Shown here: positions 1 through 13,468 of the stretch, piece after piece
Layout of the letters: each line of letters begins with the position of its first letter
How positions within the stretch are numbered: the first letter of the stretch is position 1
Origin: a virus
Taxonomy: Duplodnaviria > Heunggongvirae > Uroviricota > Caudoviricetes
Strand: one strand, 5' to 3'
IMG/VR virus record: IMGVR_UViG_2526164634_000015
Span: 1 to 13,468 of that record
DNA: 13,468 nucleotides
Program-made: the position numbers and the translations under genes
Notes under the pieces: model-generated
Told to the model about the DNA's origin: nothing
The model's database searches: none
What the model saw: the letters and a program-made list of their open reading frames with translations, nothing else

Positions 1-317
1 TCGTTGCCGGCGTTACCGATATGTGTAAATCCTTCAACGGACTGGGAGAACAGGTACAACATGTGCTGAATGATAATCCCTTCTCCGGTCACCTGTTTAT
101 CTTCCGTGGCCGACGGGGGGACACCGTTAAAATTCTTTGGGCTGATGCTGATGGTCTGTGCCTGTTCACCAAACGCCTGGAGGAAGGCCAGTTTATCTGG
201 CCTGCGGTGCGTGACGGTAAGGTATCCATTACCCGCTCGCAACTGGCAATGCTCCTCGATAAGCTGGACTGGCGTCAGCCAAAAACATCCCGCCTTAACG
301 CCCTGACAATGTTGTAA
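1..317 (+). CDS. tnpB: IS66-family accessory protein TnpB (orf2), 5'-partial at window edge
   Basis: Translation ...VAGVTDMCKSFNGLGEQVQHVLNDNPFSGHLFIFRGRRGD...LCLFTKRLEEGQFIWP aligns along its length with the second TnpB copy at 1963-2310 (roughly 65% identical by eye); the reading frame is open back to base 1. Confidence 0.85.
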   Translation, partial: VAGVTDMCKSFNGLGEQVQHVLNDNPFSGHLFIFRGRRGDTVKILWADADGLCLFTKRLEEGQFIWPAVRDGKVSITRSQLAMLLDKLDWRQPKTSRLNALTML

Positions 318-341
318 AAAACACCTGGCCGCATTATAAAA
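1..341 (+). mobile_element. Truncated IS66-family element: 3' part of tnpB only, no orf3 and no terminal repeat; ends where the next IS begins
   Basis: TnpB-like ORF runs in frame from the window edge to a stop at 317; only 24 bp follow before the GTAA terminus of the adjacent element at 342. The expected downstream transposase gene is absent. Confidence 0.6.
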
Positions 342-363
342 GTAAGCGGCTCGTCAGAACCGT
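342..363. repeat. Terminal inverted repeat of the IS66-family element (transposase-proximal end)
   Basis: Begins 5'-GTAAGCG, the start I recall as typical of IS66-family termini; pairs with 3019-3040. Confidence 0.7.
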
Positions 364-371
364 ATTGATAT

Positions 372-1943
372 TTACTGAGAGCTCAGATCAACTTTCCAGG
401 GCAACAGATCGCGTACCCGGTTTGCCGGCCAGTCCTGGATATGTTCAATGACGTAGCGCAGCCACTTTTCTGGCTCCACATTGTTCAGACGGCATGTGCC
501 GATCAGCGAGTACAACACCGCCGCATGTTCACCATCGCTGTCGGAACCCGCGAACATCCAGTTTTTCCGGCCTACGGCCACTCCCCGTAAGGCGTTCTCT
601 GCGATGTTGTTGTCGATTTCCACCCAGCCATTACTGCAGTACACGTTCAGTGCATCCCACTGTTTCAGCAGGTATGCGAACGCTTTTGCCGTATCTGAGT
701 GACGCGACAGTGTTTTCATCTGTTGCTGTATCCAGTCATACAGTGACTGCATCAGTGGCGCGGCTCTGGTTTTTCTTGCCGCCAGACGCTGTTCTGCTGA
801 ACAGCCCCGGACCTCTGCCTCGATGGCATACAGTTCACCGATACGCTGCAGGGCTTCCGTGGTGATGTCGGTGGGCGCTCTTGCATGCACATCGTGGATT
901 TTTCTCCGGGCATGAGCCATACACGCGGCTTCCGTTATTCTGCCGGATTCGTATAACGCCCGGTAACCACCGTAAGCATCGGCCTGAAGCACACCGCTGT
1001 AACCGGCCAGGTGATTTTGTGGATGGATACCTTTCCGGTCCGGACTGTACGCGAACCAGACCGCCGGGGGCATCTGTGAACCGGCGTTACGGTCATCACG
1101 GACGTAGACCCACAGCCGGGCTGTCCGGGTTTACCGCTGCCCGGCTCCTGGACCGGGACGGGGATATCATCAGCATGGACTTTACCGGGCATCAGCACAT
1201 ACTGGCGCAGGACGTCATACTGCGGCTCCAGTAGTTCAGCAACGGCACCAGTCCAGCGCCCCAGTGTGGCACGGCTCAGCTCCACACCCTGACGGCGGTA
1301 TATCTCTGACTGGCGGTATAACGGCAGATGGTCTGCATATTTTCCGGTGACGACATGGGCCAGGAGCCCCGCTCCGGCATAACTGCGTGCAATGGGTTTT
1401 GAAGGCACCGGTGCCTGCACGATATGGTCGCACCGGCAACAGGCCAGTTTCGGACGTTGTGTTTCGATAACCTTAAAGGCGCTGCTGATAAGCTCCAGTT
1501 GCTCTGACACATCACATCCCAGAGAACTGAGTTCACCACCACAGGCAGGACAGCATTCCTCTTCCGGTCCGGATAACCCGGGTTTCACGGGGAAGTGAGG
1601 CCGGTAACGGTTTACGGGCTGAAGACTGGCGCAGGGCGGATGGCAGTACCGGGTCATATTGCTCACCCAGCGTTTCCGCCATTTCTTCCTGAAGTGCGCT
1701 GATTCGCTCCTGTGCTTCCTGTATCTGCCGTTCGGTTTTTGCACGAAGTTTTTCTGAGCTTTTACCGAACTGCATACGTTGCAGTTTCGCAACCAGCACC
1801 TTCAGCCGGTTGATTTCGGAAGCATAAGCCGCCACCCGCTGTGAGAGCAGGCGGTTGTATTCAGCCATCTGGCGTATGGTGTCCTGTTGCGTCTGCAACA
1901 GTGCCCGCAGGCGGGCGTTCTCATGAGCAAGTGAGGTGTCCAT
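372..1943 (-). pseudogene. tnpC: IS66-family transposase (orf3/TnpC) split over three reading frames by two single-base indels
   Basis: N-terminal leucine-zipper segment (ORF 1533-1943: MDTSLAHENARLRALLQ...), zinc-finger and middle segment (inside ORF 935-1792: PEEECCPACGGEL...[16 protein letters not shown]) and DDE C-terminal segment (ORF 372-1073: [15 protein letters not shown]...) are consecutive parts of one transposase in three frames. Frame switches lie near 1555-1580 and 1095-1130. Confidence 0.8.
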
Positions 1944-1962
1944 ATCCTCACTTTACAACGGG

Positions 1963-2310
1963 TTATATGCGGATTCCAGCGCGTTCCGTTCGTTTCGGGT
2001 GCTTCCAGTTGATACCTTCAAGAAGCATGGATAACTGAGCCGGAGTAAGGTGCACCTTGCCGTCACGGGTGACTGGCCAGACGAAGCGGCCCCGCTCCAG
2101 GCGTTTGGTGAAGAGGCACAGTCCGTCACTGTCAGCCCACAACACTTTTATCTGGTCACCCCGGCGTCCGCGGAAGATGAACAGGTGTCCGGAGAACGGG
2201 TCATCCTTCAGGACGTTCTGAACTTTTGATGCCAGGCCGTTAAAACCATTTCGCATATCGGTGATACCGGCAACCAGCCAGATACGCGAACCGGCAGGGA
2301 GAGATATCAT
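1963..2310 (-). CDS. tnpB: IS66-family accessory protein TnpB (orf2)
   Basis: 115-aa ORF MISLPAGSRIWLVAGITDMRNGFNGLASKVQNVLKDDPFSGHLFIFRGRRGD..., a recognisable IS66 Orf2; start overlaps the tnpA stop (ATGA). Confidence 0.9.
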   Translation of the reverse strand: MISLPAGSRIWLVAGITDMRNGFNGLASKVQNVLKDDPFSGHLFIFRGRRGDQIKVLWADSDGLCLFTKRLERGRFVWPVTRDGKVHLTPAQLSMLLEGINWKHPKRTERAGIRI

Positions 2311-2987
2311 CAGTGGCTGCTCCCTTTCATTTCGCGGATAAGTGTCTGTAATAACGCCGGCGTCAGTTTACCTTTAAGCCTGAGAGTTCCGGCCGGCAGA
2401 ATCAGCTCACAACACAGACTGTCGGACGGTGTATTTATCTGCTCTGGTTCCTGTGCGGGGGCCGGGATTTTATTATCCGGCTCCGGCGTTAACGTCACGG
2501 GAAGCAGTACCGGCATATTTTTTCCGGAAGGCAGCAGGCCACCTTTCCGGTATTGATGGCGCCAGTTGAAGAGCAGGTTATCGTTGATTCCGTTTTCCCG
2601 GGCGATCTGCGCCACACAGGCTCCGGGCTGCAGTGACTGCTCCACTAAGGCGATTTTAAACTCATAAGGGAAGTTGGGCCGCCGGGGACGTTTTTTTATC
2701 ACGGGGGCTTCGGATATAACGGTGTTTTCAGGACGTACGACTGGTACCGTGGAAAATTGTCCGTAAAGGCAGGCATCAAGTTCCTGCTCCGACATGCCTG
2801 CGGGCAAAGGCCACGAAAGGCCAGCTCTCCGAAAGCGCACGAACATATTACAAACTGTTGATTTTGGTACACCCAGGCGACGCCCGGCCACAACCCGGGG
2901 TAAATGTTCTTCAAAGTGAAGACGTAAAGCTTCAGTGATCCAGGTCCGGTGTTTCATACGATAGTGTCCATTAAAAATGATGGACAT
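2310..2987 (-). CDS. tnpA: IS66-family accessory protein TnpA (orf1), long form with two helix-turn-helix-like regions; true start may be an internal Met
   Basis: C-terminal half (RPRRPNFPYEFKIALVEQSLQPGACVAQIARENGINDNLLFNWRHQYRKGG) looks like an IS66 Orf1 / IS3-type HTH; lies inside the IS about 53 bp from the 3040 terminus and is coupled to tnpB. Confidence 0.75.
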   Translation of the reverse strand: MSIIFNGHYRMKHRTWITEALRLHFEEHLPRVVAGRRLGVPKSTVCNMFVRFRRAGLSWPLPAGMSEQELDACLYGQFSTVPVVRPENTVISEAPVIKKRPRRPNFPYEFKIALVEQSLQPGACVAQIARENGINDNLLFNWRHQYRKGGLLPSGKNMPVLLPVTLTPEPDNKIPAPAQEPEQINTPSDSLCCELILPAGTLRLKGKLTPALLQTLIREMKGSSH

Positions 2988-3018
2988 TATTTTTGTAGAG
3001 CCGGAGGAAACAGACCAG

Positions 3019-3040
3019 ACGGTTTAAATGAGCCGGTTAC
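3019..3040. repeat. Terminal inverted repeat of the IS66-family element (tnpA-proximal end)
   Basis: ...AGCCGGTTAC ends at 3040; its reverse complement starts GTAACCGGCTC and pairs with 342-363. Confidence 0.7.
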
Positions 3041-3051
3041 GATAAATATCC

Positions 3052-3585
3052 ATGAACACCAAAATCAAATACGGCCTGTCGGCTGCCGTTCTGGCGCTGA
3101 TTGCCGCTGGTGCGTCTGCGCCTGACATTCTCGATCAGTTTCTGGATGAAAAGGAAGGCAATCACACCACGGCATACCGTGATGGTGCAGGTATCTGGAC
3201 CATCTGCCGTGGTGCCATCATGGTGGATGGCAAACCTGTCGTTCCGGGCATGAAGTTGTCGAAGGAAAAATGCGACCAGGTTAACGCCATTGAGCGTGAT
3301 AAAGCGCTGGCGTGGGTGGAGAAAAACATCAAAGTGCCATTGAGCGAACCCCAGAAAGCGGGGATCGCGTCATTCTGTCCGTACAACATTGGTCCCGGTA
3401 AGTGTTTCCCGTCGACGTTTTATAAACGAATTAATGCAGGTGATCGCAGGGGAGCGTGTGAGGCGATTCGCTGGTGGATTAAGGACGGTGGCAGAGACTG
3501 CCGTATTCGTTCAAACAACTGCTACGGTCAGGTATCCCGTCGTGACCAGGAGAGCGCGCTGGCGTGCTGGGGTATCGACAGATAA
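3052..3585 (+). CDS. Phage endolysin, T4-lysozyme-like (GH24) with an N-terminal signal-anchor-release (SAR) type hydrophobic segment
   Basis: 177-aa ORF; N-terminus MNTKIKYGLSAAVLALIAAGASAP is a weakly hydrophobic Ala/Gly-rich segment; E-x8-D-x5-T catalytic spacing in EGNHTTAYRDGAGIWT; followed by Rz/Rz1 as in lambdoid lysis cassettes. Confidence 0.9.
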   Translation: MNTKIKYGLSAAVLALIAAGASAPDILDQFLDEKEGNHTTAYRDGAGIWTICRGAIMVDGKPVVPGMKLSKEKCDQVNAIERDKALAWVEKNIKVPLSEPQKAGIASFCPYNIGPGKCFPSTFYKRINAGDRRGACEAIRWWIKDGGRDCRIRSNNCYGQVSRRDQESALACWGIDR

Positions 3586-3675
3586 GCAGAATATTTTGCT
3601 GAAAAATAAAGCATGGCCACGCGGGCGGATAACATGAAATCCTGCGAACTGGCGAAACGTAAGTGAATAAAAGTA

Positions 3676-3712
3676 AAAACCCCGTTTGTTGGCACCAAGC
3701 GGGGTTTTGTGT
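3676..3712 (+). terminator. Intrinsic (rho-independent) terminator downstream of the endolysin gene
   Basis: AAAA-CCCCGTTTG-(loop)-CAAGCGGGG-TTTTGTGTTT: GC-rich stem of about 9 bp followed by a T-run, with an A-run upstream so it could act in both directions. Confidence 0.6.
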
Positions 3713-3744
3713 TTCCTGACTCCGGAAAAGTCAAAGGAGAAAGT

Positions 3745-3882
3745 GTGTTTGATTTTAGCAAACTGATTCGGGAGATTCGAGTGATGGCTGAAAAATTATC
3801 CACCTGGAAGTTCATTCTTATCTGGCTGGTGTTTGTGATTATGGCCTCCGGTTATTTCATCGGTCAGATACGCTGGTGGTGA
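3745..3882 (+). CDS. Small predicted single-pass membrane protein (45 aa from GTG 3745, or 32 aa from ATG 3784), stop overlapping the Rz start region
   Basis: AGGAG at 3734-3738 lies 6 nt before the GTG; translation [45 protein letters not shown] has one hydrophobic helix; its TGA (3880-3882) is 1 nt before the Rz ATG (3884). Too short to appear in the ORF track. Confidence 0.35.
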
Positions 3883-3883
3883 A

Positions 3884-4348
3884 ATGAACCGCGTACTGTG
3901 CGTAGTCATCATTGCCCTGCTGGTGGCCTGTGGTGCGCTTAGTCTGGGGCTGAATCATTACCGTGATAACGCCATTACCTACAAAGCCCAGCGCGACAAA
4001 AATGTCAGAGAACTGAAGCTGGCGAACGCGGCAATTACTGACATGCAGATGCGTCAGCGTGATGTTGCTGCGCTCGATGCAAAATACACGAAGGAGTTAG
4101 CTGATGCGAAAGCTGAAAATGATGCTCTGCGTGATGATGTTGCCGCTGGTCGTCGTCGGTTGCACATCAAAGCAGTCTGTCAGTCAGTGCGTGAAGCCAC
4201 CACCGCCTCCGGCGTGGATAATGCAGCCTCCCCCCGACTGGCAGACACCGCTGAACGGGATTATTTCACCCTCAGAGCGCGACTGATAATAATGCAAAAA
4301 CAACTTGAAGGGGCACAGCTATACATTCGAGAGCAATGCCTCAGATAA
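3884..4348 (+). CDS. Rz: Spanin inner-membrane subunit Rz (i-spanin)
   Basis: 154 aa; N-terminal TM helix ([20 protein letters not shown]) then a charged coiled-coil-like region; contains the embedded Rz1 frame; follows the endolysin. Confidence 0.85.
4104..4286 (+). CDS. Rz1: Spanin outer-membrane lipoprotein subunit Rz1 (o-spanin), embedded in the +1 frame of Rz
   Basis: 60 aa; signal peptide with lipobox (LVVVGC) and Pro-rich mature part (PPPPPAW...PPPDW); entirely inside Rz in another frame, the classic Rz/Rz1 arrangement. Confidence 0.8.
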
Positions 4349-4655
4349 AAACCGGCCAAGGATAATCCGCTGAAGATTCGCCGGTGGCTAAAGTGTGCCA
4401 AGAGTTCAATTTACGCAATTACTCCAGTCGATGCTATGCACCGTCTTTGTGAAGTCAATGGATACCTGATTTATTTCTGTGCGCTGTATCGTCGCTGTAC
4501 TCTTGCATTAATTATGACTGTAGCCTGACGGGGAACTCCTTCTGCACAAGTGTGGGGGAATAATCAAAAACGATGCACACCGGGGTTACCGGGTACACAT
4601 ATTTCATCATGCCAGCGAGTCCGGTTCTGGCACGGAAGAAACCGGACGTTATGAT

Positions 4656-5081
4656 TTAGTGCGGAAATATTTGTGTAGTGTTCTGAATGTTCTCAGTAAA
4701 GAGTAATGAATTATCAAAGGTATAGTAATACCTTTTGTTTTCGTGGATATTTGTAATCCATCTGAAAACCCCTGCTGTAGCAAGATTTTTCCTGTATTCG
4801 TAAAATGATAACTCTCCTGATTTGAATCCTTTTAAGGTGGCTTCTATAAGGCATTTATTTTTTGAAAATCTTACATTTACAACCTTACCCTGTCCTTTTA
4901 TTAAAACCGTATTATCGTTTTCAAGAACAAGATGAATATTCTCTGTGGCTAAATAGTAAATGTAATGTGAGACATTGTGACGTTTTAGTTCAGAATAAAA
5001 CCAGTGATAGTTTAAATTATTTCGCACTTTATCGAATATTTGTTTAAAAATGGCAACCTGAGCCATTGTAGTACCTTCCAT
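4656..5081 (-). CDS. AT-rich moron gene; hypothetical protein, tentatively DUF1398 family (YbcV/YdfO-like) from memory
   Basis: 141-aa ORF in a segment of about 33% GC (by eye), far below neighbouring phage genes; position between Rz1 and cos/terS matches where I recall ybcV/ydfO-like genes in E. coli K-12 cryptic prophages. Start may be the internal Met (MAQVAIF...). Confidence 0.6.
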
Positions 5082-5123
5082 GTGATATGAGGGGGCGTAG
5101 TCTGCACGATTATCTAAATTGCT

Positions 5124-5357
5124 TCAATCTGGTCTGACCTGTTTTCTGAGCAATTCAGTAATGTCACTCTTTTCTTTGTTTGCTTCAGGCGAAACTCTTT
5201 TTACTGAGCACAGTCTCCGGCGGCAGGCTTCAATGACCCAGGCTGAGAAATTCCCGGACCCTTTTTGAACAAGAGCGATGTTAATTTGTTCAATCATCTG
5301 GTTTGGAAATCGGATGTTGCGGGTTGTTGTTCTGCGGGTTCTGTTCTTTGATGACAT
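5124..5357 (-). CDS. Small ribbon-helix-helix-like protein, tentatively DUF3950 family (YlcI/YnfO-like) from memory
   Basis: 77-aa ORF with a basic N-terminus followed by TRNIRFPNQMIEQINIALVQKGSGNFSAWVIEACRRRL, an RHH-like strand-helix-helix pattern; co-oriented 42 bp upstream of the 141-aa gene. Confidence 0.55.
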   Translation of the reverse strand: MSSKNRTRRTTTRNIRFPNQMIEQINIALVQKGSGNFSAWVIEACRRRLCSVKRVSPEANKEKSDITELLRKQVRPD

Positions 5358-5563
5358 AATGTTTCCCCATATTCAGTGTTGCTGATTTGTATTATCTGAA
5401 GTTGCTTTTACGTTAATTTGACGCAGATCAATCAATACGATACCTGCGTCATAATTGATTATTTCTCGTGGTTTGATGGCGTACACACATGTTGTGATAA
5501 ACCTTATATAGATGATAATCATTATCATTTCGTGGGTCCTTTCCGGCGATCCGGGCCGTTACG

Positions 5564-5575
5564 GGGCGGCGACCT
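5564..5575 (+). other. cosN cohesive-end sequence (12-nt GGGCGGCGACCT) of a lambda-type cos site
   Basis: 5358-5608 reads like the junction of the lambda right and left genome ends (...GATGATAATCATTATCA...CCGTTACG | GGGCGGCGACCT | CGCGGGTTTTCGCTATTTATGAAAATTTTCCGG) as I recall them, immediately upstream of the small terminase gene. Confidence 0.85.
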
Positions 5576-5758
5576 CGCGGGTTTTCGCTATTTATGAAAA
5601 TTTTCCGGGATCCATGTCCGGTTTCTCTTCAAGTTAACTATATGAAAAATATAAAAACAGGTCTTCTGTGAACCGGACATGAACAAAAAACAGACATGTA
5701 AACCGGACATGACCGGTTTTGTTGTGATTGTGAGGTGAGAGTTTTTGCGAGGTGAGGA
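5576..5758 (+). promoter_or_regulatory. cosB-like terminase binding region: one inverted and two direct copies of an AACCGGACATG motif flanking an A/T-rich candidate IHF site
   Basis: CATGTCCGGTT at 5613-5623 (inverted), AACCGGACATG at 5671-5681 and 5701-5711 (direct, 30 bp apart), A/T-rich stretch 5631-5660 between the inverted and direct copies; parallels the lambda R3-I1-R2-R1 layout with a different motif. Confidence 0.65.
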
Positions 5759-6268
5759 GTGGCTACGCAGACTGAAGTTGCCAGGCATTTAAGTCTGACC
5801 GATCGCCAGCTTCGCAGATTGCAGAAATTGCCGGGTGCCCCGATATCGAATAAGCGAGGGCAACTGGATCTGGATGCCTGGCGCGATTTTTACATATCGT
5901 ATCTGAGGAGAAGTAAAAACGATGTGCCTGATGGCGATAGCGAAGACGACTATGAGGAGAAATTGCTTATTGCCAGATGGGAACTGACAGCAGAACAGGC
6001 TGTTACACAGCAGTTAAAAAATGAGGTGTCAAAAGGAAAACTTATTGACACCGGGTTCTGTATTTTTGCCCTCAGTAAGCTGGCAATGGCGTTATCCAGT
6101 ACGCTTGATTCCATCCCTTTATCCATGCAGCGACAGTTTCCTGATTTAACACCGCGCCATCTTGACCATCTGAAAACCCTTATTGCGAAGGGGGCAAATC
6201 AGTGTGCGCGGGCAGGGGATAAATTACCGGATTTACTCGATGAATATATCAGAGCAACAACTGAATAA
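5759..6268 (+). CDS. Terminase small subunit (Nu1-like DNA-recognition subunit), GTG start
   Basis: 169 aa; N-terminal HTH-like TQTEVARHLSLTDRQLRRL; sits directly after cosB and overlaps the terL start by 29 nt, as Nu1/A do in lambda; GAGG 6-7 nt upstream of the GTG. Confidence 0.75.
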   Translation: MATQTEVARHLSLTDRQLRRLQKLPGAPISNKRGQLDLDAWRDFYISYLRRSKNDVPDGDSEDDYEEKLLIARWELTAEQAVTQQLKNEVSKGKLIDTGFCIFALSKLAMALSSTLDSIPLSMQRQFPDLTPRHLDHLKTLIAKGANQCARAGDKLPDLLDEYIRATTE

Positions 6269-8167
6269 TATGGTGGCCGCCGTTTCGGTTGCGCTGCAGC
6301 CTCTGGTCAGGGTTGTACCGATGACGGCAGTTGAATGGGCTGACCAGTATTATTATCTGCCGAAAGAATCCTCATACGGTGACGGCGAATGGAAAACGCT
6401 GCCGTTCCAGATCGCCATCATGAACAGTATGGGGAATGATCAGATCCGCACTGTTAATCTGATTAAATCTGCCCGTGTTGGCTATACAAAGATGTTGCTG
6501 GGAGTCGCCGGGTATTTTATTGAGCATAAATCCCGAAACAGTCTGCTTTTTCAGCCCACGGATTCTGCCGCTGAAGATTTTATGAAGTCTCACGTGGAGG
6601 CGACGATTCGGGACGAGCCATGCCTGAAAGATCTTTCCCCGTGGCTGGGTCGTAAACATCGTGACAATACTCTCACGCTGAAACGCTTTTCATCGGGGGT
6701 GGGCTTCTGGTGCCTGGGTGGTGCGGCAGCAAAAAACTACCGTGAAAAATCCGTGGACGTGGTCTGCTATGACGAACTTTCCTCGTTCGAGCCGGATGTC
6801 GAAAAAGAGGGCTCGCCAACCCTGCTGGGGGATAAGCGTATTGAGGGCTCGGTATGGCCAAAATCCATTCGCGGCTCGACGCCTAAAATAAAAGGCTCCT
6901 GCCAGATCGAAAAAGCGGCCAACGAGTCGGCGCATTTCATGCGTTTTTATGTGTCCTGCCCGCACTGTGGGGAGGCGCAGTATCTGAAATTTGGCGATGA
7001 GTCCACGCCTTTTGGCCTTAAATGGGAGAAGGACAGCCCCGAAAGCGTTTTCTACCTCTGTGAACATCATGGCTGCGTGATCCATCAGTCTGAGCTTGAC
7101 CAGAGCAACGGGCGGTGGATCTGCGAAAACACGGGCATGTGGACCCGCGACGGTCTGACGTTTTTCAGCGCCCGGATAATGAAATTCCGCCGCCGCGCTC
7201 CATCACATTTCATATCTGGACGGCGTACAGTCCGTTCACCACCTGGGTACAGATTGTCTATGACTGGCTGGATGCACTGAAAGATCCCAACGGCCTGAAA
7301 ACCTTTGTGAACACCACGCTGGGCGAGACCTGGGAAGAGGCCGTGGGCGAAAAACTCGATCACCAGGTGCTGATGGATAAGGTTGTGCGTTACACGGCTG
7401 CGGTGCCTTCCCGGGTGGTTTATCTGACGGCGGGCATTGACTCGCAGCGAAACCGTTTTGAGATGTATGTCTGGGGATGGGCTCCGGGAGAGGAAGCCTT
7501 TCTGGTGGATAAAATCATCATTATGGGGCGTCCCGATGAGGAAGAGACGCTGTTACGTGTGGATGTGGCGATCAACAAAAAATACCGCCATGCAGACGGA
7601 ACCGAAATGACCATTTCCCGTGTCTGCTGGGACACCGGGGGGATCGATGGCGAAATTGTCTATCAGAGGTCAAAAAAACACGGTGTTTTCCGGGGGCTGC
7701 CGGTAAAAGGTGCATCTGTTTATGGCAAGCCGGTGATCACCATGCCAAAAACCCGCAATCAGCGGGGCGTGTATCTGTGCGAAGTGGGGACGGACACCGC
7801 AAAAGAAATTCTCTATGCCCGTATGAAAGCCGATCCCACGCCTGCGGATGAAGCCACGTCGTATGCCATCCGTTTTCCTGATGATCCGGAGATTTTTTCG
7901 CAGACAGAGGCGCAGCAACTGGTGGCGGAAGAGCTGGTGGAGAAGTGGGAAAAAGGAAAGATGCGTCTGCTGTGGGATAACAAAAAGCGGCGTAACGAAG
8001 CGCTGGACTGCCTGGTGTATGCCTACGCGGCATTACGTGTGTCCGTGCAACGCTGGCAGCTTGATCTGGCTGTACTGGCAAAATCCCGGGAAGAAGAGAC
8101 GACCCGGCCAACCCTGAAAGAACTGGCAGCGAAGCTGTCCGGAGGAGTGAATGGTTACAGTCGCTGA
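6240..8167 (+). pseudogene. A: Terminase large subunit (lambda gpA-like), interrupted by a -1 frameshift near 7170-7175
   Basis: ORF 6183-7280 (real start MNISEQQLNNM at 6240) matches the gpA N-terminal half as I recall it (TAVEWADQYYYLPKES..., GYTKMLLGVAGYFIEHK, KRFSSGVGFWCLGGAAAKNYREKSVDV); ORF 7115-8167 in another frame continues with ITFHIWTAYSPFTTWVQIV...KRRNEALDCLVYAYAALR. One base appears missing in the GCCCGG run around 7170-7175. Confidence 0.85.
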
Positions 8168-8357
8168 ACTGCAGGCGCTGCGTCAGGCGCGCCTTGATTT
8201 ATTAACCGGTAAACGGGTGGTGTCTGTCCAGAAAGATGGTCGCAGAATTGAATATACGGCGGCTTCTCTGGATGAGCTTAACCGGGCGATCAATGATGCG
8301 GAGTCGGTACTGGGGACAACCCGACGTCGCCGTCGTCCGCTGGGAGTGAGGTTATGA
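8151..8357 (+). CDS. W: Head completion / head-tail joining protein (lambda gpW-like)
   Basis: 68 aa, MVTVAELQALRQARLDLLTGKRVVSVQKDGRRIEYTAAS..., close to lambda W as I recall it; stop overlaps the portal start. Confidence 0.85.
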   Translation: MVTVAELQALRQARLDLLTGKRVVSVQKDGRRIEYTAASLDELNRAINDAESVLGTTRRRRRPLGVRL

Positions 8358-9946
8358 AACGAACGCCTGTCCTGATTGATGTGAACGGCGTTCCGCTTCG
8401 TGAGAGTCTCAGCTACAACGGGGGCGGCGCAGGATTTGGCGGGCAAATGGCGGAGTGGTTGCCACCGGCGCAGAGTGCCGATGCAGCCCTGCTGCCTGCG
8501 TTGCGTCTGGGGAATGCCCGGGCAGATGATCTGGTGCGCAATAACGGAATAGCGGCTAATGCGGTGGCCCTGCATAAGGATCACATTGTCGGGCATATGT
8601 TTCTGATCAGCTACCGTCCGAACTGGCGCTGGCTGGGGATGCGGGAGACCGCAGCAAAAAGCTTTGTCGATGAGGTGGAGGCGGCCTGGTCGGAATACGC
8701 AGAAGGGATGTCTGGCGAGATCGACGTGGAAGGAAAACGCACATTTACGGAGTTTATCCGTGAAGGTGTTGGCGTTCATGCGTTTAACGGCGAAATCTTT
8801 GTGCAGCCGGTCTGGGATACGGAAACCACGCAGTTATTCCGTACGCGTTTTAAAGCCGTGAGTCCGAAACGGGTGGACACGCCAGGACACGGTATGGGGA
8901 ACCGTTTTCTGCGGGCCGGGGTGGAGGTCGATCGATATGGCCGTGCCGTTGCGTACCATATCTGTGAGGATGATTTTCCTCGCTCCGGGAGTGGACGATG
9001 GGAACGGATCCCGCGTGAACTTCCCACCGGGCGTCCGGCCATGCTGCATATTTTCGAGCCGGTGGAGGACGGGCAGACCCGTGGGGCCAATCAGTTTTAC
9101 AGCGTCATGGAACGGCTGAAGATGCTCGATTCCCTGCAGGCAACACAGCTTCAGTCGGCCATAGTGAAGGCGATGTATGCAGCGACGATTGAAAGTGACC
9201 TTGATACCGAAAAGGCCTTTGAATATATCGCCGGCGCGCCACAGGAGCAGAAGGATAATCCGCTTATTAATATTCTGGAGAAGTTCTCCAGCTGGTATGA
9301 CACGAATAACGTGACACTGGGCGGTGTCAAAATTCCGCACCTTTTCCCTGGTGATGATCTGAAACTACAGACTGCGCAGGATTCAGACAATGGATTTTCG
9401 GCGCTTGAACAGGCGCTGCTGCGGTATATCGCCGCCGGTCTTGGCGTTTCCTACGAACAGTTGTCCCGGGATTACTCGAAGGTCAGTTATTCAAGTGCCC
9501 GCGCCTCCGCCAATGAGTCGTGGCGCTATTTTATGGGACGACGAAAATTTATTGCGTCCCGGCTGGCCACGCAGATGTTTTCCTGCTGGCTGGAAGAGGC
9601 ACTTCTTCGGGGGATTATTCGTCCGCCACGGGCGCGTTTTGATTTTTATCAGGCGCGATCAGCCTGGTCACGGGCTGAGTGGATTGGAGCCGGAAGAATG
9701 GCCATTGACGGGCTCAAGGAGGTTCAGGAATCGGTGATGCGCATTGAGGCCGGACTGAGCACGTATGAGAAAGAGCTGGCGCTGATGGGCGAGGATTATC
9801 AGGACATTTTCCGCCAGCAGGTCAGGGAATCTGCAGAGCGGCAAAAAGCCGGACTCTCACGTCCGGTGTGGATAGCGCAGGCGTATCAGCAGCAGATAGC
9901 GGAGAGTCGCAGGCCGGAAGAGGAGACAACACCCCGTGAGACGTAA
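8354..9946 (+). CDS. B: Portal protein (lambda gpB-like)
   Basis: 530 aa, collinear with my recollection of lambda gpB over the whole length (GGGAGFGGQ..., NARADDLVRNNG, FEPVEDGQTRGAN, LQSAIVKAMYAATIES, GRMAIDGLKEVQE); no frame disruption. Confidence 0.9.
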   Translation: MKRTPVLIDVNGVPLRESLSYNGGGAGFGGQMAEWLPPAQSADAALLPALRLGNARADDLVRNNGIAANAVALHKDHIVGHMFLISYRPNWRWLGMRETAAKSFVDEVEAAWSEYAEGMSGEIDVEGKRTFTEFIREGVGVHAFNGEIFVQPVWDTETTQLFRTRFKAVSPKRVDTPGHGMGNRFLRAGVEVDRYGRAVAYHICEDDFPRSGSGRWERIPRELPTGRPAMLHIFEPVEDGQTRGANQFYSVMERLKMLDSLQATQLQSAIVKAMYAATIESDLDTEKAFEYIAGAPQEQKDNPLINILEKFSSWYDTNNVTLGGVKIPHLFPGDDLKLQTAQDSDNGFSALEQALLRYIAAGLGVSYEQLSRDYSKVSYSSARASANESWRYFMGRRKFIASRLATQMFSCWLEEALLRGIIRPPRARFDFYQARSAWSRAEWIGAGRMAIDGLKEVQESVMRIEAGLSTYEKELALMGEDYQDIFRQQVRESAERQKAGLSRPVWIAQAYQQQIAESRRPEEETTPRET

Positions 9947-11440
9947 TCTTTCACACATTATTGCCGCAGCATTCAATGAACCGCTGCTTCTGGAGCCCGC
10001 CTATGCGCGGGTTTTCTTTTGCGCGCTCGGGCGCGAGATGGGGCAGCAAGTCTTTCGGTACCACAGCAGCAGGTACAGCTTGATGCTCCCGGAATGCTGG
10101 CTGAAACGGACGAGTACATGGCCGGAGGTAAACGACCGGCCCGTGTTTACCGGGTGGTGAACGGTATTGCTGTACTGCCGGTGACCGGCACGCTGGTGCA
10201 CCGGCTGGGGGGTATGCGGCCATTTTCCGGAATGACAGGCTATGACGGTATTGTCGCCTGTCTTCAGCAGGCAATGGCGGATAGCCAGGTGCGGGGCGTA
10301 CTGCTGGACATTGACAGTCCGGGCGGGCAGGCCGCCGGCGCGTTTGACTGCGCTGACATGATTTACCGCCTCCGTCAGCAGAAGCCGGTCTGGGCACTGT
10401 GCAATGACACGGCCTGTTCTGCAGCCATGCTGCTGGCATCGGCCTGCTCCCGACGGCTGGTTACCCAGACATCCCGTATCGGCTCCATTGGCGTGATGAT
10501 GAGCCATGTCAGCTATGCCGGTCATCTGGCGCAGGCCGGTGTGGATATCACGCTGATTTACTCAGGGGCGCACAAGGTGGATGGCAATCAGTTTGAAGCC
10601 TTACCGGCAGAGGTTCGCCAGGACATGCAGCAGCGCATTGATGCGGCGCGCCGGATGTTTGCCGAAAAAGTGGCGATGTTTACCGGTCTGTCTGTTGATG
10701 CCGTCACGGGAACAGAGGCCGCCGTTTTTGAAGGTCAGTCCGGCATTGATGCCGGGCTGGCGGATGAATTAGTCAATGCGTCGGATGCCATCAGTGTGAT
10801 GGCCACGGCGCTGAACAGTAATGTCAGAGGAGGCACTATGCCGCAATTAACTGCAACGGAAGCCGCCGCGCAGGAGAACCAGCGAGTGATGGGGATCCTG
10901 ACATGCCAGGAAGCGAAAGGACGTGAACAGCTTGCCACGATGCTGGCAGGACAACAGGGCATGAGCGTTGAACAGGCCCGGGCGATTCTGGCCGCGGCGG
11001 CACCGCAGCAGCCGGTGGCATCCACGCAGAGTGAAGCCGATCGCATTATGGTGTGTGAAGAAGCGAACGGTCGTGAACAACTGGCGGCAACGCTGGCGGC
11101 GATGCCGGAGATGACGGTGGAAAAAGCCCGCCCGATCCTGGCTGCTTCACCGCAGGCGGATGCCGGACCCTCACTCCGTGATCAGATCATGGCACTGGAT
11201 GAGGCAAAAGGGGCTGAGGCGCAGGCTGAACAGCTGGCTGCCTGCCCGGGAATGACTGTGGAGAGCGCCCGGGCTGTGCTGGCTGCGGGATCAGGTAAGG
11301 CAGAACCGGTCTCTGCATCCACAACCGCCCTGTTTGAACGCATCATGGCGAACCATTCACCGGCTGCGGTACAGGGTGGCGTGCCACAGACGTCAGCAGA
11401 CGGTGATGCGGACGTGAAAATGCTCATGGCCATGCCATGA
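9936..11440 (+). pseudogene. C: Head maturation protease / scaffold (lambda gpC-Nu3-like, S49 peptidase family), -1 frameshift near 10040-10075; C-terminal scaffold-like part holds three protein-level repeats
   Basis: GTG start at 9936 gives ...LSHIIAAAFNEPLLLEPAYARVFFCALG (gpC-like N-terminus) and then runs into a stop; the rest of gpC (VNGIAVLPVTGTL..., LDIDSPGG, PVWALCND, SIGVMMSHV) is in ORF 10019-11440 in another frame. Confidence 0.8.
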
Positions 11441-11476
11441 AGTCAGTGCTGACCATCAACAGGAGGTTTTTACAAT

Positions 11477-11824
11477 ATGGTGACGAAAACTATCACTGAA
11501 CAGCGTGCGGAAGTACGTATTTTTGCCGGTAATGATCCGGCTCATACCGCCACAGGCAGCAGCGGGATTTCCTCGGCAACACCGGCACTGACGCCCCTGA
11601 TGCTGGATGAAGCCACCGGGAAACTGGTGGTCTGGGACGGACAAAAAGCCGGTAGTGCGGTTGGCATACTGGTACTGCCGCTTGAAGGCACAGAGACGGC
11701 GCTGACCTATTACAAGTCGGGGACCTTTGCGACGGAGGCAATCCGCTGGCCTGAAAGTGTGGATGAACACAAAAAGGCCAATGCCTTTGCCGGCAGTGCC
11801 CTGAGTCACGCGGCGCTGCCGTAA
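11477..11824 (+). CDS. D: Head decoration protein (lambda gpD-like)
   Basis: 115 aa; DPAHTATG...TPLMLDEATGKLVVWDG...VGILVLP...YYKSGTF resembles lambda gpD as I recall it; AGGAGG 10 nt upstream of the ATG. Confidence 0.85.
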   Translation: MVTKTITEQRAEVRIFAGNDPAHTATGSSGISSATPALTPLMLDEATGKLVVWDGQKAGSAVGILVLPLEGTETALTYYKSGTFATEAIRWPESVDEHKKANAFAGSALSHAALP

Positions 11825-11831
11825 CACGTTA

Positions 11832-11851
11832 TCAGGCCACCGCGGTGGCCT
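11832..11851 (+). other. Perfect 20-bp palindrome (CAGGCCACCGCGGTGGCCTG) in the D-E intercistronic region; candidate RNA stem-loop
   Basis: The sequence is its own reverse complement; sits 8 nt after the D stop and 30 nt before the E start; no T-run follows, so more likely a processing or stability element than a terminator. Confidence 0.4.
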
Positions 11852-11881
11852 GACTGATTTCTGAATGAAAGGAACTGATTT

Positions 11882-12913
11882 ATGGGATTGTTTACGACCC
11901 GCCAGTTACTCGGTTATACCGAACAAAAAGTGAAATTTCGTGCGCTGTTTCTGGAGCTGTTTTTCCGCCGTACGGTGAATTTCCATACCGAAGAGGTGAT
12001 GCTGGACAAAATTACCGGAAAAACGCCGGTGGCGGCCTATGTCTCCCCGGTTGTTGAAGGAAAAGTGCTGCGTCATCGCGGTGGTGAAACCCGCGTGTTA
12101 CGTCCGGGCTACGTCAAGCCGAAACACGAATTTAATTACCAGCAGGCGGTTGAGCGTCTTCCCGGTGAAGAGTCCGGCTCAGCTGAACGACCCGGCCTAC
12201 CGTCGTCTGCGTATCATCACTGATAACCTCAAACAGGAAGAGCACGCCATTGTCCAGGTGGAAGAAATGCAGGCGGTGAATGCCGTGCTGTATGGCAAAT
12301 ACACGATGGAAGGAGACCAGTTCGAGAAAATTGAGGTCGATTTTGGCAGGTCGACGAAGAATAACATCACTCAGGGTAGTGGTAAGGAGTGGTCAAAAAC
12401 AGGATCGTGACACGTTCGATCCTACACATGATCTTGACCTACTACTGCGACCAGGCCAGCGGTCTTGTGAATATTGCCATTATGGACGGTACCGTCTGGC
12501 GTCTGCTGAATGGCTTTAAATTGTTCCGCGAAAAACTGGATACCCGTCGCGGCTCTAATTCGCAACTCGAAACAGCGGTGAAAGACCTGGGCGCGGTGGT
12601 GTCCTTCAAAGGGTATTACGGCGATCTGGCCATTGTGGTGGCAAAAACGTCTTATGTGGCAGAGGACGGTACCGAAAAACGTTATCTGCCTGAGGGCTCG
12701 CTGGTCCTGGGGAATACGGCAGCAGAGGGCATTCGTTGCTATGGTGCCATTCAGGATGCGCAGGCGTTGTCCGAAGGTGTGGTGGCCTCTTCCCGTTATC
12801 CGAAACACTGGCTGACGGTAGGGGATCCCGCCCGTGAATTTACCATGACGCAGTCCGCGCCGCTGATGGTGTTGCCGGACCCGGATGAGTTTGTGGTGGT
12901 ACAGGTGAAATAA
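11882..12913 (+). pseudogene. E: Major capsid protein (lambda gpE-like) interrupted by three +1 single-base insertions (about 12173, 12395, 12440) that together restore the original frame
   Basis: Segments in four ORFs (11882-12223, 12039-12410, 12280-12519, 12389-12913) each match consecutive stretches of gpE as I recall it (KPKHEFNYQQ..., DPAYRRLRII...VEEMQAV..., DTFDPTHD, ...KLDTRRGSNS...SRYPKHWLTVGDPAREFTMTQSAPLMVLPDPDEFVVVQV). Confidence 0.85.
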
Positions 12914-12918
12914 TCCGT

Positions 12919-12950
12919 GAGCGGGGGCGAAATGCCCCCGTGTCTTTTTT
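12919..12950 (+). terminator. Stem-loop with T-run directly after the capsid gene; candidate intrinsic terminator or attenuator
   Basis: GCGGGGGC-GAAAT-GCCCCCG followed by TGTCTTTTTTC, between the E stop and the FI start. Confidence 0.45.
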
Positions 12951-12964
12951 CACAGGGGGATGAT

Positions 12965-13339
12965 ATGGCAACGAAAGAGCAAAATCTGAAACGGTTTGAT
13001 GAACTGGCCCTGATTCTGGGGCGTGAGCCGGATATATCCGGGAGTGCCGCAGAGATAGCGCAGCGGGTGGCAGAATGGGAAGAGGAAATGCAGTCATCCG
13101 GCGATGATGTACAGGTTATGAATATGGATATCCGGGAGAGGGAAAACGCGGCTCATGATGTTCGTGAGGAAACATCCGGCGCGTTAACGCGCATCAGAGT
13201 TCTGACCTGCCTCCATCTCTGTGGCGTTGATGGTGAAACGGGGGAATCCGTTGAGCTTGCGGATGTTGGTCGGGTGATTCTGATTATGTCCTCAGATGCA
13301 AAAACACACGTTGATGGTGGAATGGCTGTTTATGCGTGA
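12965..13339 (+). CDS. FI: DNA packaging protein (lambda gpFI-like)
   Basis: 124 aa from the ATG at 12965 (GGGGGA RBS-like run just upstream); acidic protein in the gpFI position between E and FII; sequence similarity to lambda FI is weak, so the call rests mainly on synteny. Confidence 0.6.
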   Translation: MATKEQNLKRFDELALILGREPDISGSAAEIAQRVAEWEEEMQSSGDDVQVMNMDIRERENAAHDVREETSGALTRIRVLTCLHLCGVDGETGESVELADVGRVILIMSSDAKTHVDGGMAVYA

Positions 13340-13468
13340 TTTTCAGAATGCCTTTGATGCCGCCCTTGCCGGGGTGGACAGTACGATTGTTGAAGTGATG
13401 GGCATCAGTGCGCAGTTCACCTCCGGTGCACAGCGTGGCGGCGAAGTTCAGGGGGTTTTTGACGATCC
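13332..13468 (+). CDS. FII: Head-tail connector protein (lambda gpFII-like), 3'-partial at window edge
   Basis: ATG at 13332 overlaps the FI stop; translation MRDFQNAFDAALAGVDSTIVEVMGISAQFTSGAQRGGEVQGVFDD parallels the N-terminus of lambda FII as I recall it. Confidence 0.7.
   Translation, partial: MRDFQNAFDAALAGVDSTIVEVMGISAQFTSGAQRGGEVQGVFDD

Follow-up and report, generated by a model that had tools for sequence, protein, structure and literature searches.

Insertion sequences of the ISCro1 type are known from several settings. In the attaching-effacing pathogen Citrobacter rodentium ICC168, ISCro1 is present in 24 copies, and IS copies, which are concentrated on prophages and islands, were tied to large-scale rearrangements (PMC3072379). 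The locus described here carries an IS of the same family and name, but the ICC168 work concerns finished genomes, whereas ours concerns one draft contig, in which a real rearrangement is only a possibility. The closest arrangement is found beside efa1/lifA in two complete E. coli genomes, O111:H2 12A (CP077479, ~4.833 Mb) and FDAARGOS_1059 (CP066032), where an ISCro1 copy is nested within an ISEc23-like element. ISCro1-type insertions also occur in lambdoid lysis cassettes of STEC and other E. coli, upstream of the holin in CP074961 and downstream of Rz in CP042878. Like the IS studied here, these copies belong to the same type (98.8%) and lie in the same kind of target region, with CP074961 also sharing the orientation relative to the lysis genes. 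Unlike it, they are simple insertions with phage DNA on both sides and perfect 8-bp duplications (GGATAACG and GTTTTTAC), and none lies at position -11 of the endolysin.

The window, that is, the whole stretch of DNA analyzed (13,468 bp), is from end to end AIHD01000037.1, a low-quality contig of the draft assembly GCA_000250275.2. The features on which the argument depends are as follows.

1..317, plus strand: tnpB gene, 3′ portion, from an ISEc23-like element of the IS66 family (Pfam TnpB_IS66, E=3.5e-30)
318..341, plus strand: tnpB–tnpC spacer of the ISEc23-like host element (24 bp; compared with empty and filled sites)
342..3040, minus strand: complete insertion sequence of the IS66 family, ISCro1 type (2,699 bp; identity to labelled copies, terminal inverted repeats)
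372..1943, minus strand: tnpC, the DDE transposase gene, split into three ORFs (Pfam LZ_Tnp_IS66, zf-IS66, DDE_Tnp_IS66, DDE_Tnp_IS66_C)
1963..2310, minus strand: ISCro1 tnpB, intact (Pfam TnpB_IS66, E=4.7e-40)
2310..2987, minus strand: ISCro1 tnpA, intact (Pfam HTH_Tnp_1, HTH_23)
3041..3051, plus strand: native prophage sequence just 5′ of the endolysin gene (uninterrupted prophages read ...CCCTGATAAATATCCATG)
3052..3585, plus strand: phage endolysin (lysozyme) gene (Pfam Phage_lysozyme)

A sequence-only reading of this DNA had taken the first IS66-family element to be truncated at its 5′ end. Since the window is the entire draft contig, this apparent truncation is merely the contig edge and has no biological meaning; the first 34 nt of tnpB are absent because the contig begins there, and the gene runs to its stop codon at 315–317. 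Biologically, the element is broken by an IS on its 3′ side, in the interval separating tnpB from tnpC. The tnpB part is 100% identical to WP_000624681.1, which is encoded beside efa1/lifA in 12A, FDAARGOS_1059, and O157 strains. Bases 1–341 share 96.8% identity over 341 bp with an element whose transposase carries the PGAP label 'ISEc23 family', and they comprise the 3′ end of tnpB followed by the tnpB–tnpC spacer, as expected for such an element; the name ISEc23-like is thus taken from a PGAP-labelled element rather than from an ISfinder reference. The TnpB proteins of the two elements are only 67% identical in amino acid sequence and therefore represent two distinct IS66-family elements, as the earlier reading had recognized. 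We also considered that the contig might start at a repeat boundary, which was unsupported, the 5′ region of this ISEc23-like element being single-copy on the 12A chromosome. That the contig start coincides with no obvious chromosomal repeat boundary in 12A counts against the exchange of flanks proposed below.

The second element had been described as complete and oppositely oriented, and its coordinates, minus-strand genes, and Pfam domains were all confirmed. It has the IS66 gene order tnpA–tnpB–tnpC with an IS66-type DDE transposase, although tnpC is split by two indels. Members of the IS66 family are recognized by imperfect terminal inverted repeats starting with GTAAGCG (ISfinder and the IS66 literature). 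The terminal repeats of 342–3040, GTAAGCGGCTCGTCAGAACCGT and GTAACCGGCTCATTTAAACCGT, match at 17 of 22 positions, and both the left end (GTAAGCGG...) and the right end (reverse complement, GTAACCGG...) have the expected GTAAGCG start. The IS termini are thereby placed precisely on the contig. The element shares 99.85% identity with the island copy and 98.8% with further copies bearing the PGAP label 'IS66-like element ISCro1 family'; these PGAP-labelled copies (98.8–99.85% over 2,699 bp) served as a proxy for an ISfinder reference in naming it. Its tnpA stretch has zero nucleotide differences from the island copy, and over the full length of the IS 27 of 27 variant positions are of the island type. 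In the strains concerned, ISCro1 occupies 13–14 places per chromosome.

The 8-bp flanks of this element are unequal, TTATAAAA at 334–341 and GATAAATA at 3041–3048, in agreement with the earlier observation that a target-site duplication is missing. Because the duplications are perfect in three other copies of the same IS, their absence here reflects the history of the window copy and not its family membership. The two junctions differ in origin. Bases 1–3040 are 99.8% identical to the efa1/lifA-island arrangement of FDAARGOS_1059 and 12A, which shares with the window the 341/342 junction, the orientation, and the octamer TTATAAAA. This octamer, the last 8 bp of the spacer, is the target of the nested insertion: the empty site in O157 PV15-279 reads CGCATTATAAAAACGGCCATG, and in FDAARGOS_1059, where the site is occupied, the IS is bordered at each end by TTATAAAA. 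The same arrangement occurs in the island, and the left junction is therefore an ancestral nested-insertion site present in two complete E. coli genomes, not a product of deletion. The sequence-only reading had itself named a known composite of 1–341 and 342–3040 as evidence against a deletion, and for bases 1–3040 the nested arrangement, which recurs in complete genomes, is evidence of that kind. A search of GTDB representative genomes for the 341/342 junction gave no match. The difference lies 3′ of the IS, where 12A and FDAARGOS_1059 have the duplicated TTATAAAA and the host tnpC, whereas the window has GATAAATA and the prophage endolysin gene. Thus, only the 3040/3041 junction is new.

On the right, the IS indeed ends 11 bp before the endolysin start codon, the ATG being at 3052, and GATAAATATCC-ATG is native phage sequence. 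A lambdoid late region begins with the endolysin gene and reaches the contig end. Bases 3041–8250 are essentially identical (3 differences in 5.2 kb) to a 12A prophage at 1.915 Mb, whose module has holin, ydfR, and lysozyme intact and is without an IS; in its head-gene half, the source prophage is nearer to other strains (99.1%) than to 12A. The holin gene and ydfR, which stand upstream of the endolysin gene in all intact relatives, are absent from the contig. In 12A, the closest complete genome, 2.9 Mb separate the island from the matching prophage, and the two are co-oriented. This argument from orientation and distance leans on 12A, and the source chromosome may be arranged differently. Scans of the junction region for promoters, terminators, and Rfam families gave no matches, and a repeat scan gave only short matches at chance level. 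Three fragments of the frameshifted transposase and one of the terminase, looked up as exact proteins, had no match on record; the N-terminal TerL fragment led to AIHD01000037.1.

We consider it very probable that 342–3040 carries the flanks of two different, ordinary ISCro1 insertions joined through the IS body. One of these (site A) is the ancestral insertion, which sits between the tnpB and tnpC genes of the ISEc23-like element by efa1/lifA and has the duplication TTATAAAA. The other (site B) would be a second insertion 11 bp upstream of the endolysin gene of a lambdoid prophage, with the target GATAAATA, and 3041–3048 is presumed to be its 8-bp target. The contig would then consist of the left flank of A, a shared 2.7-kb IS body, and the right flank of B, and such a join explains why no target-site duplication is visible. 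The flanks behave as this model predicts on the left, where TTATAAAA matches the site A duplication; on the right, where GATAAATA is native, a match to a site B duplication is plausible. We infer that copy B, with a duplication of its own, exists or formerly existed. The suggestion of an IS–IS recombination made by the sequence-only reading fits these two insertion sites, in contrast to the local adjacent deletion within the prophage that it offered alongside.

Several searches bear on copy B. The 3040/3041 junction was found in none of the complete E. coli genomes and in no viral or metagenome contig. Viral contigs and GTDB representative genomes likewise gave no hit for the reciprocal ydfR/IS junction. 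Overall, neither ISCro1 at this endolysin site nor the reciprocal junction occurred in any complete E. coli genome, viral or metagenome contig, or GTDB representative. That copy B appeared in no collection searched counts against an exchange. So does an IS body without internal polymorphisms that mark a crossover, a crossover point having been sought there in vain among the 27 variable positions.

Where the exchange between A and B took place is likewise a matter of inference. It may have occurred in the assembler, by a chimeric path through a repeat of ~13 copies with a left anchor of only 341 bp, a possibility to which we give close to an even chance. Like known repeat-collapse chimeras, the contig spans a multi-copy repeat that exceeds the assumed read lengths, has a short (341-bp) anchor, and is of poor consensus quality. 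Alternatively, and with a lower but still substantial probability, RecA-type homologous recombination between the two copies may have occurred in the cell; the outcome would be an inversion or a translocation, or a phage genome in circular form would have integrated into the island. Between artefact and recombination in the cell, we lean slightly to artefact. In a further variant, which seems unlikely, the join would be a true one and the efa1/lifA island would have captured the genome, or just the late region, of a lambdoid phage via two ISCro1 copies; here, an excised circular phage with ISCro1 before its endolysin gene would recombine or form a cointegrate with the island copy.

Two other explanations are less probable. 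According to the sequence-only reading, an adjacent deletion mediated by a resident IS66 element removed Q, the late promoter, and the holin gene between that element and the endolysin gene. The missing holin and ydfR and the absent target-site duplication are in keeping with such an event. The left neighbor, however, shows 100% identity to the ISEc23-like IS in the efa1/lifA island, where exactly this junction and target octamer occur, and this variant resides in an efa1/lifA or nleE island, not in a prophage, at 4 of 4 loci (12A, FDAARGOS_1059, FORC 064, and O157 PV15-279). The first IS is thus island rather than prophage DNA, and an adjacent deletion requires flanks that were originally close on the same replicon, whereas in the two complete relatives that share the left junction the flanks lie megabases apart and co-oriented. 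The related prophage in 12A, of the kind that the sequence-only reading proposed for defining a deleted segment, retains holin, ydfR, and endolysin and lies 2.9 Mb away from the island. A local deletion is therefore extremely improbable and largely refuted already. Given this distance of 2.9 Mb and the shared orientation of island and prophage in 12A, it is more likely that holin, ydfR, and the late-promoter region are not deleted but lie at the other IS copy elsewhere, or that the join is an assembly artefact.

A single step could also have sufficed if the tnpA-proximal end of the island ISCro1 had transposed intramolecularly into GATAAATA, in a deletion- or cointegrate-type event with no prior second copy. 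The right junction coincides exactly with the end of the IS, the window IS is of the island-type variant throughout, and a simple insertion of ISCro1 at the endolysin site was found in no genome, all of which suit this model. With the two loci co-oriented and megabases apart in 12A and FDAARGOS_1059, however, a deletion-type product would lose 2.4–2.9 Mb, and the concern about an artefact remains under this model as well. The IS66 family is not known to transpose by a replicative or cointegrate pathway. We regard such a one-step origin as improbable, and the joining of two ordinary insertions through their IS bodies as the better account.

The transposase frameshifts reported by the sequence-only reading are present, but its suggestion that they leave the element immobile is unsafe. 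They consist of a 1-bp deletion in a T run at ~1128–1130 and a 1-bp insertion at 1568, of which only the former lies in a homopolymer context. Neither indel was found in ~5,800 ISCro1-like places of 5,426 complete genomes, and private 1-bp indels likewise break the terL, S49 protease, and capsid genes of the contig, all three of which are intact in four relatives. The uniqueness of the tnpC indels and the similar private frameshifts in these phage genes make consensus or sequencing errors the likely cause of both. That the frameshifts are real and inactivating, so that this copy is an immobile relic, is doubtful. Both are carried by the deposited sequence, and the indel at 1568 lies outside a homopolymer run; against this stand, besides the genome survey and the broken phage genes, the 99.9% identity of the element otherwise to intact copies and its indel-to-substitution ratio of 2:2.

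Two points of method follow. An absent duplication together with pseudogenes in a short draft contig over a multi-copy IS needs read-level support before it is taken for biology, and the "truncation" at the window start is a contig end. As for the biology, the locus is an ordinary IS, with a piece of a pathogenicity island on one side and a prophage lysis gene on the other. If the capture of a phage genome or late region into the island were true, phage lysis and morphogenesis genes would lie beside lymphostatin, flanked by directly repeated ISCro1 copies. At most, the locus would represent one further IS-mediated rearrangement in an IS-rich EPEC-type genome, and as such it matters little.

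The window opens on the 3′ part of one IS66-family element, which abuts a second, oppositely oriented element ending just before a prophage endolysin gene.

Features of the window.
1–317: 3′ part of tnpB (Pfam TnpB_IS66) of an ISEc23-like IS66-family element, stop codon 315–317
318–341: 24-bp spacer after tnpB
342–3040: ISCro1-type IS66-family element, 2,699 bp
372–1943, minus strand: tnpC of the ISCro1-type element
1963–2310, minus strand: tnpB of the ISCro1-type element
2310–2987, minus strand: tnpA of the ISCro1-type element
3052: endolysin ATG, 11 bp beyond the IS end
4656–5486, minus strand: DUF1398 gene, ynfO/DUF3950-like gene and 37-aa ORF, between Rz and the small terminase

Bases 342–3040 are 98.8–99.85% identical to copies in complete E. 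coli genomes carrying the PGAP label "IS66-like element ISCro1 family", and bases 1–341 show 96.8% identity to an element with a transposase that PGAP annotates as "ISEc23 family"; both names follow PGAP labels of similar copies. The terminal inverted repeats of 342–3040 are imperfect (GTAAGCGGCTCGTCAGAACCGT / GTAACCGGCTCATTTAAACCGT, 17/22 positions matching). With 67% identity between their TnpB proteins, the two are distinct elements of the IS66 family, as the sequence-only reading had proposed; its coordinates for both elements and for the endolysin start were also correct.

The window is identical end to end to draft contig AIHD01000037.1 (assembly GCA_000250275.2; 13,468 bp). Because it is a complete draft contig, the first element, described earlier as 5′-truncated, is instead cut off by the contig end, 34 nt inside its tnpB. 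The upstream part of the ISEc23-like element is single-copy on the chromosome of E. coli O111:H2 strain 12A (CP077479) and gives no reason for a contig break; a plasmid-borne copy of this element or a coverage gap is a possible cause.

The left junction (341/342) has close counterparts in complete genomes. In FDAARGOS_1059 (CP066032) and 12A, the same ISCro1 copy lies at the same nucleotide and in the same orientation between tnpB and tnpC of an ISEc23-like element, directly downstream of efa1/lifA, and window 1–3040 aligns to this locus with 99.8% identity. There, the IS lies between two copies of TTATAAAA, the 8 bp to its left in the window (334–341), with ACGGCC-ATG of the host tnpC coming next; the empty site in O157:H7 PV15-279 reads CGCATTATAAAAACGGCCATG. 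These loci show the left junction to be ancestral: ISCro1 inserted cleanly into another IS and left the 8-bp duplication that this family is expected to make. Perfect 8-bp duplications also surround two further ISCro1 copies (GGATAACG and GTTTTTAC). Thus, 1–341 and 342–3040 do belong to a known composite arrangement at this junction, an outcome that the sequence-only reading had named as arguing against a deletion. In FORC 064 (CP022664; comparison locus L022, 5318–8190), ISCro1 lies in the same efa1-adjacent element 148 bp further in, within tnpC, so that the host IS seems to have taken an insertion at a different position in that strain.

The right junction (3040/3041) is new. The 8 bp at 3041–3048 are GATAAATA, which differ from TTATAAAA, in agreement with the earlier remark that a target-site duplication is lacking. 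GATAAATATCC-ATG is native phage sequence, and uninterrupted prophages read CCCTGATAAATATCCATG. Across window 3041–8250 there are just 3 differences from a 12A prophage located at 1.915 Mb, in which holin, ydfR and lysozyme are all intact and no IS is present. The IS-end/endolysin junction occurred in 0 of 5,426 complete E. coli genomes and was not found in viral or metagenome contigs; the reciprocal junction was not found in viral contigs or GTDB representative genomes.

The IS also differs from the island copy at four positions, and further single-base indels private to the contig lie in the phage genes.

Differences of the window IS from the island copy, and private indels elsewhere.
535: C>T
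~1128–1130: one T lost
1568: extra T
1798: G>A
7173: 1-bp indel, terL
10040: 1-bp indel, S49 protease gene
12172 and 12350–12441: single-base indel(s), major capsid gene

A four-site probe covering ~5,800 places in 5,426 genomes recovered no copy with any of the four IS differences, the best match being 98.4% of 244 nt, equivalent to four differences. The phage indels split the large terminase into ORFs 6240–7280 and 7307–8167, leave the S49 head protease shortened and divide the major capsid gene among three ORFs. In 12A, and in three independent contigs with the same portal protein, each of these genes is intact. With ~6 private frameshifts in 13.5 kb, and indels about as numerous as substitutions in the near-identical parts, the frameshifts point to consensus error. 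The suggestion that two transposase frameshifts may have immobilized the IS is therefore not justified.

How, then, did the IS acquire mismatched flanks? Its left side is half of the target duplication at the efa1/lifA island, and its right side apparently half of a duplication at a second site, in the prophage. We consider it very probable that the flanks arose when two ISCro1 copies exchanged partners across the 2.7-kb body they have in common, whether in vivo or in silico. Of the two mechanisms proposed earlier, IS–IS recombination fits flanks that are halves of two sites. A local deletion within the prophage, between the first IS and the endolysin gene, is highly improbable, since the DNA to the left belongs to the island and its junction is ancestral. 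One-step intramolecular transposition is also unlikely.

Given an exchange, an assembly artefact has nearly an even chance. An arbitrary assembler path is plausible because these strains have 13–14 ISCro1 places per chromosome, the element presumably exceeds the read lengths of such an assembly, and the left anchor of the contig is 341 bp only. Real recombination in vivo is a somewhat weaker candidate. Homologous recombination between inverted ISCro1 copies would produce an inversion. In 12A, however, the island copy (4.833 Mb) and the prophage locus are oriented alike with respect to the window, as they are in FDAARGOS_1059, and recombination between direct copies 2.4–2.9 Mb apart would split the chromosome, so that a real event on a 12A-type backbone would need another mechanism, for example recombination between the island copy and an ISCro1-bearing phage genome excised as a circle. 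The mosaic make-up of the source prophage makes this argument from orientation less secure: beyond the part near-identical to 12A, 8250–13468 diverges by 1–8%, this head-gene half reaching 99.1% identity to other strains (strain C3 and others) versus ~97% to 12A, and 13087–13318 (gpFI region) has no megablast match to 12A. The opposite-strand block at 4656–5486 is moron-like and conserved in relatives.

IS insertions are frequent in the lysis region of these prophages. The holin–endolysin–Rz region in other E. coli (loci L001, L002, L009 and L013) repeatedly bears IS elements: ISCro1 occurs either upstream of holin or downstream of Rz, an IS21-family element likewise lies upstream of holin, and an ISEc8-like element separates holin from endolysin. 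The pattern suggests an IS hot spot, or else a place where insertions are tolerated.

The structure of the IS66 family, the nesting of IS insertions, the expansion of ISCro1 on prophages and islands, and rearrangements associated with IS elements in attaching-effacing pathogens are established; C. rodentium ICC168 has 24 ISCro1 copies (PMC3072379). Nothing seen here falls outside these known kinds: the deposited sequence bears the observation out, but its explanation is ordinary and may be artefactual. ISCro1–ISCro1 recombination that brought a phage genome into the efa1/lifA island is improbable and, even if real, would be only modestly interesting.

What the first reader, a model, noticed from the sequence alone, without database searches (positions are those of the whole stretch)
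3041..4348. Lysis cassette without a holin: SAR endolysin, Rz and Rz1 sit directly behind an IS end
Lambdoid lysis cassettes run holin-endolysin-Rz/Rz1 from the late promoter. Here the endolysin start is 11 bp from the IS terminus, no holin or pinholin ORF precedes it in the window, and the adjacent IS genes point away from it. The endolysin has an intact SAR-like N-terminus and catalytic triad and Rz/Rz1 are intact, so the lytic enzymes are preserved but probably uncoupled from their trigger and promoter. That could be a domesticated, lysis-defective remnant, or a source of SAR endolysin under other control.
Basis: partly seen in the sequence, partly recalled or inferred. Interest (0 to 1): 0.5.

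Follow-up and report, generated by a model that had tools for sequence, protein, structure and literature searches.

The report
IS-split prophage lysis cassette, draft contig
An ordinary insertion sequence sits 11 bp in front of a prophage lysozyme gene, at the spot where close relatives carry the holin, but the window is a whole draft contig whose left part is all repeat DNA, so whether the holin is really lost cannot be decided.

Summary
An ISCro1 element (IS66 family, 342-3040, genes on the minus strand) ends exactly at 3040. An intact lysozyme gene starts at 3052, followed by intact Rz and Rz1. No holin, ydfR or esterase DNA is present anywhere in the window.

The lysozyme is 93% identical to phage 933W R and has the E35/D44/T50 triad and a weakly hydrophobic N-terminus. 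In E. coli O111:H2 strain 12A the same DNA (100% identical over 3041-6615) is preceded by esterase, a 71-aa class II holin and ydfR.

The window is the entire contig AIHD01000037.1 of a draft assembly. Everything left of 3041 is repeat DNA that matches a nested-IS locus next to efa1/lifA, 2.4-2.9 Mb away in 12A and in direct orientation. The IS has no target-site duplication here.

The likeliest reading is a recent simple IS insertion between ydfR and R, with the holin on another contig and the left join made through the repeat. A real deletion or rearrangement is the main rival. Nothing supports domestication. IS-disrupted lambdoid prophages are well known, so interest is low.

The parts
1..341 (+). 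Fragment of an older IS66-family element (3' part of its tnpB, ending at 317). It is cut at 341/342 by ISCro1.
   Evidence: Pfam TnpB_IS66. The same junction occurs in one piece next to efa1/lifA in strain 12A, where tnpC of the older element continues on the far side of ISCro1 with the duplication TTATAAAA.
342..3040 (-). ISCro1 (IS66 family), 2,699 bp. Imperfect terminal inverted repeats at 342-361 (GTAAGCGGCTCGTCAGAACC) and 3021-3040 (reverse complement GTAACCGGCTCATTTAAACC).
   Evidence: 98.7-98.8% identical to annotated ISCro1 copies, and all but 4 positions identical to the 12A efa1-island copy. The 8-bp flanks differ, so this copy has no target-site duplication.
372..1943 (-). ISCro1 transposase gene tnpC, broken into three frames by a 1-bp deletion near 1129 and a 1-bp insertion at 1568.
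   Evidence: Pfam DDE_Tnp_IS66 and LZ_Tnp_IS66 on the fragments; indels mapped against 12A.
1963..2310 (-). ISCro1 tnpB
   Evidence: Pfam TnpB_IS66, E 5e-40.
2310..2987 (-). ISCro1 tnpA, transcribed away from the lysozyme gene.
   Evidence: Pfam HTH_Tnp_1; annotated as IS66-like accessory protein TnpA in relatives.
3041..3051 (+). The 11-bp remainder of the ydfR-R spacer, GATAAATATCC. Positions 3041-3048 would be the target duplication if the insertion is simple.
   Evidence: Alignment with the empty site in 12A and elppa4.
3052..3585 (+). R: GH24-type lysozyme with a SAR-like N-terminus (933W R / phage 21 R type).
   Evidence: Pfam Phage_lysozyme; phrog_7 endolysin; in-register match to PDB 3HDE and 4ZPU; 93% identity to 933W R and 100% to the 12A protein; E35/D44/T50 present and no Cys in residues 1-30.
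3676..3708 (+). Terminator-like hairpin between R and Rz: 13-bp stem followed by TTTTGTGTTT.
   Evidence: Pattern scan; fold of -18.9 kcal/mol, stem conserved and loop variable in diverged relatives.
3745..3882 (+). Conserved 45-codon ORF with a GTG start after AAGGAG and a C-terminal hydrophobic segment. Its stop overlaps the Rz start. Function unknown.
   Evidence: phrog_6632, unknown function; called in several assemblies; mostly synonymous differences between relatives.
3884..4348 (+). Rz (i-spanin), intact.
   Evidence: Pfam Phage_lysis, E 1e-52; phrog_13 over its full length; the DNA is 100% identical to 12A.
4104..4286 (+). Rz1 (o-spanin lipoprotein), embedded in Rz in the +1 frame, with lipobox VVGC.
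   Evidence: Pfam Rz1, E 5e-20; phrog_3198; sequence.

Best explanation
This is the lysis region of a lambda-like prophage with a 933W/phage-21-type cassette: class II holin, ydfR, SAR-type endolysin R, a small ORF, and Rz/Rz1. An ISCro1 element has transposed into the ydfR-R spacer, 11 bp upstream of the R start codon.

The most likely real structure is a recent, simple insertion. The holin and ydfR would then lie intact on the far side of the 2.7-kb IS, on another contig of this draft assembly. The 341 bp at the contig's left end belong to the efa1/lifA-island copy of the same IS variant and were probably joined on through the repeat during assembly.

In that structure the cassette is split but still lies in one late transcription unit. 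RNA polymerase modified by the Q antiterminator at the late promoter would read antisense through the IS, and through the hairpin at 3676-3708, into R, Rz and Rz1. Lysis would still be triggered by the holin.

Shown: the exact IS terminus, the intact genes, what relatives carry upstream, the mismatched flanks, and that the window is a whole contig.

Inferred: that the holin is on the other side, that the left join is an assembly product, and that read-through occurs.
For: Exact IS end at 3040 and homology breakpoint at 3041.

Relatives carry esterase, holin and ydfR directly upstream of the same R. This holds for all ten contexts returned for the identical R protein, each of which has a 71-aa Phage_holin_2_1 gene.

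Window 3041-6615 is 100% identical to the uninterrupted 12A cassette, so the event is very recent.

The window is the entire contig AIHD01000037.1.

Window 1-3040 differs at only 4 positions from the 12A efa1-island locus. The IS shares all of that copy's variant-specific SNPs from 349 to 2848.

Both 12A loci match on the plus strand, at 1.915 and 4.833 Mb. A true join of left flank A to right flank B would therefore require a 2.4-Mb deletion or a 2.9-Mb duplication.

There are about 7 single-base indels but only 2 substitutions in the first 6.6 kb, which points to a low-quality consensus.

Other genomes have simple IS insertions inside this cassette that keep the holin: an IS66-family element between holin and R in L019, IS21 upstream of the holin in L015, and ISCro1 upstream of the holin in L003 and L005.

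Sakai Sp5 has an IS upstream of its lysis region and still transfers (PMC2669165).
Against: I could not read any other contig of the assembly, so the holin side was never seen.

The contig as deposited joins the IS to non-phage DNA, and the assembler may have had mate-pair support for that.

IS-mediated rearrangements are common in IS-rich EPEC/EHEC genomes, and the chromosome arrangement of the source strain is unknown.

Read-through of an IS by Q-modified polymerase is established for lambda-type antitermination in general. It was not tested here.
Confidence: 0.55

Rival explanations
1. The contig is correct, and IS-mediated deletion or recombination between two ISCro1 copies has removed or relocated the holin, ydfR and the late promoter. 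R, Rz and Rz1 would then be a promoterless, holin-less remnant. They would normally be silent. If transcribed from outside, the SAR endolysin could still export itself through Sec and cause slow, asynchronous lysis without a holin. Non-antiterminated transcripts would probably stop at the 3676-3708 hairpin before reaching Rz/Rz1.
For: The contig as assembled has non-phage DNA to the left of the IS. This IS copy has no target-site duplication. No promoter-like site faces R on the plus strand of 2800-3052. There is a conserved hairpin between R and Rz. SAR endolysins are released spontaneously at a low rate when a holin is absent, giving later and broader lysis (PMC9239132).
Against: With a 12A-like chromosome, the two flanks are direct repeats 2.4/2.9 Mb apart, so the required event is a lethal deletion or a giant duplication. 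The left side of the contig is wholly repeat DNA and the consensus quality is poor. A missing duplication is also what a join across two identical IS copies would produce.
Confidence: 0.3
2. The IS-lysozyme junction itself is an assembly or read chimera, and the real genome has the uninterrupted 12A-type cassette.
For: The draft contig has many single-base errors and is built largely from repeats. The junction is absent from 5,426 complete E. coli genomes, from the species-representative genomes and from viral contigs.
Against: The join falls exactly at the last base of the IS, as defined by three independent copies with target duplications. A random chimera would hardly do that. The target is an AT-rich 8-mer like the other ISCro1 targets seen here (TTATAAAA, GTTTTTAC).
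Confidence: 0.08
3. A domesticated module: the host keeps a holin-independent SAR endolysin plus spanin under some other control, for example for autolysis or vesicle release.
For: Only that the three genes are intact and that a SAR endolysin needs no holin for export.
Against: The DNA is 100% identical to an uninterrupted cassette over 3.5 kb, so intactness reflects recency rather than selection. The junction is private to one draft assembly. No promoter is evident. A terminator-like hairpin separates R from Rz/Rz1.
Confidence: 0.03

Closest known systems
Lysis cassette of Stx phage 933W and lambdoid phage 21 (class II holin/pinholin S, SAR endolysin R, Rz/Rz1)
   Same: R is 93% identical to 933W R, with identical residues 7-24, and it aligns in register with PDB 3HDE and RrrD 4ZPU. 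3HDE is the phage 21 R structure from my own memory; the PDB entry is named only 'Lysozyme'. Rz/Rz1 are embedded as in lambda and 933W. The sister strain's holin is 99% identical to 933W S and keeps its M1/M4 double start.
   Different: No holin gene precedes R in this contig; an ISCro1 end does. Relatives of this prophage also carry ydfR between S and R, and a 45-codon ORF where 933W has ant.
Uninterrupted prophage of E. coli O111:H2 strain 12A (NZ_CP077479.1, about 1.915 Mb)
   Same: 100% identical over window 3041-6615 and 99.4% over 3041-10398, with the same gene order from R to the portal gene and beyond.
   Different: 12A has esterase, holin and ydfR where the window has ISCro1. 12A lacks the single-base indels that break terL and the capsid gene.
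IS-interrupted lambdoid prophages of EHEC/EPEC (e.g. Sakai Sp5 with an IS upstream of its lysis region; Sp4 with an IS in nu1)
   Same: An IS sits in the late region of a lambdoid prophage in an IS-rich pathogenic E. coli (PMC2669165). Other genomes carry ISCro1, IS21 or another IS66-family element in or beside the same cassette.
   Different: This insertion site, 11 bp upstream of R, was not seen in any other genome searched. The far flank of the IS is not phage DNA in the contig.
Holin-less SAR-endolysin lysis of phage Mu (gp22 with the releasin gp25)
   Same: It would be a SAR-type endolysin plus a two-component spanin with no holin in front, if the holin is truly gone (PMC9239132).
   Different: Mu's arrangement is an evolved system with a dedicated releasin (DUF2730). 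Here the holin is missing through an IS event, and no releasin homologue was found. The 45-aa ORF matches only a PHROG of unknown function.

Membership tests
SAR endolysin (GH24 lysozyme, phage 21 R / 933W R type) | Lysozyme catalytic triad E-X8-D-X5-T | tested here: met
   E35, D44 and T50 are present and align in register with PDB 3HDE and 4ZPU. Pfam Phage_lysozyme, E 2e-24.
SAR endolysin (GH24 lysozyme, phage 21 R / 933W R type) | N-terminal weakly hydrophobic segment rich in Gly/Ala/Ser after a short basic N-terminus | tested here: met
   K4 and K6 are followed by YGLSAAVLALIAAGASAP. The best 17-mer has mean Kyte-Doolittle 1.8 and 53% G/A/S/T, against 2.5-2.95 for the ordinary hydrophobic segments of orf45 and Rz. 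The segment is identical to that of 933W R, which is listed as a SAR endolysin in PMC9239132.
SAR endolysin (GH24 lysozyme, phage 21 R / 933W R type) | Sec-dependent export, membrane tethering in an inactive form, and release on depolarisation or by a pinholin | not testable with these tools
   This needs expression of R with and without S21-68 or DNP, as in PMC9239132.
Phage 21/933W-type lysis cassette | Class II holin (pinholin-type) gene directly upstream in the same late transcription unit | tested here: not met
   No holin-like sequence anywhere in the window. It is present in all relatives examined. Whether it lies across the IS in the real genome is unknown.
Phage 21/933W-type lysis cassette | Two-component spanin with Rz1 embedded in Rz | tested here: met
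   Pfam Rz and Rz1 hits, with Rz1 at 4104-4286 inside Rz at 3884-4348 in another frame.
ISCro1 / IS66 family insertion sequence | tnpA-tnpB-tnpC gene order with terminal inverted repeats beginning GTAA | tested here: met
   Pfam HTH_Tnp_1, TnpB_IS66 and DDE_Tnp_IS66. 98.7-99.9% identity to annotated ISCro1 copies. tnpC carries two frameshifts in this consensus.
ISCro1 / IS66 family insertion sequence | 8-bp target-site duplication flanking a simple insertion | tested here: not met
   Flanks are TTATAAAA and GATAAATA. Reference copies have GGATAACG/GGATAACG and GTTTTTAC/GTTTTTAC. This is expected if the two flanks come from two different copies.
Domesticated (selected) prophage remnant | Retention of the rearranged arrangement across strains, or signs of selection after the disrupting event | tested here: not met
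   The junction is absent from 5,426 complete E. coli genomes and two other collections. There are zero substitutions against the intact cassette over 3.5 kb.

The most novel reading that the evidence does not exclude
The holin and late promoter are truly gone, and the strain retains a holin-independent SAR endolysin (with or without the spanin) that is expressed from a host or IS-derived promoter, as a stochastic autolysis or vesiculation module.
Probability: 0.03. Interest if true: 0.45.

Novelty: already known. Interest (0 to 1): 0.12.

Why it matters
It matters little beyond this strain. The case shows how IS elements split prophage late operons in IS-rich pathogenic E. coli. It also shows how a draft contig that ends in repeats can look like a "holin-less" cassette.

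One biological point is worth keeping. Because R is a SAR-type endolysin, loss of its pinholin would not make it harmless. If transcribed, it could still lyse the cell slowly. Whether the prophage is lysis-competent therefore depends on where the holin and the late promoter actually are.

Tried and rejected
1. Exact 38-bp junction searched in the species-representative genomes and in viral contigs: no match.
2. megablast of the junction region against 5,426 complete E. coli genomes: no record spans it; the best hits start at 3041.
3. Recovering the source contig to see further upstream: it is exactly the window.
4. Reaching the holin/ydfR contig of the same assembly:
   - The YdfR homologue search returned only cluster representatives from other assemblies.
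   - The frameshifted tnpC fragment occurs only on this contig.
5. Identifying the strain and assembly method from the literature: the accession search was uninformative and the collection paper is not held. My recollection that AIHD belongs to the DEC diarrheagenic E. coli draft set is unverified.
6. A hybrid or outward promoter at the IS end: none found on the plus strand of 2800-3052. The AT-rich 11-bp spacer lies too close to the ATG to serve as one (sequence).
7. orf45 as a hidden holin: rejected as unsupported. It has no Pfam hit and matches only a PHROG of unknown function. It also co-occurs with a bona fide holin in every relative.
8. An inversion between IS copies as the origin of the junction: rejected for a 12A-like chromosome, because the two loci are in direct orientation.
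The in-register comparison rests.

Full report
**What is in the window**

The window is the late region of a lambda-like prophage preceded by insertion-sequence DNA.
- Positions 342-3040 are a 2,699-bp ISCro1 element of the IS66 family. Its genes tnpA (2310-2987), tnpB (1963-2310) and tnpC (372-1943) are all on the minus strand.
- Positions 1-341 are the 3' part of tnpB of a different, older IS66-family element on the plus strand.
- To the right come a lysozyme gene (3052-3585), a 298-bp spacer, Rz (3884-4348) with Rz1 embedded (4104-4286), two small minus-strand genes, then terminase, portal, protease, decoration and capsid genes.

**Check of the observation**

The IS ends at 3040 to the base.
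- Three other ISCro1 copies start with GTAAGCG and end with CCGGTTAC. Two are visibly flanked by 8-bp duplications, GGATAACG in L003 and GTTTTTAC in L004.
- Homology of the window to uninterrupted prophages begins exactly at 3041.
- Eleven bases (GATAAATATCC) lie between the IS and the ATG.

The lysozyme has E35, D44 and T50 and aligns in register with PDB 3HDE and with RrrD, 4ZPU. From my own memory, 3HDE is the phage 21 R structure; the entry itself is named only "Lysozyme".
- It is 93% identical to 933W R and shares residues 7-24 with it exactly.
- 933W R is listed as a SAR endolysin construct in PMC9239132.
- The N-terminal segment is weakly hydrophobic and rich in Gly/Ala/Ser, unlike the stronger hydrophobic segments of Rz and of the 45-codon ORF.
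- There is no cysteine in the first 30 residues. If it is a SAR enzyme, it is therefore of the phage 21 type and not the P1 disulfide-caged type. This last point is inference from established knowledge.

Rz and Rz1 are full-length. No trace of a holin, ydfR or the upstream esterase exists in the window.

**What should be upstream**

The closest uninterrupted relative is a prophage of E. coli O111:H2 strain 12A. It is 100% identical to the window from 3041 to 6615 and 99.4% identical to 10398.
- There the order is SASA-family esterase, a 71-aa class II holin, ydfR, lysozyme, Rz.
- That holin is 99% identical to 933W S and keeps its M1/M4 double start.
- All ten long-contig contexts returned for the identical R protein carry a Phage_holin_2_1 gene upstream.

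The IS therefore sits exactly where the holin side of the cassette should continue.

**Why the absence of the holin cannot be read at face value**

1. The window is the whole of contig AIHD01000037.1 (13,468 bp) from draft assembly GCA_000250275.2. There is no "full contig" to inspect.
2. Everything left of 3041 is repeat DNA.
3. This ISCro1 copy has different 8-bp flanks, TTATAAAA and GATAAATA, so the two flanks do not come from one simple insertion.
4. Window 1-3040 differs at only four positions from a locus next to efa1/lifA in strain 12A. There, the same ISCro1 variant is simply inserted in the older IS66-like element, with the duplication TTATAAAA. The window's IS shares all that copy's variant-specific SNPs from 349 to 2848.
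5. In 12A the island locus (4.833 Mb) and the prophage (1.915 Mb) both match the window on the plus strand. Two IS copies at these places would be direct repeats. Joining the left flank of one to the right flank of the other then needs a 2.4-Mb deletion or a 2.9-Mb duplication, not an inversion.
6. The contig has about seven single-base indels: near 1129 and at 1568 in tnpC, 7172 in terL, 10039, and 12172 plus others in the capsid gene. Against this there are only two substitutions in the first 6.6 kb relative to 12A. That pattern fits consensus error in a repeat-rich draft better than gene decay.

**Most likely structure and how it would work**

I consider the right junction real, because it falls precisely on the IS terminus.

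The most economical history is this. The efa1-island ISCro1 variant transposed into the ydfR-R spacer, giving two identical 2.7-kb copies. The assembler then connected the island's left flank to the prophage's right flank. The holin and ydfR would sit just across the IS on another contig.

In that case the cassette remains within one late operon. Q-modified polymerase, which ignores terminators, would traverse the IS antisense and pass the conserved hairpin at 3676-3708. This is established knowledge of lambdoid antitermination and was not tested here.

Precedents exist.
- Sakai Sp5 carries an IS upstream of its lysis region and is still transferable (PMC2669165).
- Other genomes hold an IS66-family element between holin and R (L019), IS21 upstream of the holin (L015), or ISCro1 upstream of the holin (L003, L005).

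I give this reading about 0.55.

**Rivals**

It remains possible at about 0.3, because I could not see any other contig of the assembly.
- If it is true, R, Rz and Rz1 are promoterless. No sigma-70-like site faces R from the IS end.
- Any stray, non-antiterminated transcript would probably stop at the hairpin before reaching Rz.
- Because R is a SAR-type enzyme, it would not need a holin for export. SAR endolysins release spontaneously at a low rate when a holin is absent, giving later, less synchronous lysis (PMC9239132).

A pure chimera at the IS-R junction is unlikely, at about 0.08, given the base-exact terminus.

Domestication has no support, at about 0.03. The cassette is identical to an intact one, and the junction is private to this assembly among 5,426 complete genomes.

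**Comparison with what is known, and verdict**

The genes belong to the well-studied 933W/phage-21 lysis type. The disruption belongs to the well-documented class of IS-interrupted lambdoid prophages in pathogenic E. coli. Nothing here is a new kind of system.

The finding is a correct reading of the sequence. Its biological interpretation cannot be decided from a contig that is bounded by repeats. Interest is low at 0.12, and the novelty class is "already known".

Noticed in passing
window 3745-3882 (+): A conserved 45-codon ORF lies between R and Rz. It has a GTG start after AAGGAG, its stop overlaps the Rz ATG, and it has a C-terminal hydrophobic segment. It matches only phrog_6632 (unknown function). 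It is conserved with mostly synonymous changes in diverged prophages, and it occupies the slot where 933W has ant.
   Followed up: partly
window 3676-3708 (+): A strong terminator-like hairpin (-18.9 kcal/mol) lies inside the lysis cassette between R and Rz. The stem is conserved and only the loop varies among relatives. It implies that Rz/Rz1 expression depends on antitermination.
   Followed up: partly
window 1129, 1568, 7172, 10039, 12172, about 12395-12441: Single-base indels break tnpC, terL, the N-terminus of the protease/scaffold gene and the major capsid gene. Substitutions against strain 12A are almost absent in the same stretch. These are probably draft consensus errors rather than pseudogenes.
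   Followed up: partly
window 1-341, and L006 (NZ_CP077479.1, 4.826-4.841 Mb): The left end of the contig matches a nested-IS structure (ISCro1 inside an older IS66-like element, beside IS2, IS100 and efa1/lifA) in O111:H2 strain 12A. The match indicates an EPEC O111:H2-like source strain.
   Followed up: yes
L003 5007-7705; L005 6922-9620; L004 6622-9320; L015; L019: IS elements lie at several different sites in or beside this type of lysis cassette in other genomes. ISCro1 lies 20 bp upstream of the holin in about 100 chromosomes at the same locus, which are probably one clone. ISCro1 also lies downstream of Rz (L004), IS21 lies upstream of the holin (L015), and another IS66-family element lies between holin and R (L019).
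   Followed up: partly
window 12300-13300: Identity to the 12A prophage drops sharply across the 3' part of the capsid gene and the FI-like packaging gene. This is a mosaic boundary typical of lambdoid prophages.
   Followed up: no
P0012 (ENA contig, 149 aa): This YdfR variant is 100% identical to the 12A allele for about 104 residues and then continues into unrelated sequence. It suggests yet another insertion or rearrangement at the 3' end of ydfR in a metagenome contig.
   Followed up: no

Follow-up and report, generated by a model that had tools for sequence, protein, structure and literature searches.

The window analysed here, the whole 13,468-nucleotide stretch of a virus of the class Caudoviricetes (IMG/VR record IMGVR_UViG_2526164634_000015, positions 1 to 13,468), contains on its plus strand a SAR-type endolysin gene R (3052..3585; PF00959, E = 2.4e-24; PHROG 7 endolysin), with a SAR-like hydrophobic stretch at the N-terminus of its product, and downstream the i-spanin gene Rz (3884..4348; PF03245, E = 1.4e-52), in which the o-spanin gene Rz1 is embedded (4104-4286, plus strand; PF06085, E = 5.4e-20). 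The two neighbours are separated by a spacer of 298 bp (3586-3883), in line with the 300 bp or so given in an original prediction made from the sequence alone, whereas rrrQ and rzpQ, their counterparts in E. coli K-12 Qin, have a 4-nt overlap. The 45-codon open reading frame (ORF) found in the spacer is absent from the rrrQ/rzpQ locus, so that K-12 small-protein catalogues are uninformative about it. An IS element cuts the window just upstream of the endolysin gene, and the lysis cassette's own holin is thus out of view. Because a holin gene of its own precedes these genes in related loci, the 45-residue ORF is not the cassette's holin.

The first part of the spacer (3586..3675, plus strand) is the non-coding 3' tail of the endolysin module and lies outside the cassette described below, as judged from Sakai prophage Sp10, which aligns at 89.7% with window positions 3041-3678 and diverges beyond. 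At 3676..3716 lies a symmetric, bidirectional, terminator-like element, hairpin 1, composed of an A-tract, a GC-rich stem-loop and a T-run. It is followed on the plus strand by hairpin 2 (3712..3740), by a Shine-Dalgarno sequence read as AAGGAG (SD1, 3734..3739), 5 nt before the start codon, and by the 45-codon ORF itself (3745..3882), which begins with GTG at 3745 and ends with TGA at 3880-3882, a single base ahead of the Rz ATG at 3884 (junction 3880..3886). The features that had been pointed out beforehand, namely a hairpin with a T-run in the gap between endolysin and Rz and a short ORF with a Shine-Dalgarno sequence, one predicted transmembrane (TM) helix and a stop codon 1 nt before the Rz ATG, are all present. 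Two further ORFs were discarded: one of 17 codons at 3614-3667, the ATG of which is not conserved among relatives, and one of 95 codons on the minus strand (3528-3815, annotated in CP-1639), which is contradicted by the plus-frame substitution pattern.

A conserved small membrane-protein gene

The description of the 45-codon ORF as unannotated holds for most phage records, in which it is uncalled, but not in general, since PGAP calls it in some RefSeq genomes as WP_000459345.1, CP-1639 annotates it, and its translation matches PHROG 6632, a family of unknown function (HMM match E = 1.2e-29, residues 1-45 of the 45-position profile; E = 1e-12 to 1e-23 for distant relatives). Searches with the 45-residue protein gave no Pfam family above the cut-off, hence no match to Hok/Gef, no match in NCBIfam or PADLOC, and none to the holin families of Pfam, PHROGs and NCBIfam; a literature search on the protein accession and on small proteins upstream of Rz found no functional study. 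AlphaFold models the protein as a single continuous helix over residues 4-44 (pLDDT 86.7), and this helix together with the hydrophobic stretch places a TM segment at about residues 22-42 (3808..3870, plus strand), with a G36xxxG40 motif inside it. The chain ends in GQIRWW straight after the TM helix and has no hydrophilic charged C-terminal domain. From the charge distribution we infer an N-in/C-out topology. At 45 residues with a single TM segment, the protein falls among the small (fewer than 60 residues) hydrophobic membrane proteins typical of type I toxins and is also, like holins and antiholins, a small TM protein encoded in a lysis cassette.

Homologues are numerous, with 66 distinct ORFs recovered in the wider sweep. 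The first 20 intact homologues compared are each exactly 45 codons long, with zero indels, and dN/dS in divergent pairs (dS 0.5-2.2) is 0.09-0.26. Pooled pN/pS amounts to 0.31 in frame as against 0.85 and 1.67 in the shifted frames, and the same holds when codons 14-45 are taken alone (0.31 in frame, 0.82 and 1.58 shifted). An HMM search retrieved 41 cluster representatives, mostly of 42-54 residues, some of which are fragments or calls extended at the N-terminus, that keep an E-x-R-x-M...W-(K/R)-F core. Within the protein, conservation is highest ahead of the TM helix, in the N-terminal segment, which is predicted to be cytoplasmic. The ORF is thus a genuine gene under purifying selection. 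The original prediction had named conservation of the reading frame and purifying selection as the check to be made, and the 66 homologues and their dN/dS values bear it out; the frame-specific constraint and the single predicted TM helix likewise agree with a small membrane-protein gene.

These data refute the notion, to which we attach practically no credence, that the ORF arose by chance in a spacer whose hairpin simply terminates the endolysin gene. Its shortness, its GTG start, its absence from most phage annotations and the fact that a single terminator-like match is within chance expectation for the region would all be compatible with that notion, but phages of hosts ranging from E. coli to Pseudomonas keep the same frame, ORF length and start, with dN/dS well under 1 and the shifted frames near or above 1, and the hairpin travels with the ORF rather than with the endolysin.

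Leader hairpins and candidate signals inside the coding sequence

Hairpin 1 has a stem of 13 pairs (3676-3688 / 3696-3708), six of them G-C, a loop of 7 nt and the tail GTGTTTCC. As a GC-rich stem-loop followed by a U-rich tract (UUUUGUGUUUCC) it is a predicted intrinsic terminator, and the opposite strand also offers a U-tract (UUUUUACUUUUAUU). Its folding energy of -18.9 kcal/mol (z = -3.7) was equalled by none of 200 shuffled sequences. In a terminator scan of 2900-4700 it was the only site of its kind, but with 1.8 matches expected by chance one match is not above chance; the scan match alone being insufficient, the significance of the hairpin lies in its conservation and covariation. Nine of the 13 pairs show compensatory changes, 94% of cells in the alignment are paired, and the hairpin is located some 35 nt upstream of the start codon in nearly all family members, including those only 35-45% identical. 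A strand test based on G-U/A-C asymmetry and folding energy found it stable on both strands, with the sense fold slightly favoured in the E. coli clade (-19 to -24 versus -14 to -15 kcal/mol).

The tail of hairpin 1 takes part in hairpin 2, in which 3712-3721 face 3729-3740 and, according to the minimum-free-energy fold, UUUCCU pairs with AGGAGA and sequesters SD1. Over 23 sequences, pairing reaches 91% in the inner helix, where 3 of 5 pairs are compensatory, and 90% in the outer one; RNAalifold returns hairpin 2 as the sole conserved structure in its region. For the two hairpins together, 92.7% of cells are paired, a figure that falls to 37-57% on sliding the 3' partners; compensatory change affects 13 of 23 pairs, and the covariation score was attained by none of 500 shuffles. 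The leader hairpins are thus conserved and covarying. No Rfam family matched the window at the gathering score, and at E <= 10 the region 3400-4000 gave only sub-threshold terminator look-alikes. A Shine-Dalgarno sequence is present in 44 of 47 distinct family members, and the start codon is GTG or TTG in 57 of the 66 unique ORFs (45 GTG, 12 TTG and 9 ATG).

The 5' end of the gene is under an additional, nucleotide-level constraint: pS is 0.27 over codons 2-13 versus 0.76 over codons 14-45, codons 3-5 are invariant at their synonymous sites as GAT, NTT and AGC in 13 of 13 sequences, the Arg9 codon is always xGG and Glu10 is always GAG. A rare CGA codon at Arg12 is invariant as well. A conserved sense-RNA structure was not predicted over codons 1-25, and the synonymous constraint is not accounted for in this manner. 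Two other signals may reside there. One is a candidate internal start (3771..3786, plus strand), made up of SD2 (GGAG, 3771-3774) and the ATG of codon 14 (ATG14, 3784-3786), from which a product of 32 residues (3784-3882) would be translated. An SD-like motif precedes the conserved Met codon by 6-9 nt in 41 of 44 members. GTG1 and ATG14 each have a Shine-Dalgarno sequence before them; SD2 is conserved at synonymous sites, and gene callers have picked the ATG14 start in several genomes (P0022, P0023). This arrangement suggests a second isoform that would lack the N-terminal segment.

The other signal is a candidate extended -10 promoter on the minus strand, TGCTAAAAT (3752..3760), overlapping codons 3-6. 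The pattern TGNTAWWAT occurs nowhere else in the window, and TGnTAnnnT is found in the same place in 56 of the 66 unique ORFs, a conservation partly confounded by the conserved amino acids D-F-S-K. The motif is nevertheless retained where the encoded amino acids differ, in Pseudomonas phages of 58-63% GC, where it comes with the AT-ending codons GAT and TTT, and in the paralogous family PHROG 12997. The -35 region of the candidate promoter is poor (3/6). Codons 10-12 had been considered as an antisense -35 element and were dropped, with 3/6 matches and with SD2 explaining codons 9-10 better; a promoter-like minus-strand site at 3867-3838 from the scan was dropped as unconserved in relatives. 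The positions of the promoter and of the bidirectional terminator together point to a cis-antisense RNA of about 80 nt (3668..3746, minus strand), which would begin at the ORF start codon, span SD1 and hairpin 2, and end at hairpin 1 plus UUUUUACUUUUAUU. The predicted RNA has a folding energy of -23.2 kcal/mol (z = -3.4); in the fold its 5' end stays free and a terminator stem-loop forms. The gene's synonymous sites appear to encode the promoter of its own antisense regulator. The Hfq-CRAC table of Tree et al. 2014 for E. coli O157 Sakai lists no Hfq-bound sRNA in the R-Rz gap, and the Sakai prophages checked (Sp6, Sp10 and Sp15) carry an antirepressor-type insert instead of the cassette, which is therefore outside that sampling. 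EcOnc11 and EcOnc33 were set aside, the former being located 3' of Rz and the latter within the nanS-p gene.

Since the stretch from hairpin 1 to about codon 12 is the best conserved and coincides with the predicted sRNA gene and its promoter, one could imagine that the main product is a minus-strand sRNA that targets host or phage mRNAs in trans, a kind of RNA moron to which the ORF is secondary. The sharing of the leader by two protein families, PHROG 6632 and PHROG 12997, and the richness of lambdoid prophages in short terminator-ended sRNAs (PMC4104026) would fit such a scheme. We regard it as very improbable, as purifying selection extends over the whole ORF, including the TM region distant from the sRNA, the first 20 intact homologues keep exactly 45 codons, and Rfam has no match.

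A mobile cassette in phage late operons

The hairpins and the ORF form one unit at 3676-3882, the mobile stretch being about 3679-3880, which is found in phages from Enterobacterales to Pseudomonas, and conservation of the cassette begins at hairpin 1. The match between Sakai Sp10 and the window runs to 3678 and resumes at 3881, with a different insert in between that holds an antirepressor gene and a 48-residue TM ORF; in the alternative insert the place of the 45-codon ORF is taken by another small TM ORF, PHROG 4906. The matching flanks and differing contents agree with the earlier view of an insertion between endolysin and Rz. The cassette recurs in five lysis-cassette types, behind several different endolysin types, and wherever an i-spanin gene comes next the gap between the ORF stop and the i-spanin ATG is 1 nt (130 of 130 instances), a junction common to the unrelated i-spanin families PF03245 and DUF2514. 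The same cassette is located between the baseplate V and W/J genes of Salmonella phage SEN34 and in Yersinia and Dryocola, after tail-fibre genes and among the tail genes of a Pseudomonas phage, and beside toxin-antitoxin modules upstream of terminase. About one third of the sampled instances lie outside lysis cassettes, the sampling being biased. The unit is thus a horizontally mobile, self-contained cassette of phage late operons.

Two claims about the locus change in the light of this distribution. The hairpin had been described as a terminator lying in the gap, but it travels with the ORF and is conserved beside it in every context. Moreover, since in the viable phage SEN34 the cassette lies upstream of essential baseplate genes, hairpin 1 is no efficient sense-strand terminator there, and the placement implies substantial sense-strand read-through. 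The protein had also been proposed to regulate lysis or to assist the spanin, its translation being coupled to that of Rz; we took this as a dedicated role alongside the Rz-Rz1 complex. The invariant 1-nt gap before the i-spanin ATG, its recurrence with both i-spanin families and behind various endolysins, an inferred N-in/C-out single TM helix resembling the membrane anchor of Rz, and the presence of another small TM ORF (PHROG 4906) at the same position in the alternative insert speak for a dedicated function of this kind. We nonetheless consider it unlikely: family members with the same leader occur in baseplate, tail and accessory (toxin-antitoxin) contexts with no spanin adjacent, about one third of the biased sample lies outside lysis cassettes, and conservation peaks in the predicted cytoplasmic N-terminus instead of a spanin-facing periplasmic surface. 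That the 1-nt docking reflects the placement of the cassette, and not a spanin-specific function, is the best explanation.

Clean insertion between conserved genes is also a trait of lambdoid morons such as HK97 gp15, in which the gene is preceded by its own promoter, followed by a terminator and expressed from the prophage (Juhala et al. 2000, as cited in PMC4104026). Like many morons, which often encode small membrane proteins, the cassette is extra DNA placed between conserved late genes, including those of tail and baseplate operons, and in moron-rich regions; its product is a small single-pass membrane protein, and its distribution is mosaic across phages of several host genera. A lysogenic-conversion or superinfection-exclusion gene comparable to HK97 gp15 or Cor, directed at a host membrane protein or at incoming phage DNA, is in our judgement distinctly unlikely even so. 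A sigma-70-like site was not found on the plus strand over 3586-3745, and the conserved unit, lacking a sense promoter, has its terminator-like hairpin at the beginning and not at the end; translation is apparently restrained, with SD sequestration and non-ATG starts arguing against steady expression in the lysogen, and PADLOC gave no match.

A restrained gene with a proposed role in late membrane events

The reading that we favour, with a probability of roughly 0.55, is that of a tightly silenced, late-expressed cassette for a potent membrane-active protein, toxin-like or holin/antiholin-like, that modulates late membrane events such as the timing of lysis. Its product would be a 45-residue single-pass inner-membrane protein with an amphipathic, probably cytoplasmic N-terminal segment, a GxxxG TM helix and an RWW end; it may be toxic and have a part in lysis, and a role in lysis timing is plausible. 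Having no sense promoter of its own, the gene would be expressed by read-through from upstream, and four restraints may act on it: the terminator-like hairpin 1 with which the cassette opens, the second hairpin that base-pairs with the Shine-Dalgarno sequence, the weak GTG or TTG start codon and, as a putative fourth, the cis-antisense RNA of about 80 nt, transcribed from the promoter in codons 3-6 and ending at hairpin 1 on the other strand. In the lysogen the gene would be kept off. Upon induction, Q-modified or otherwise heavy late transcription would pass the hairpin and swamp the antisense RNA, and the protein would then appear in the membrane late in infection, together with the lysis proteins. 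In lambdoid cassettes, docking 1 nt before the i-spanin ATG would keep the translation of Rz coupled.

Such an arrangement has partial parallels in known systems. Ziermann and colleagues reportedly found in 1994 that lysA of phage P2, located between the endolysin gene K and the i-spanin gene lysB, is non-essential and presumably tunes lysis timing; the position of this membrane-protein gene is the same, whereas LysA is much larger, has several TM segments and is unrelated in sequence, and neither a hairpin leader nor an antisense RNA is known for its gene. In lambda, the holin S105 and antiholin S107 arise from dual starts two codons apart, with the sdi stem-loop at the upstream Shine-Dalgarno sequence, and have three TM helices. 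The 45-codon gene likewise encodes a small lysis-cassette membrane protein; it may have two in-frame starts, each with its own or a shared Shine-Dalgarno sequence, and its hairpin at the upstream one would set the ratio of two products. Unlike the lambda pair, it has one TM helix, candidate starts 13 codons apart and no charged C-terminal domain, and unlike holins its family also occurs outside lysis cassettes and has no holin match in Pfam or PHROGs.

The hokW-sokW locus of the Stx2 phage Sp5 pairs a small membrane toxin, made upon prophage induction and contributing to lysis and phage release, with a cis-antisense RNA of 71 nt (PMC8621323). Both loci encode, within a lambdoid Stx prophage, a small inner-membrane protein of the single-pass type, and both have a structured leader limiting translation. 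The antisense RNA predicted here (about 80 nt, compared to 71 nt for sokW) would likewise be directed against the 5' leader and ribosome-binding region, and production upon induction with a part in lysis would be a further parallel. On the other hand, the 45-residue protein has no sequence homology to Hok, the toxin promoter of hokW-sokW and classical type I systems is missing, the antisense terminator is at the 5' edge of the cassette, where it doubles as the sense terminator-like hairpin, and both the antisense RNA and toxicity are here predictions.

More tentatively, and with the odds against so specific a proposal, the cassette could be the first representative of a class, so far undescribed, of small membrane proteins with dual starts and an antisense guard, carried in late operons by temperate Enterobacterales and Pseudomonas phages. 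One bidirectional terminator would then serve both as a barrier to stray sense transcription and as the antisense 3' end, and the 45- and 32-residue isoforms would be an effector/inhibitor pair timing membrane failure at lysis. The analysis predicts an antisense RNA with defined ends, sequestration of the Shine-Dalgarno sequence by a hairpin and a second start at ATG14. The existence of the family was already known as PHROG 6632, with function unknown; new here are the covariation of the leader hairpins, the SD sequestration, the bias towards GTG and TTG starts, the candidate ATG14 isoform and the candidate antisense promoter.

The spacer sequence is present in 2007 of 5426 complete E. coli genomes, in 871 of them over at least 80% of its length, and also in many Stx1 and Stx2 phages. 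It lies there between the endolysin and spanin genes, whose expression frees the phage together with Shiga toxin, and we know of no prior study of a conserved membrane protein with layered control at this position. Such a protein could be a modulator of lysis timing that has so far been overlooked, and the antisense-guarded dual-start class, if true, would add a third regulatory layer to the lysis cassettes of Stx phages and hence to the release of Shiga toxin.

The gene between endolysin and Rz

The gene for a lysozyme-family endolysin (PF00959; plus strand, 3052–3585), a 177-residue protein with an N-terminal SAR-like hydrophobic stretch, is separated in the window by 298 bp from the gene for the Rz i-spanin (PF03245; plus strand, 3884–4348), in which the Rz1 lipoprotein gene is embedded (PF06085; plus strand, 4104–4286); the equivalent endolysin and Rz genes of E. 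coli K-12 Qin overlap by 4 nt. The spacer contains a hairpin with a 13-bp stem followed by GTGTTTCC (hairpin 1, 3676–3708; −18.9 kcal/mol, z = −3.7), the sole terminator-like site returned by a terminator scan of positions 2900–4700. Downstream lies a plus-strand ORF of 45 codons (3745–3882) that starts with GTG at 3745, is preceded by the Shine-Dalgarno sequence AAGGAG (SD1, 3734–3739) and ends with a stop codon (3880–3882) one base before the Rz ATG; its product is modeled by AlphaFold as one helix spanning residues 4–44 (pLDDT 86.7). The original prediction of a gap of about 300 bp holding a hairpin with a T-run and a short ORF, with its own Shine-Dalgarno sequence, a single predicted transmembrane helix and a stop codon 1 nt short of Rz, is confirmed in all these respects.

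Without a family in Pfam, NCBIfam or PADLOC, the 45-residue peptide matches PHROG 6632, a family annotated 'function unknown', from end to end (E = 1e-29). The ORF is annotated by PGAP in some genomes and as 'putative bacteriophage protein' in phage CP-1639, and is left uncalled in most phage records. Of 5426 complete E. coli genomes, 2007 contain the spacer sequence, 871 of them over at least 80% of its length, and homologues occur in E. albertii, E. fergusonii, Salmonella, Citrobacter, Edwardsiella, Yersinia, Izhakiella, Sodalis, Brenneria, Symbiopectobacterium, Providencia and Trabulsiella, as well as in Pseudomonas phages and metagenomes; a wider sweep gave 66 unique ORF sequences. The hypothesis of a chance ORF is refuted by the conservation of frame and length and by the substitution pattern. 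All 20 intact homologues first compared have exactly 45 codons and no indels, and divergent pairs compared with the window type (dS 0.5–2.2, dN 0.06–0.37) give dN/dS of 0.09–0.26. Pooled pN/pS is 0.31 in frame and 0.85 and 1.67 when the frame is shifted, and codons 14–45 alone give 0.31 versus 0.82 and 1.58. The ORF is thus almost certainly a genuine coding gene.

Two other annotations touch this region. A minus-strand ORF of 95 codons that overlaps the cassette (3528–3815), called 'hypothetical protein' in CP-1639, is probably spurious, as the substitution pattern favors the plus-strand frame. Some records carry N-terminally extended versions of 64–86 residues, translated across the hairpin region (for instance at locus L003, 2078–2296, in Stx2_EH2201; proteins P0004, P0011 and P0036), which look like start-codon miscalls from an open upstream frame.

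Cassette boundaries and genomic contexts

After the endolysin gene, prophage Sp10 of E. coli O157 Sakai matches the window up to 3678, at the foot of hairpin 1, and the match resumes at 3881, which places the cassette at about 3679–3880 and assigns 3586–3675 to the endolysin module. Between the two matching parts, Sp10 has another insert, composed of an antirepressor gene and a transmembrane ORF of 48 residues (locus L109, 4378–5275), and the same arrangement is found in Sakai prophages Sp15 (L110) and Sp6 (L118). This small ORF, ECs_1966 (PHROG 4906, start MGWLM), stops 7 nt short of the Rz ATG; the position immediately before Rz is thus taken by a second small membrane protein, unrelated to the first.

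The order A-tract, GC hairpin, T-tract, about 35 nt, Shine-Dalgarno sequence, start and ORF recurs after five distinct holin/endolysin combinations: pinholin with SAR lysozyme, holin_2_3 with lysozyme, holin_3_1 with an unclassified endolysin, holin_8 with a GH19 enzyme, and holin_3_1 with a GH108 enzyme. The i-spanins downstream belong to two unrelated families, PF03245 and DUF2514. Of the roles proposed originally, that of a spanin accessory factor agrees with the junction itself, the gap being exactly 1 nt in all 130 instances where an i-spanin gene comes next, but not with the other settings of the cassette. It lies between the baseplate V and W/J genes in Salmonella phage SEN34, Yersinia and Dryocola, 3' of Baseplate_J plus DUF2612, of a tail fibre gene and of an LPD38 protein gene, among tail genes in Pseudomonas phage YMC11/02/R656, and next to ParE and HicAB modules upstream of terminase. 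Judged from these arrangements, hairpin and ORF are one mobile cassette rather than a spanin appendage; as the cassette recurs away from spanins, the coupling to Rz reflects docking in lambdoid phages and is not, on this comparison, evidence of a spanin-specific function.

A paralogous small transmembrane family, PHROG 12997 (50–52 residues, ending in (K/R)WW), can stand in tandem with the PHROG 6632 gene (L008, 2755–2907; L027, 2088–2246). Some viral contigs (L165 and L166, 1465–1892) have two family members in tandem, one with an aberrant N-terminus, which suggests cassette duplication and decay.

Conserved signals in the leader and first codons

In 23 diverse sequences, hairpin 1 shows compensatory change in 9 of 13 pairs, with 94% of cells paired, and it is kept even in relatives with only 35–45% protein identity. 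Hairpin 2 (plus strand, 3712–3740) buries AGGAGA in the window fold; its 5-bp inner helix has three compensatory pairs, CCUUG/CAAGG alternating with CGUUA/UAACG, and its outer helix, in which a UUUCU tail pairs with the Shine-Dalgarno sequence (GAGAA), is 90% paired. Across both hairpins 92.7% of cells are paired, compared with 37–57% when the 3' partners are slid, and none of 500 shuffles reached the observed covariation score; the hairpins are very probably functional. The start codon is GTG in 45, TTG in 12 and ATG in 9 of the 66 unique ORFs. Such a combination of an upstream terminator-like hairpin, a sequestered Shine-Dalgarno sequence and a weak start is the signature of a product kept scarce. 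No sense promoter was found within the conserved unit. The A-tract and T-tract that flank hairpin 1 make it terminator-like in both orientations. Each strand forms a stable fold, with the sense strand somewhat ahead in the E. coli clade and the antisense strand level or ahead in other clades. In SEN34 and similar phages it precedes essential genes, so that sense-strand read-through must be allowed.

Synonymous diversity (pS) is 2.8-fold lower in codons 2–13 (0.27) than in codons 14–45 (0.76). Among 13 divergent sequences, there is no variation in GAT for D3, NTT at residue 4, AGC for S5 or CGA for R12, the Arg9 codon is CGG or AGG in every case and Glu10 always GAG, while codons 7–8 and 13–45 vary freely. 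RNAalifold gave no conserved sense-RNA structure over the 5' codons; a putative internal ribosome-binding site and a candidate extended −10 element on the opposite strand explain most of the constraint. Neither accounts for the constancy of Arg12 CGA (3778–3780), seen in 13/13 divergent enterobacterial homologues and several Pseudomonas-phage homologues; CGA is a rare codon in E. coli.

The internal site (SD2: GGAG, GAGGTG or AAGGAG) lies 6–9 nt before the ATG of codon 14 (ATG14, 3784) in 41 of the 44 members having that methionine. ATG14 is nearly invariant in the family and was picked by several gene callers, yielding 32-residue proteins (P0022, P0023). The pair predicts a 32-residue isoform (3784–3882) that would lack the N-terminal amphipathic segment, where the family's most conserved residues lie (E10, R12, M14, F23); we regard this putative isoform as having slightly less than an even chance of existing.

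The minus strand of codons 3–6 reads TGCTAAAAT, the candidate extended −10 element and the single occurrence of TGNTAWWAT in the 13.5-kb window; TGnTAnnnT is found at the same position in 56 of the 66 unique ORFs. The motif is kept despite differing amino acids (TGCTAGAAT, TGCTAATGT, TGATAAACT), in Pseudomonas phages of 58–63% GC, with the AT-ending codons GAT and TTT, and in PHROG 12997, which has the leader hairpins, the minus-strand TGCTA motif and the internal Shine-Dalgarno sequence and ATG in common with PHROG 6632 but differs from it in N-terminal sequence. Serine 5 is encoded by AGC throughout, with neither AGT nor TCN in its place; this codon gives both the G of the 'TG' and the first hexamer T, a pattern that selection for AU-richness would leave unexplained. 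The proposed antisense promoter has a weak −35. Transcription from this element would begin near 3745, continue opposite SD1 and hairpin 2 and end at hairpin 1 plus UUUUUACUUUUAUU; the predicted RNA of about 80 nt (−23.2 kcal/mol, z = −3.4) would combine a free 5' end with a terminator stem-loop, and its pairing targets would be SD1 and the GTG start, not SD2 and ATG14. This antisense RNA is a tentative prediction, rated separately at the same level as the second isoform. The EHEC Hfq-CRAC catalogue is uninformative on it, since the inspected Sakai prophages are without the cassette.

Elsewhere, window positions 4516–4598 are 82% identical to the Sp10 region just 3' of Rz, which contains EcOnc11 (homologues EcOnc10 and EcOnc12), antisense to the late operon and among the most abundant Hfq-bound candidate sRNAs of EHEC; the window minus strand probably carries an EcOnc11 homologue there.

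Proposed role of the cassette

The analysis shows a single-pass membrane protein under purifying selection, carried on a mobile cassette with two covarying hairpins, one of them sequestering the Shine-Dalgarno sequence, a non-ATG start and frozen synonymous sites. In a lysogen, hairpin 1 would halt stray read-through, while hairpin 2, the weak start and the antisense RNA would silence any mRNA that leaked past it. Reading through terminators is a property of Q-modified polymerase in lambdoid late gene control; once the prophage is induced, such Q-modified late transcription would ignore the hairpin and outnumber the antisense RNA. The inner membrane would then receive the protein, possibly in two isoforms, together with the lysis proteins.

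This design resembles those of type I toxins and of dual-start holin/antiholin genes, and among small phage membrane proteins we class the feature as type I toxin-like or dual-start. Its nearest precedent, hokW-sokW of Stx2 phage Sp5, combines a small membrane toxin with a cis-antisense RNA of 71 nt; there the toxin makes lysis faster and doubles phage release (PMC8621323). These likenesses lead us to favor a membrane-active, lysis-modulating role. A lysis role of the protein as such is possible at somewhat less than even odds; to the whole package, a silenced, membrane-active, lysis-modulating cassette, we assign a probability of roughly 0.55. A literature search found no expression or phenotype data for any family member.

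The copy in the window may no longer be expressed as designed. Positions 1–3046 are an IS66-family ISCro1 element (99.8% match to ISCro1 copies; tnpA, tnpB and tnpC on the minus strand) that stops about 6 nt short of the endolysin ATG (3052) and thereby isolates the endolysin, cassette and spanin genes of this prophage from the holin and late promoter. The cassette itself is a real, widespread gene with an unusually elaborate conserved control region.

Follow-up and report, generated by a model that had tools for sequence, protein, structure and literature searches.

What are the two genes that lie between the lysis genes and cos of this lambda-family prophage, and do they work as a pair? The window, by which we mean the whole 13,468-nt stretch of DNA analyzed, carries two program-called open reading frames on the minus strand, at 4656–5081 (141 aa) and 5124–5357 (77 aa), which an earlier note had described as an AT-rich two-gene moron resembling an antitoxin-toxin or regulator-effector pair. 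Both lie to the right of Rz/Rz1 and to the left of cosN and read leftward, on the strand antisense to the late operon, and 42 bp, in frame, separate ynfO, the 77-aa gene, from the longer form of its neighbor. The neighboring phage genes identified by Pfam are all on the plus strand: lysozyme (3052–3585), Rz (3884–4348), and Rz1 (4104–4286) on one side, Nu1 (5759–6268) and, beyond it, terL on the other, so the opposite orientation reported for both genes was correct. The right boundary of the accessory region is the cosN cohesive-end sequence GGGCGGCGACCT (5564–5575, plus strand), read directly from the sequence and conserved with lambda. Motifs of the type CGGACATG are repeated over 5613–5718; we take these to be cosB R sites, as in lambda.

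Both genes belong to named families, and here the family assignments that the earlier note had made were right. For the left-hand gene, a ydfO/ybcV homolog, we favor the second ATG, which is the RefSeq start and has a ribosome binding site (AAGG) 7 nt upstream; this gives a 136-aa protein (4656–5066, minus strand), with the 141-aa form starting at 5081. The protein matches Pfam PF07166 (DUF1398) over positions 1–119 of the 119-position profile (E 3.3e-43; 147 bits, cut-off 22) and shares 78% identity with E. coli YdfO, whose structure is solved (PDB 2HH8; phmmer E 1.4e-69). It is a soluble 16-kDa alpha+beta protein with a pI of 9.4, no hydrophobic segment, and no signal peptide, and its gene is an optional AT-rich insert. 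Searches of PADLOC and NCBIfam matched no functional family for DUF1398, and the AF2 model (11-sequence alignment; pLDDT 45.8) was too poor for a fold search. The right-hand gene (5124–5357, minus strand) is a member of the ynfO/ylcI family, matching PF13132 (DUF3950; E 2.1e-20; 72.8 bits, cut-off 25) and the NCBIfam model YlcI_YnfO_N (NF041551; 35.2 bits, cut-off 30).

The segment is the Qin-type ynfO-ydfO arrangement, which is already named and annotated. K-12 Qin has the same gene order, strand, spacing, and position between lysis genes and cos/nohA, and a Qin-like YnfO from strain SCU-112 is 95% identical to that of the window over 77 aa, including the same tail. Of 5426 complete E. coli genomes, 4243 have a match to the segment. 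The DUF1398 allele in the window is a distinct variant: 99–100% identity is found only with PhiR49_1, Kati, Chlobot, ev099, and the O111:H2 12A prophage, and the region is 100% identical to that of the O111:H2 12A prophage. A DUF1398 search of 1.84 billion representatives yielded 255 clusters, most of them pieces of lambda control DNA, and lambda-derived reads dominate the profile search of a 5.8-billion set.

Lambda and DLP12 carry a related version. Lambda DNA reads bor, lambdap78, lambdap79, ylcI, cos at its right end, where ylcI is an ORF that is present in the reference genome (48139–48303) but unannotated; in DLP12 the order is bor-ybcV-ybcW-ylcI-nohD. Homology of their DNA to the window extends across 83% of the segment, where about 85% of positions are identical; identity is 76–78% for the DUF1398 protein and 91% for the YlcI core. 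Both also differ from the window: they have bor, which the window lacks; a rightward ybcW is inserted between the two genes, which are contiguous in the window; and their YlcI is shorter, at 64 aa, and ends in another tail. Between Rz and the DUF1398 gene of the window lies a non-coding spacer (4349–4655). Its 130 bp next to Rz (4349–4479) are nearly unique to this prophage type, the matches to lambda and relatives beginning at query position 131–132, while 4480–4655 aligns as a homolog of the bor-promoter segment of lambda; in the HK630 annotation, that match begins at the bor promoter. Directly 3' of the DUF1398 stop, RNA folding gives a conserved hairpin, GTCCGGTT-N13-AACCGGAC (4621–4649, minus strand), which has no U tract; in alignments with lambda and SCU-112, the stem is kept and the loop varies. 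The terminator scan did not call this hairpin, which we regard as a candidate transcript-end structure.

Is the segment, then, a two-gene moron? The low GC content that had been judged by eye over the 141-aa gene (about 33%) was confirmed by measurement: 0.317 over the DUF1398 gene (0.314 for 4656–5066), against 0.531 for the whole window and 0.51–0.55 for the flanking late genes. Strong AT-richness is confined to the DUF1398 gene; ynfO, at 0.444, deviates only mildly. Presence and absence divide the genes in the same way. The DUF1398 gene is missing from an O111:H11 prophage (iss|ylcI|cos) and from Stx2a phage WGPS2 (Rz|DUF3950|HNH), and ynfO/ylcI is a constant gene. In base composition (0.314 versus 0.53) and variable occurrence, the DUF1398 gene looks like a moron, while ynfO deviates mildly in composition and is not variable in occurrence; the two are better seen as separable modules. 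The slot between the lysis and packaging genes is indeed a cargo site, as had been proposed, since related phages hold bor/iss, Rha, Ant, ybcW, or nothing there. The bor and lom morons of lambda likewise occupy variable slots, run against or independently of the late operon, and have atypical composition, as the DUF1398 gene does; however, they encode envelope proteins with roles in serum resistance and adhesion, while the window's products are cytoplasmic. By analogy with the K-12 homologs, the window's genes would be expressed in the lysogen.

The same evidence bears on whether the two genes form a pair. One could read them as a type II toxin-antitoxin or abortive-infection pair, in which YnfO is a ribbon-helix-helix (RHH) antitoxin and autorepressor whose tail neutralizes a DUF1398 toxin: a small RHH-like gene is followed on the same strand, 42 bp away, by a 136-aa gene, YnfO combines a conserved DNA-binding core with a variable C-terminal tail, and the 77-aa tail type is found where the DUF1398 gene lies directly downstream (in the window and SCU-112). 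Genes that function as a pair would equally account for the in-frame spacing and for the tail type that accompanies direct adjacency of ynfO and ydfO. An antitoxin-toxin or obligate regulator-effector pair is not supported, since each gene is also found independently of the other. Co-occurrence breaks down in both directions: DUF3950 is found in 151 phage records and DUF1398 in 43, DUF3950 stands without DUF1398 in the Stx2a phage and the O111:H11 prophage, and divergent DUF1398 genes are found on their own in Kluyvera, Klebsiella, Salmonella, and Raoultella and on metagenome contigs. No recurring partner was seen among the neighbors of these orphan loci, which have no same-strand ORF of at least 70 aa directly preceding the gene. 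In the genome loci, the screen covered ORFs from that length upward, and in one other locus, a 42-aa ORF is called just upstream of the orphan DUF1398 gene. In lambda and DLP12, the divergently oriented ybcW splits the genes, and the YlcI tail, which would have to neutralize the toxin, is different and shorter. Nor is there a significant match to any toxin, HEPN, or defense family in Pfam, NCBIfam, or PADLOC (HEPN_AbiA_CTD reaches 15.8 bits, cut-off 27). Finally, the growth-based ASKA screen scored the glycogen phenotype of a clone that over-expresses ybcV, so this clone grows. Altogether, the antitoxin-toxin or obligate regulator-effector pair of the earlier note is not upheld, and we consider a toxin-antitoxin or abortive-infection function quite improbable.

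The RHH character of YnfO is a separate question, and the evidence is mixed. The predicted structure (AF2) has an extended basic N-terminus, a helix at residues 19–32, a turn at G33, and a second helix at 34–52. The family alignment shows a conserved core, with G-N-F-S-A-W invariant, and a variable C-terminal tail. The N-I-R-F-P motif of YnfO aligns without gaps to N-L-R-W-P of Arc (z 2.6, p ~0.02), so that N-x-R-x-P precedes helix A in the register of Arc and of Mnt (N-F-R-M-P), and the glycine-containing turn followed by a second helix is also common to the three. Like Arc and Mnt of P22 (PF03869), YnfO is a small basic protein encoded by a phage. However, Arc and Mnt score as PF03869 members in our control and YnfO does not: no RHH Pfam family, PF03869 included, matched it at E up to 10, and the likeness is one of motifs. 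None of the HMM, hhalign, or Foldseek comparisons of YnfO with RHH proteins was significant. The hhalign probability against CopG and Arc was <2%, at a family diversity (Neff 1.5) low enough to limit the power of such tests, and phmmer and hmmsearch against the PDB gave only a spurious match to uL16. The two predicted helices and the Arc motif register make the claim that the 77-aa protein is RHH-like plausible, and the profile and fold searches do not reach significance; YnfO may be an Arc/Mnt-like RHH DNA-binding protein.

If the genes are not a pair, how might each be expressed? For the DUF1398 gene, the candidate is a PdhR box, AACAGGTCAGACCAGAT (5127–5143, minus strand), which overlaps the ynfO stop codon, ~60–75 bp before the DUF1398 gene begins. 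All of its positions (17/17) agree with the site reported within the Qin ynfO>ydfO SELEX peak for PdhR (PMC7660256), and a -10-like GATAAT can be read 3' of it at 5114–5109. The gene keeps its own upstream PdhR box with or without ynfO upstream: the core, TGGTCTGACC, is retained upstream of lambda p78/ybcV, where the gene upstream is ybcW and not ylcI. In a pdhR mutant, ybcV mRNA is 10-fold lower, and the ydfO transcript is inducible in K-12.

Upstream of ynfO, a pattern search finds an FNR-type box, TTGATctgcGTCAA (5418–5431, minus strand), which agrees with TTGAT-N4-ATCAA at nine of ten positions. The window's box has this one mismatch; the box is perfect in the lambda, DLP12, and Qin-like homologs. 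The perfect box of the homologs is the K-12 site at nohB and nohA/ydfO detected by ChIP-chip and EMSA (PMC1802558), and an FNR ChIP-seq peak is reported at nohA (PMC3688515). Grainger et al. found low promoter activity and a marginal effect of FNR for the homologous fragment, measured in the nohA direction only (PMC1802558). In the window, the center of the box is 33.5 bp upstream of the end of a -10-like hexamer, GATAAT (5391–5396, minus strand; GACAAT in lambda, DLP12, and the Qin-like copy), a class II-like spacing for a putative ynfO promoter. Read in this way, transcription would start near 5384, giving a 27-nt leader with a Shine-Dalgarno sequence GGGGA at 5369–5365. A strict sigma-70 scan called no leftward promoter upstream of 5357.

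A third site lies nearby. A perfect Fur 7-1-7 box, TGATAATcATTATCA (5513–5527; no mismatches, 0.04 expected by chance), overlaps a promoter-like element on the plus strand, TTGTGA-16-GATAAT (5492–5519, promoter scan), that reads across cos toward Nu1. In K-12, Fur shifts the homologous nohA site in a gel assay, and the site at nohB is a prediction scoring 25.3 bits (PMC2189734). This box is a neighbor of the module, outside the ynfO promoter. Conservation over the 200 bp from ynfO to cosN exceeds that of the coding regions, and both the FNR and Fur boxes are common to the window, lambda, and DLP12.

These observations lead us to favor, with somewhat better than even confidence, two separately promoted, host-regulated accessory genes at the lambda-family right end that are expressed in the lysogen and do not form a toxin-antitoxin system. 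The segment is the Qin-type version of a conserved accessory region containing two separate leftward genes. Of these, ynfO/ylcI is the constant gene just upstream of the packaging genes in these phages, and its small, very basic product is probably a dimeric, DNA-binding Arc/Mnt-like RHH protein. Each gene may be transcribed from a host-controlled sigma-70 promoter of its own: for ynfO, a class II-like FNR promoter starting near 5384, and for the DUF1398 gene, a PdhR-dependent promoter inside the ynfO 3' end. Both would then be expressed from a repressed or cryptic prophage in response to anaerobiosis and pyruvate status; in lytic growth, they would be shut off by the late transcript, which is Q-antiterminated and converges on them. 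For YnfO, the most likely targets are repeats in the conserved region upstream of its own gene, with the inverted repeat at 5427–5459 as one candidate. No catalytic signature is seen in the DUF1398 protein, whose most likely mode of action is to bind some component of the host.

Both genes have dN/dS of about 0.17–0.36 (0.18–0.36 for the DUF1398 gene compared with lambda, DLP12, and the Qin-like copy), which indicates purifying selection. The window's terL, protease, and capsid genes are frameshifted and an IS66 element is inserted, and the gene pair is intact; in DLP12 of K-12, a defective prophage, the annotation likewise shows the homologs as intact. This pattern counts against another reading, that the module is a superinfection-exclusion or anti-phage moron, or a set of anti-defense genes that would be expressed from the right DNA end as it enters first, DUF1398 being the effector and YnfO its regulator. 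The right cohesive end of lambda is packaged last and ejected first, and the genes lie within 1 kb of it, in a variable accessory slot that is also home to bor/iss, Rha, or Ant; the foreign, AT-rich composition of the DUF1398 gene would fit as well. However, purifying selection retains the module in cryptic prophages, where phage injection and exclusion no longer take place, PADLOC gives no match, DUF1398 orphans occur in ordinary chromosomal contexts, and the sites present are for metabolic regulators (FNR, PdhR) rather than for infection. We therefore regard an exclusion or anti-defense role as unlikely.

The remaining candidates are virion or packaging components, including YlcI as a cos-binding packaging accessory. 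Database labels point this way (PHROG 413 is named "head protein," and older lambda records have "putative envelope protein"), as do the position of ylcI, which always adjoins the packaging genes, including those of an HNH-TerS-TerL module, and the high conservation of the 200 bp between ynfO and cosN. But the labels go back to GeneMark-era and COG names and not to an experiment, one record noting "Predicted by GeneMark." Both genes are antisense to the late operon, and the DUF1398 protein, which also occurs outside prophages, has no signal peptide or hydrophobic segment. Knock-down of lambdap78 does not reduce plating: CRISPRi gives an efficiency of plating of 1.9, so the gene is non-essential in lytic growth. 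A structural or packaging role is thus highly improbable, and correcting the misleading labels "head protein" and "envelope protein" is one use of this analysis.

In much of this, the finding is ordinary, as it concerns an annotated gene pair of most E. coli genomes and of lambda. Its interest is that of a "known unknown": two conserved proteins that stay intact in decaying prophages, beside FNR, PdhR, and Fur sites. Seeing them as separable genes, separately wired to host regulators and not a toxin-antitoxin system, narrows the experiments worth doing. A bolder extension, to which we assign only a small chance, is that YlcI/YnfO is an overlooked Arc/Mnt-like repressor of the lambda family, FNR-controlled in the lysogen and binding the DNA between ynfO and cosN, with DUF1398 as a PdhR-controlled effector directed at the host. 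If so, YnfO would couple host oxygen or iron status to transcription in both directions across cos, or to prophage behavior, adding a new regulatory layer to a phage thought to be fully understood.

Three further candidates did not hold. A 51-aa ORF at 5373–5528 (PHROG 9395) is probably non-coding, with dN/dS from 0.45 to >1. "Fusion" proteins containing both domains (P0134, P0130) are artefacts in which a TGA stop was translated as W. Protection against oxidative stress by over-expressed YdfO traces to a mis-citation, which we correct here: the cited paper does not include ydfO and deals with YfdO of CPS-53.

Reading rightwards, the window carries an IS66-family element (~1-3040), lysozyme (3052-3585), Rz (3884-4348, with Rz1 embedded at 4104-4286), the segment of interest, cos, Nu1 (5759-6268), terminase, and head genes. 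The cosN site (GGGCGGCGACCT) is at 5564-5575, and repeated CGGACATG-type motifs at 5613-5718 are presumably the R sites of cosB known from lambda. Two minus-strand ORFs were called between Rz and cos: a larger one of 141 aa (4656-5081) and a smaller one, ynfO, of 77 aa (5124-5357). In the RefSeq annotation of an identical prophage, the larger gene begins at the second ATG and encodes 136 aa (4656-5066); this ATG has an AAGG Shine-Dalgarno sequence 7 nt to its 5' side, while the first ATG has none. GC content is 0.314-0.317 in the larger gene and 0.444 in ynfO, against a window mean of 0.531. Thus, ORF positions and GC confirm the AT-rich, minus-strand two-ORF segment described in the earlier note, with strong AT-richness confined to the larger gene. 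The spacer at 4480-4655 is homologous to a lambda stretch downstream of lambdap78 (lambda ybcV), where HK630 has its annotated bor promoter; the window has no bor. The ~130 bp that separate this stretch from the Rz stop (4349-4479) are shared by very few genomes.

The larger protein matches the DUF1398 profile over its full length (PF07166, E 3.3e-43) and shares 78% identity with YdfO of E. coli K-12 (NMR structure, PDB 2HH8), and the smaller matches DUF3950 (PF13132, E 2.1e-20) and, above cut-off, NCBIfam YlcI_YnfO_N; both Pfam families had been correctly named in the earlier note. The locus is the already known ynfO-ydfO / ylcI-ybcV locus, a "known unknown" of very well studied genomes. The DUF1398 product is a soluble, basic 16-kDa protein with no catalytic signature; residues R15, Y35, T41, N43, A96, G99, W103, R112, and Y114 are near-invariant among divergent members. 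Database labels of "head protein" or "envelope protein" are unsupported: the protein lacks any hydrophobic segment, and in the lambda record the note on the labelled protein reads only "Predicted by GeneMark." The lambda reference gives lambdap78, its "head protein," an extent of 177 aa; the conserved protein is 136 aa. A virion or packaging role for the module is less likely than the reading we favor, that of separable accessory genes, and lambda plating was not reduced (EOP 1.9) when lambdap78 was knocked down by CRISPRi (PMC10695390).

The 77-aa protein had been called ribbon-helix-helix (RHH)-like, which is plausible and partly supported rather than established. Across the family, YnfO residues 1-52 hardly vary and are followed by a variable C-terminal tail, and the protein is very basic (pI 11.2, with six K/R among the first 16 residues). 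The AF2 model predicts an extended N-terminus, a helix at 19-32, a turn at G33, and a second helix at 34-52 (core pLDDT ~84). Hhalign places YnfO T12-I27 onto Arc Q9-K24, and local alignment sets N-I-R-F-P of YnfO on N-L-R-W-P of Arc (z 2.6, a score reached by 1.9% of shuffles). The comparison with Mnt gave z 1.2 (the Arc and Mnt sequences used are confirmed PF03869 members), and CopG gave no relevant match. None of the profile and Foldseek comparisons was significant.

Matches to the 1.2-kb segment occur in 4243 of 5426 complete E. coli genomes (with at least 80% of its length covered in 2064) and in 161 phage records, including lambda itself (46867-48492). An identical copy lies in the prophage of E. 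coli O111:H2 12A, labelled "DUF1398 domain-containing protein" and "ynfO: YlcI/YnfO family protein." The content of the slot between Rz and the packaging genes varies among relatives. Lambda and the K-12 prophage DLP12 carry bor, ybcV (lambdap78), a rightward ybcW (lambdap79), ylcI, and cos; strain SCU-112 (Qin-like) carries Rha, ydfO, ynfO, and cos; an O111:H11 prophage has iss, ylcI, and cos; and in Stx2a phage WGPS2, DUF3950 is followed by HNH-TerS-TerL. The window holds a ydfO-like gene, ynfO, and cos, and lacks bor and ybcW. The suggestion that this is a cargo slot between lysis and packaging genes is therefore correct, since relatives hold different genes there. In lambda, the ylcI ORF is intact, conserved, and adjacent to cos (48303-48139, or 2740-2904 of the locus extracted from NC_001416); the NC_001416 record does not annotate an ORF of this family. 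Lambda control-DNA contamination is widespread in the protein and phage search outputs. It accounts for YlcI/DUF1398 matches labelled Staphylococcus aureus, Bacillus sp., Klebsiella, and the spider Caerostris extrusa, and a 48-kb record named "Campylobacter phage CJLB-4" is among such matches. Many ENA contigs of ~3.5 kb also match, which we interpret as a sequencing-control amplicon from the right end of lambda.

The earlier note had likened the two genes to an antitoxin-toxin or regulator-effector pair. An obligate pairing of this kind is not supported and is less likely than separable genes, because the two occur independently, are split in lambda and DLP12, and match no toxin family. Among phage records, 151 have DUF3950 but only 43 have DUF1398, with DUF3950 occurring alone in Stx phages and O111:H11 prophages. 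Conversely, divergent DUF1398 genes (33-39% identity) are found in chromosomes of Kluyvera, Klebsiella, Salmonella diarizonae, Raoultella, and Pseudocitrobacter, with no DUF3950, Rz, or Nu1 homolog within 4 kb and no same-strand ORF of at least 70 aa immediately upstream. Two metagenome contigs likewise carry DUF1398 without DUF3950, one between an aryl-polyene-type cluster and formate dehydrogenase, the other beside a fimbrial cluster with a 42-aa ORF called just upstream. Where ybcW separates the genes in lambda and DLP12, YlcI has a different, shorter tail. The 77-aa YnfO tail type does occur together with direct ynfO-ydfO adjacency, as a functional pair might, but a mosaic junction at the tail point accounts for this equally well. 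No match was found among the toxin and defence families searched, and a defence or anti-defence function is also less likely than separable accessory genes. Because a clone over-expressing ybcV could be scored in a glycogen screen (PMC2853380), ybcV is not overtly lethal.

Both genes are under purifying constraint by pairwise dN/dS: 0.17-0.34 for the YnfO core (against the lambda, DLP12, Qin-like, O111:H11, and Stx2a copies) and 0.18-0.36 for DUF1398. A 51-aa ORF directly upstream (5373-5528, PHROG 9395) is probably non-coding, with dN/dS from 0.45 to >1. On the minus strand at 4656-5528, this ORF, ynfO, and the long DUF1398 ORF share one frame and are split only by TGA. We rejected the public two-domain "fusion" proteins (P0134, with 761 members, P0130, P0047, and P0054) as genetic code 4 gene-calling artefacts because they read TGA as W.

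The window's prophage is decaying, with an IS66 insertion and frameshifts, and looks defective unless the indels are assembly errors. Relative to 12A, 1-nt indels shift the frame of terL (large terminase; 7173), the S49 protease/scaffold gene (10040), and the major capsid gene (12172), while 4349-5600 is 100% identical, with no difference at all. The IS66-family element, just upstream of the lysozyme gene, is absent from the otherwise near-identical 12A prophage. It comprises minus-strand HTH_Tnp_1 (2310-2987), TnpB_IS66 (1963-2310), and a transposase in three broken ORFs (1533-1943, 935-1792, and 372-1073), plus a second TnpB_IS66 fragment on the plus strand (21-317). The DLP12 homologs are likewise annotated as intact in K-12, though that prophage is defective. 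This retention of intact genes in decaying or defective prophages fits a role in the lysogen and not in lytic growth.

Altogether, we interpret the module as two accessory genes, separable from each other, at the right end of lambda-family genomes. Here ynfO/ylcI is the constant gene just upstream of the packaging genes, its product probably an Arc/Mnt-like DNA-binding protein, and the DUF1398 gene is an optional AT-rich insert. In this model, each would have its own host-regulated promoter and be expressed from a repressed or cryptic prophage, and the convergent late transcript would silence both in lytic growth.

Candidate regulatory sites are consistent with this model. The 200 bp from the ynfO start to cosN average 91% identity over five sequences (window, lambda, DLP12, SCU-112, and O111:H11), exceeding coding DNA, and include candidate FNR-type and Fur boxes; a PdhR box lies at the ynfO 3' end. 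Lambda, DLP12, and the Qin-like copy have a perfect FNR box, TTGATctgcATCAA, where the window has TTGATctgcGTCAA (5431-5418, minus strand). In K-12, TTGATctgcATCAA is the exact site of FNR binding at nohB and nohA/ydfO, by ChIP-chip in vivo and in vitro (PMC1802558), and a ChIP-seq peak also falls at nohA/ydfO (PMC3688515). A -10-like GATAAT (5396-5391, minus strand), part of a candidate ynfO promoter, ends 33.5 bp downstream of the box centre; this would put the box near -41.5 of a start at ~5384, a spacing that suggests a class II FNR promoter into ynfO. Published fusions at the nohA site cover the nohA direction only and were weak (PMC1802558). We consider it quite unlikely that YlcI is an overlooked repressor under FNR control with the conserved cos-proximal DNA as its target.

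For the DUF1398 gene, an exact PdhR box, AACAGGTCAGACCAGAT (5127-5143), overlaps the ynfO stop codon. This sequence was reported inside the Qin ynfO>ydfO PdhR SELEX peak, and ybcV mRNA was 10-fold lower in a pdhR mutant (PMC7660256). Because the box core is kept upstream of lambda ybcV, where the upstream gene is ybcW rather than ylcI, and the box is followed by a GATAAT hexamer (5114-5109), a separate promoter for the DUF1398 gene is most likely. In K-12, the ydfO transcript was strongly inducible (PMC4077768). The statement in PMC4077768 that over-expressed YdfO raises resistance to oxidative stress is a mis-citation, a gene-name mix-up with YfdO: the cited Wang et al. 2010 (PMC3105296) does not mention ydfO and reports YfdK, YfdO, and YfdS of CPS-53. 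Directly 3' of the DUF1398 stop, a hairpin (4621-4649; stem GTCCGGTT/AACCGGAC, 13-nt loop) has a stem conserved in lambda and the Qin-like prophage and a variable loop; it is not a canonical terminator because it lacks a U tract, and a terminator scan of the window found no canonical leftward terminator.

The perfect Fur 7-1-7 box TGATAATcATTATCA (5513-5527; 0.04 expected by chance) overlaps a rightward promoter-like site (5492-5519), situated 40 bp to the left of cosN and reading across cos toward Nu1. The box belongs to this rightward unit and lies ~136 bp upstream of the putative ynfO start. Fur gel-shifts its K-12 homolog, and the nohA/nohB sites are known Fur targets (PMC2189734). Together, box and promoter-like site would imply iron-regulated prophage transcription across cos into Nu1/terminase. 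Finally, a minus-strand inverted repeat, ATCAATTATGACG-N7-CGTATTGATTGAT (5427-5459), abuts the FNR box and is almost fully conserved in the five lambda-type sequences, the window differing at one arm position; it could be a YnfO operator or an extra cluster of FNR/CRP-type half-sites.

What the first reader, a model, noticed from the sequence alone, without database searches (positions are those of the whole stretch)
5358..5758. Chimeric cos site: lambda-like cosQ/cosN joined to a cosB with different repeats, matched by a non-lambda small terminase
From about 5358 to 5608 the sequence reads like my recollection of the lambda right end, the 12-nt cohesive end GGGCGGCGACCT and the first 33 bp of the lambda left end. 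Where lambda has R3 the sequence diverges into a different motif, AACCGGACATG, present once inverted and twice direct around an A/T-rich tract, which is the lambda R3-I1-R2-R1 geometry with different recognition elements. The adjacent small terminase has an N-terminal DNA-binding region unlike Nu1, while the large terminase is gpA-like. This looks like a natural packaging-specificity swap, with the cleavage site conserved and the recognition site plus small subunit exchanged.
Basis: partly seen in the sequence, partly recalled or inferred. Interest (0 to 1): 0.5.

Follow-up and report, generated by a model that had tools for sequence, protein, structure and literature searches.

The report
Lambda-type cos site, uncharacterised cosB class
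This is the DNA-packaging start site (cos) of a lambda-like E. coli prophage: the cutting site is the same as lambda's, but the small-terminase binding repeats and the matching DNA-binding domain are a different type that is common in E. coli and apparently untested, so it is an ordinary modular arrangement and not a one-off chimera.

Summary
cosQ (5534-5540), cosN (cohesive end 5564-5575) and the first 45 bp of the left end are identical to lambda. The 11-mer CATGTCCGGTT/AACCGGACATG occurs exactly at 5613-5623, 5671-5681 and 5701-5711, flanking an IHF-like site.

"Chimera with a non-lambda small terminase" overstates it. The same cosB plus terS module occurs in the PhiR12 phages and in 1141 of 5426 complete E. 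coli genomes. cosQ-cosN-I2 is conserved in every relative, so it is the constant part of all lambda-type cos sites. The TerS is a full-length, divergent Nu1-family protein: its C-terminal two-thirds match Pfam Phage_Nu1, and its N-terminal winged-HTH matches the same PHROG profile positions as the Nu1 DNA-binding domain.

Comparative data make the repeats very likely TerS sites. Position and spacing are fixed in 10 enterobacterial relatives while the spacers vary. A recognition-helix residue covaries with one motif base (R20 with ATGTCC; D/N20 with A[T/C]TTCC). The TCCGGTT core persists in Pseudomonas and Azospirillum relatives.

The exchanged unit is cosB + terS + the first ~55 codons of terL; downstream the sequence is phage 21-like. 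This is a new, probably distinct specificity class of a known system. This copy sits in a degraded prophage with a terL frameshift.

The parts
5200..5533 (.). Lambda-like right-arm flank. It includes the 5' part of the ynfO/DUF3950 gene on the minus strand (5124-5357). It is not part of cos proper, but it forms the left side of the mosaic.
   Evidence: 78-94% identity to lambda in 50-nt bins. 173 of 207 columns identical for 5358-5563, with a 7-bp insertion relative to lambda. PhiR12_1 has unrelated sequence here. Pfam DUF3950.
5534..5540 (+). cosQ (GGGTCCT), the packaging-termination element.
   Evidence: It lies at -30..-24 from the top-strand nick. GGGTCCTTTC is invariant in 10 enterobacterial relatives and in lambda, 21 and Gifsy-1. 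[quoted passage not shown]
5562..5577 (+). cosN, the nicking site. The 12-nt cohesive-end sequence GGGCGGCGACCT is at 5564-5575 (bp 1 = 5564).
   Evidence: Read directly from the sequence; identical to lambda and 21.
5593..5607 (+). I2-equivalent segment (TATGAAAATTTTCCG, cos bp 30-44).
   Evidence: Same position as the I2 IHF site annotated in the phage 21 record M81255 (bp 30-44). TTATGAAAATTT is nearly invariant in relatives.
5613..5623 (+). R3-equivalent TerS site, CATGTCCGGTT (cos bp 50-60).
   Evidence: Occupies the R3 position of lambda and 21 (bp 50-65). The core lies 81-83 bp from cosQ in all 10 enterobacterial relatives. T-CCGGTT is invariant. It covaries with the TerS recognition helix.
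5635..5647 (-). I1-equivalent IHF site (top strand TAACTATATGAAA; bottom strand TTTCATATAGTTA against WATCAANNNNTTR).
   Evidence: 7 of 9 specified positions match, the same score as lambda's documented I1. The offset from cosQ (+101 against +103) and the strand are the same as in lambda. Relatives L028, L029, L035 and L030 have perfect consensus matches at +100..+102.
5671..5681 (-). R2-equivalent TerS site, inverted relative to R3 (AACCGGACATG on the top strand; extended copy 5667-5682).
   Evidence: 100% complementary to R3, with 47 nt between the arms. It lies at +136..+138 from cosQ in all 10 enterobacterial relatives. AACCGGA is invariant.
5701..5711 (-). Third (R1-like) copy in the same orientation as R2 (extended 5697-5712). 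It overlaps a 10/11 forward copy, CATGACCGGTT, at 5708-5718, forming a near-palindrome.
   Evidence: A third copy in this orientation is present in PhiR12_1, L032 and L028, but absent in L029, L030, L031, L033, L034 and L035. It is therefore accessory. The forward overlapping copy is not conserved in L032 or L028.
5759..6268 (+). terS (169 aa, GTG start at cos bp 196). It has an N-terminal winged-HTH DNA-binding domain (~res 1-54, recognition helix R16-K23 RQLRRLQK) and a C-terminal Nu1-like oligomerisation and TerL-binding part.
   Evidence: ORF. Pfam Phage_Nu1 on res 49-150. 40-46% identity to gp1 and Nu1 over the C-terminal ~100 aa only. AF2 model of the DBD: pLDDT 88, helices 4-10, 15-22 and 38-53 with a hairpin between. 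PHROG 57 profile positions 12-68 matched, E=1.2e-9.
6240..6410 (+). 5' end of terL (about the first 55 codons), which co-varies with the TerS type. It is the presumed TerS-binding specificity segment.
   Evidence: The protein alignment groups the window with PhiR12_1 and with the Klebsiella and Salmonella relatives up to about residue 57; after that it becomes near-identical to phage 21 gp2. DNA identity to 21 rises from ~40-60% to 82-96% at ~6400. The megablast match to 21 starts at 6384.
6240..8167 (+). terL (gpA/gp2-type large terminase), interrupted here by a 1-bp deletion at ~7172.
   Evidence: GpA_ATPase on the 6240-7280 ORF and GpA_nuclease on the 7115-8167 ORF. The deletion is seen relative to strain 12A and phage 21. 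The closest complete genomes have an intact gene.

Best explanation
The region is a complete lambda-type cos site: cosQ, cosN, I2, then a cosB ordered R3 - IHF site - inverted R2 - accessory third copy. It belongs to a lambdoid E. coli prophage.

Inferred mechanism, by analogy with lambda and 21:
1. Dimers of the TerS winged-HTH domain bind the CATGTCCGGTT elements R3 and R2 across an IHF-induced bend.
2. This anchors the gpA-type TerL on cosN, which it nicks to give 12-nt 5' cohesive ends.
3. cosQ serves termination.

The cosB elements and the TerS DNA-binding domain form a matched recognition pair. It is of a type different from the three documented specificities (lambda, 21, N15). Together with the rest of terS and the TerS-binding N-terminus of terL, it makes up an exchangeable cassette, set between a lambda-like right arm and phage 21-like head genes.

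Shown here: the sequence elements, their positions, their conservation, the covariation with the recognition helix, and the mosaic boundaries. Inferred: binding, bending, cleavage, and that the specificity does not overlap with lambda or 21.
For: Anatomy:
- cosQ, cosN and bp 1-45 are identical to lambda.
- R3 is at cos bp 50-60, where lambda and 21 have R3 (bp 50-65).
- The IHF-like site is at the I1 position and orientation.
- R2 is inverted at bp 108-118, against 21's R2 at bp 107-122.
- The terS start is at bp 196, against 191 in lambda and 189 in 21.

Not chance: all four copies with at most 1 mismatch cluster in 106 bp; 0 of 200 shuffles reached 4.

Phylogenetic footprint: ten enterobacterial loci have TerS 61-99% identical. 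They keep cosQ, I2, the R3 core, the TAA of I1 and the R2 core invariant at fixed offsets (R3 +81..83, R2 +136..138 from cosQ). The spacers are unalignable.

Covariation:
- Helix ..RQLRRLQK goes with (C/G)ATGTCCGGTT in window, PhiR12_1, L033, L031 and L032.
- Helix ..R(D/N)LQK goes with CA(T/C)TTCCGGTT in L028, L029, L035, L030 and L034.
- The same trend appears in lambda (N21 with TTTCC) and 21 (R21 with TGTCGG).

Distant type-A TerS genes in Pseudomonas, Microbulbifer, Enterobacter mori, Desulfospira and Azospirillum keep (C/T)TTCCGGTT 75-85 bp after GGGTCC. Three loci whose helix lacks the DRxxR pattern (L021, L023, L026) lack the motif.

The TerS is a Nu1-family protein. The AF2 model of its DBD superposes on the gpNu1 DBD 1J9I with TM 0.67 and on RppC with TM 0.66.

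The module occurs in deposited complete phage genomes PhiR12_1..5, whose listed hosts are the laboratory strains MG1655 and E. coli C. It also occurs in 1141 of 5426 E. coli genomes.
Against: - There is no experimental evidence for binding, cleavage or packaging for this cosB type. I found none in the searchable literature.
- Similarity of the DBD to Nu1 is weak by direct tests. BLAST finds nothing. hhalign gives P=0.0025 and probability 12%. No Foldseek E-value is significant.
- The R3 core sits 2-3 bp closer to cosN than the corresponding core in lambda and 21. In lambda, shifts of more than 1-2 bp are harmful (PMC4669245).
- The third copy has the opposite orientation to lambda and 21 R1.
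- In this particular window terL is frameshifted and other head genes carry indels. The resident prophage probably cannot use its own cos.
- The covariation rests on 10 loci that are not phylogenetically independent.
Confidence: 0.85

Rival explanations
1. One reading: a recent, unusual recombinant in which a lambda cosQ/cosN was fused to the cosB and small terminase of a phage outside the lambda family.
For: Lambda-like identity (78-94%) runs from ~5200 to bp 45 of the left end and stops exactly before R3. PhiR12_1 carries the same cosB and terS but an unrelated right arm, and it differs from the window at 2 positions within bp 1-45. So a crossover inside the conserved cosQ-I2 stretch in the window's lineage is plausible.
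Against: - cosQ, cosN and I2 are conserved in every relative of this TerS type, including Klebsiella, Salmonella, Citrobacter and Enterobacter loci. They are therefore native to the family and not imported from lambda.
- The TerS is Nu1-family over its whole length, with a gpA-type TerL partner in all relatives.
- The junction is shared by 720 of 5426 genomes, so it is old and common.
Confidence: 0.25
2. The repeats are not terminase sites. They would be binding sites for another regulator, or in the case of the 5700-5719 palindrome an intrinsic terminator or RNA hairpin upstream of terS.
For: The consensus scan flags 5700-5719 (AAACCGG-ACATGA-CCGGTTT followed by TGTTGTG) and 5605-5621 as terminator-like. 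Three such sites were found against 0.8 expected in shuffles.
Against: - The stems are short and the T tails poor.
- The palindromic partner of the third copy is not conserved in L032 or L028.
- The motif's distance from cosQ and cosN is fixed to within 1 bp across genera, and it covaries with the TerS recognition helix. A terminator or an unrelated regulator would not explain either.
- Rfam finds nothing.
Confidence: 0.04
3. The cosB has phage 21 specificity in slightly diverged form, so there is no new specificity. The R cores differ by a single inserted base (CATGTC-GG against CATGTCCGG).
For: The annotated R boxes of phage 21 (TCGTGTCGGTAC, TCATGTCGGACC, TCATGTCGGGCC) resemble the window's CCATGTCCGGTT. 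Both helices have Arg at the position equivalent to residue 20/21.
Against: - The DNA-binding domains share no BLAST-detectable similarity.
- The recognition helices differ at 5 of 8 positions (RTIERWQS against RQLRRLQK).
- The wing is 5 residues shorter.
- A 1-bp insertion changes the register of half the site, and the core is displaced 2-3 bp toward cosN.
- Lambda and 21 discriminate more than 1000-fold on smaller differences (PMC4669245).
Confidence: 0.08

Closest known systems
Phage 21 cos (cosB-21 with gp1 small terminase and gp2 large terminase)
   Same: cosQ and cosN are identical. The order R3 - I1 - R2 - third R is the same. R3 is at bp 50-65 and R2 at about bp 107-122. The R core is very similar (CATGTCGG). 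TerL and all head genes downstream of terL codon ~57 are 96% identical.
   Different: The R core carries one extra C and sits 2-3 bp closer to cosN. The third copy is oriented like R2, not like R3. The TerS DBD is not BLAST-similar, and the TerS C-terminal part is only 40% identical. The first ~55 residues of TerL differ.
Phage lambda cos (cosB-lambda with gpNu1 and gpA)
   Same: cosQ, cosN and bp 1-45 are identical, and the right-arm flank is 84-94% identical. The IHF I1 site has the same position and orientation. The terS start is at a similar distance (bp 196 against 191). The TerS C-terminal part is 46% identical. The sister subgroup's R element (CATTTCCGGTT) matches lambda R3 (CGTTTCCGTTC) at 9 of 11 positions with a 3-bp shift.
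   Different: The R elements differ (CGTTTCC against CATGTCCGG). The recognition helix differs (RTIQNWQE against RQLRRLQK), the wing is shorter, and the third copy has the other orientation.
N15 / Monarch group (third documented lambda-like specificity; simple versus complex cosB)
   Same: Within one TerS type, both complex cosBs (R3-I1-R2-R1) and simple cosBs (R3 only, terS starting shortly after) exist. Here the enterobacterial members are complex and the Pseudomonas and Azospirillum members are simple. This parallels Monarch and N15 (PMC4669245).
   Different: The R sequence is different. N15 TerS matches the window's TerS only over the C-terminal part (residues 59-164, 43% identity).
PICI Rpp / cos-PICI system (EcCICFT073)
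   Same: A conserved cosQ/cosN lies next to a divergent cosB that is read by a different winged-HTH of the Nu1 DBD fold. The AF2 model of the window's DBD superposes on RppC (6hlk) with TM 0.66 (PMC6739421, PMC9026076).
   Different: Here the DBD is part of a complete TerS with its own TerL-binding C-terminus, followed by terL and head genes. There is no separate rpp gene and no hijacking. The cosB is complex, whereas the proposed PICI cosB is R3-only.

Membership tests
Lambda-like cos site (12-nt 5' cohesive ends; cosQ-cosN-cosB) | A 12-bp cohesive-end sequence with strong identity to lambda's, flanked by symmetric bp. | tested here: met
   GGGCGGCGACCT at 5564-5575; the flanks and bp 1-45 are identical to lambda.
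Lambda-like cos site (12-nt 5' cohesive ends; cosQ-cosN-cosB) | The conserved 7-bp cosQ upstream of cosN. | tested here: met
   GGGTCCT at 5534-5540 (-30..-24); invariant in lambda, 21, Gifsy-1 and 10 relatives.
Lambda-like cos site (12-nt 5' cohesive ends; cosQ-cosN-cosB) | A complex cosB: R3 at about bp 50-65, IHF site I1, an inverted R2, and a further R copy before terS. | tested here: met
   R3 at bp 50-60, I1-like at bp 72-84, R2 at bp 108-118 (inverted), third copy at bp 138-148. The orientation of the third copy differs from lambda and 21 R1.
Lambda-like cos site (12-nt 5' cohesive ends; cosQ-cosN-cosB) | Terminase actually nicks here and yields cohesive ends; packaging depends on cosB. 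| not testable with these tools
   This needs virion-end sequencing or cos-cleavage and packaging assays.
Phage_Nu1 small terminase family (Pfam PF07471 / PHROG 57) | The whole-protein score exceeds the curated cut-off. | tested here: met
   PF07471: 67.9 bits against a cut-off of 30, but only residues 49-150 align. PHROG 57 matches residues 1-169, E=1.7e-55.
Phage_Nu1 small terminase family (Pfam PF07471 / PHROG 57) | An N-terminal winged-HTH DNA-binding domain homologous to the gpNu1 DBD (1J9I). | tested here: inconclusive
   Against: no BLAST or Pfam match, no PDB sequence match, and hhalign probability 12%.
For: the DBD alone hits PHROG 57 positions 12-68 (E=1.2e-9), the same positions as the Nu1 DBD (E=5e-23). 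The AF2 model (pLDDT 88) has TM 0.67 to 1J9I, but the E-value is not significant.
gpA-type large terminase partner | An adjacent, overlapping terL with GpA_ATPase and GpA_nuclease domains. | tested here: met
   Both domains are found, but they are split by a 1-bp deletion at ~7172 in this window. The gene is intact in relatives.
Phage 21 packaging specificity | R boxes matching the 21 consensus (CATGTCGG core at bp 56-61), together with the gp1 recognition helix RTIERWQS. | tested here: not met
   The core is CATGTCCGG at bp 50-58. The helix is RQLRRLQK. The DBDs are not BLAST-similar.
Lambda packaging specificity | R boxes CGTTTCC(G/T)TTCT, together with the Nu1 recognition helix RTIQNWQE. 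| tested here: not met
   Similarity to lambda ends at bp 45; both the R elements and the helix differ.

The most novel reading that the evidence does not exclude
This cosB/TerS pair is a fourth, experimentally untested packaging specificity of the lambda-like cos phages. It is carried by about a fifth of complete E. coli genomes.

Its DNA-binding domain (MATQxEVAxHLxL(S/T)xRxxRxL...) and its TCCGGTT core site are conserved from Enterobacteria to Pseudomonas and Azospirillum. A single residue-to-base covariation stands out: helix residue 20 Arg with G, and Asp/Asn with T, in A-T-[G/T]-T-C-C. Lambda (N21 with T) and 21 (R21 with G) show the same relation, which hints at a simple shared recognition code.

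The same TerL-binding TerS scaffold carries at least three interchangeable DNA-binding domains. Packaging specificity would then evolve by domain-plus-site cassette exchange.
Probability: 0.6. Interest if true: 0.45.

Novelty: new member of a known kind. Interest (0 to 1): 0.3.

Why it matters
Packaging specificity decides which DNAs in a cell get packaged. These include co-resident prophages, PICIs and cos plasmids, so it shapes transduction and prophage interference in pathogenic E. coli, which carry several lambdoid prophages each.

Only three lambda-like specificities (lambda, 21, N15) have been documented (PMC4669245). A very common additional class would extend that system. Its clean natural residue-base covariation, and its natural TerS domain chimeras, would give ready-made material for testing how winged-HTH small terminases read cosB.

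For genome annotation, the result supplies a recognisable cos signature for a large group of EHEC/EPEC prophages: GGGTCCT, then N23, the cohesive end, and CATGTCCGGTT at bp 50-60.

It does not reveal a new mechanism.

Tried and rejected
- **PDB sequence search.** A TerS family profile found no relevant structure.
- **Foldseek with the full-length AF2 model** (pLDDT 68, pTM 0.32) gave no significant hit, only weak MerR-type winged-HTH matches.
- **Foldseek with the DBD-only model.** It found excisionase, RacA, MerR, RppC and gpNu1 folds at TM 0.6-0.7, but every E-value was above 0.1. I treat fold identity as supportive, not proven.
- **hhalign of the type-A DBD against the Nu1 DBD** was weak (probability 12%), though in register.
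- **Literature searches.** Searches for the motif itself, for the PhiR12 accessions, and for cosB with packaging specificity found no description of this cosB type. Paywalled Feiss-lab papers (for example Sippy et al. 2015, Feiss et al. 2015 in Virology) could not be read, so an earlier in-silico mention cannot be excluded.
- **The genome-contig scan** returned only distant relatives and no enterobacterial ones. Close relatives had to be fetched one at a time.
- **L025**, which has Arg at helix position 20, might have given an independent test of the covariation. It has no recognisable cos upstream.
- **Rfam** found nothing in the window.
- **Small ORFs across cos** (5373-5528 minus strand, 5418-5597 plus strand, 5588-5788 minus strand). 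I rejected them as genes because relatives show free spacer divergence and length variation there.
- **A citation for the TerS-binding segment of gpA.** I recall it as the N-terminal 48 residues (Feiss-lab genetics of the 1980s). I could not find this in the searchable library, so it is marked as recollection.
Full report
**What is in the sequence**

The window is the late region of a lambdoid E. coli prophage. The order is an IS66-family element, then lysozyme, Rz, a DUF1398 gene and ynfO (DUF3950), then cos, terS, terL and phage 21-like head genes. The closest complete genome is E. coli O111:H2 strain 12A. It is 98.4% identical over 3041-13086 and virtually identical through the cos region.

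The cohesive-end sequence GGGCGGCGACCT lies at 5564-5575, so I number cos bp 1 = 5564. The 7-bp cosQ GGGTCCT is at 5534-5540. From bp 1 to bp 45 (5564-5608) the window is identical to lambda. The 206 bp upstream match lambda at 173 of 207 aligned columns. Similarity ends abruptly at bp 46.

- CATGTCCGGTT at 5613-5623.
- Its reverse complement AACCGGACATG at 5671-5681 and at 5701-5711.
- A 10/11 forward copy at 5708-5718.

These are the only four matches with at most one mismatch in 13.5 kb. About 0.35 are expected by chance, and 0 of 200 shuffles reached four. The two direct copies extend to 15 of 16 identical nucleotides at a spacing of 30 bp. This echoes the 16-bp identity of lambda R2 and R1 (PMC9026076).

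**How it maps onto lambda and 21**

In cos coordinates:

| Element | This window | Lambda / 21 |
|---|---|---|
| First copy (R3) | bp 50-60 | R3 at bp 50-65 |
| Second copy (R2, inverted) | bp 108-118 | 21 R2 at bp 107-122 |
| terS start codon | bp 196 | 191 in lambda, 189 in 21 |

Between the first two copies lies TAACTATATGAAA (5635-5647). Its bottom strand matches the IHF consensus at 7 of 9 specified positions. That is the same score, strand and offset from cosQ as lambda's documented I1.

The order R3 - I1 - R2 - third copy is therefore preserved. The exception is the third copy, which points the same way as R2. In lambda and 21, R1 points the same way as R3 (PMC9026076; phage 21 annotation).

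The repeat core resembles known R boxes. Phage 21 has CATGTCGG and the window has CATGTCCGG. The core here lies 2-3 bp nearer to cosN.

**The small terminase**

The 169-aa TerS (5759-6268, GTG start behind a GAGGTGA Shine-Dalgarno sequence) matches Pfam Phage_Nu1 only over residues 49-150. It is 40-46% identical to 21 gp1 and lambda Nu1 over its C-terminal ~100 residues. BLAST detects no similarity in the first ~60 residues.

The N-terminal domain is nevertheless not foreign:
- MAFFT aligns it in register with the Nu1 and gp1 winged HTH. The helix-initiating Arg is conserved and the wing is 5 residues shorter.
- On its own it hits PHROG 57 ("terminase small subunit") at profile positions 12-68 with E=1.2e-9. 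The lambda Nu1 DBD hits the same positions with E=5e-23.
- An AlphaFold model of residues 1-54 (pLDDT 88) has the helix - helix - hairpin - helix topology. It superposes on the gpNu1 DBD (1J9I, TM 0.67) and on RppC (6hlk, TM 0.66). No Foldseek E-value is significant for so small a domain.
- Direct hhalign support is weak, at probability 12%.

I conclude that it is a strongly diverged Nu1-type DNA-binding domain. Its recognition helix is RQLRRLQK, against RTIQNWQE in lambda and RTIERWQS in 21.

**Evidence that the repeats are the TerS sites**

I collected the loci of eight TerS relatives at 61-80% identity, from Klebsiella, E. coli, Salmonella, Citrobacter, Enterobacter and one metagenomic contig, and added phage PhiR12_1.

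- All ten loci, counting the window, keep GGGTCCTTTC, a cosN-like sequence, TTATGAAAATTT, an R3 core 81-83 bp after cosQ, and an inverted R2 core at +136..+138.
- An IHF-consensus site sits between R3 and R2. It is a perfect consensus match in four loci.
- The spacers are unalignable.
- The third copy is present in only four of the ten, so it is accessory.

The motif covaries with the helix:

| Recognition helix | R element | Loci |
|---|---|---|
| ..RQLRRLQK | (C/G)ATGTCCGGTT | five |
| ..R(D/N)LQK | CA(T/C)TTCCGGTT | five |

 The association does not simply follow overall TerS identity. The second group includes the relatives closest to the window overall (80%, 77% and 74% identity). Lambda (N21 with TTTCC) and 21 (R21 with TGTCGG) show the same residue-base relation.

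A scan of one genome per species found about 20 distant TerS genes with the same N-terminal domain, in Pseudomonas, Microbulbifer, Desulfospira, Azospirillum and others. Most have GGGTCC followed 75-85 bp later by (C/T)TTCCGGTT, often as a tandem doublet, with terS starting about 20 bp later. This is a simple cosB of the kind known in N15. Three loci whose helix lacks the DRxxR pattern lack the motif. This is strong comparative evidence, but it is not biochemical proof.

**What is exchanged, and is it a chimera?**

Sliding identity and a TerL N-terminal alignment define the mosaic:
- Lambda-like from about 5200 to bp 45.
- A block from R3 through terS to about codon 55 of terL, which is shared with PhiR12_1 and the other relatives.
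- Phage 21-like, at 96% identity, from about 6400 onward.

The TerL N-terminus co-varying with the TerS type fits my recollection of Feiss-lab genetics, which places the Nu1-binding specificity domain in roughly the first 48 residues of gpA. I could not retrieve a citation, so this rests on my own knowledge.

The cassette is not rare:
- TerS is 99.4% identical in PhiR12_1..5.
- The 801-bp cos-terS segment is present at 80% coverage or more in 1141 of 5426 complete E. coli genomes, including O157:H7 and O55:H7.
- 720 genomes share the lambda-like upstream junction as well.

Conservation of cosQ, cosN and I2 next to a divergent cosB is the norm for the family. [quoted passage not shown] "Chimeric cos" therefore describes the ordinary modular design. 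A crossover within the conserved cosQ-I2 stretch in this lineage remains plausible, because PhiR12_1 has a different right arm and two differences within bp 1-45.

Specificity swapping does occur at a finer scale. TerS proteins with near-identical C-terminal scaffolds carry three different N-terminal domains:
- This type.
- A Nu1-like type (P0063, P0067).
- A third type, MAFLLNKSDMA... (P0056, P0060, P0069, P0073 and others).

In addition, P0101 joins this DBD to an unrelated C-terminus.

**Comparison with what is known, and novelty**

The Feiss laboratory states that three packaging specificities have been documented among lambda-like phages: lambda, 21 and N15. Phages 434 and phi80 share lambda's specificity (PMC4669245). 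I found no description of the CATGTCCGGTT cosB or of this DNA-binding domain in the searchable literature. PGAP simply names the protein "terminase small subunit", and NCBIfam has no model for it.

I therefore file it as a new member of a known kind. The architecture and presumed mechanism are the same as in lambda and 21. The recognition pair is different and probably non-cross-reacting. The R1 orientation and the R3 register differ slightly. It fails the tests for lambda and for 21 specificity, and it meets the tests for a lambda-type cos site and for Nu1-family membership.

**State of this particular copy**

This prophage looks degraded, or else the assembly carries indel errors:
- terL has a 1-bp deletion at about 7172.
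- The prohead protease gene has a 1-bp deletion in a G run at about 10039.
- Further indels occur at about 12172, 12395 and 12441.
- An IS66-family element whose transposase is split into three ORFs abuts the lysozyme gene.
- The closest complete genomes have an intact terL.

The cos itself is intact and identical to that of strain 12A. It could still be recognised by a co-resident or superinfecting phage of the same specificity.

**Verdict**

Interest is modest. The finding is a common, coherent module with good comparative support for its function and natural material for recognition-code experiments, but it involves no new mechanism.

Noticed in passing
window 7172 (terL, 6240-8167): There is a 1-bp deletion (GCGCC-CGG against GCGCCGCGG in strain 12A). 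It splits the large terminase into ORFs 6183-7280 and 7115-8167. The closest complete genomes have an intact gene. It is either a pseudogene or an assembly error.
   Followed up: partly
window 10039; also 12172, 12395, 12441: A 1-bp deletion in a G run (GGGGG to GGGG) lies inside the S49 prohead protease/scaffold gene, which appears as ORFs 9936-10160 and 10019-11440. Three further single-base indels relative to strain 12A lie in the FI / head-tail joining region. Mismatches to 12A cluster at 8500-9000 and beyond 12000.
   Followed up: partly
window 342-3043: This is an IS66-family (ISEc8-like) element on the minus strand. It has an HTH_Tnp_1 ORF (2310-2987), TnpB_IS66 (1963-2310), and a DDE transposase split into three overlapping ORFs (1533-1943, 935-1792, 372-1073). 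It ends immediately upstream of the lysozyme gene (3052). Strain 12A has holin and ydfR genes at that place.
   Followed up: partly
window 5728-5739 and 5745-5756: A direct repeat TTGTGAGGTGAG / TTGCGAGGTGAG, 17 nt apart, lies just upstream of the terS GTG. It amounts to two Shine-Dalgarno-like GAGGTGA elements, and it is identical in PhiR12_1.
   Followed up: no
window 5700-5719: A near-palindrome AAACCGGACATGACCGGTTT followed by TGTTGTG is flagged as terminator-like. It is formed by the third R copy and an overlapping 10/11 forward copy. The forward half is not conserved in the Klebsiella and Enterobacter relatives.
   Followed up: partly
proteins P0063, P0067, P0056, P0060, P0069, P0073, P0076, P0072, P0101: These are natural TerS domain chimeras. 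The same C-terminal scaffold (YEEKLLIARW...DEYIR) is joined to a Nu1-like DBD, to a third DBD type (MAFLLNKSDMASSIGISVQAF...), or to the window's DBD. P0101 joins the window's DBD type to an unrelated C-terminus.
   Followed up: partly
loci L007-L020, L022, L024 (about 100 bp upstream of terS): Distant relatives in Pseudomonas, Microbulbifer, Enterobacter mori, Desulfospira and Azospirillum have a simple cosB. It consists of cosQ-like GGGTCC, a diverged cosN, and a single or tandem (TTCCGnTTCCGGTT) element 75-85 bp after cosQ, with terS starting about 20 bp later.
   Followed up: partly
window 5499-5505: A 7-bp insertion (AAACCTT) relative to lambda lies in the otherwise lambda-like right-end flank, about 30 bp upstream of cosQ.
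   Followed up: no
window 6250-6350: The first ~35 codons of terL are only 72-76% identical at the DNA level to PhiR12_1, although terS is 99-100% identical on one side and terL 96-100% on the other. This is a small divergent patch at the terS/terL overlap.
   Followed up: no

What the first reader, a model, noticed from the sequence alone, without database searches (positions are those of the whole stretch)
12165..12450. Major capsid gene has three same-sign single-base insertions that sum to zero net frame change
The gpE-like frame shifts 2 to 0 (about 12173), 0 to 1 (an A5 run at about 12395) and 1 to 2 (an extra C at about 12440). Removing one base at each site gives a clean gpE alignment (LPGEEPAQLNDPAYRRL, EWSKQDRDTFDPTHDLDYYCDQASG). 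Three +1 events within 270 nt that together return to the original frame are unusual: candidate explanations are systematic homopolymer errors, or a first inactivating insertion followed by relaxed selection. Other genes in the window (B, W, D, endolysin, Rz) are indel-free and terL and C have deletions rather than insertions, which argues against a uniform error process.
Basis: seen in the sequence. Interest (0 to 1): 0.45.

Follow-up and report, generated by a model that had tools for sequence, protein, structure and literature searches.

The report
Capsid gene frameshifts: probable sequencing errors
The three extra bases that break the phage major capsid gene are present in this 2012 draft contig of E. 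coli DEC12D but in no other copy of the gene examined, so they are most likely sequencing or assembly errors, not biology.

Summary
The lambda-type major capsid gene E (11882-12913) is 1032 nt, against 1029 nt in intact relatives. It carries three single-base insertions: G at 12172, one extra A in the 12395-12399 run, and A at 12441. Removing them gives a protein identical to WP_000522630.1.

The window is the whole contig AIHD01000037.1 of the E. coli DEC12D draft assembly. None of the three insertions occurs anywhere else I looked:
- none of 1084-1324 gene copies in 5426 complete E. coli genomes;
- none of the 80 best IMG/VR relatives, and no exact insertion-bearing 20-21-mer in IMG/VR;
- the truncated products exist on this contig only.

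The contig has seven single-base indels (tnpC x2, terL, C, E x3). Six of them, against about five substitutions, fall in the 9.3 kb that has near-identical relatives. A DEC9D contig from what is probably the same project has four more single-base insertions, one inside the same 270-nt stretch.

Each shifted frame meets a stop codon, so the net-zero sum is not compensation. It is expected by chance in at least 25% of cases.

Verdict: consensus indel errors in a contig built from repeats (about 0.85). Real lesions private to this strain remain possible (about 0.1). Interest is low.

The parts
11882..12913 (+). Lambda-type major capsid gene E, broken into three called fragments (113, 47 and 148 aa)
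   Evidence: fragments hit PF03864. The corrected protein matches PF03864 over its full length, E = 2.7e-66, and is identical to WP_000522630.1.
12172..12172 (+). Insertion 1: extra G, GAAGA[G]TCC, not in a homopolymer. The original frame then stops at 12221.
   Evidence: Absent from 1324 places in complete genomes (best identity 70/71) and from IMG/VR.
12395..12399 (+). Insertion 2: A4 to A5 run. The frame that is correct between sites 1 and 2 then stops at 12408.
   Evidence: Absent from 1084 places in complete genomes (best identity 105/107) and from IMG/VR.
12441..12441 (+). Insertion 3: extra A, CCT[A]CTAC, not in a homopolymer. It returns the reading to the original frame.
   Evidence: Absent from complete genomes and from IMG/VR.
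7172..7173 (+). One-base deletion (G) in terminase large subunit gene A, GCGCC-CGGAT. It splits the gene into 346-aa and 286-aa fragments.
   Evidence: The surrounding 5.2 kb has only 2 substitutions relative to the strain 12A prophage.
10039..10040 (+). One-base deletion in a G5 run (now G4) near the start of head protease/scaffold gene C
1129..1130 (-). One-base deletion (T4 to T3 on the + strand) in the ISCro1 transposase gene tnpC
1568..1568 (-). One-base insertion (CCGG[T]CCGG on the + strand) in ISCro1 tnpC. Together with 1129 it also sums to zero.

Best explanation
The three extra bases are errors in the consensus sequence of a draft assembly, not mutations in the bacterium. The window is an entire 13.5-kb contig of the E. 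coli DEC12D draft genome. It is built wholly from repeated DNA: an IS66-family element, ISCro1, and the late region of a lambdoid prophage of a kind that related genomes carry in up to five copies. In such contigs, read-level insertion and deletion errors can survive into the consensus, perhaps made worse where reads from near-identical copies are mixed. In the real strain the capsid gene is most likely intact and identical to WP_000522630.1.

Shown: the lesions are unique to this contig, single-base indels are in excess over substitutions, other genes in the contig are also affected, and a DEC9D contig, probably from the same project, behaves the same way.

Inferred: that the cause is technical. 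Which technical step is responsible was not resolved.
For: 1. Uniqueness.
- The window is contig AIHD01000037.1 of GCA_000250275.2, E. coli DEC12D.
- The 113-aa and 47-aa E fragments, both terL fragments and the C fragment each occur on this one contig only, in a collection of about 15 billion proteins.
- No complete E. coli genome has insertion 1: 1324 places, best identity 70/71. None has insertion 2 or 3: 1084 places, best 105/107.
- All 80 best IMG/VR relatives, out of 473, align to the intact gene without a gap.
- The insertion-bearing 20-21-mers have no exact match in IMG/VR.

2. Indel excess. Where a near-identical relative exists, the counts are:
- 1-3040 against strain 12A: 2 substitutions and 2 indels.
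- 3041-8250 against strain 12A: 2 substitutions and 1 indel.
- E against CP015241: 1 substitution and 3 indels.
The total is about 5 substitutions and 6 indels in 9.3 kb.

3. Spread. Seven single-base indels hit five genes, including a multi-copy IS transposase gene.

4. Probably the same project, different strain. DEC9D contig AIGN01000013.1 has four single-base insertions in terL, portal, E and T. The one in E corresponds to window position about 12425, between sites 2 and 3.

5. No function for the net-zero sum. Each shifted frame meets a stop, at 12221 and at 12408.

6. Removing the three bases gives a protein identical to that of intact relatives.
Against: - No reads, quality values or coverage figures were available, so the artefact is inferred, not seen.
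- I could not verify the sequencing technology of the DEC project, or that DEC9D and DEC12D were sequenced together; the paper I recall is not held.
- Two of the three E insertions are outside homopolymers, so the simplest homopolymer-error model does not cover them.
- The idea that the insertions arise where co-resident prophage copies differ was not supported statistically. One of nine indels fell next to a panel polymorphism, or at most three allowing for gap placement, against a background of 17-29%.
- Lambdoid prophages in pathogenic E. coli are often truly defective (from my own knowledge), so lesions private to this strain cannot be excluded.
Confidence: 0.85

Rival explanations
1. The insertions are real mutations private to the DEC12D lineage, in a prophage that is decaying. 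Several late genes (terL, C, E) would have been hit recently by single-base frameshifts.
For: The contig carries an IS element directly upstream of the lysozyme gene, which fits a damaged prophage. Three morphogenesis genes are broken. Defective lambdoid prophages are common in EPEC and EHEC (my own knowledge).
Against: None of the lesions is shared with any of 5426 complete genomes. That includes O111:H2 strain 12A, whose prophage differs by 2 substitutions over 5.2 kb yet has intact terL, C and E. An indel-to-substitution ratio of about 1:1 is far from what natural decay gives. The ISCro1 transposase gene and a DEC9D contig, probably from the same project, show the same kind of lesion.
Confidence: 0.1
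2. One inactivating insertion came first. Relaxed selection then allowed two more, which by chance or by selection restored the frame (compensatory frameshifts).
For: The three +1 events sum to +3, and the last 157 codons are back in the original frame.
Against: The stretches between the sites cannot be translated in the original frame, because stops occur at 12221 and 12408. No protein-level rescue therefore exists. Relaxed selection predicts accumulated substitutions, but there is only one in 1029 nt. Three same-sign events are expected by chance in at least 25% of cases. The tnpC gene in the same contig also sums to zero.
Confidence: 0.02
3. The frameshifts are decoded by programmed ribosomal frameshifting, so the gene is functional as written.
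For: None beyond the net-zero sum. Lambda-like phages do use a programmed -1 frameshift in the tail genes G-T (my own knowledge).
Against: It would need three separate +1 events, at sites that are absent from every relative. There is no conserved slippery sequence. Relatives encode the same protein in a single frame.
Confidence: 0.01

Closest known systems
Lambda gpE-type major capsid protein (Pfam PF03864, Phage_cap_E), allele WP_000522630.1 of E. coli lambdoid prophages such as that of E2348/69
   Same: After removal of the three bases the product is identical over 342 aa and matches the full profile. The gene order Nu1-A-W-B-C-D-E-FI-FII is that of the relatives.
   Different: As deposited, the gene is split into three fragments by three single-base insertions that no relative has.
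Frameshift errors in draft bacterial assemblies (single-base indels in the consensus, concentrated in repeat-derived contigs)
   Same: The indels are all single bases and unique to the assembly. They equal or outnumber substitutions and hit several unrelated genes in a contig made of IS and prophage repeats. A second contig, probably from the same project, shows the same pattern.
   Different: Most of the events are not in homopolymers, so the classic homopolymer-length error model explains only 3 of 7. The read technology could not be checked.
Truly defective lambdoid prophages of EPEC and EHEC
   Same: There is an IS insertion beside the lysis genes, and several head genes are broken.
   Different: Real defects are inherited by clonal relatives and come with substitutions and larger deletions. 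Here nothing is shared, and the sequence is otherwise nearly identical to intact copies.

Membership tests
Lambda gpE-like major capsid protein (PF03864) | Full-length match to the Phage_cap_E profile above the curated cut-off | tested here: met
   Corrected protein: 224.3 bits against a cut-off of 22.9, profile positions 1-329 of 329. The deposited fragments also hit PF03864.
Lambda gpE-like major capsid protein (PF03864) | Position in the head module between the decoration gene D and the packaging gene FI | tested here: met
   HDPD (D) lies upstream and Packaging_FI downstream. Annotated relatives have the same order.
Lambda gpE-like major capsid protein (PF03864) | A single uninterrupted reading frame | tested here: not met
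   In the deposited sequence there are three frame changes, with stops at 12221 and 12408.
Assembly or sequencing indel artefact | Lesions unique to one assembly and absent from near-identical sequences elsewhere | tested here: met
Assembly or sequencing indel artefact | Single-base indels in excess over substitutions and spread over unrelated genes | tested here: met
   About 6 indels against 5 substitutions in 9.3 kb. Five genes are affected.
Assembly or sequencing indel artefact | The same error pattern in other contigs of the same sequencing project | tested here: met
   The DEC9D contig has four single-base insertions. Only one other contig was examined. That DEC9D and DEC12D belong to one project rests on strain names, neighbouring accession prefixes and my recollection; it was not verified.
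Assembly or sequencing indel artefact | The extra bases are not supported by the raw reads | not testable with these tools
   No reads, quality values or coverage figures are available.
Pseudogene formed under relaxed selection | Lesions shared by related strains | tested here: not met
   None of 5426 complete genomes or 80 IMG/VR loci has any of them.
Pseudogene formed under relaxed selection | Accumulated substitutions alongside the frameshifts | tested here: not met
   One substitution in 1029 nt against the nearest intact allele.
Programmed ribosomal frameshift | A shift site conserved among relatives | tested here: not met
   All relatives encode the protein in one frame.

The most novel reading that the evidence does not exclude
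The seven single-base indels, including the three in E, are real and arose recently in the DEC12D lineage. That would point to a burst of frameshift mutagenesis acting on mobile DNA, for example a frameshift-prone repair or replication episode during an abortive prophage induction, with almost no accompanying substitutions.
Probability: 0.08. Interest if true: 0.3.

Novelty: not a real feature. Interest (0 to 1): 0.06.

Why it matters
It matters mainly as a caution. Annotation built on this contig reports a capsid gene in three pieces, a split terminase, a truncated head protease and a broken transposase, and so suggests a dead prophage. The underlying phage may well be intact. Counts of pseudogenes or defective prophages drawn from drafts like this one will be inflated. 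If the lesions were real they would show only ordinary prophage decay.

Tried and rejected
1. 'Both alleles kept' idea. I asked whether each insertion arose where two co-resident prophage copies differ by a SNP, so that the consensus kept both bases.
- It looked attractive for the DEC9D insertion (CCTAC[G]ACATG, where allele types have A or G), for the terL deletion (a GC/CG polymorphic dinucleotide) and for site 2 (an AAAA/TGAG block).
- Sites 1 and 3 show no matching alternative allele (GAG or CTA) among 80 IMG/VR loci or six complete loci.
- A formal coincidence test was not significant.
- I keep it as a possible contributor, not as the mechanism.

2. 454 flow-order check. All non-homopolymer insertions are compatible with a false signal in an empty flow under the order TACG (my own reasoning). 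The test discriminates at only one site, so it proves nothing.

3. Sequencing technology of the DEC project. The project paper I recall (Hazen et al. 2012, J Bacteriol 194:3026) is not held, and accession and strain searches found nothing relevant.

4. A second, L001-type prophage in strain 12A. I guessed coordinates and the region returned was the LEE island. Abandoned.

5. Compensatory frameshifts and programmed frameshifting. Both rejected, because of the stop codons and the absence of the sites from relatives.

Full report
**What is there**

Bases 11882-12913 encode a lambda-type major capsid protein (gpE, Pfam PF03864). It lies in the usual head module: Nu1, A, W, B, C, D, E, FI, FII.

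Three-frame translation shows the gpE-like sequence moving from frame 2 to 0, then 0 to 1, then 1 to 2. Alignment with intact copies from E. coli 2013C-4465 and E2348/69 places three single-base insertions:
- a G at 12172 (GAAGA[G]TCC);
- one extra A in the run 12395-12399 (A4 becomes A5);
- an A at 12441 (CCT[A]CTAC).

The gene is 1032 nt, against 1029 nt in every relative listed. Apart from the insertions it differs from the nearest allele by one substitution. Deleting the three bases gives a 342-aa protein identical to WP_000522630.1, and that protein matches the whole Phage_cap_E profile.

**Where the window comes from**

An exact look-up of the 113-aa N-terminal fragment found one contig, AIHD01000037.1 of GCA_000250275.2. 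It is 13,468 bp long, so the window is that whole contig. The source names the proteins EHX47640-EHX47648 of Escherichia coli DEC12D.

From memory, this belongs to the draft genomes of the DEC collection (Hazen et al. 2012). I could not read that paper or confirm the sequencing technology.

**Are the insertions found anywhere else?**

No.
- The E gene has matches in 1923 records of the complete E. coli collection, 499 of them at 99% identity or more. The top 30 listed are all 1029 nt and annotated as intact.
- A 71-nt query centred on site 1 matched 1324 places, and the best identity was 70/71.
- A 107-nt query covering sites 2 and 3 matched 1084 places, and the best was 105/107.
- The 80 best of 473 IMG/VR relatives align without a single gap.
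- The 20-21-mers that contain each insertion have no exact match in IMG/VR.
- The 113-aa and 47-aa products that depend on insertions 1 and 2 occur on this contig alone, among about 15 billion proteins.

**The rest of the contig**

Comparison with near-identical relatives shows four more single-base indels:
- a deletion at 1129 and an insertion at 1568 in the ISCro1 transposase gene;
- a deletion at 7172 in terL;
- a deletion at 10039, in a G5 run, in gene C.

Substitutions are very few:
- Bases 3041-8250 differ from the prophage of O111:H2 strain 12A by two substitutions and the one deletion.
- Bases 1-3040 differ from that strain's ISCro1 locus by two substitutions and two indels.
- Over the 9.3 kb that has a near-identical relative, I count about five substitutions and six indels.

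That ratio is not what natural divergence or pseudogene decay produces. It is what a noisy consensus produces. Only three of the seven indels lie in homopolymers, so this is not a pure homopolymer-length problem.

**A second contig, probably from the same project**

The C-terminal 148-aa fragment also occurs on DEC9D contig AIGN01000013.1. The strain names and the neighbouring accession prefixes suggest the same project, but I could not verify this. That contig has its own four single-base insertions, in terL, portal, E and T. Its E insertion (CCTAC[G]ACATG) corresponds to window position about 12425, between sites 2 and 3. No complete genome matches the DEC9D E allele over its full length at better than 98.3%, which suggests a chimeric consensus.

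**The contig is built from repeats**

- Bases 342-3040 are an ISCro1 element with proper ends.
- Its left flank carries TTATAAAA, the target duplication of the copy at 4.83 Mb in strain 12A. Its right flank is prophage DNA directly upstream of the lysozyme gene, with no matching duplication.
- No complete genome contains that right-hand junction in one piece.
- The prophage part is a mosaic of allele types that occur in different prophages of related genomes.

This is either a path threaded through repeated DNA by the assembler or a real IS-mediated rearrangement. In either case the consensus comes from sequence that is multi-copy in related complete genomes and so probably in DEC12D.

**Does the net-zero sum mean anything?**

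No.
- After insertion 1 the original frame stops at 12221.
- The frame that is correct between sites 1 and 2 stops at 12408 once insertion 2 is passed. The gene cannot be read through, and there is no rescue at the protein level.
- Three indels of random sign share a sign in 25% of cases.
- The two tnpC indels in the same contig also cancel.

The clustering of three indels in 270 nt is mildly unusual (p about 0.02-0.04 by simulation). The stretch includes the block where co-resident capsid alleles diverge most: 40 differences per 250 nt between the two allele types. Mixed or thin read support is plausible there. However, my test of whether indels sit at polymorphic positions was not significant.

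**Conclusion**

The best-supported explanation is that the three insertions are consensus errors of a draft assembly in a repeat-derived contig (confidence about 0.85). On that reading the real gene is intact. Real lesions private to the strain cannot be excluded without reads (about 0.1). Compensatory or programmed frameshifting is contradicted by the stop codons and by the absence of the sites from relatives. The finding is ordinary and of low interest, except as a warning about pseudogene calls from such drafts.

Noticed in passing
window 342-3040 (- strand), flanks 334-341 and 3041-3048: A complete ISCro1 (IS66 family) element with tnpA, tnpB and a twice-frameshifted tnpC. Its left flank TTATAAAA is the target duplication of the copy at 4.83 Mb in strain 12A, but the right flank is prophage DNA (GATAAATA) just upstream of the lysozyme gene. 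The two flanks therefore belong to different IS copies. This is either an assembly path through a repeat or an IS-mediated rearrangement.
   Followed up: partly
window 1-341: The 3' part of the tnpB gene of a second, different IS66-family element into which ISCro1 is inserted. It is 100% identical to a locus beside efa1/lifA in O111:H2 strain 12A and to a locus in FDAARGOS_1059.
   Followed up: partly
window 8250-9000 and 9400-9700: The portal gene region switches between allele types. 8251-8450 matches one FDAARGOS_1059 prophage. About 8500-9000 matches none of the six comparison loci (10-15 differences per 250 nt to all of them). 9400-9700 matches the E2348/69 type. This is either natural lambdoid mosaicism or a mixed consensus; I could not tell which.
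   Followed up: no
window 10249, 11052, 11365: Three single-base substitutions at which the window differs from all six comparison loci. They could be private SNPs or substitution errors.
   Followed up: no
L007 (DEC9D contig AIGN01000013.1) 1325, 2231, 5761, 9356: Four single-base insertions split terL, portal, E and tail gene T. The E allele is a patchwork of two allele types (for example AGAGCAGG between AAAACAGG and TGAGCAGG), and no complete genome matches it over its full length at better than 98.3%.
   Followed up: partly
window 4656-5357 (- strand): Two small genes on the opposite strand, between the lysis genes and Nu1: a DUF1398 protein and a YnfO/DUF3950 protein. They are identical to those of the strain 12A prophage. 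Other relatives carry different cargo at this position (Rha regulator, TonB-like, PerC).
   Followed up: no
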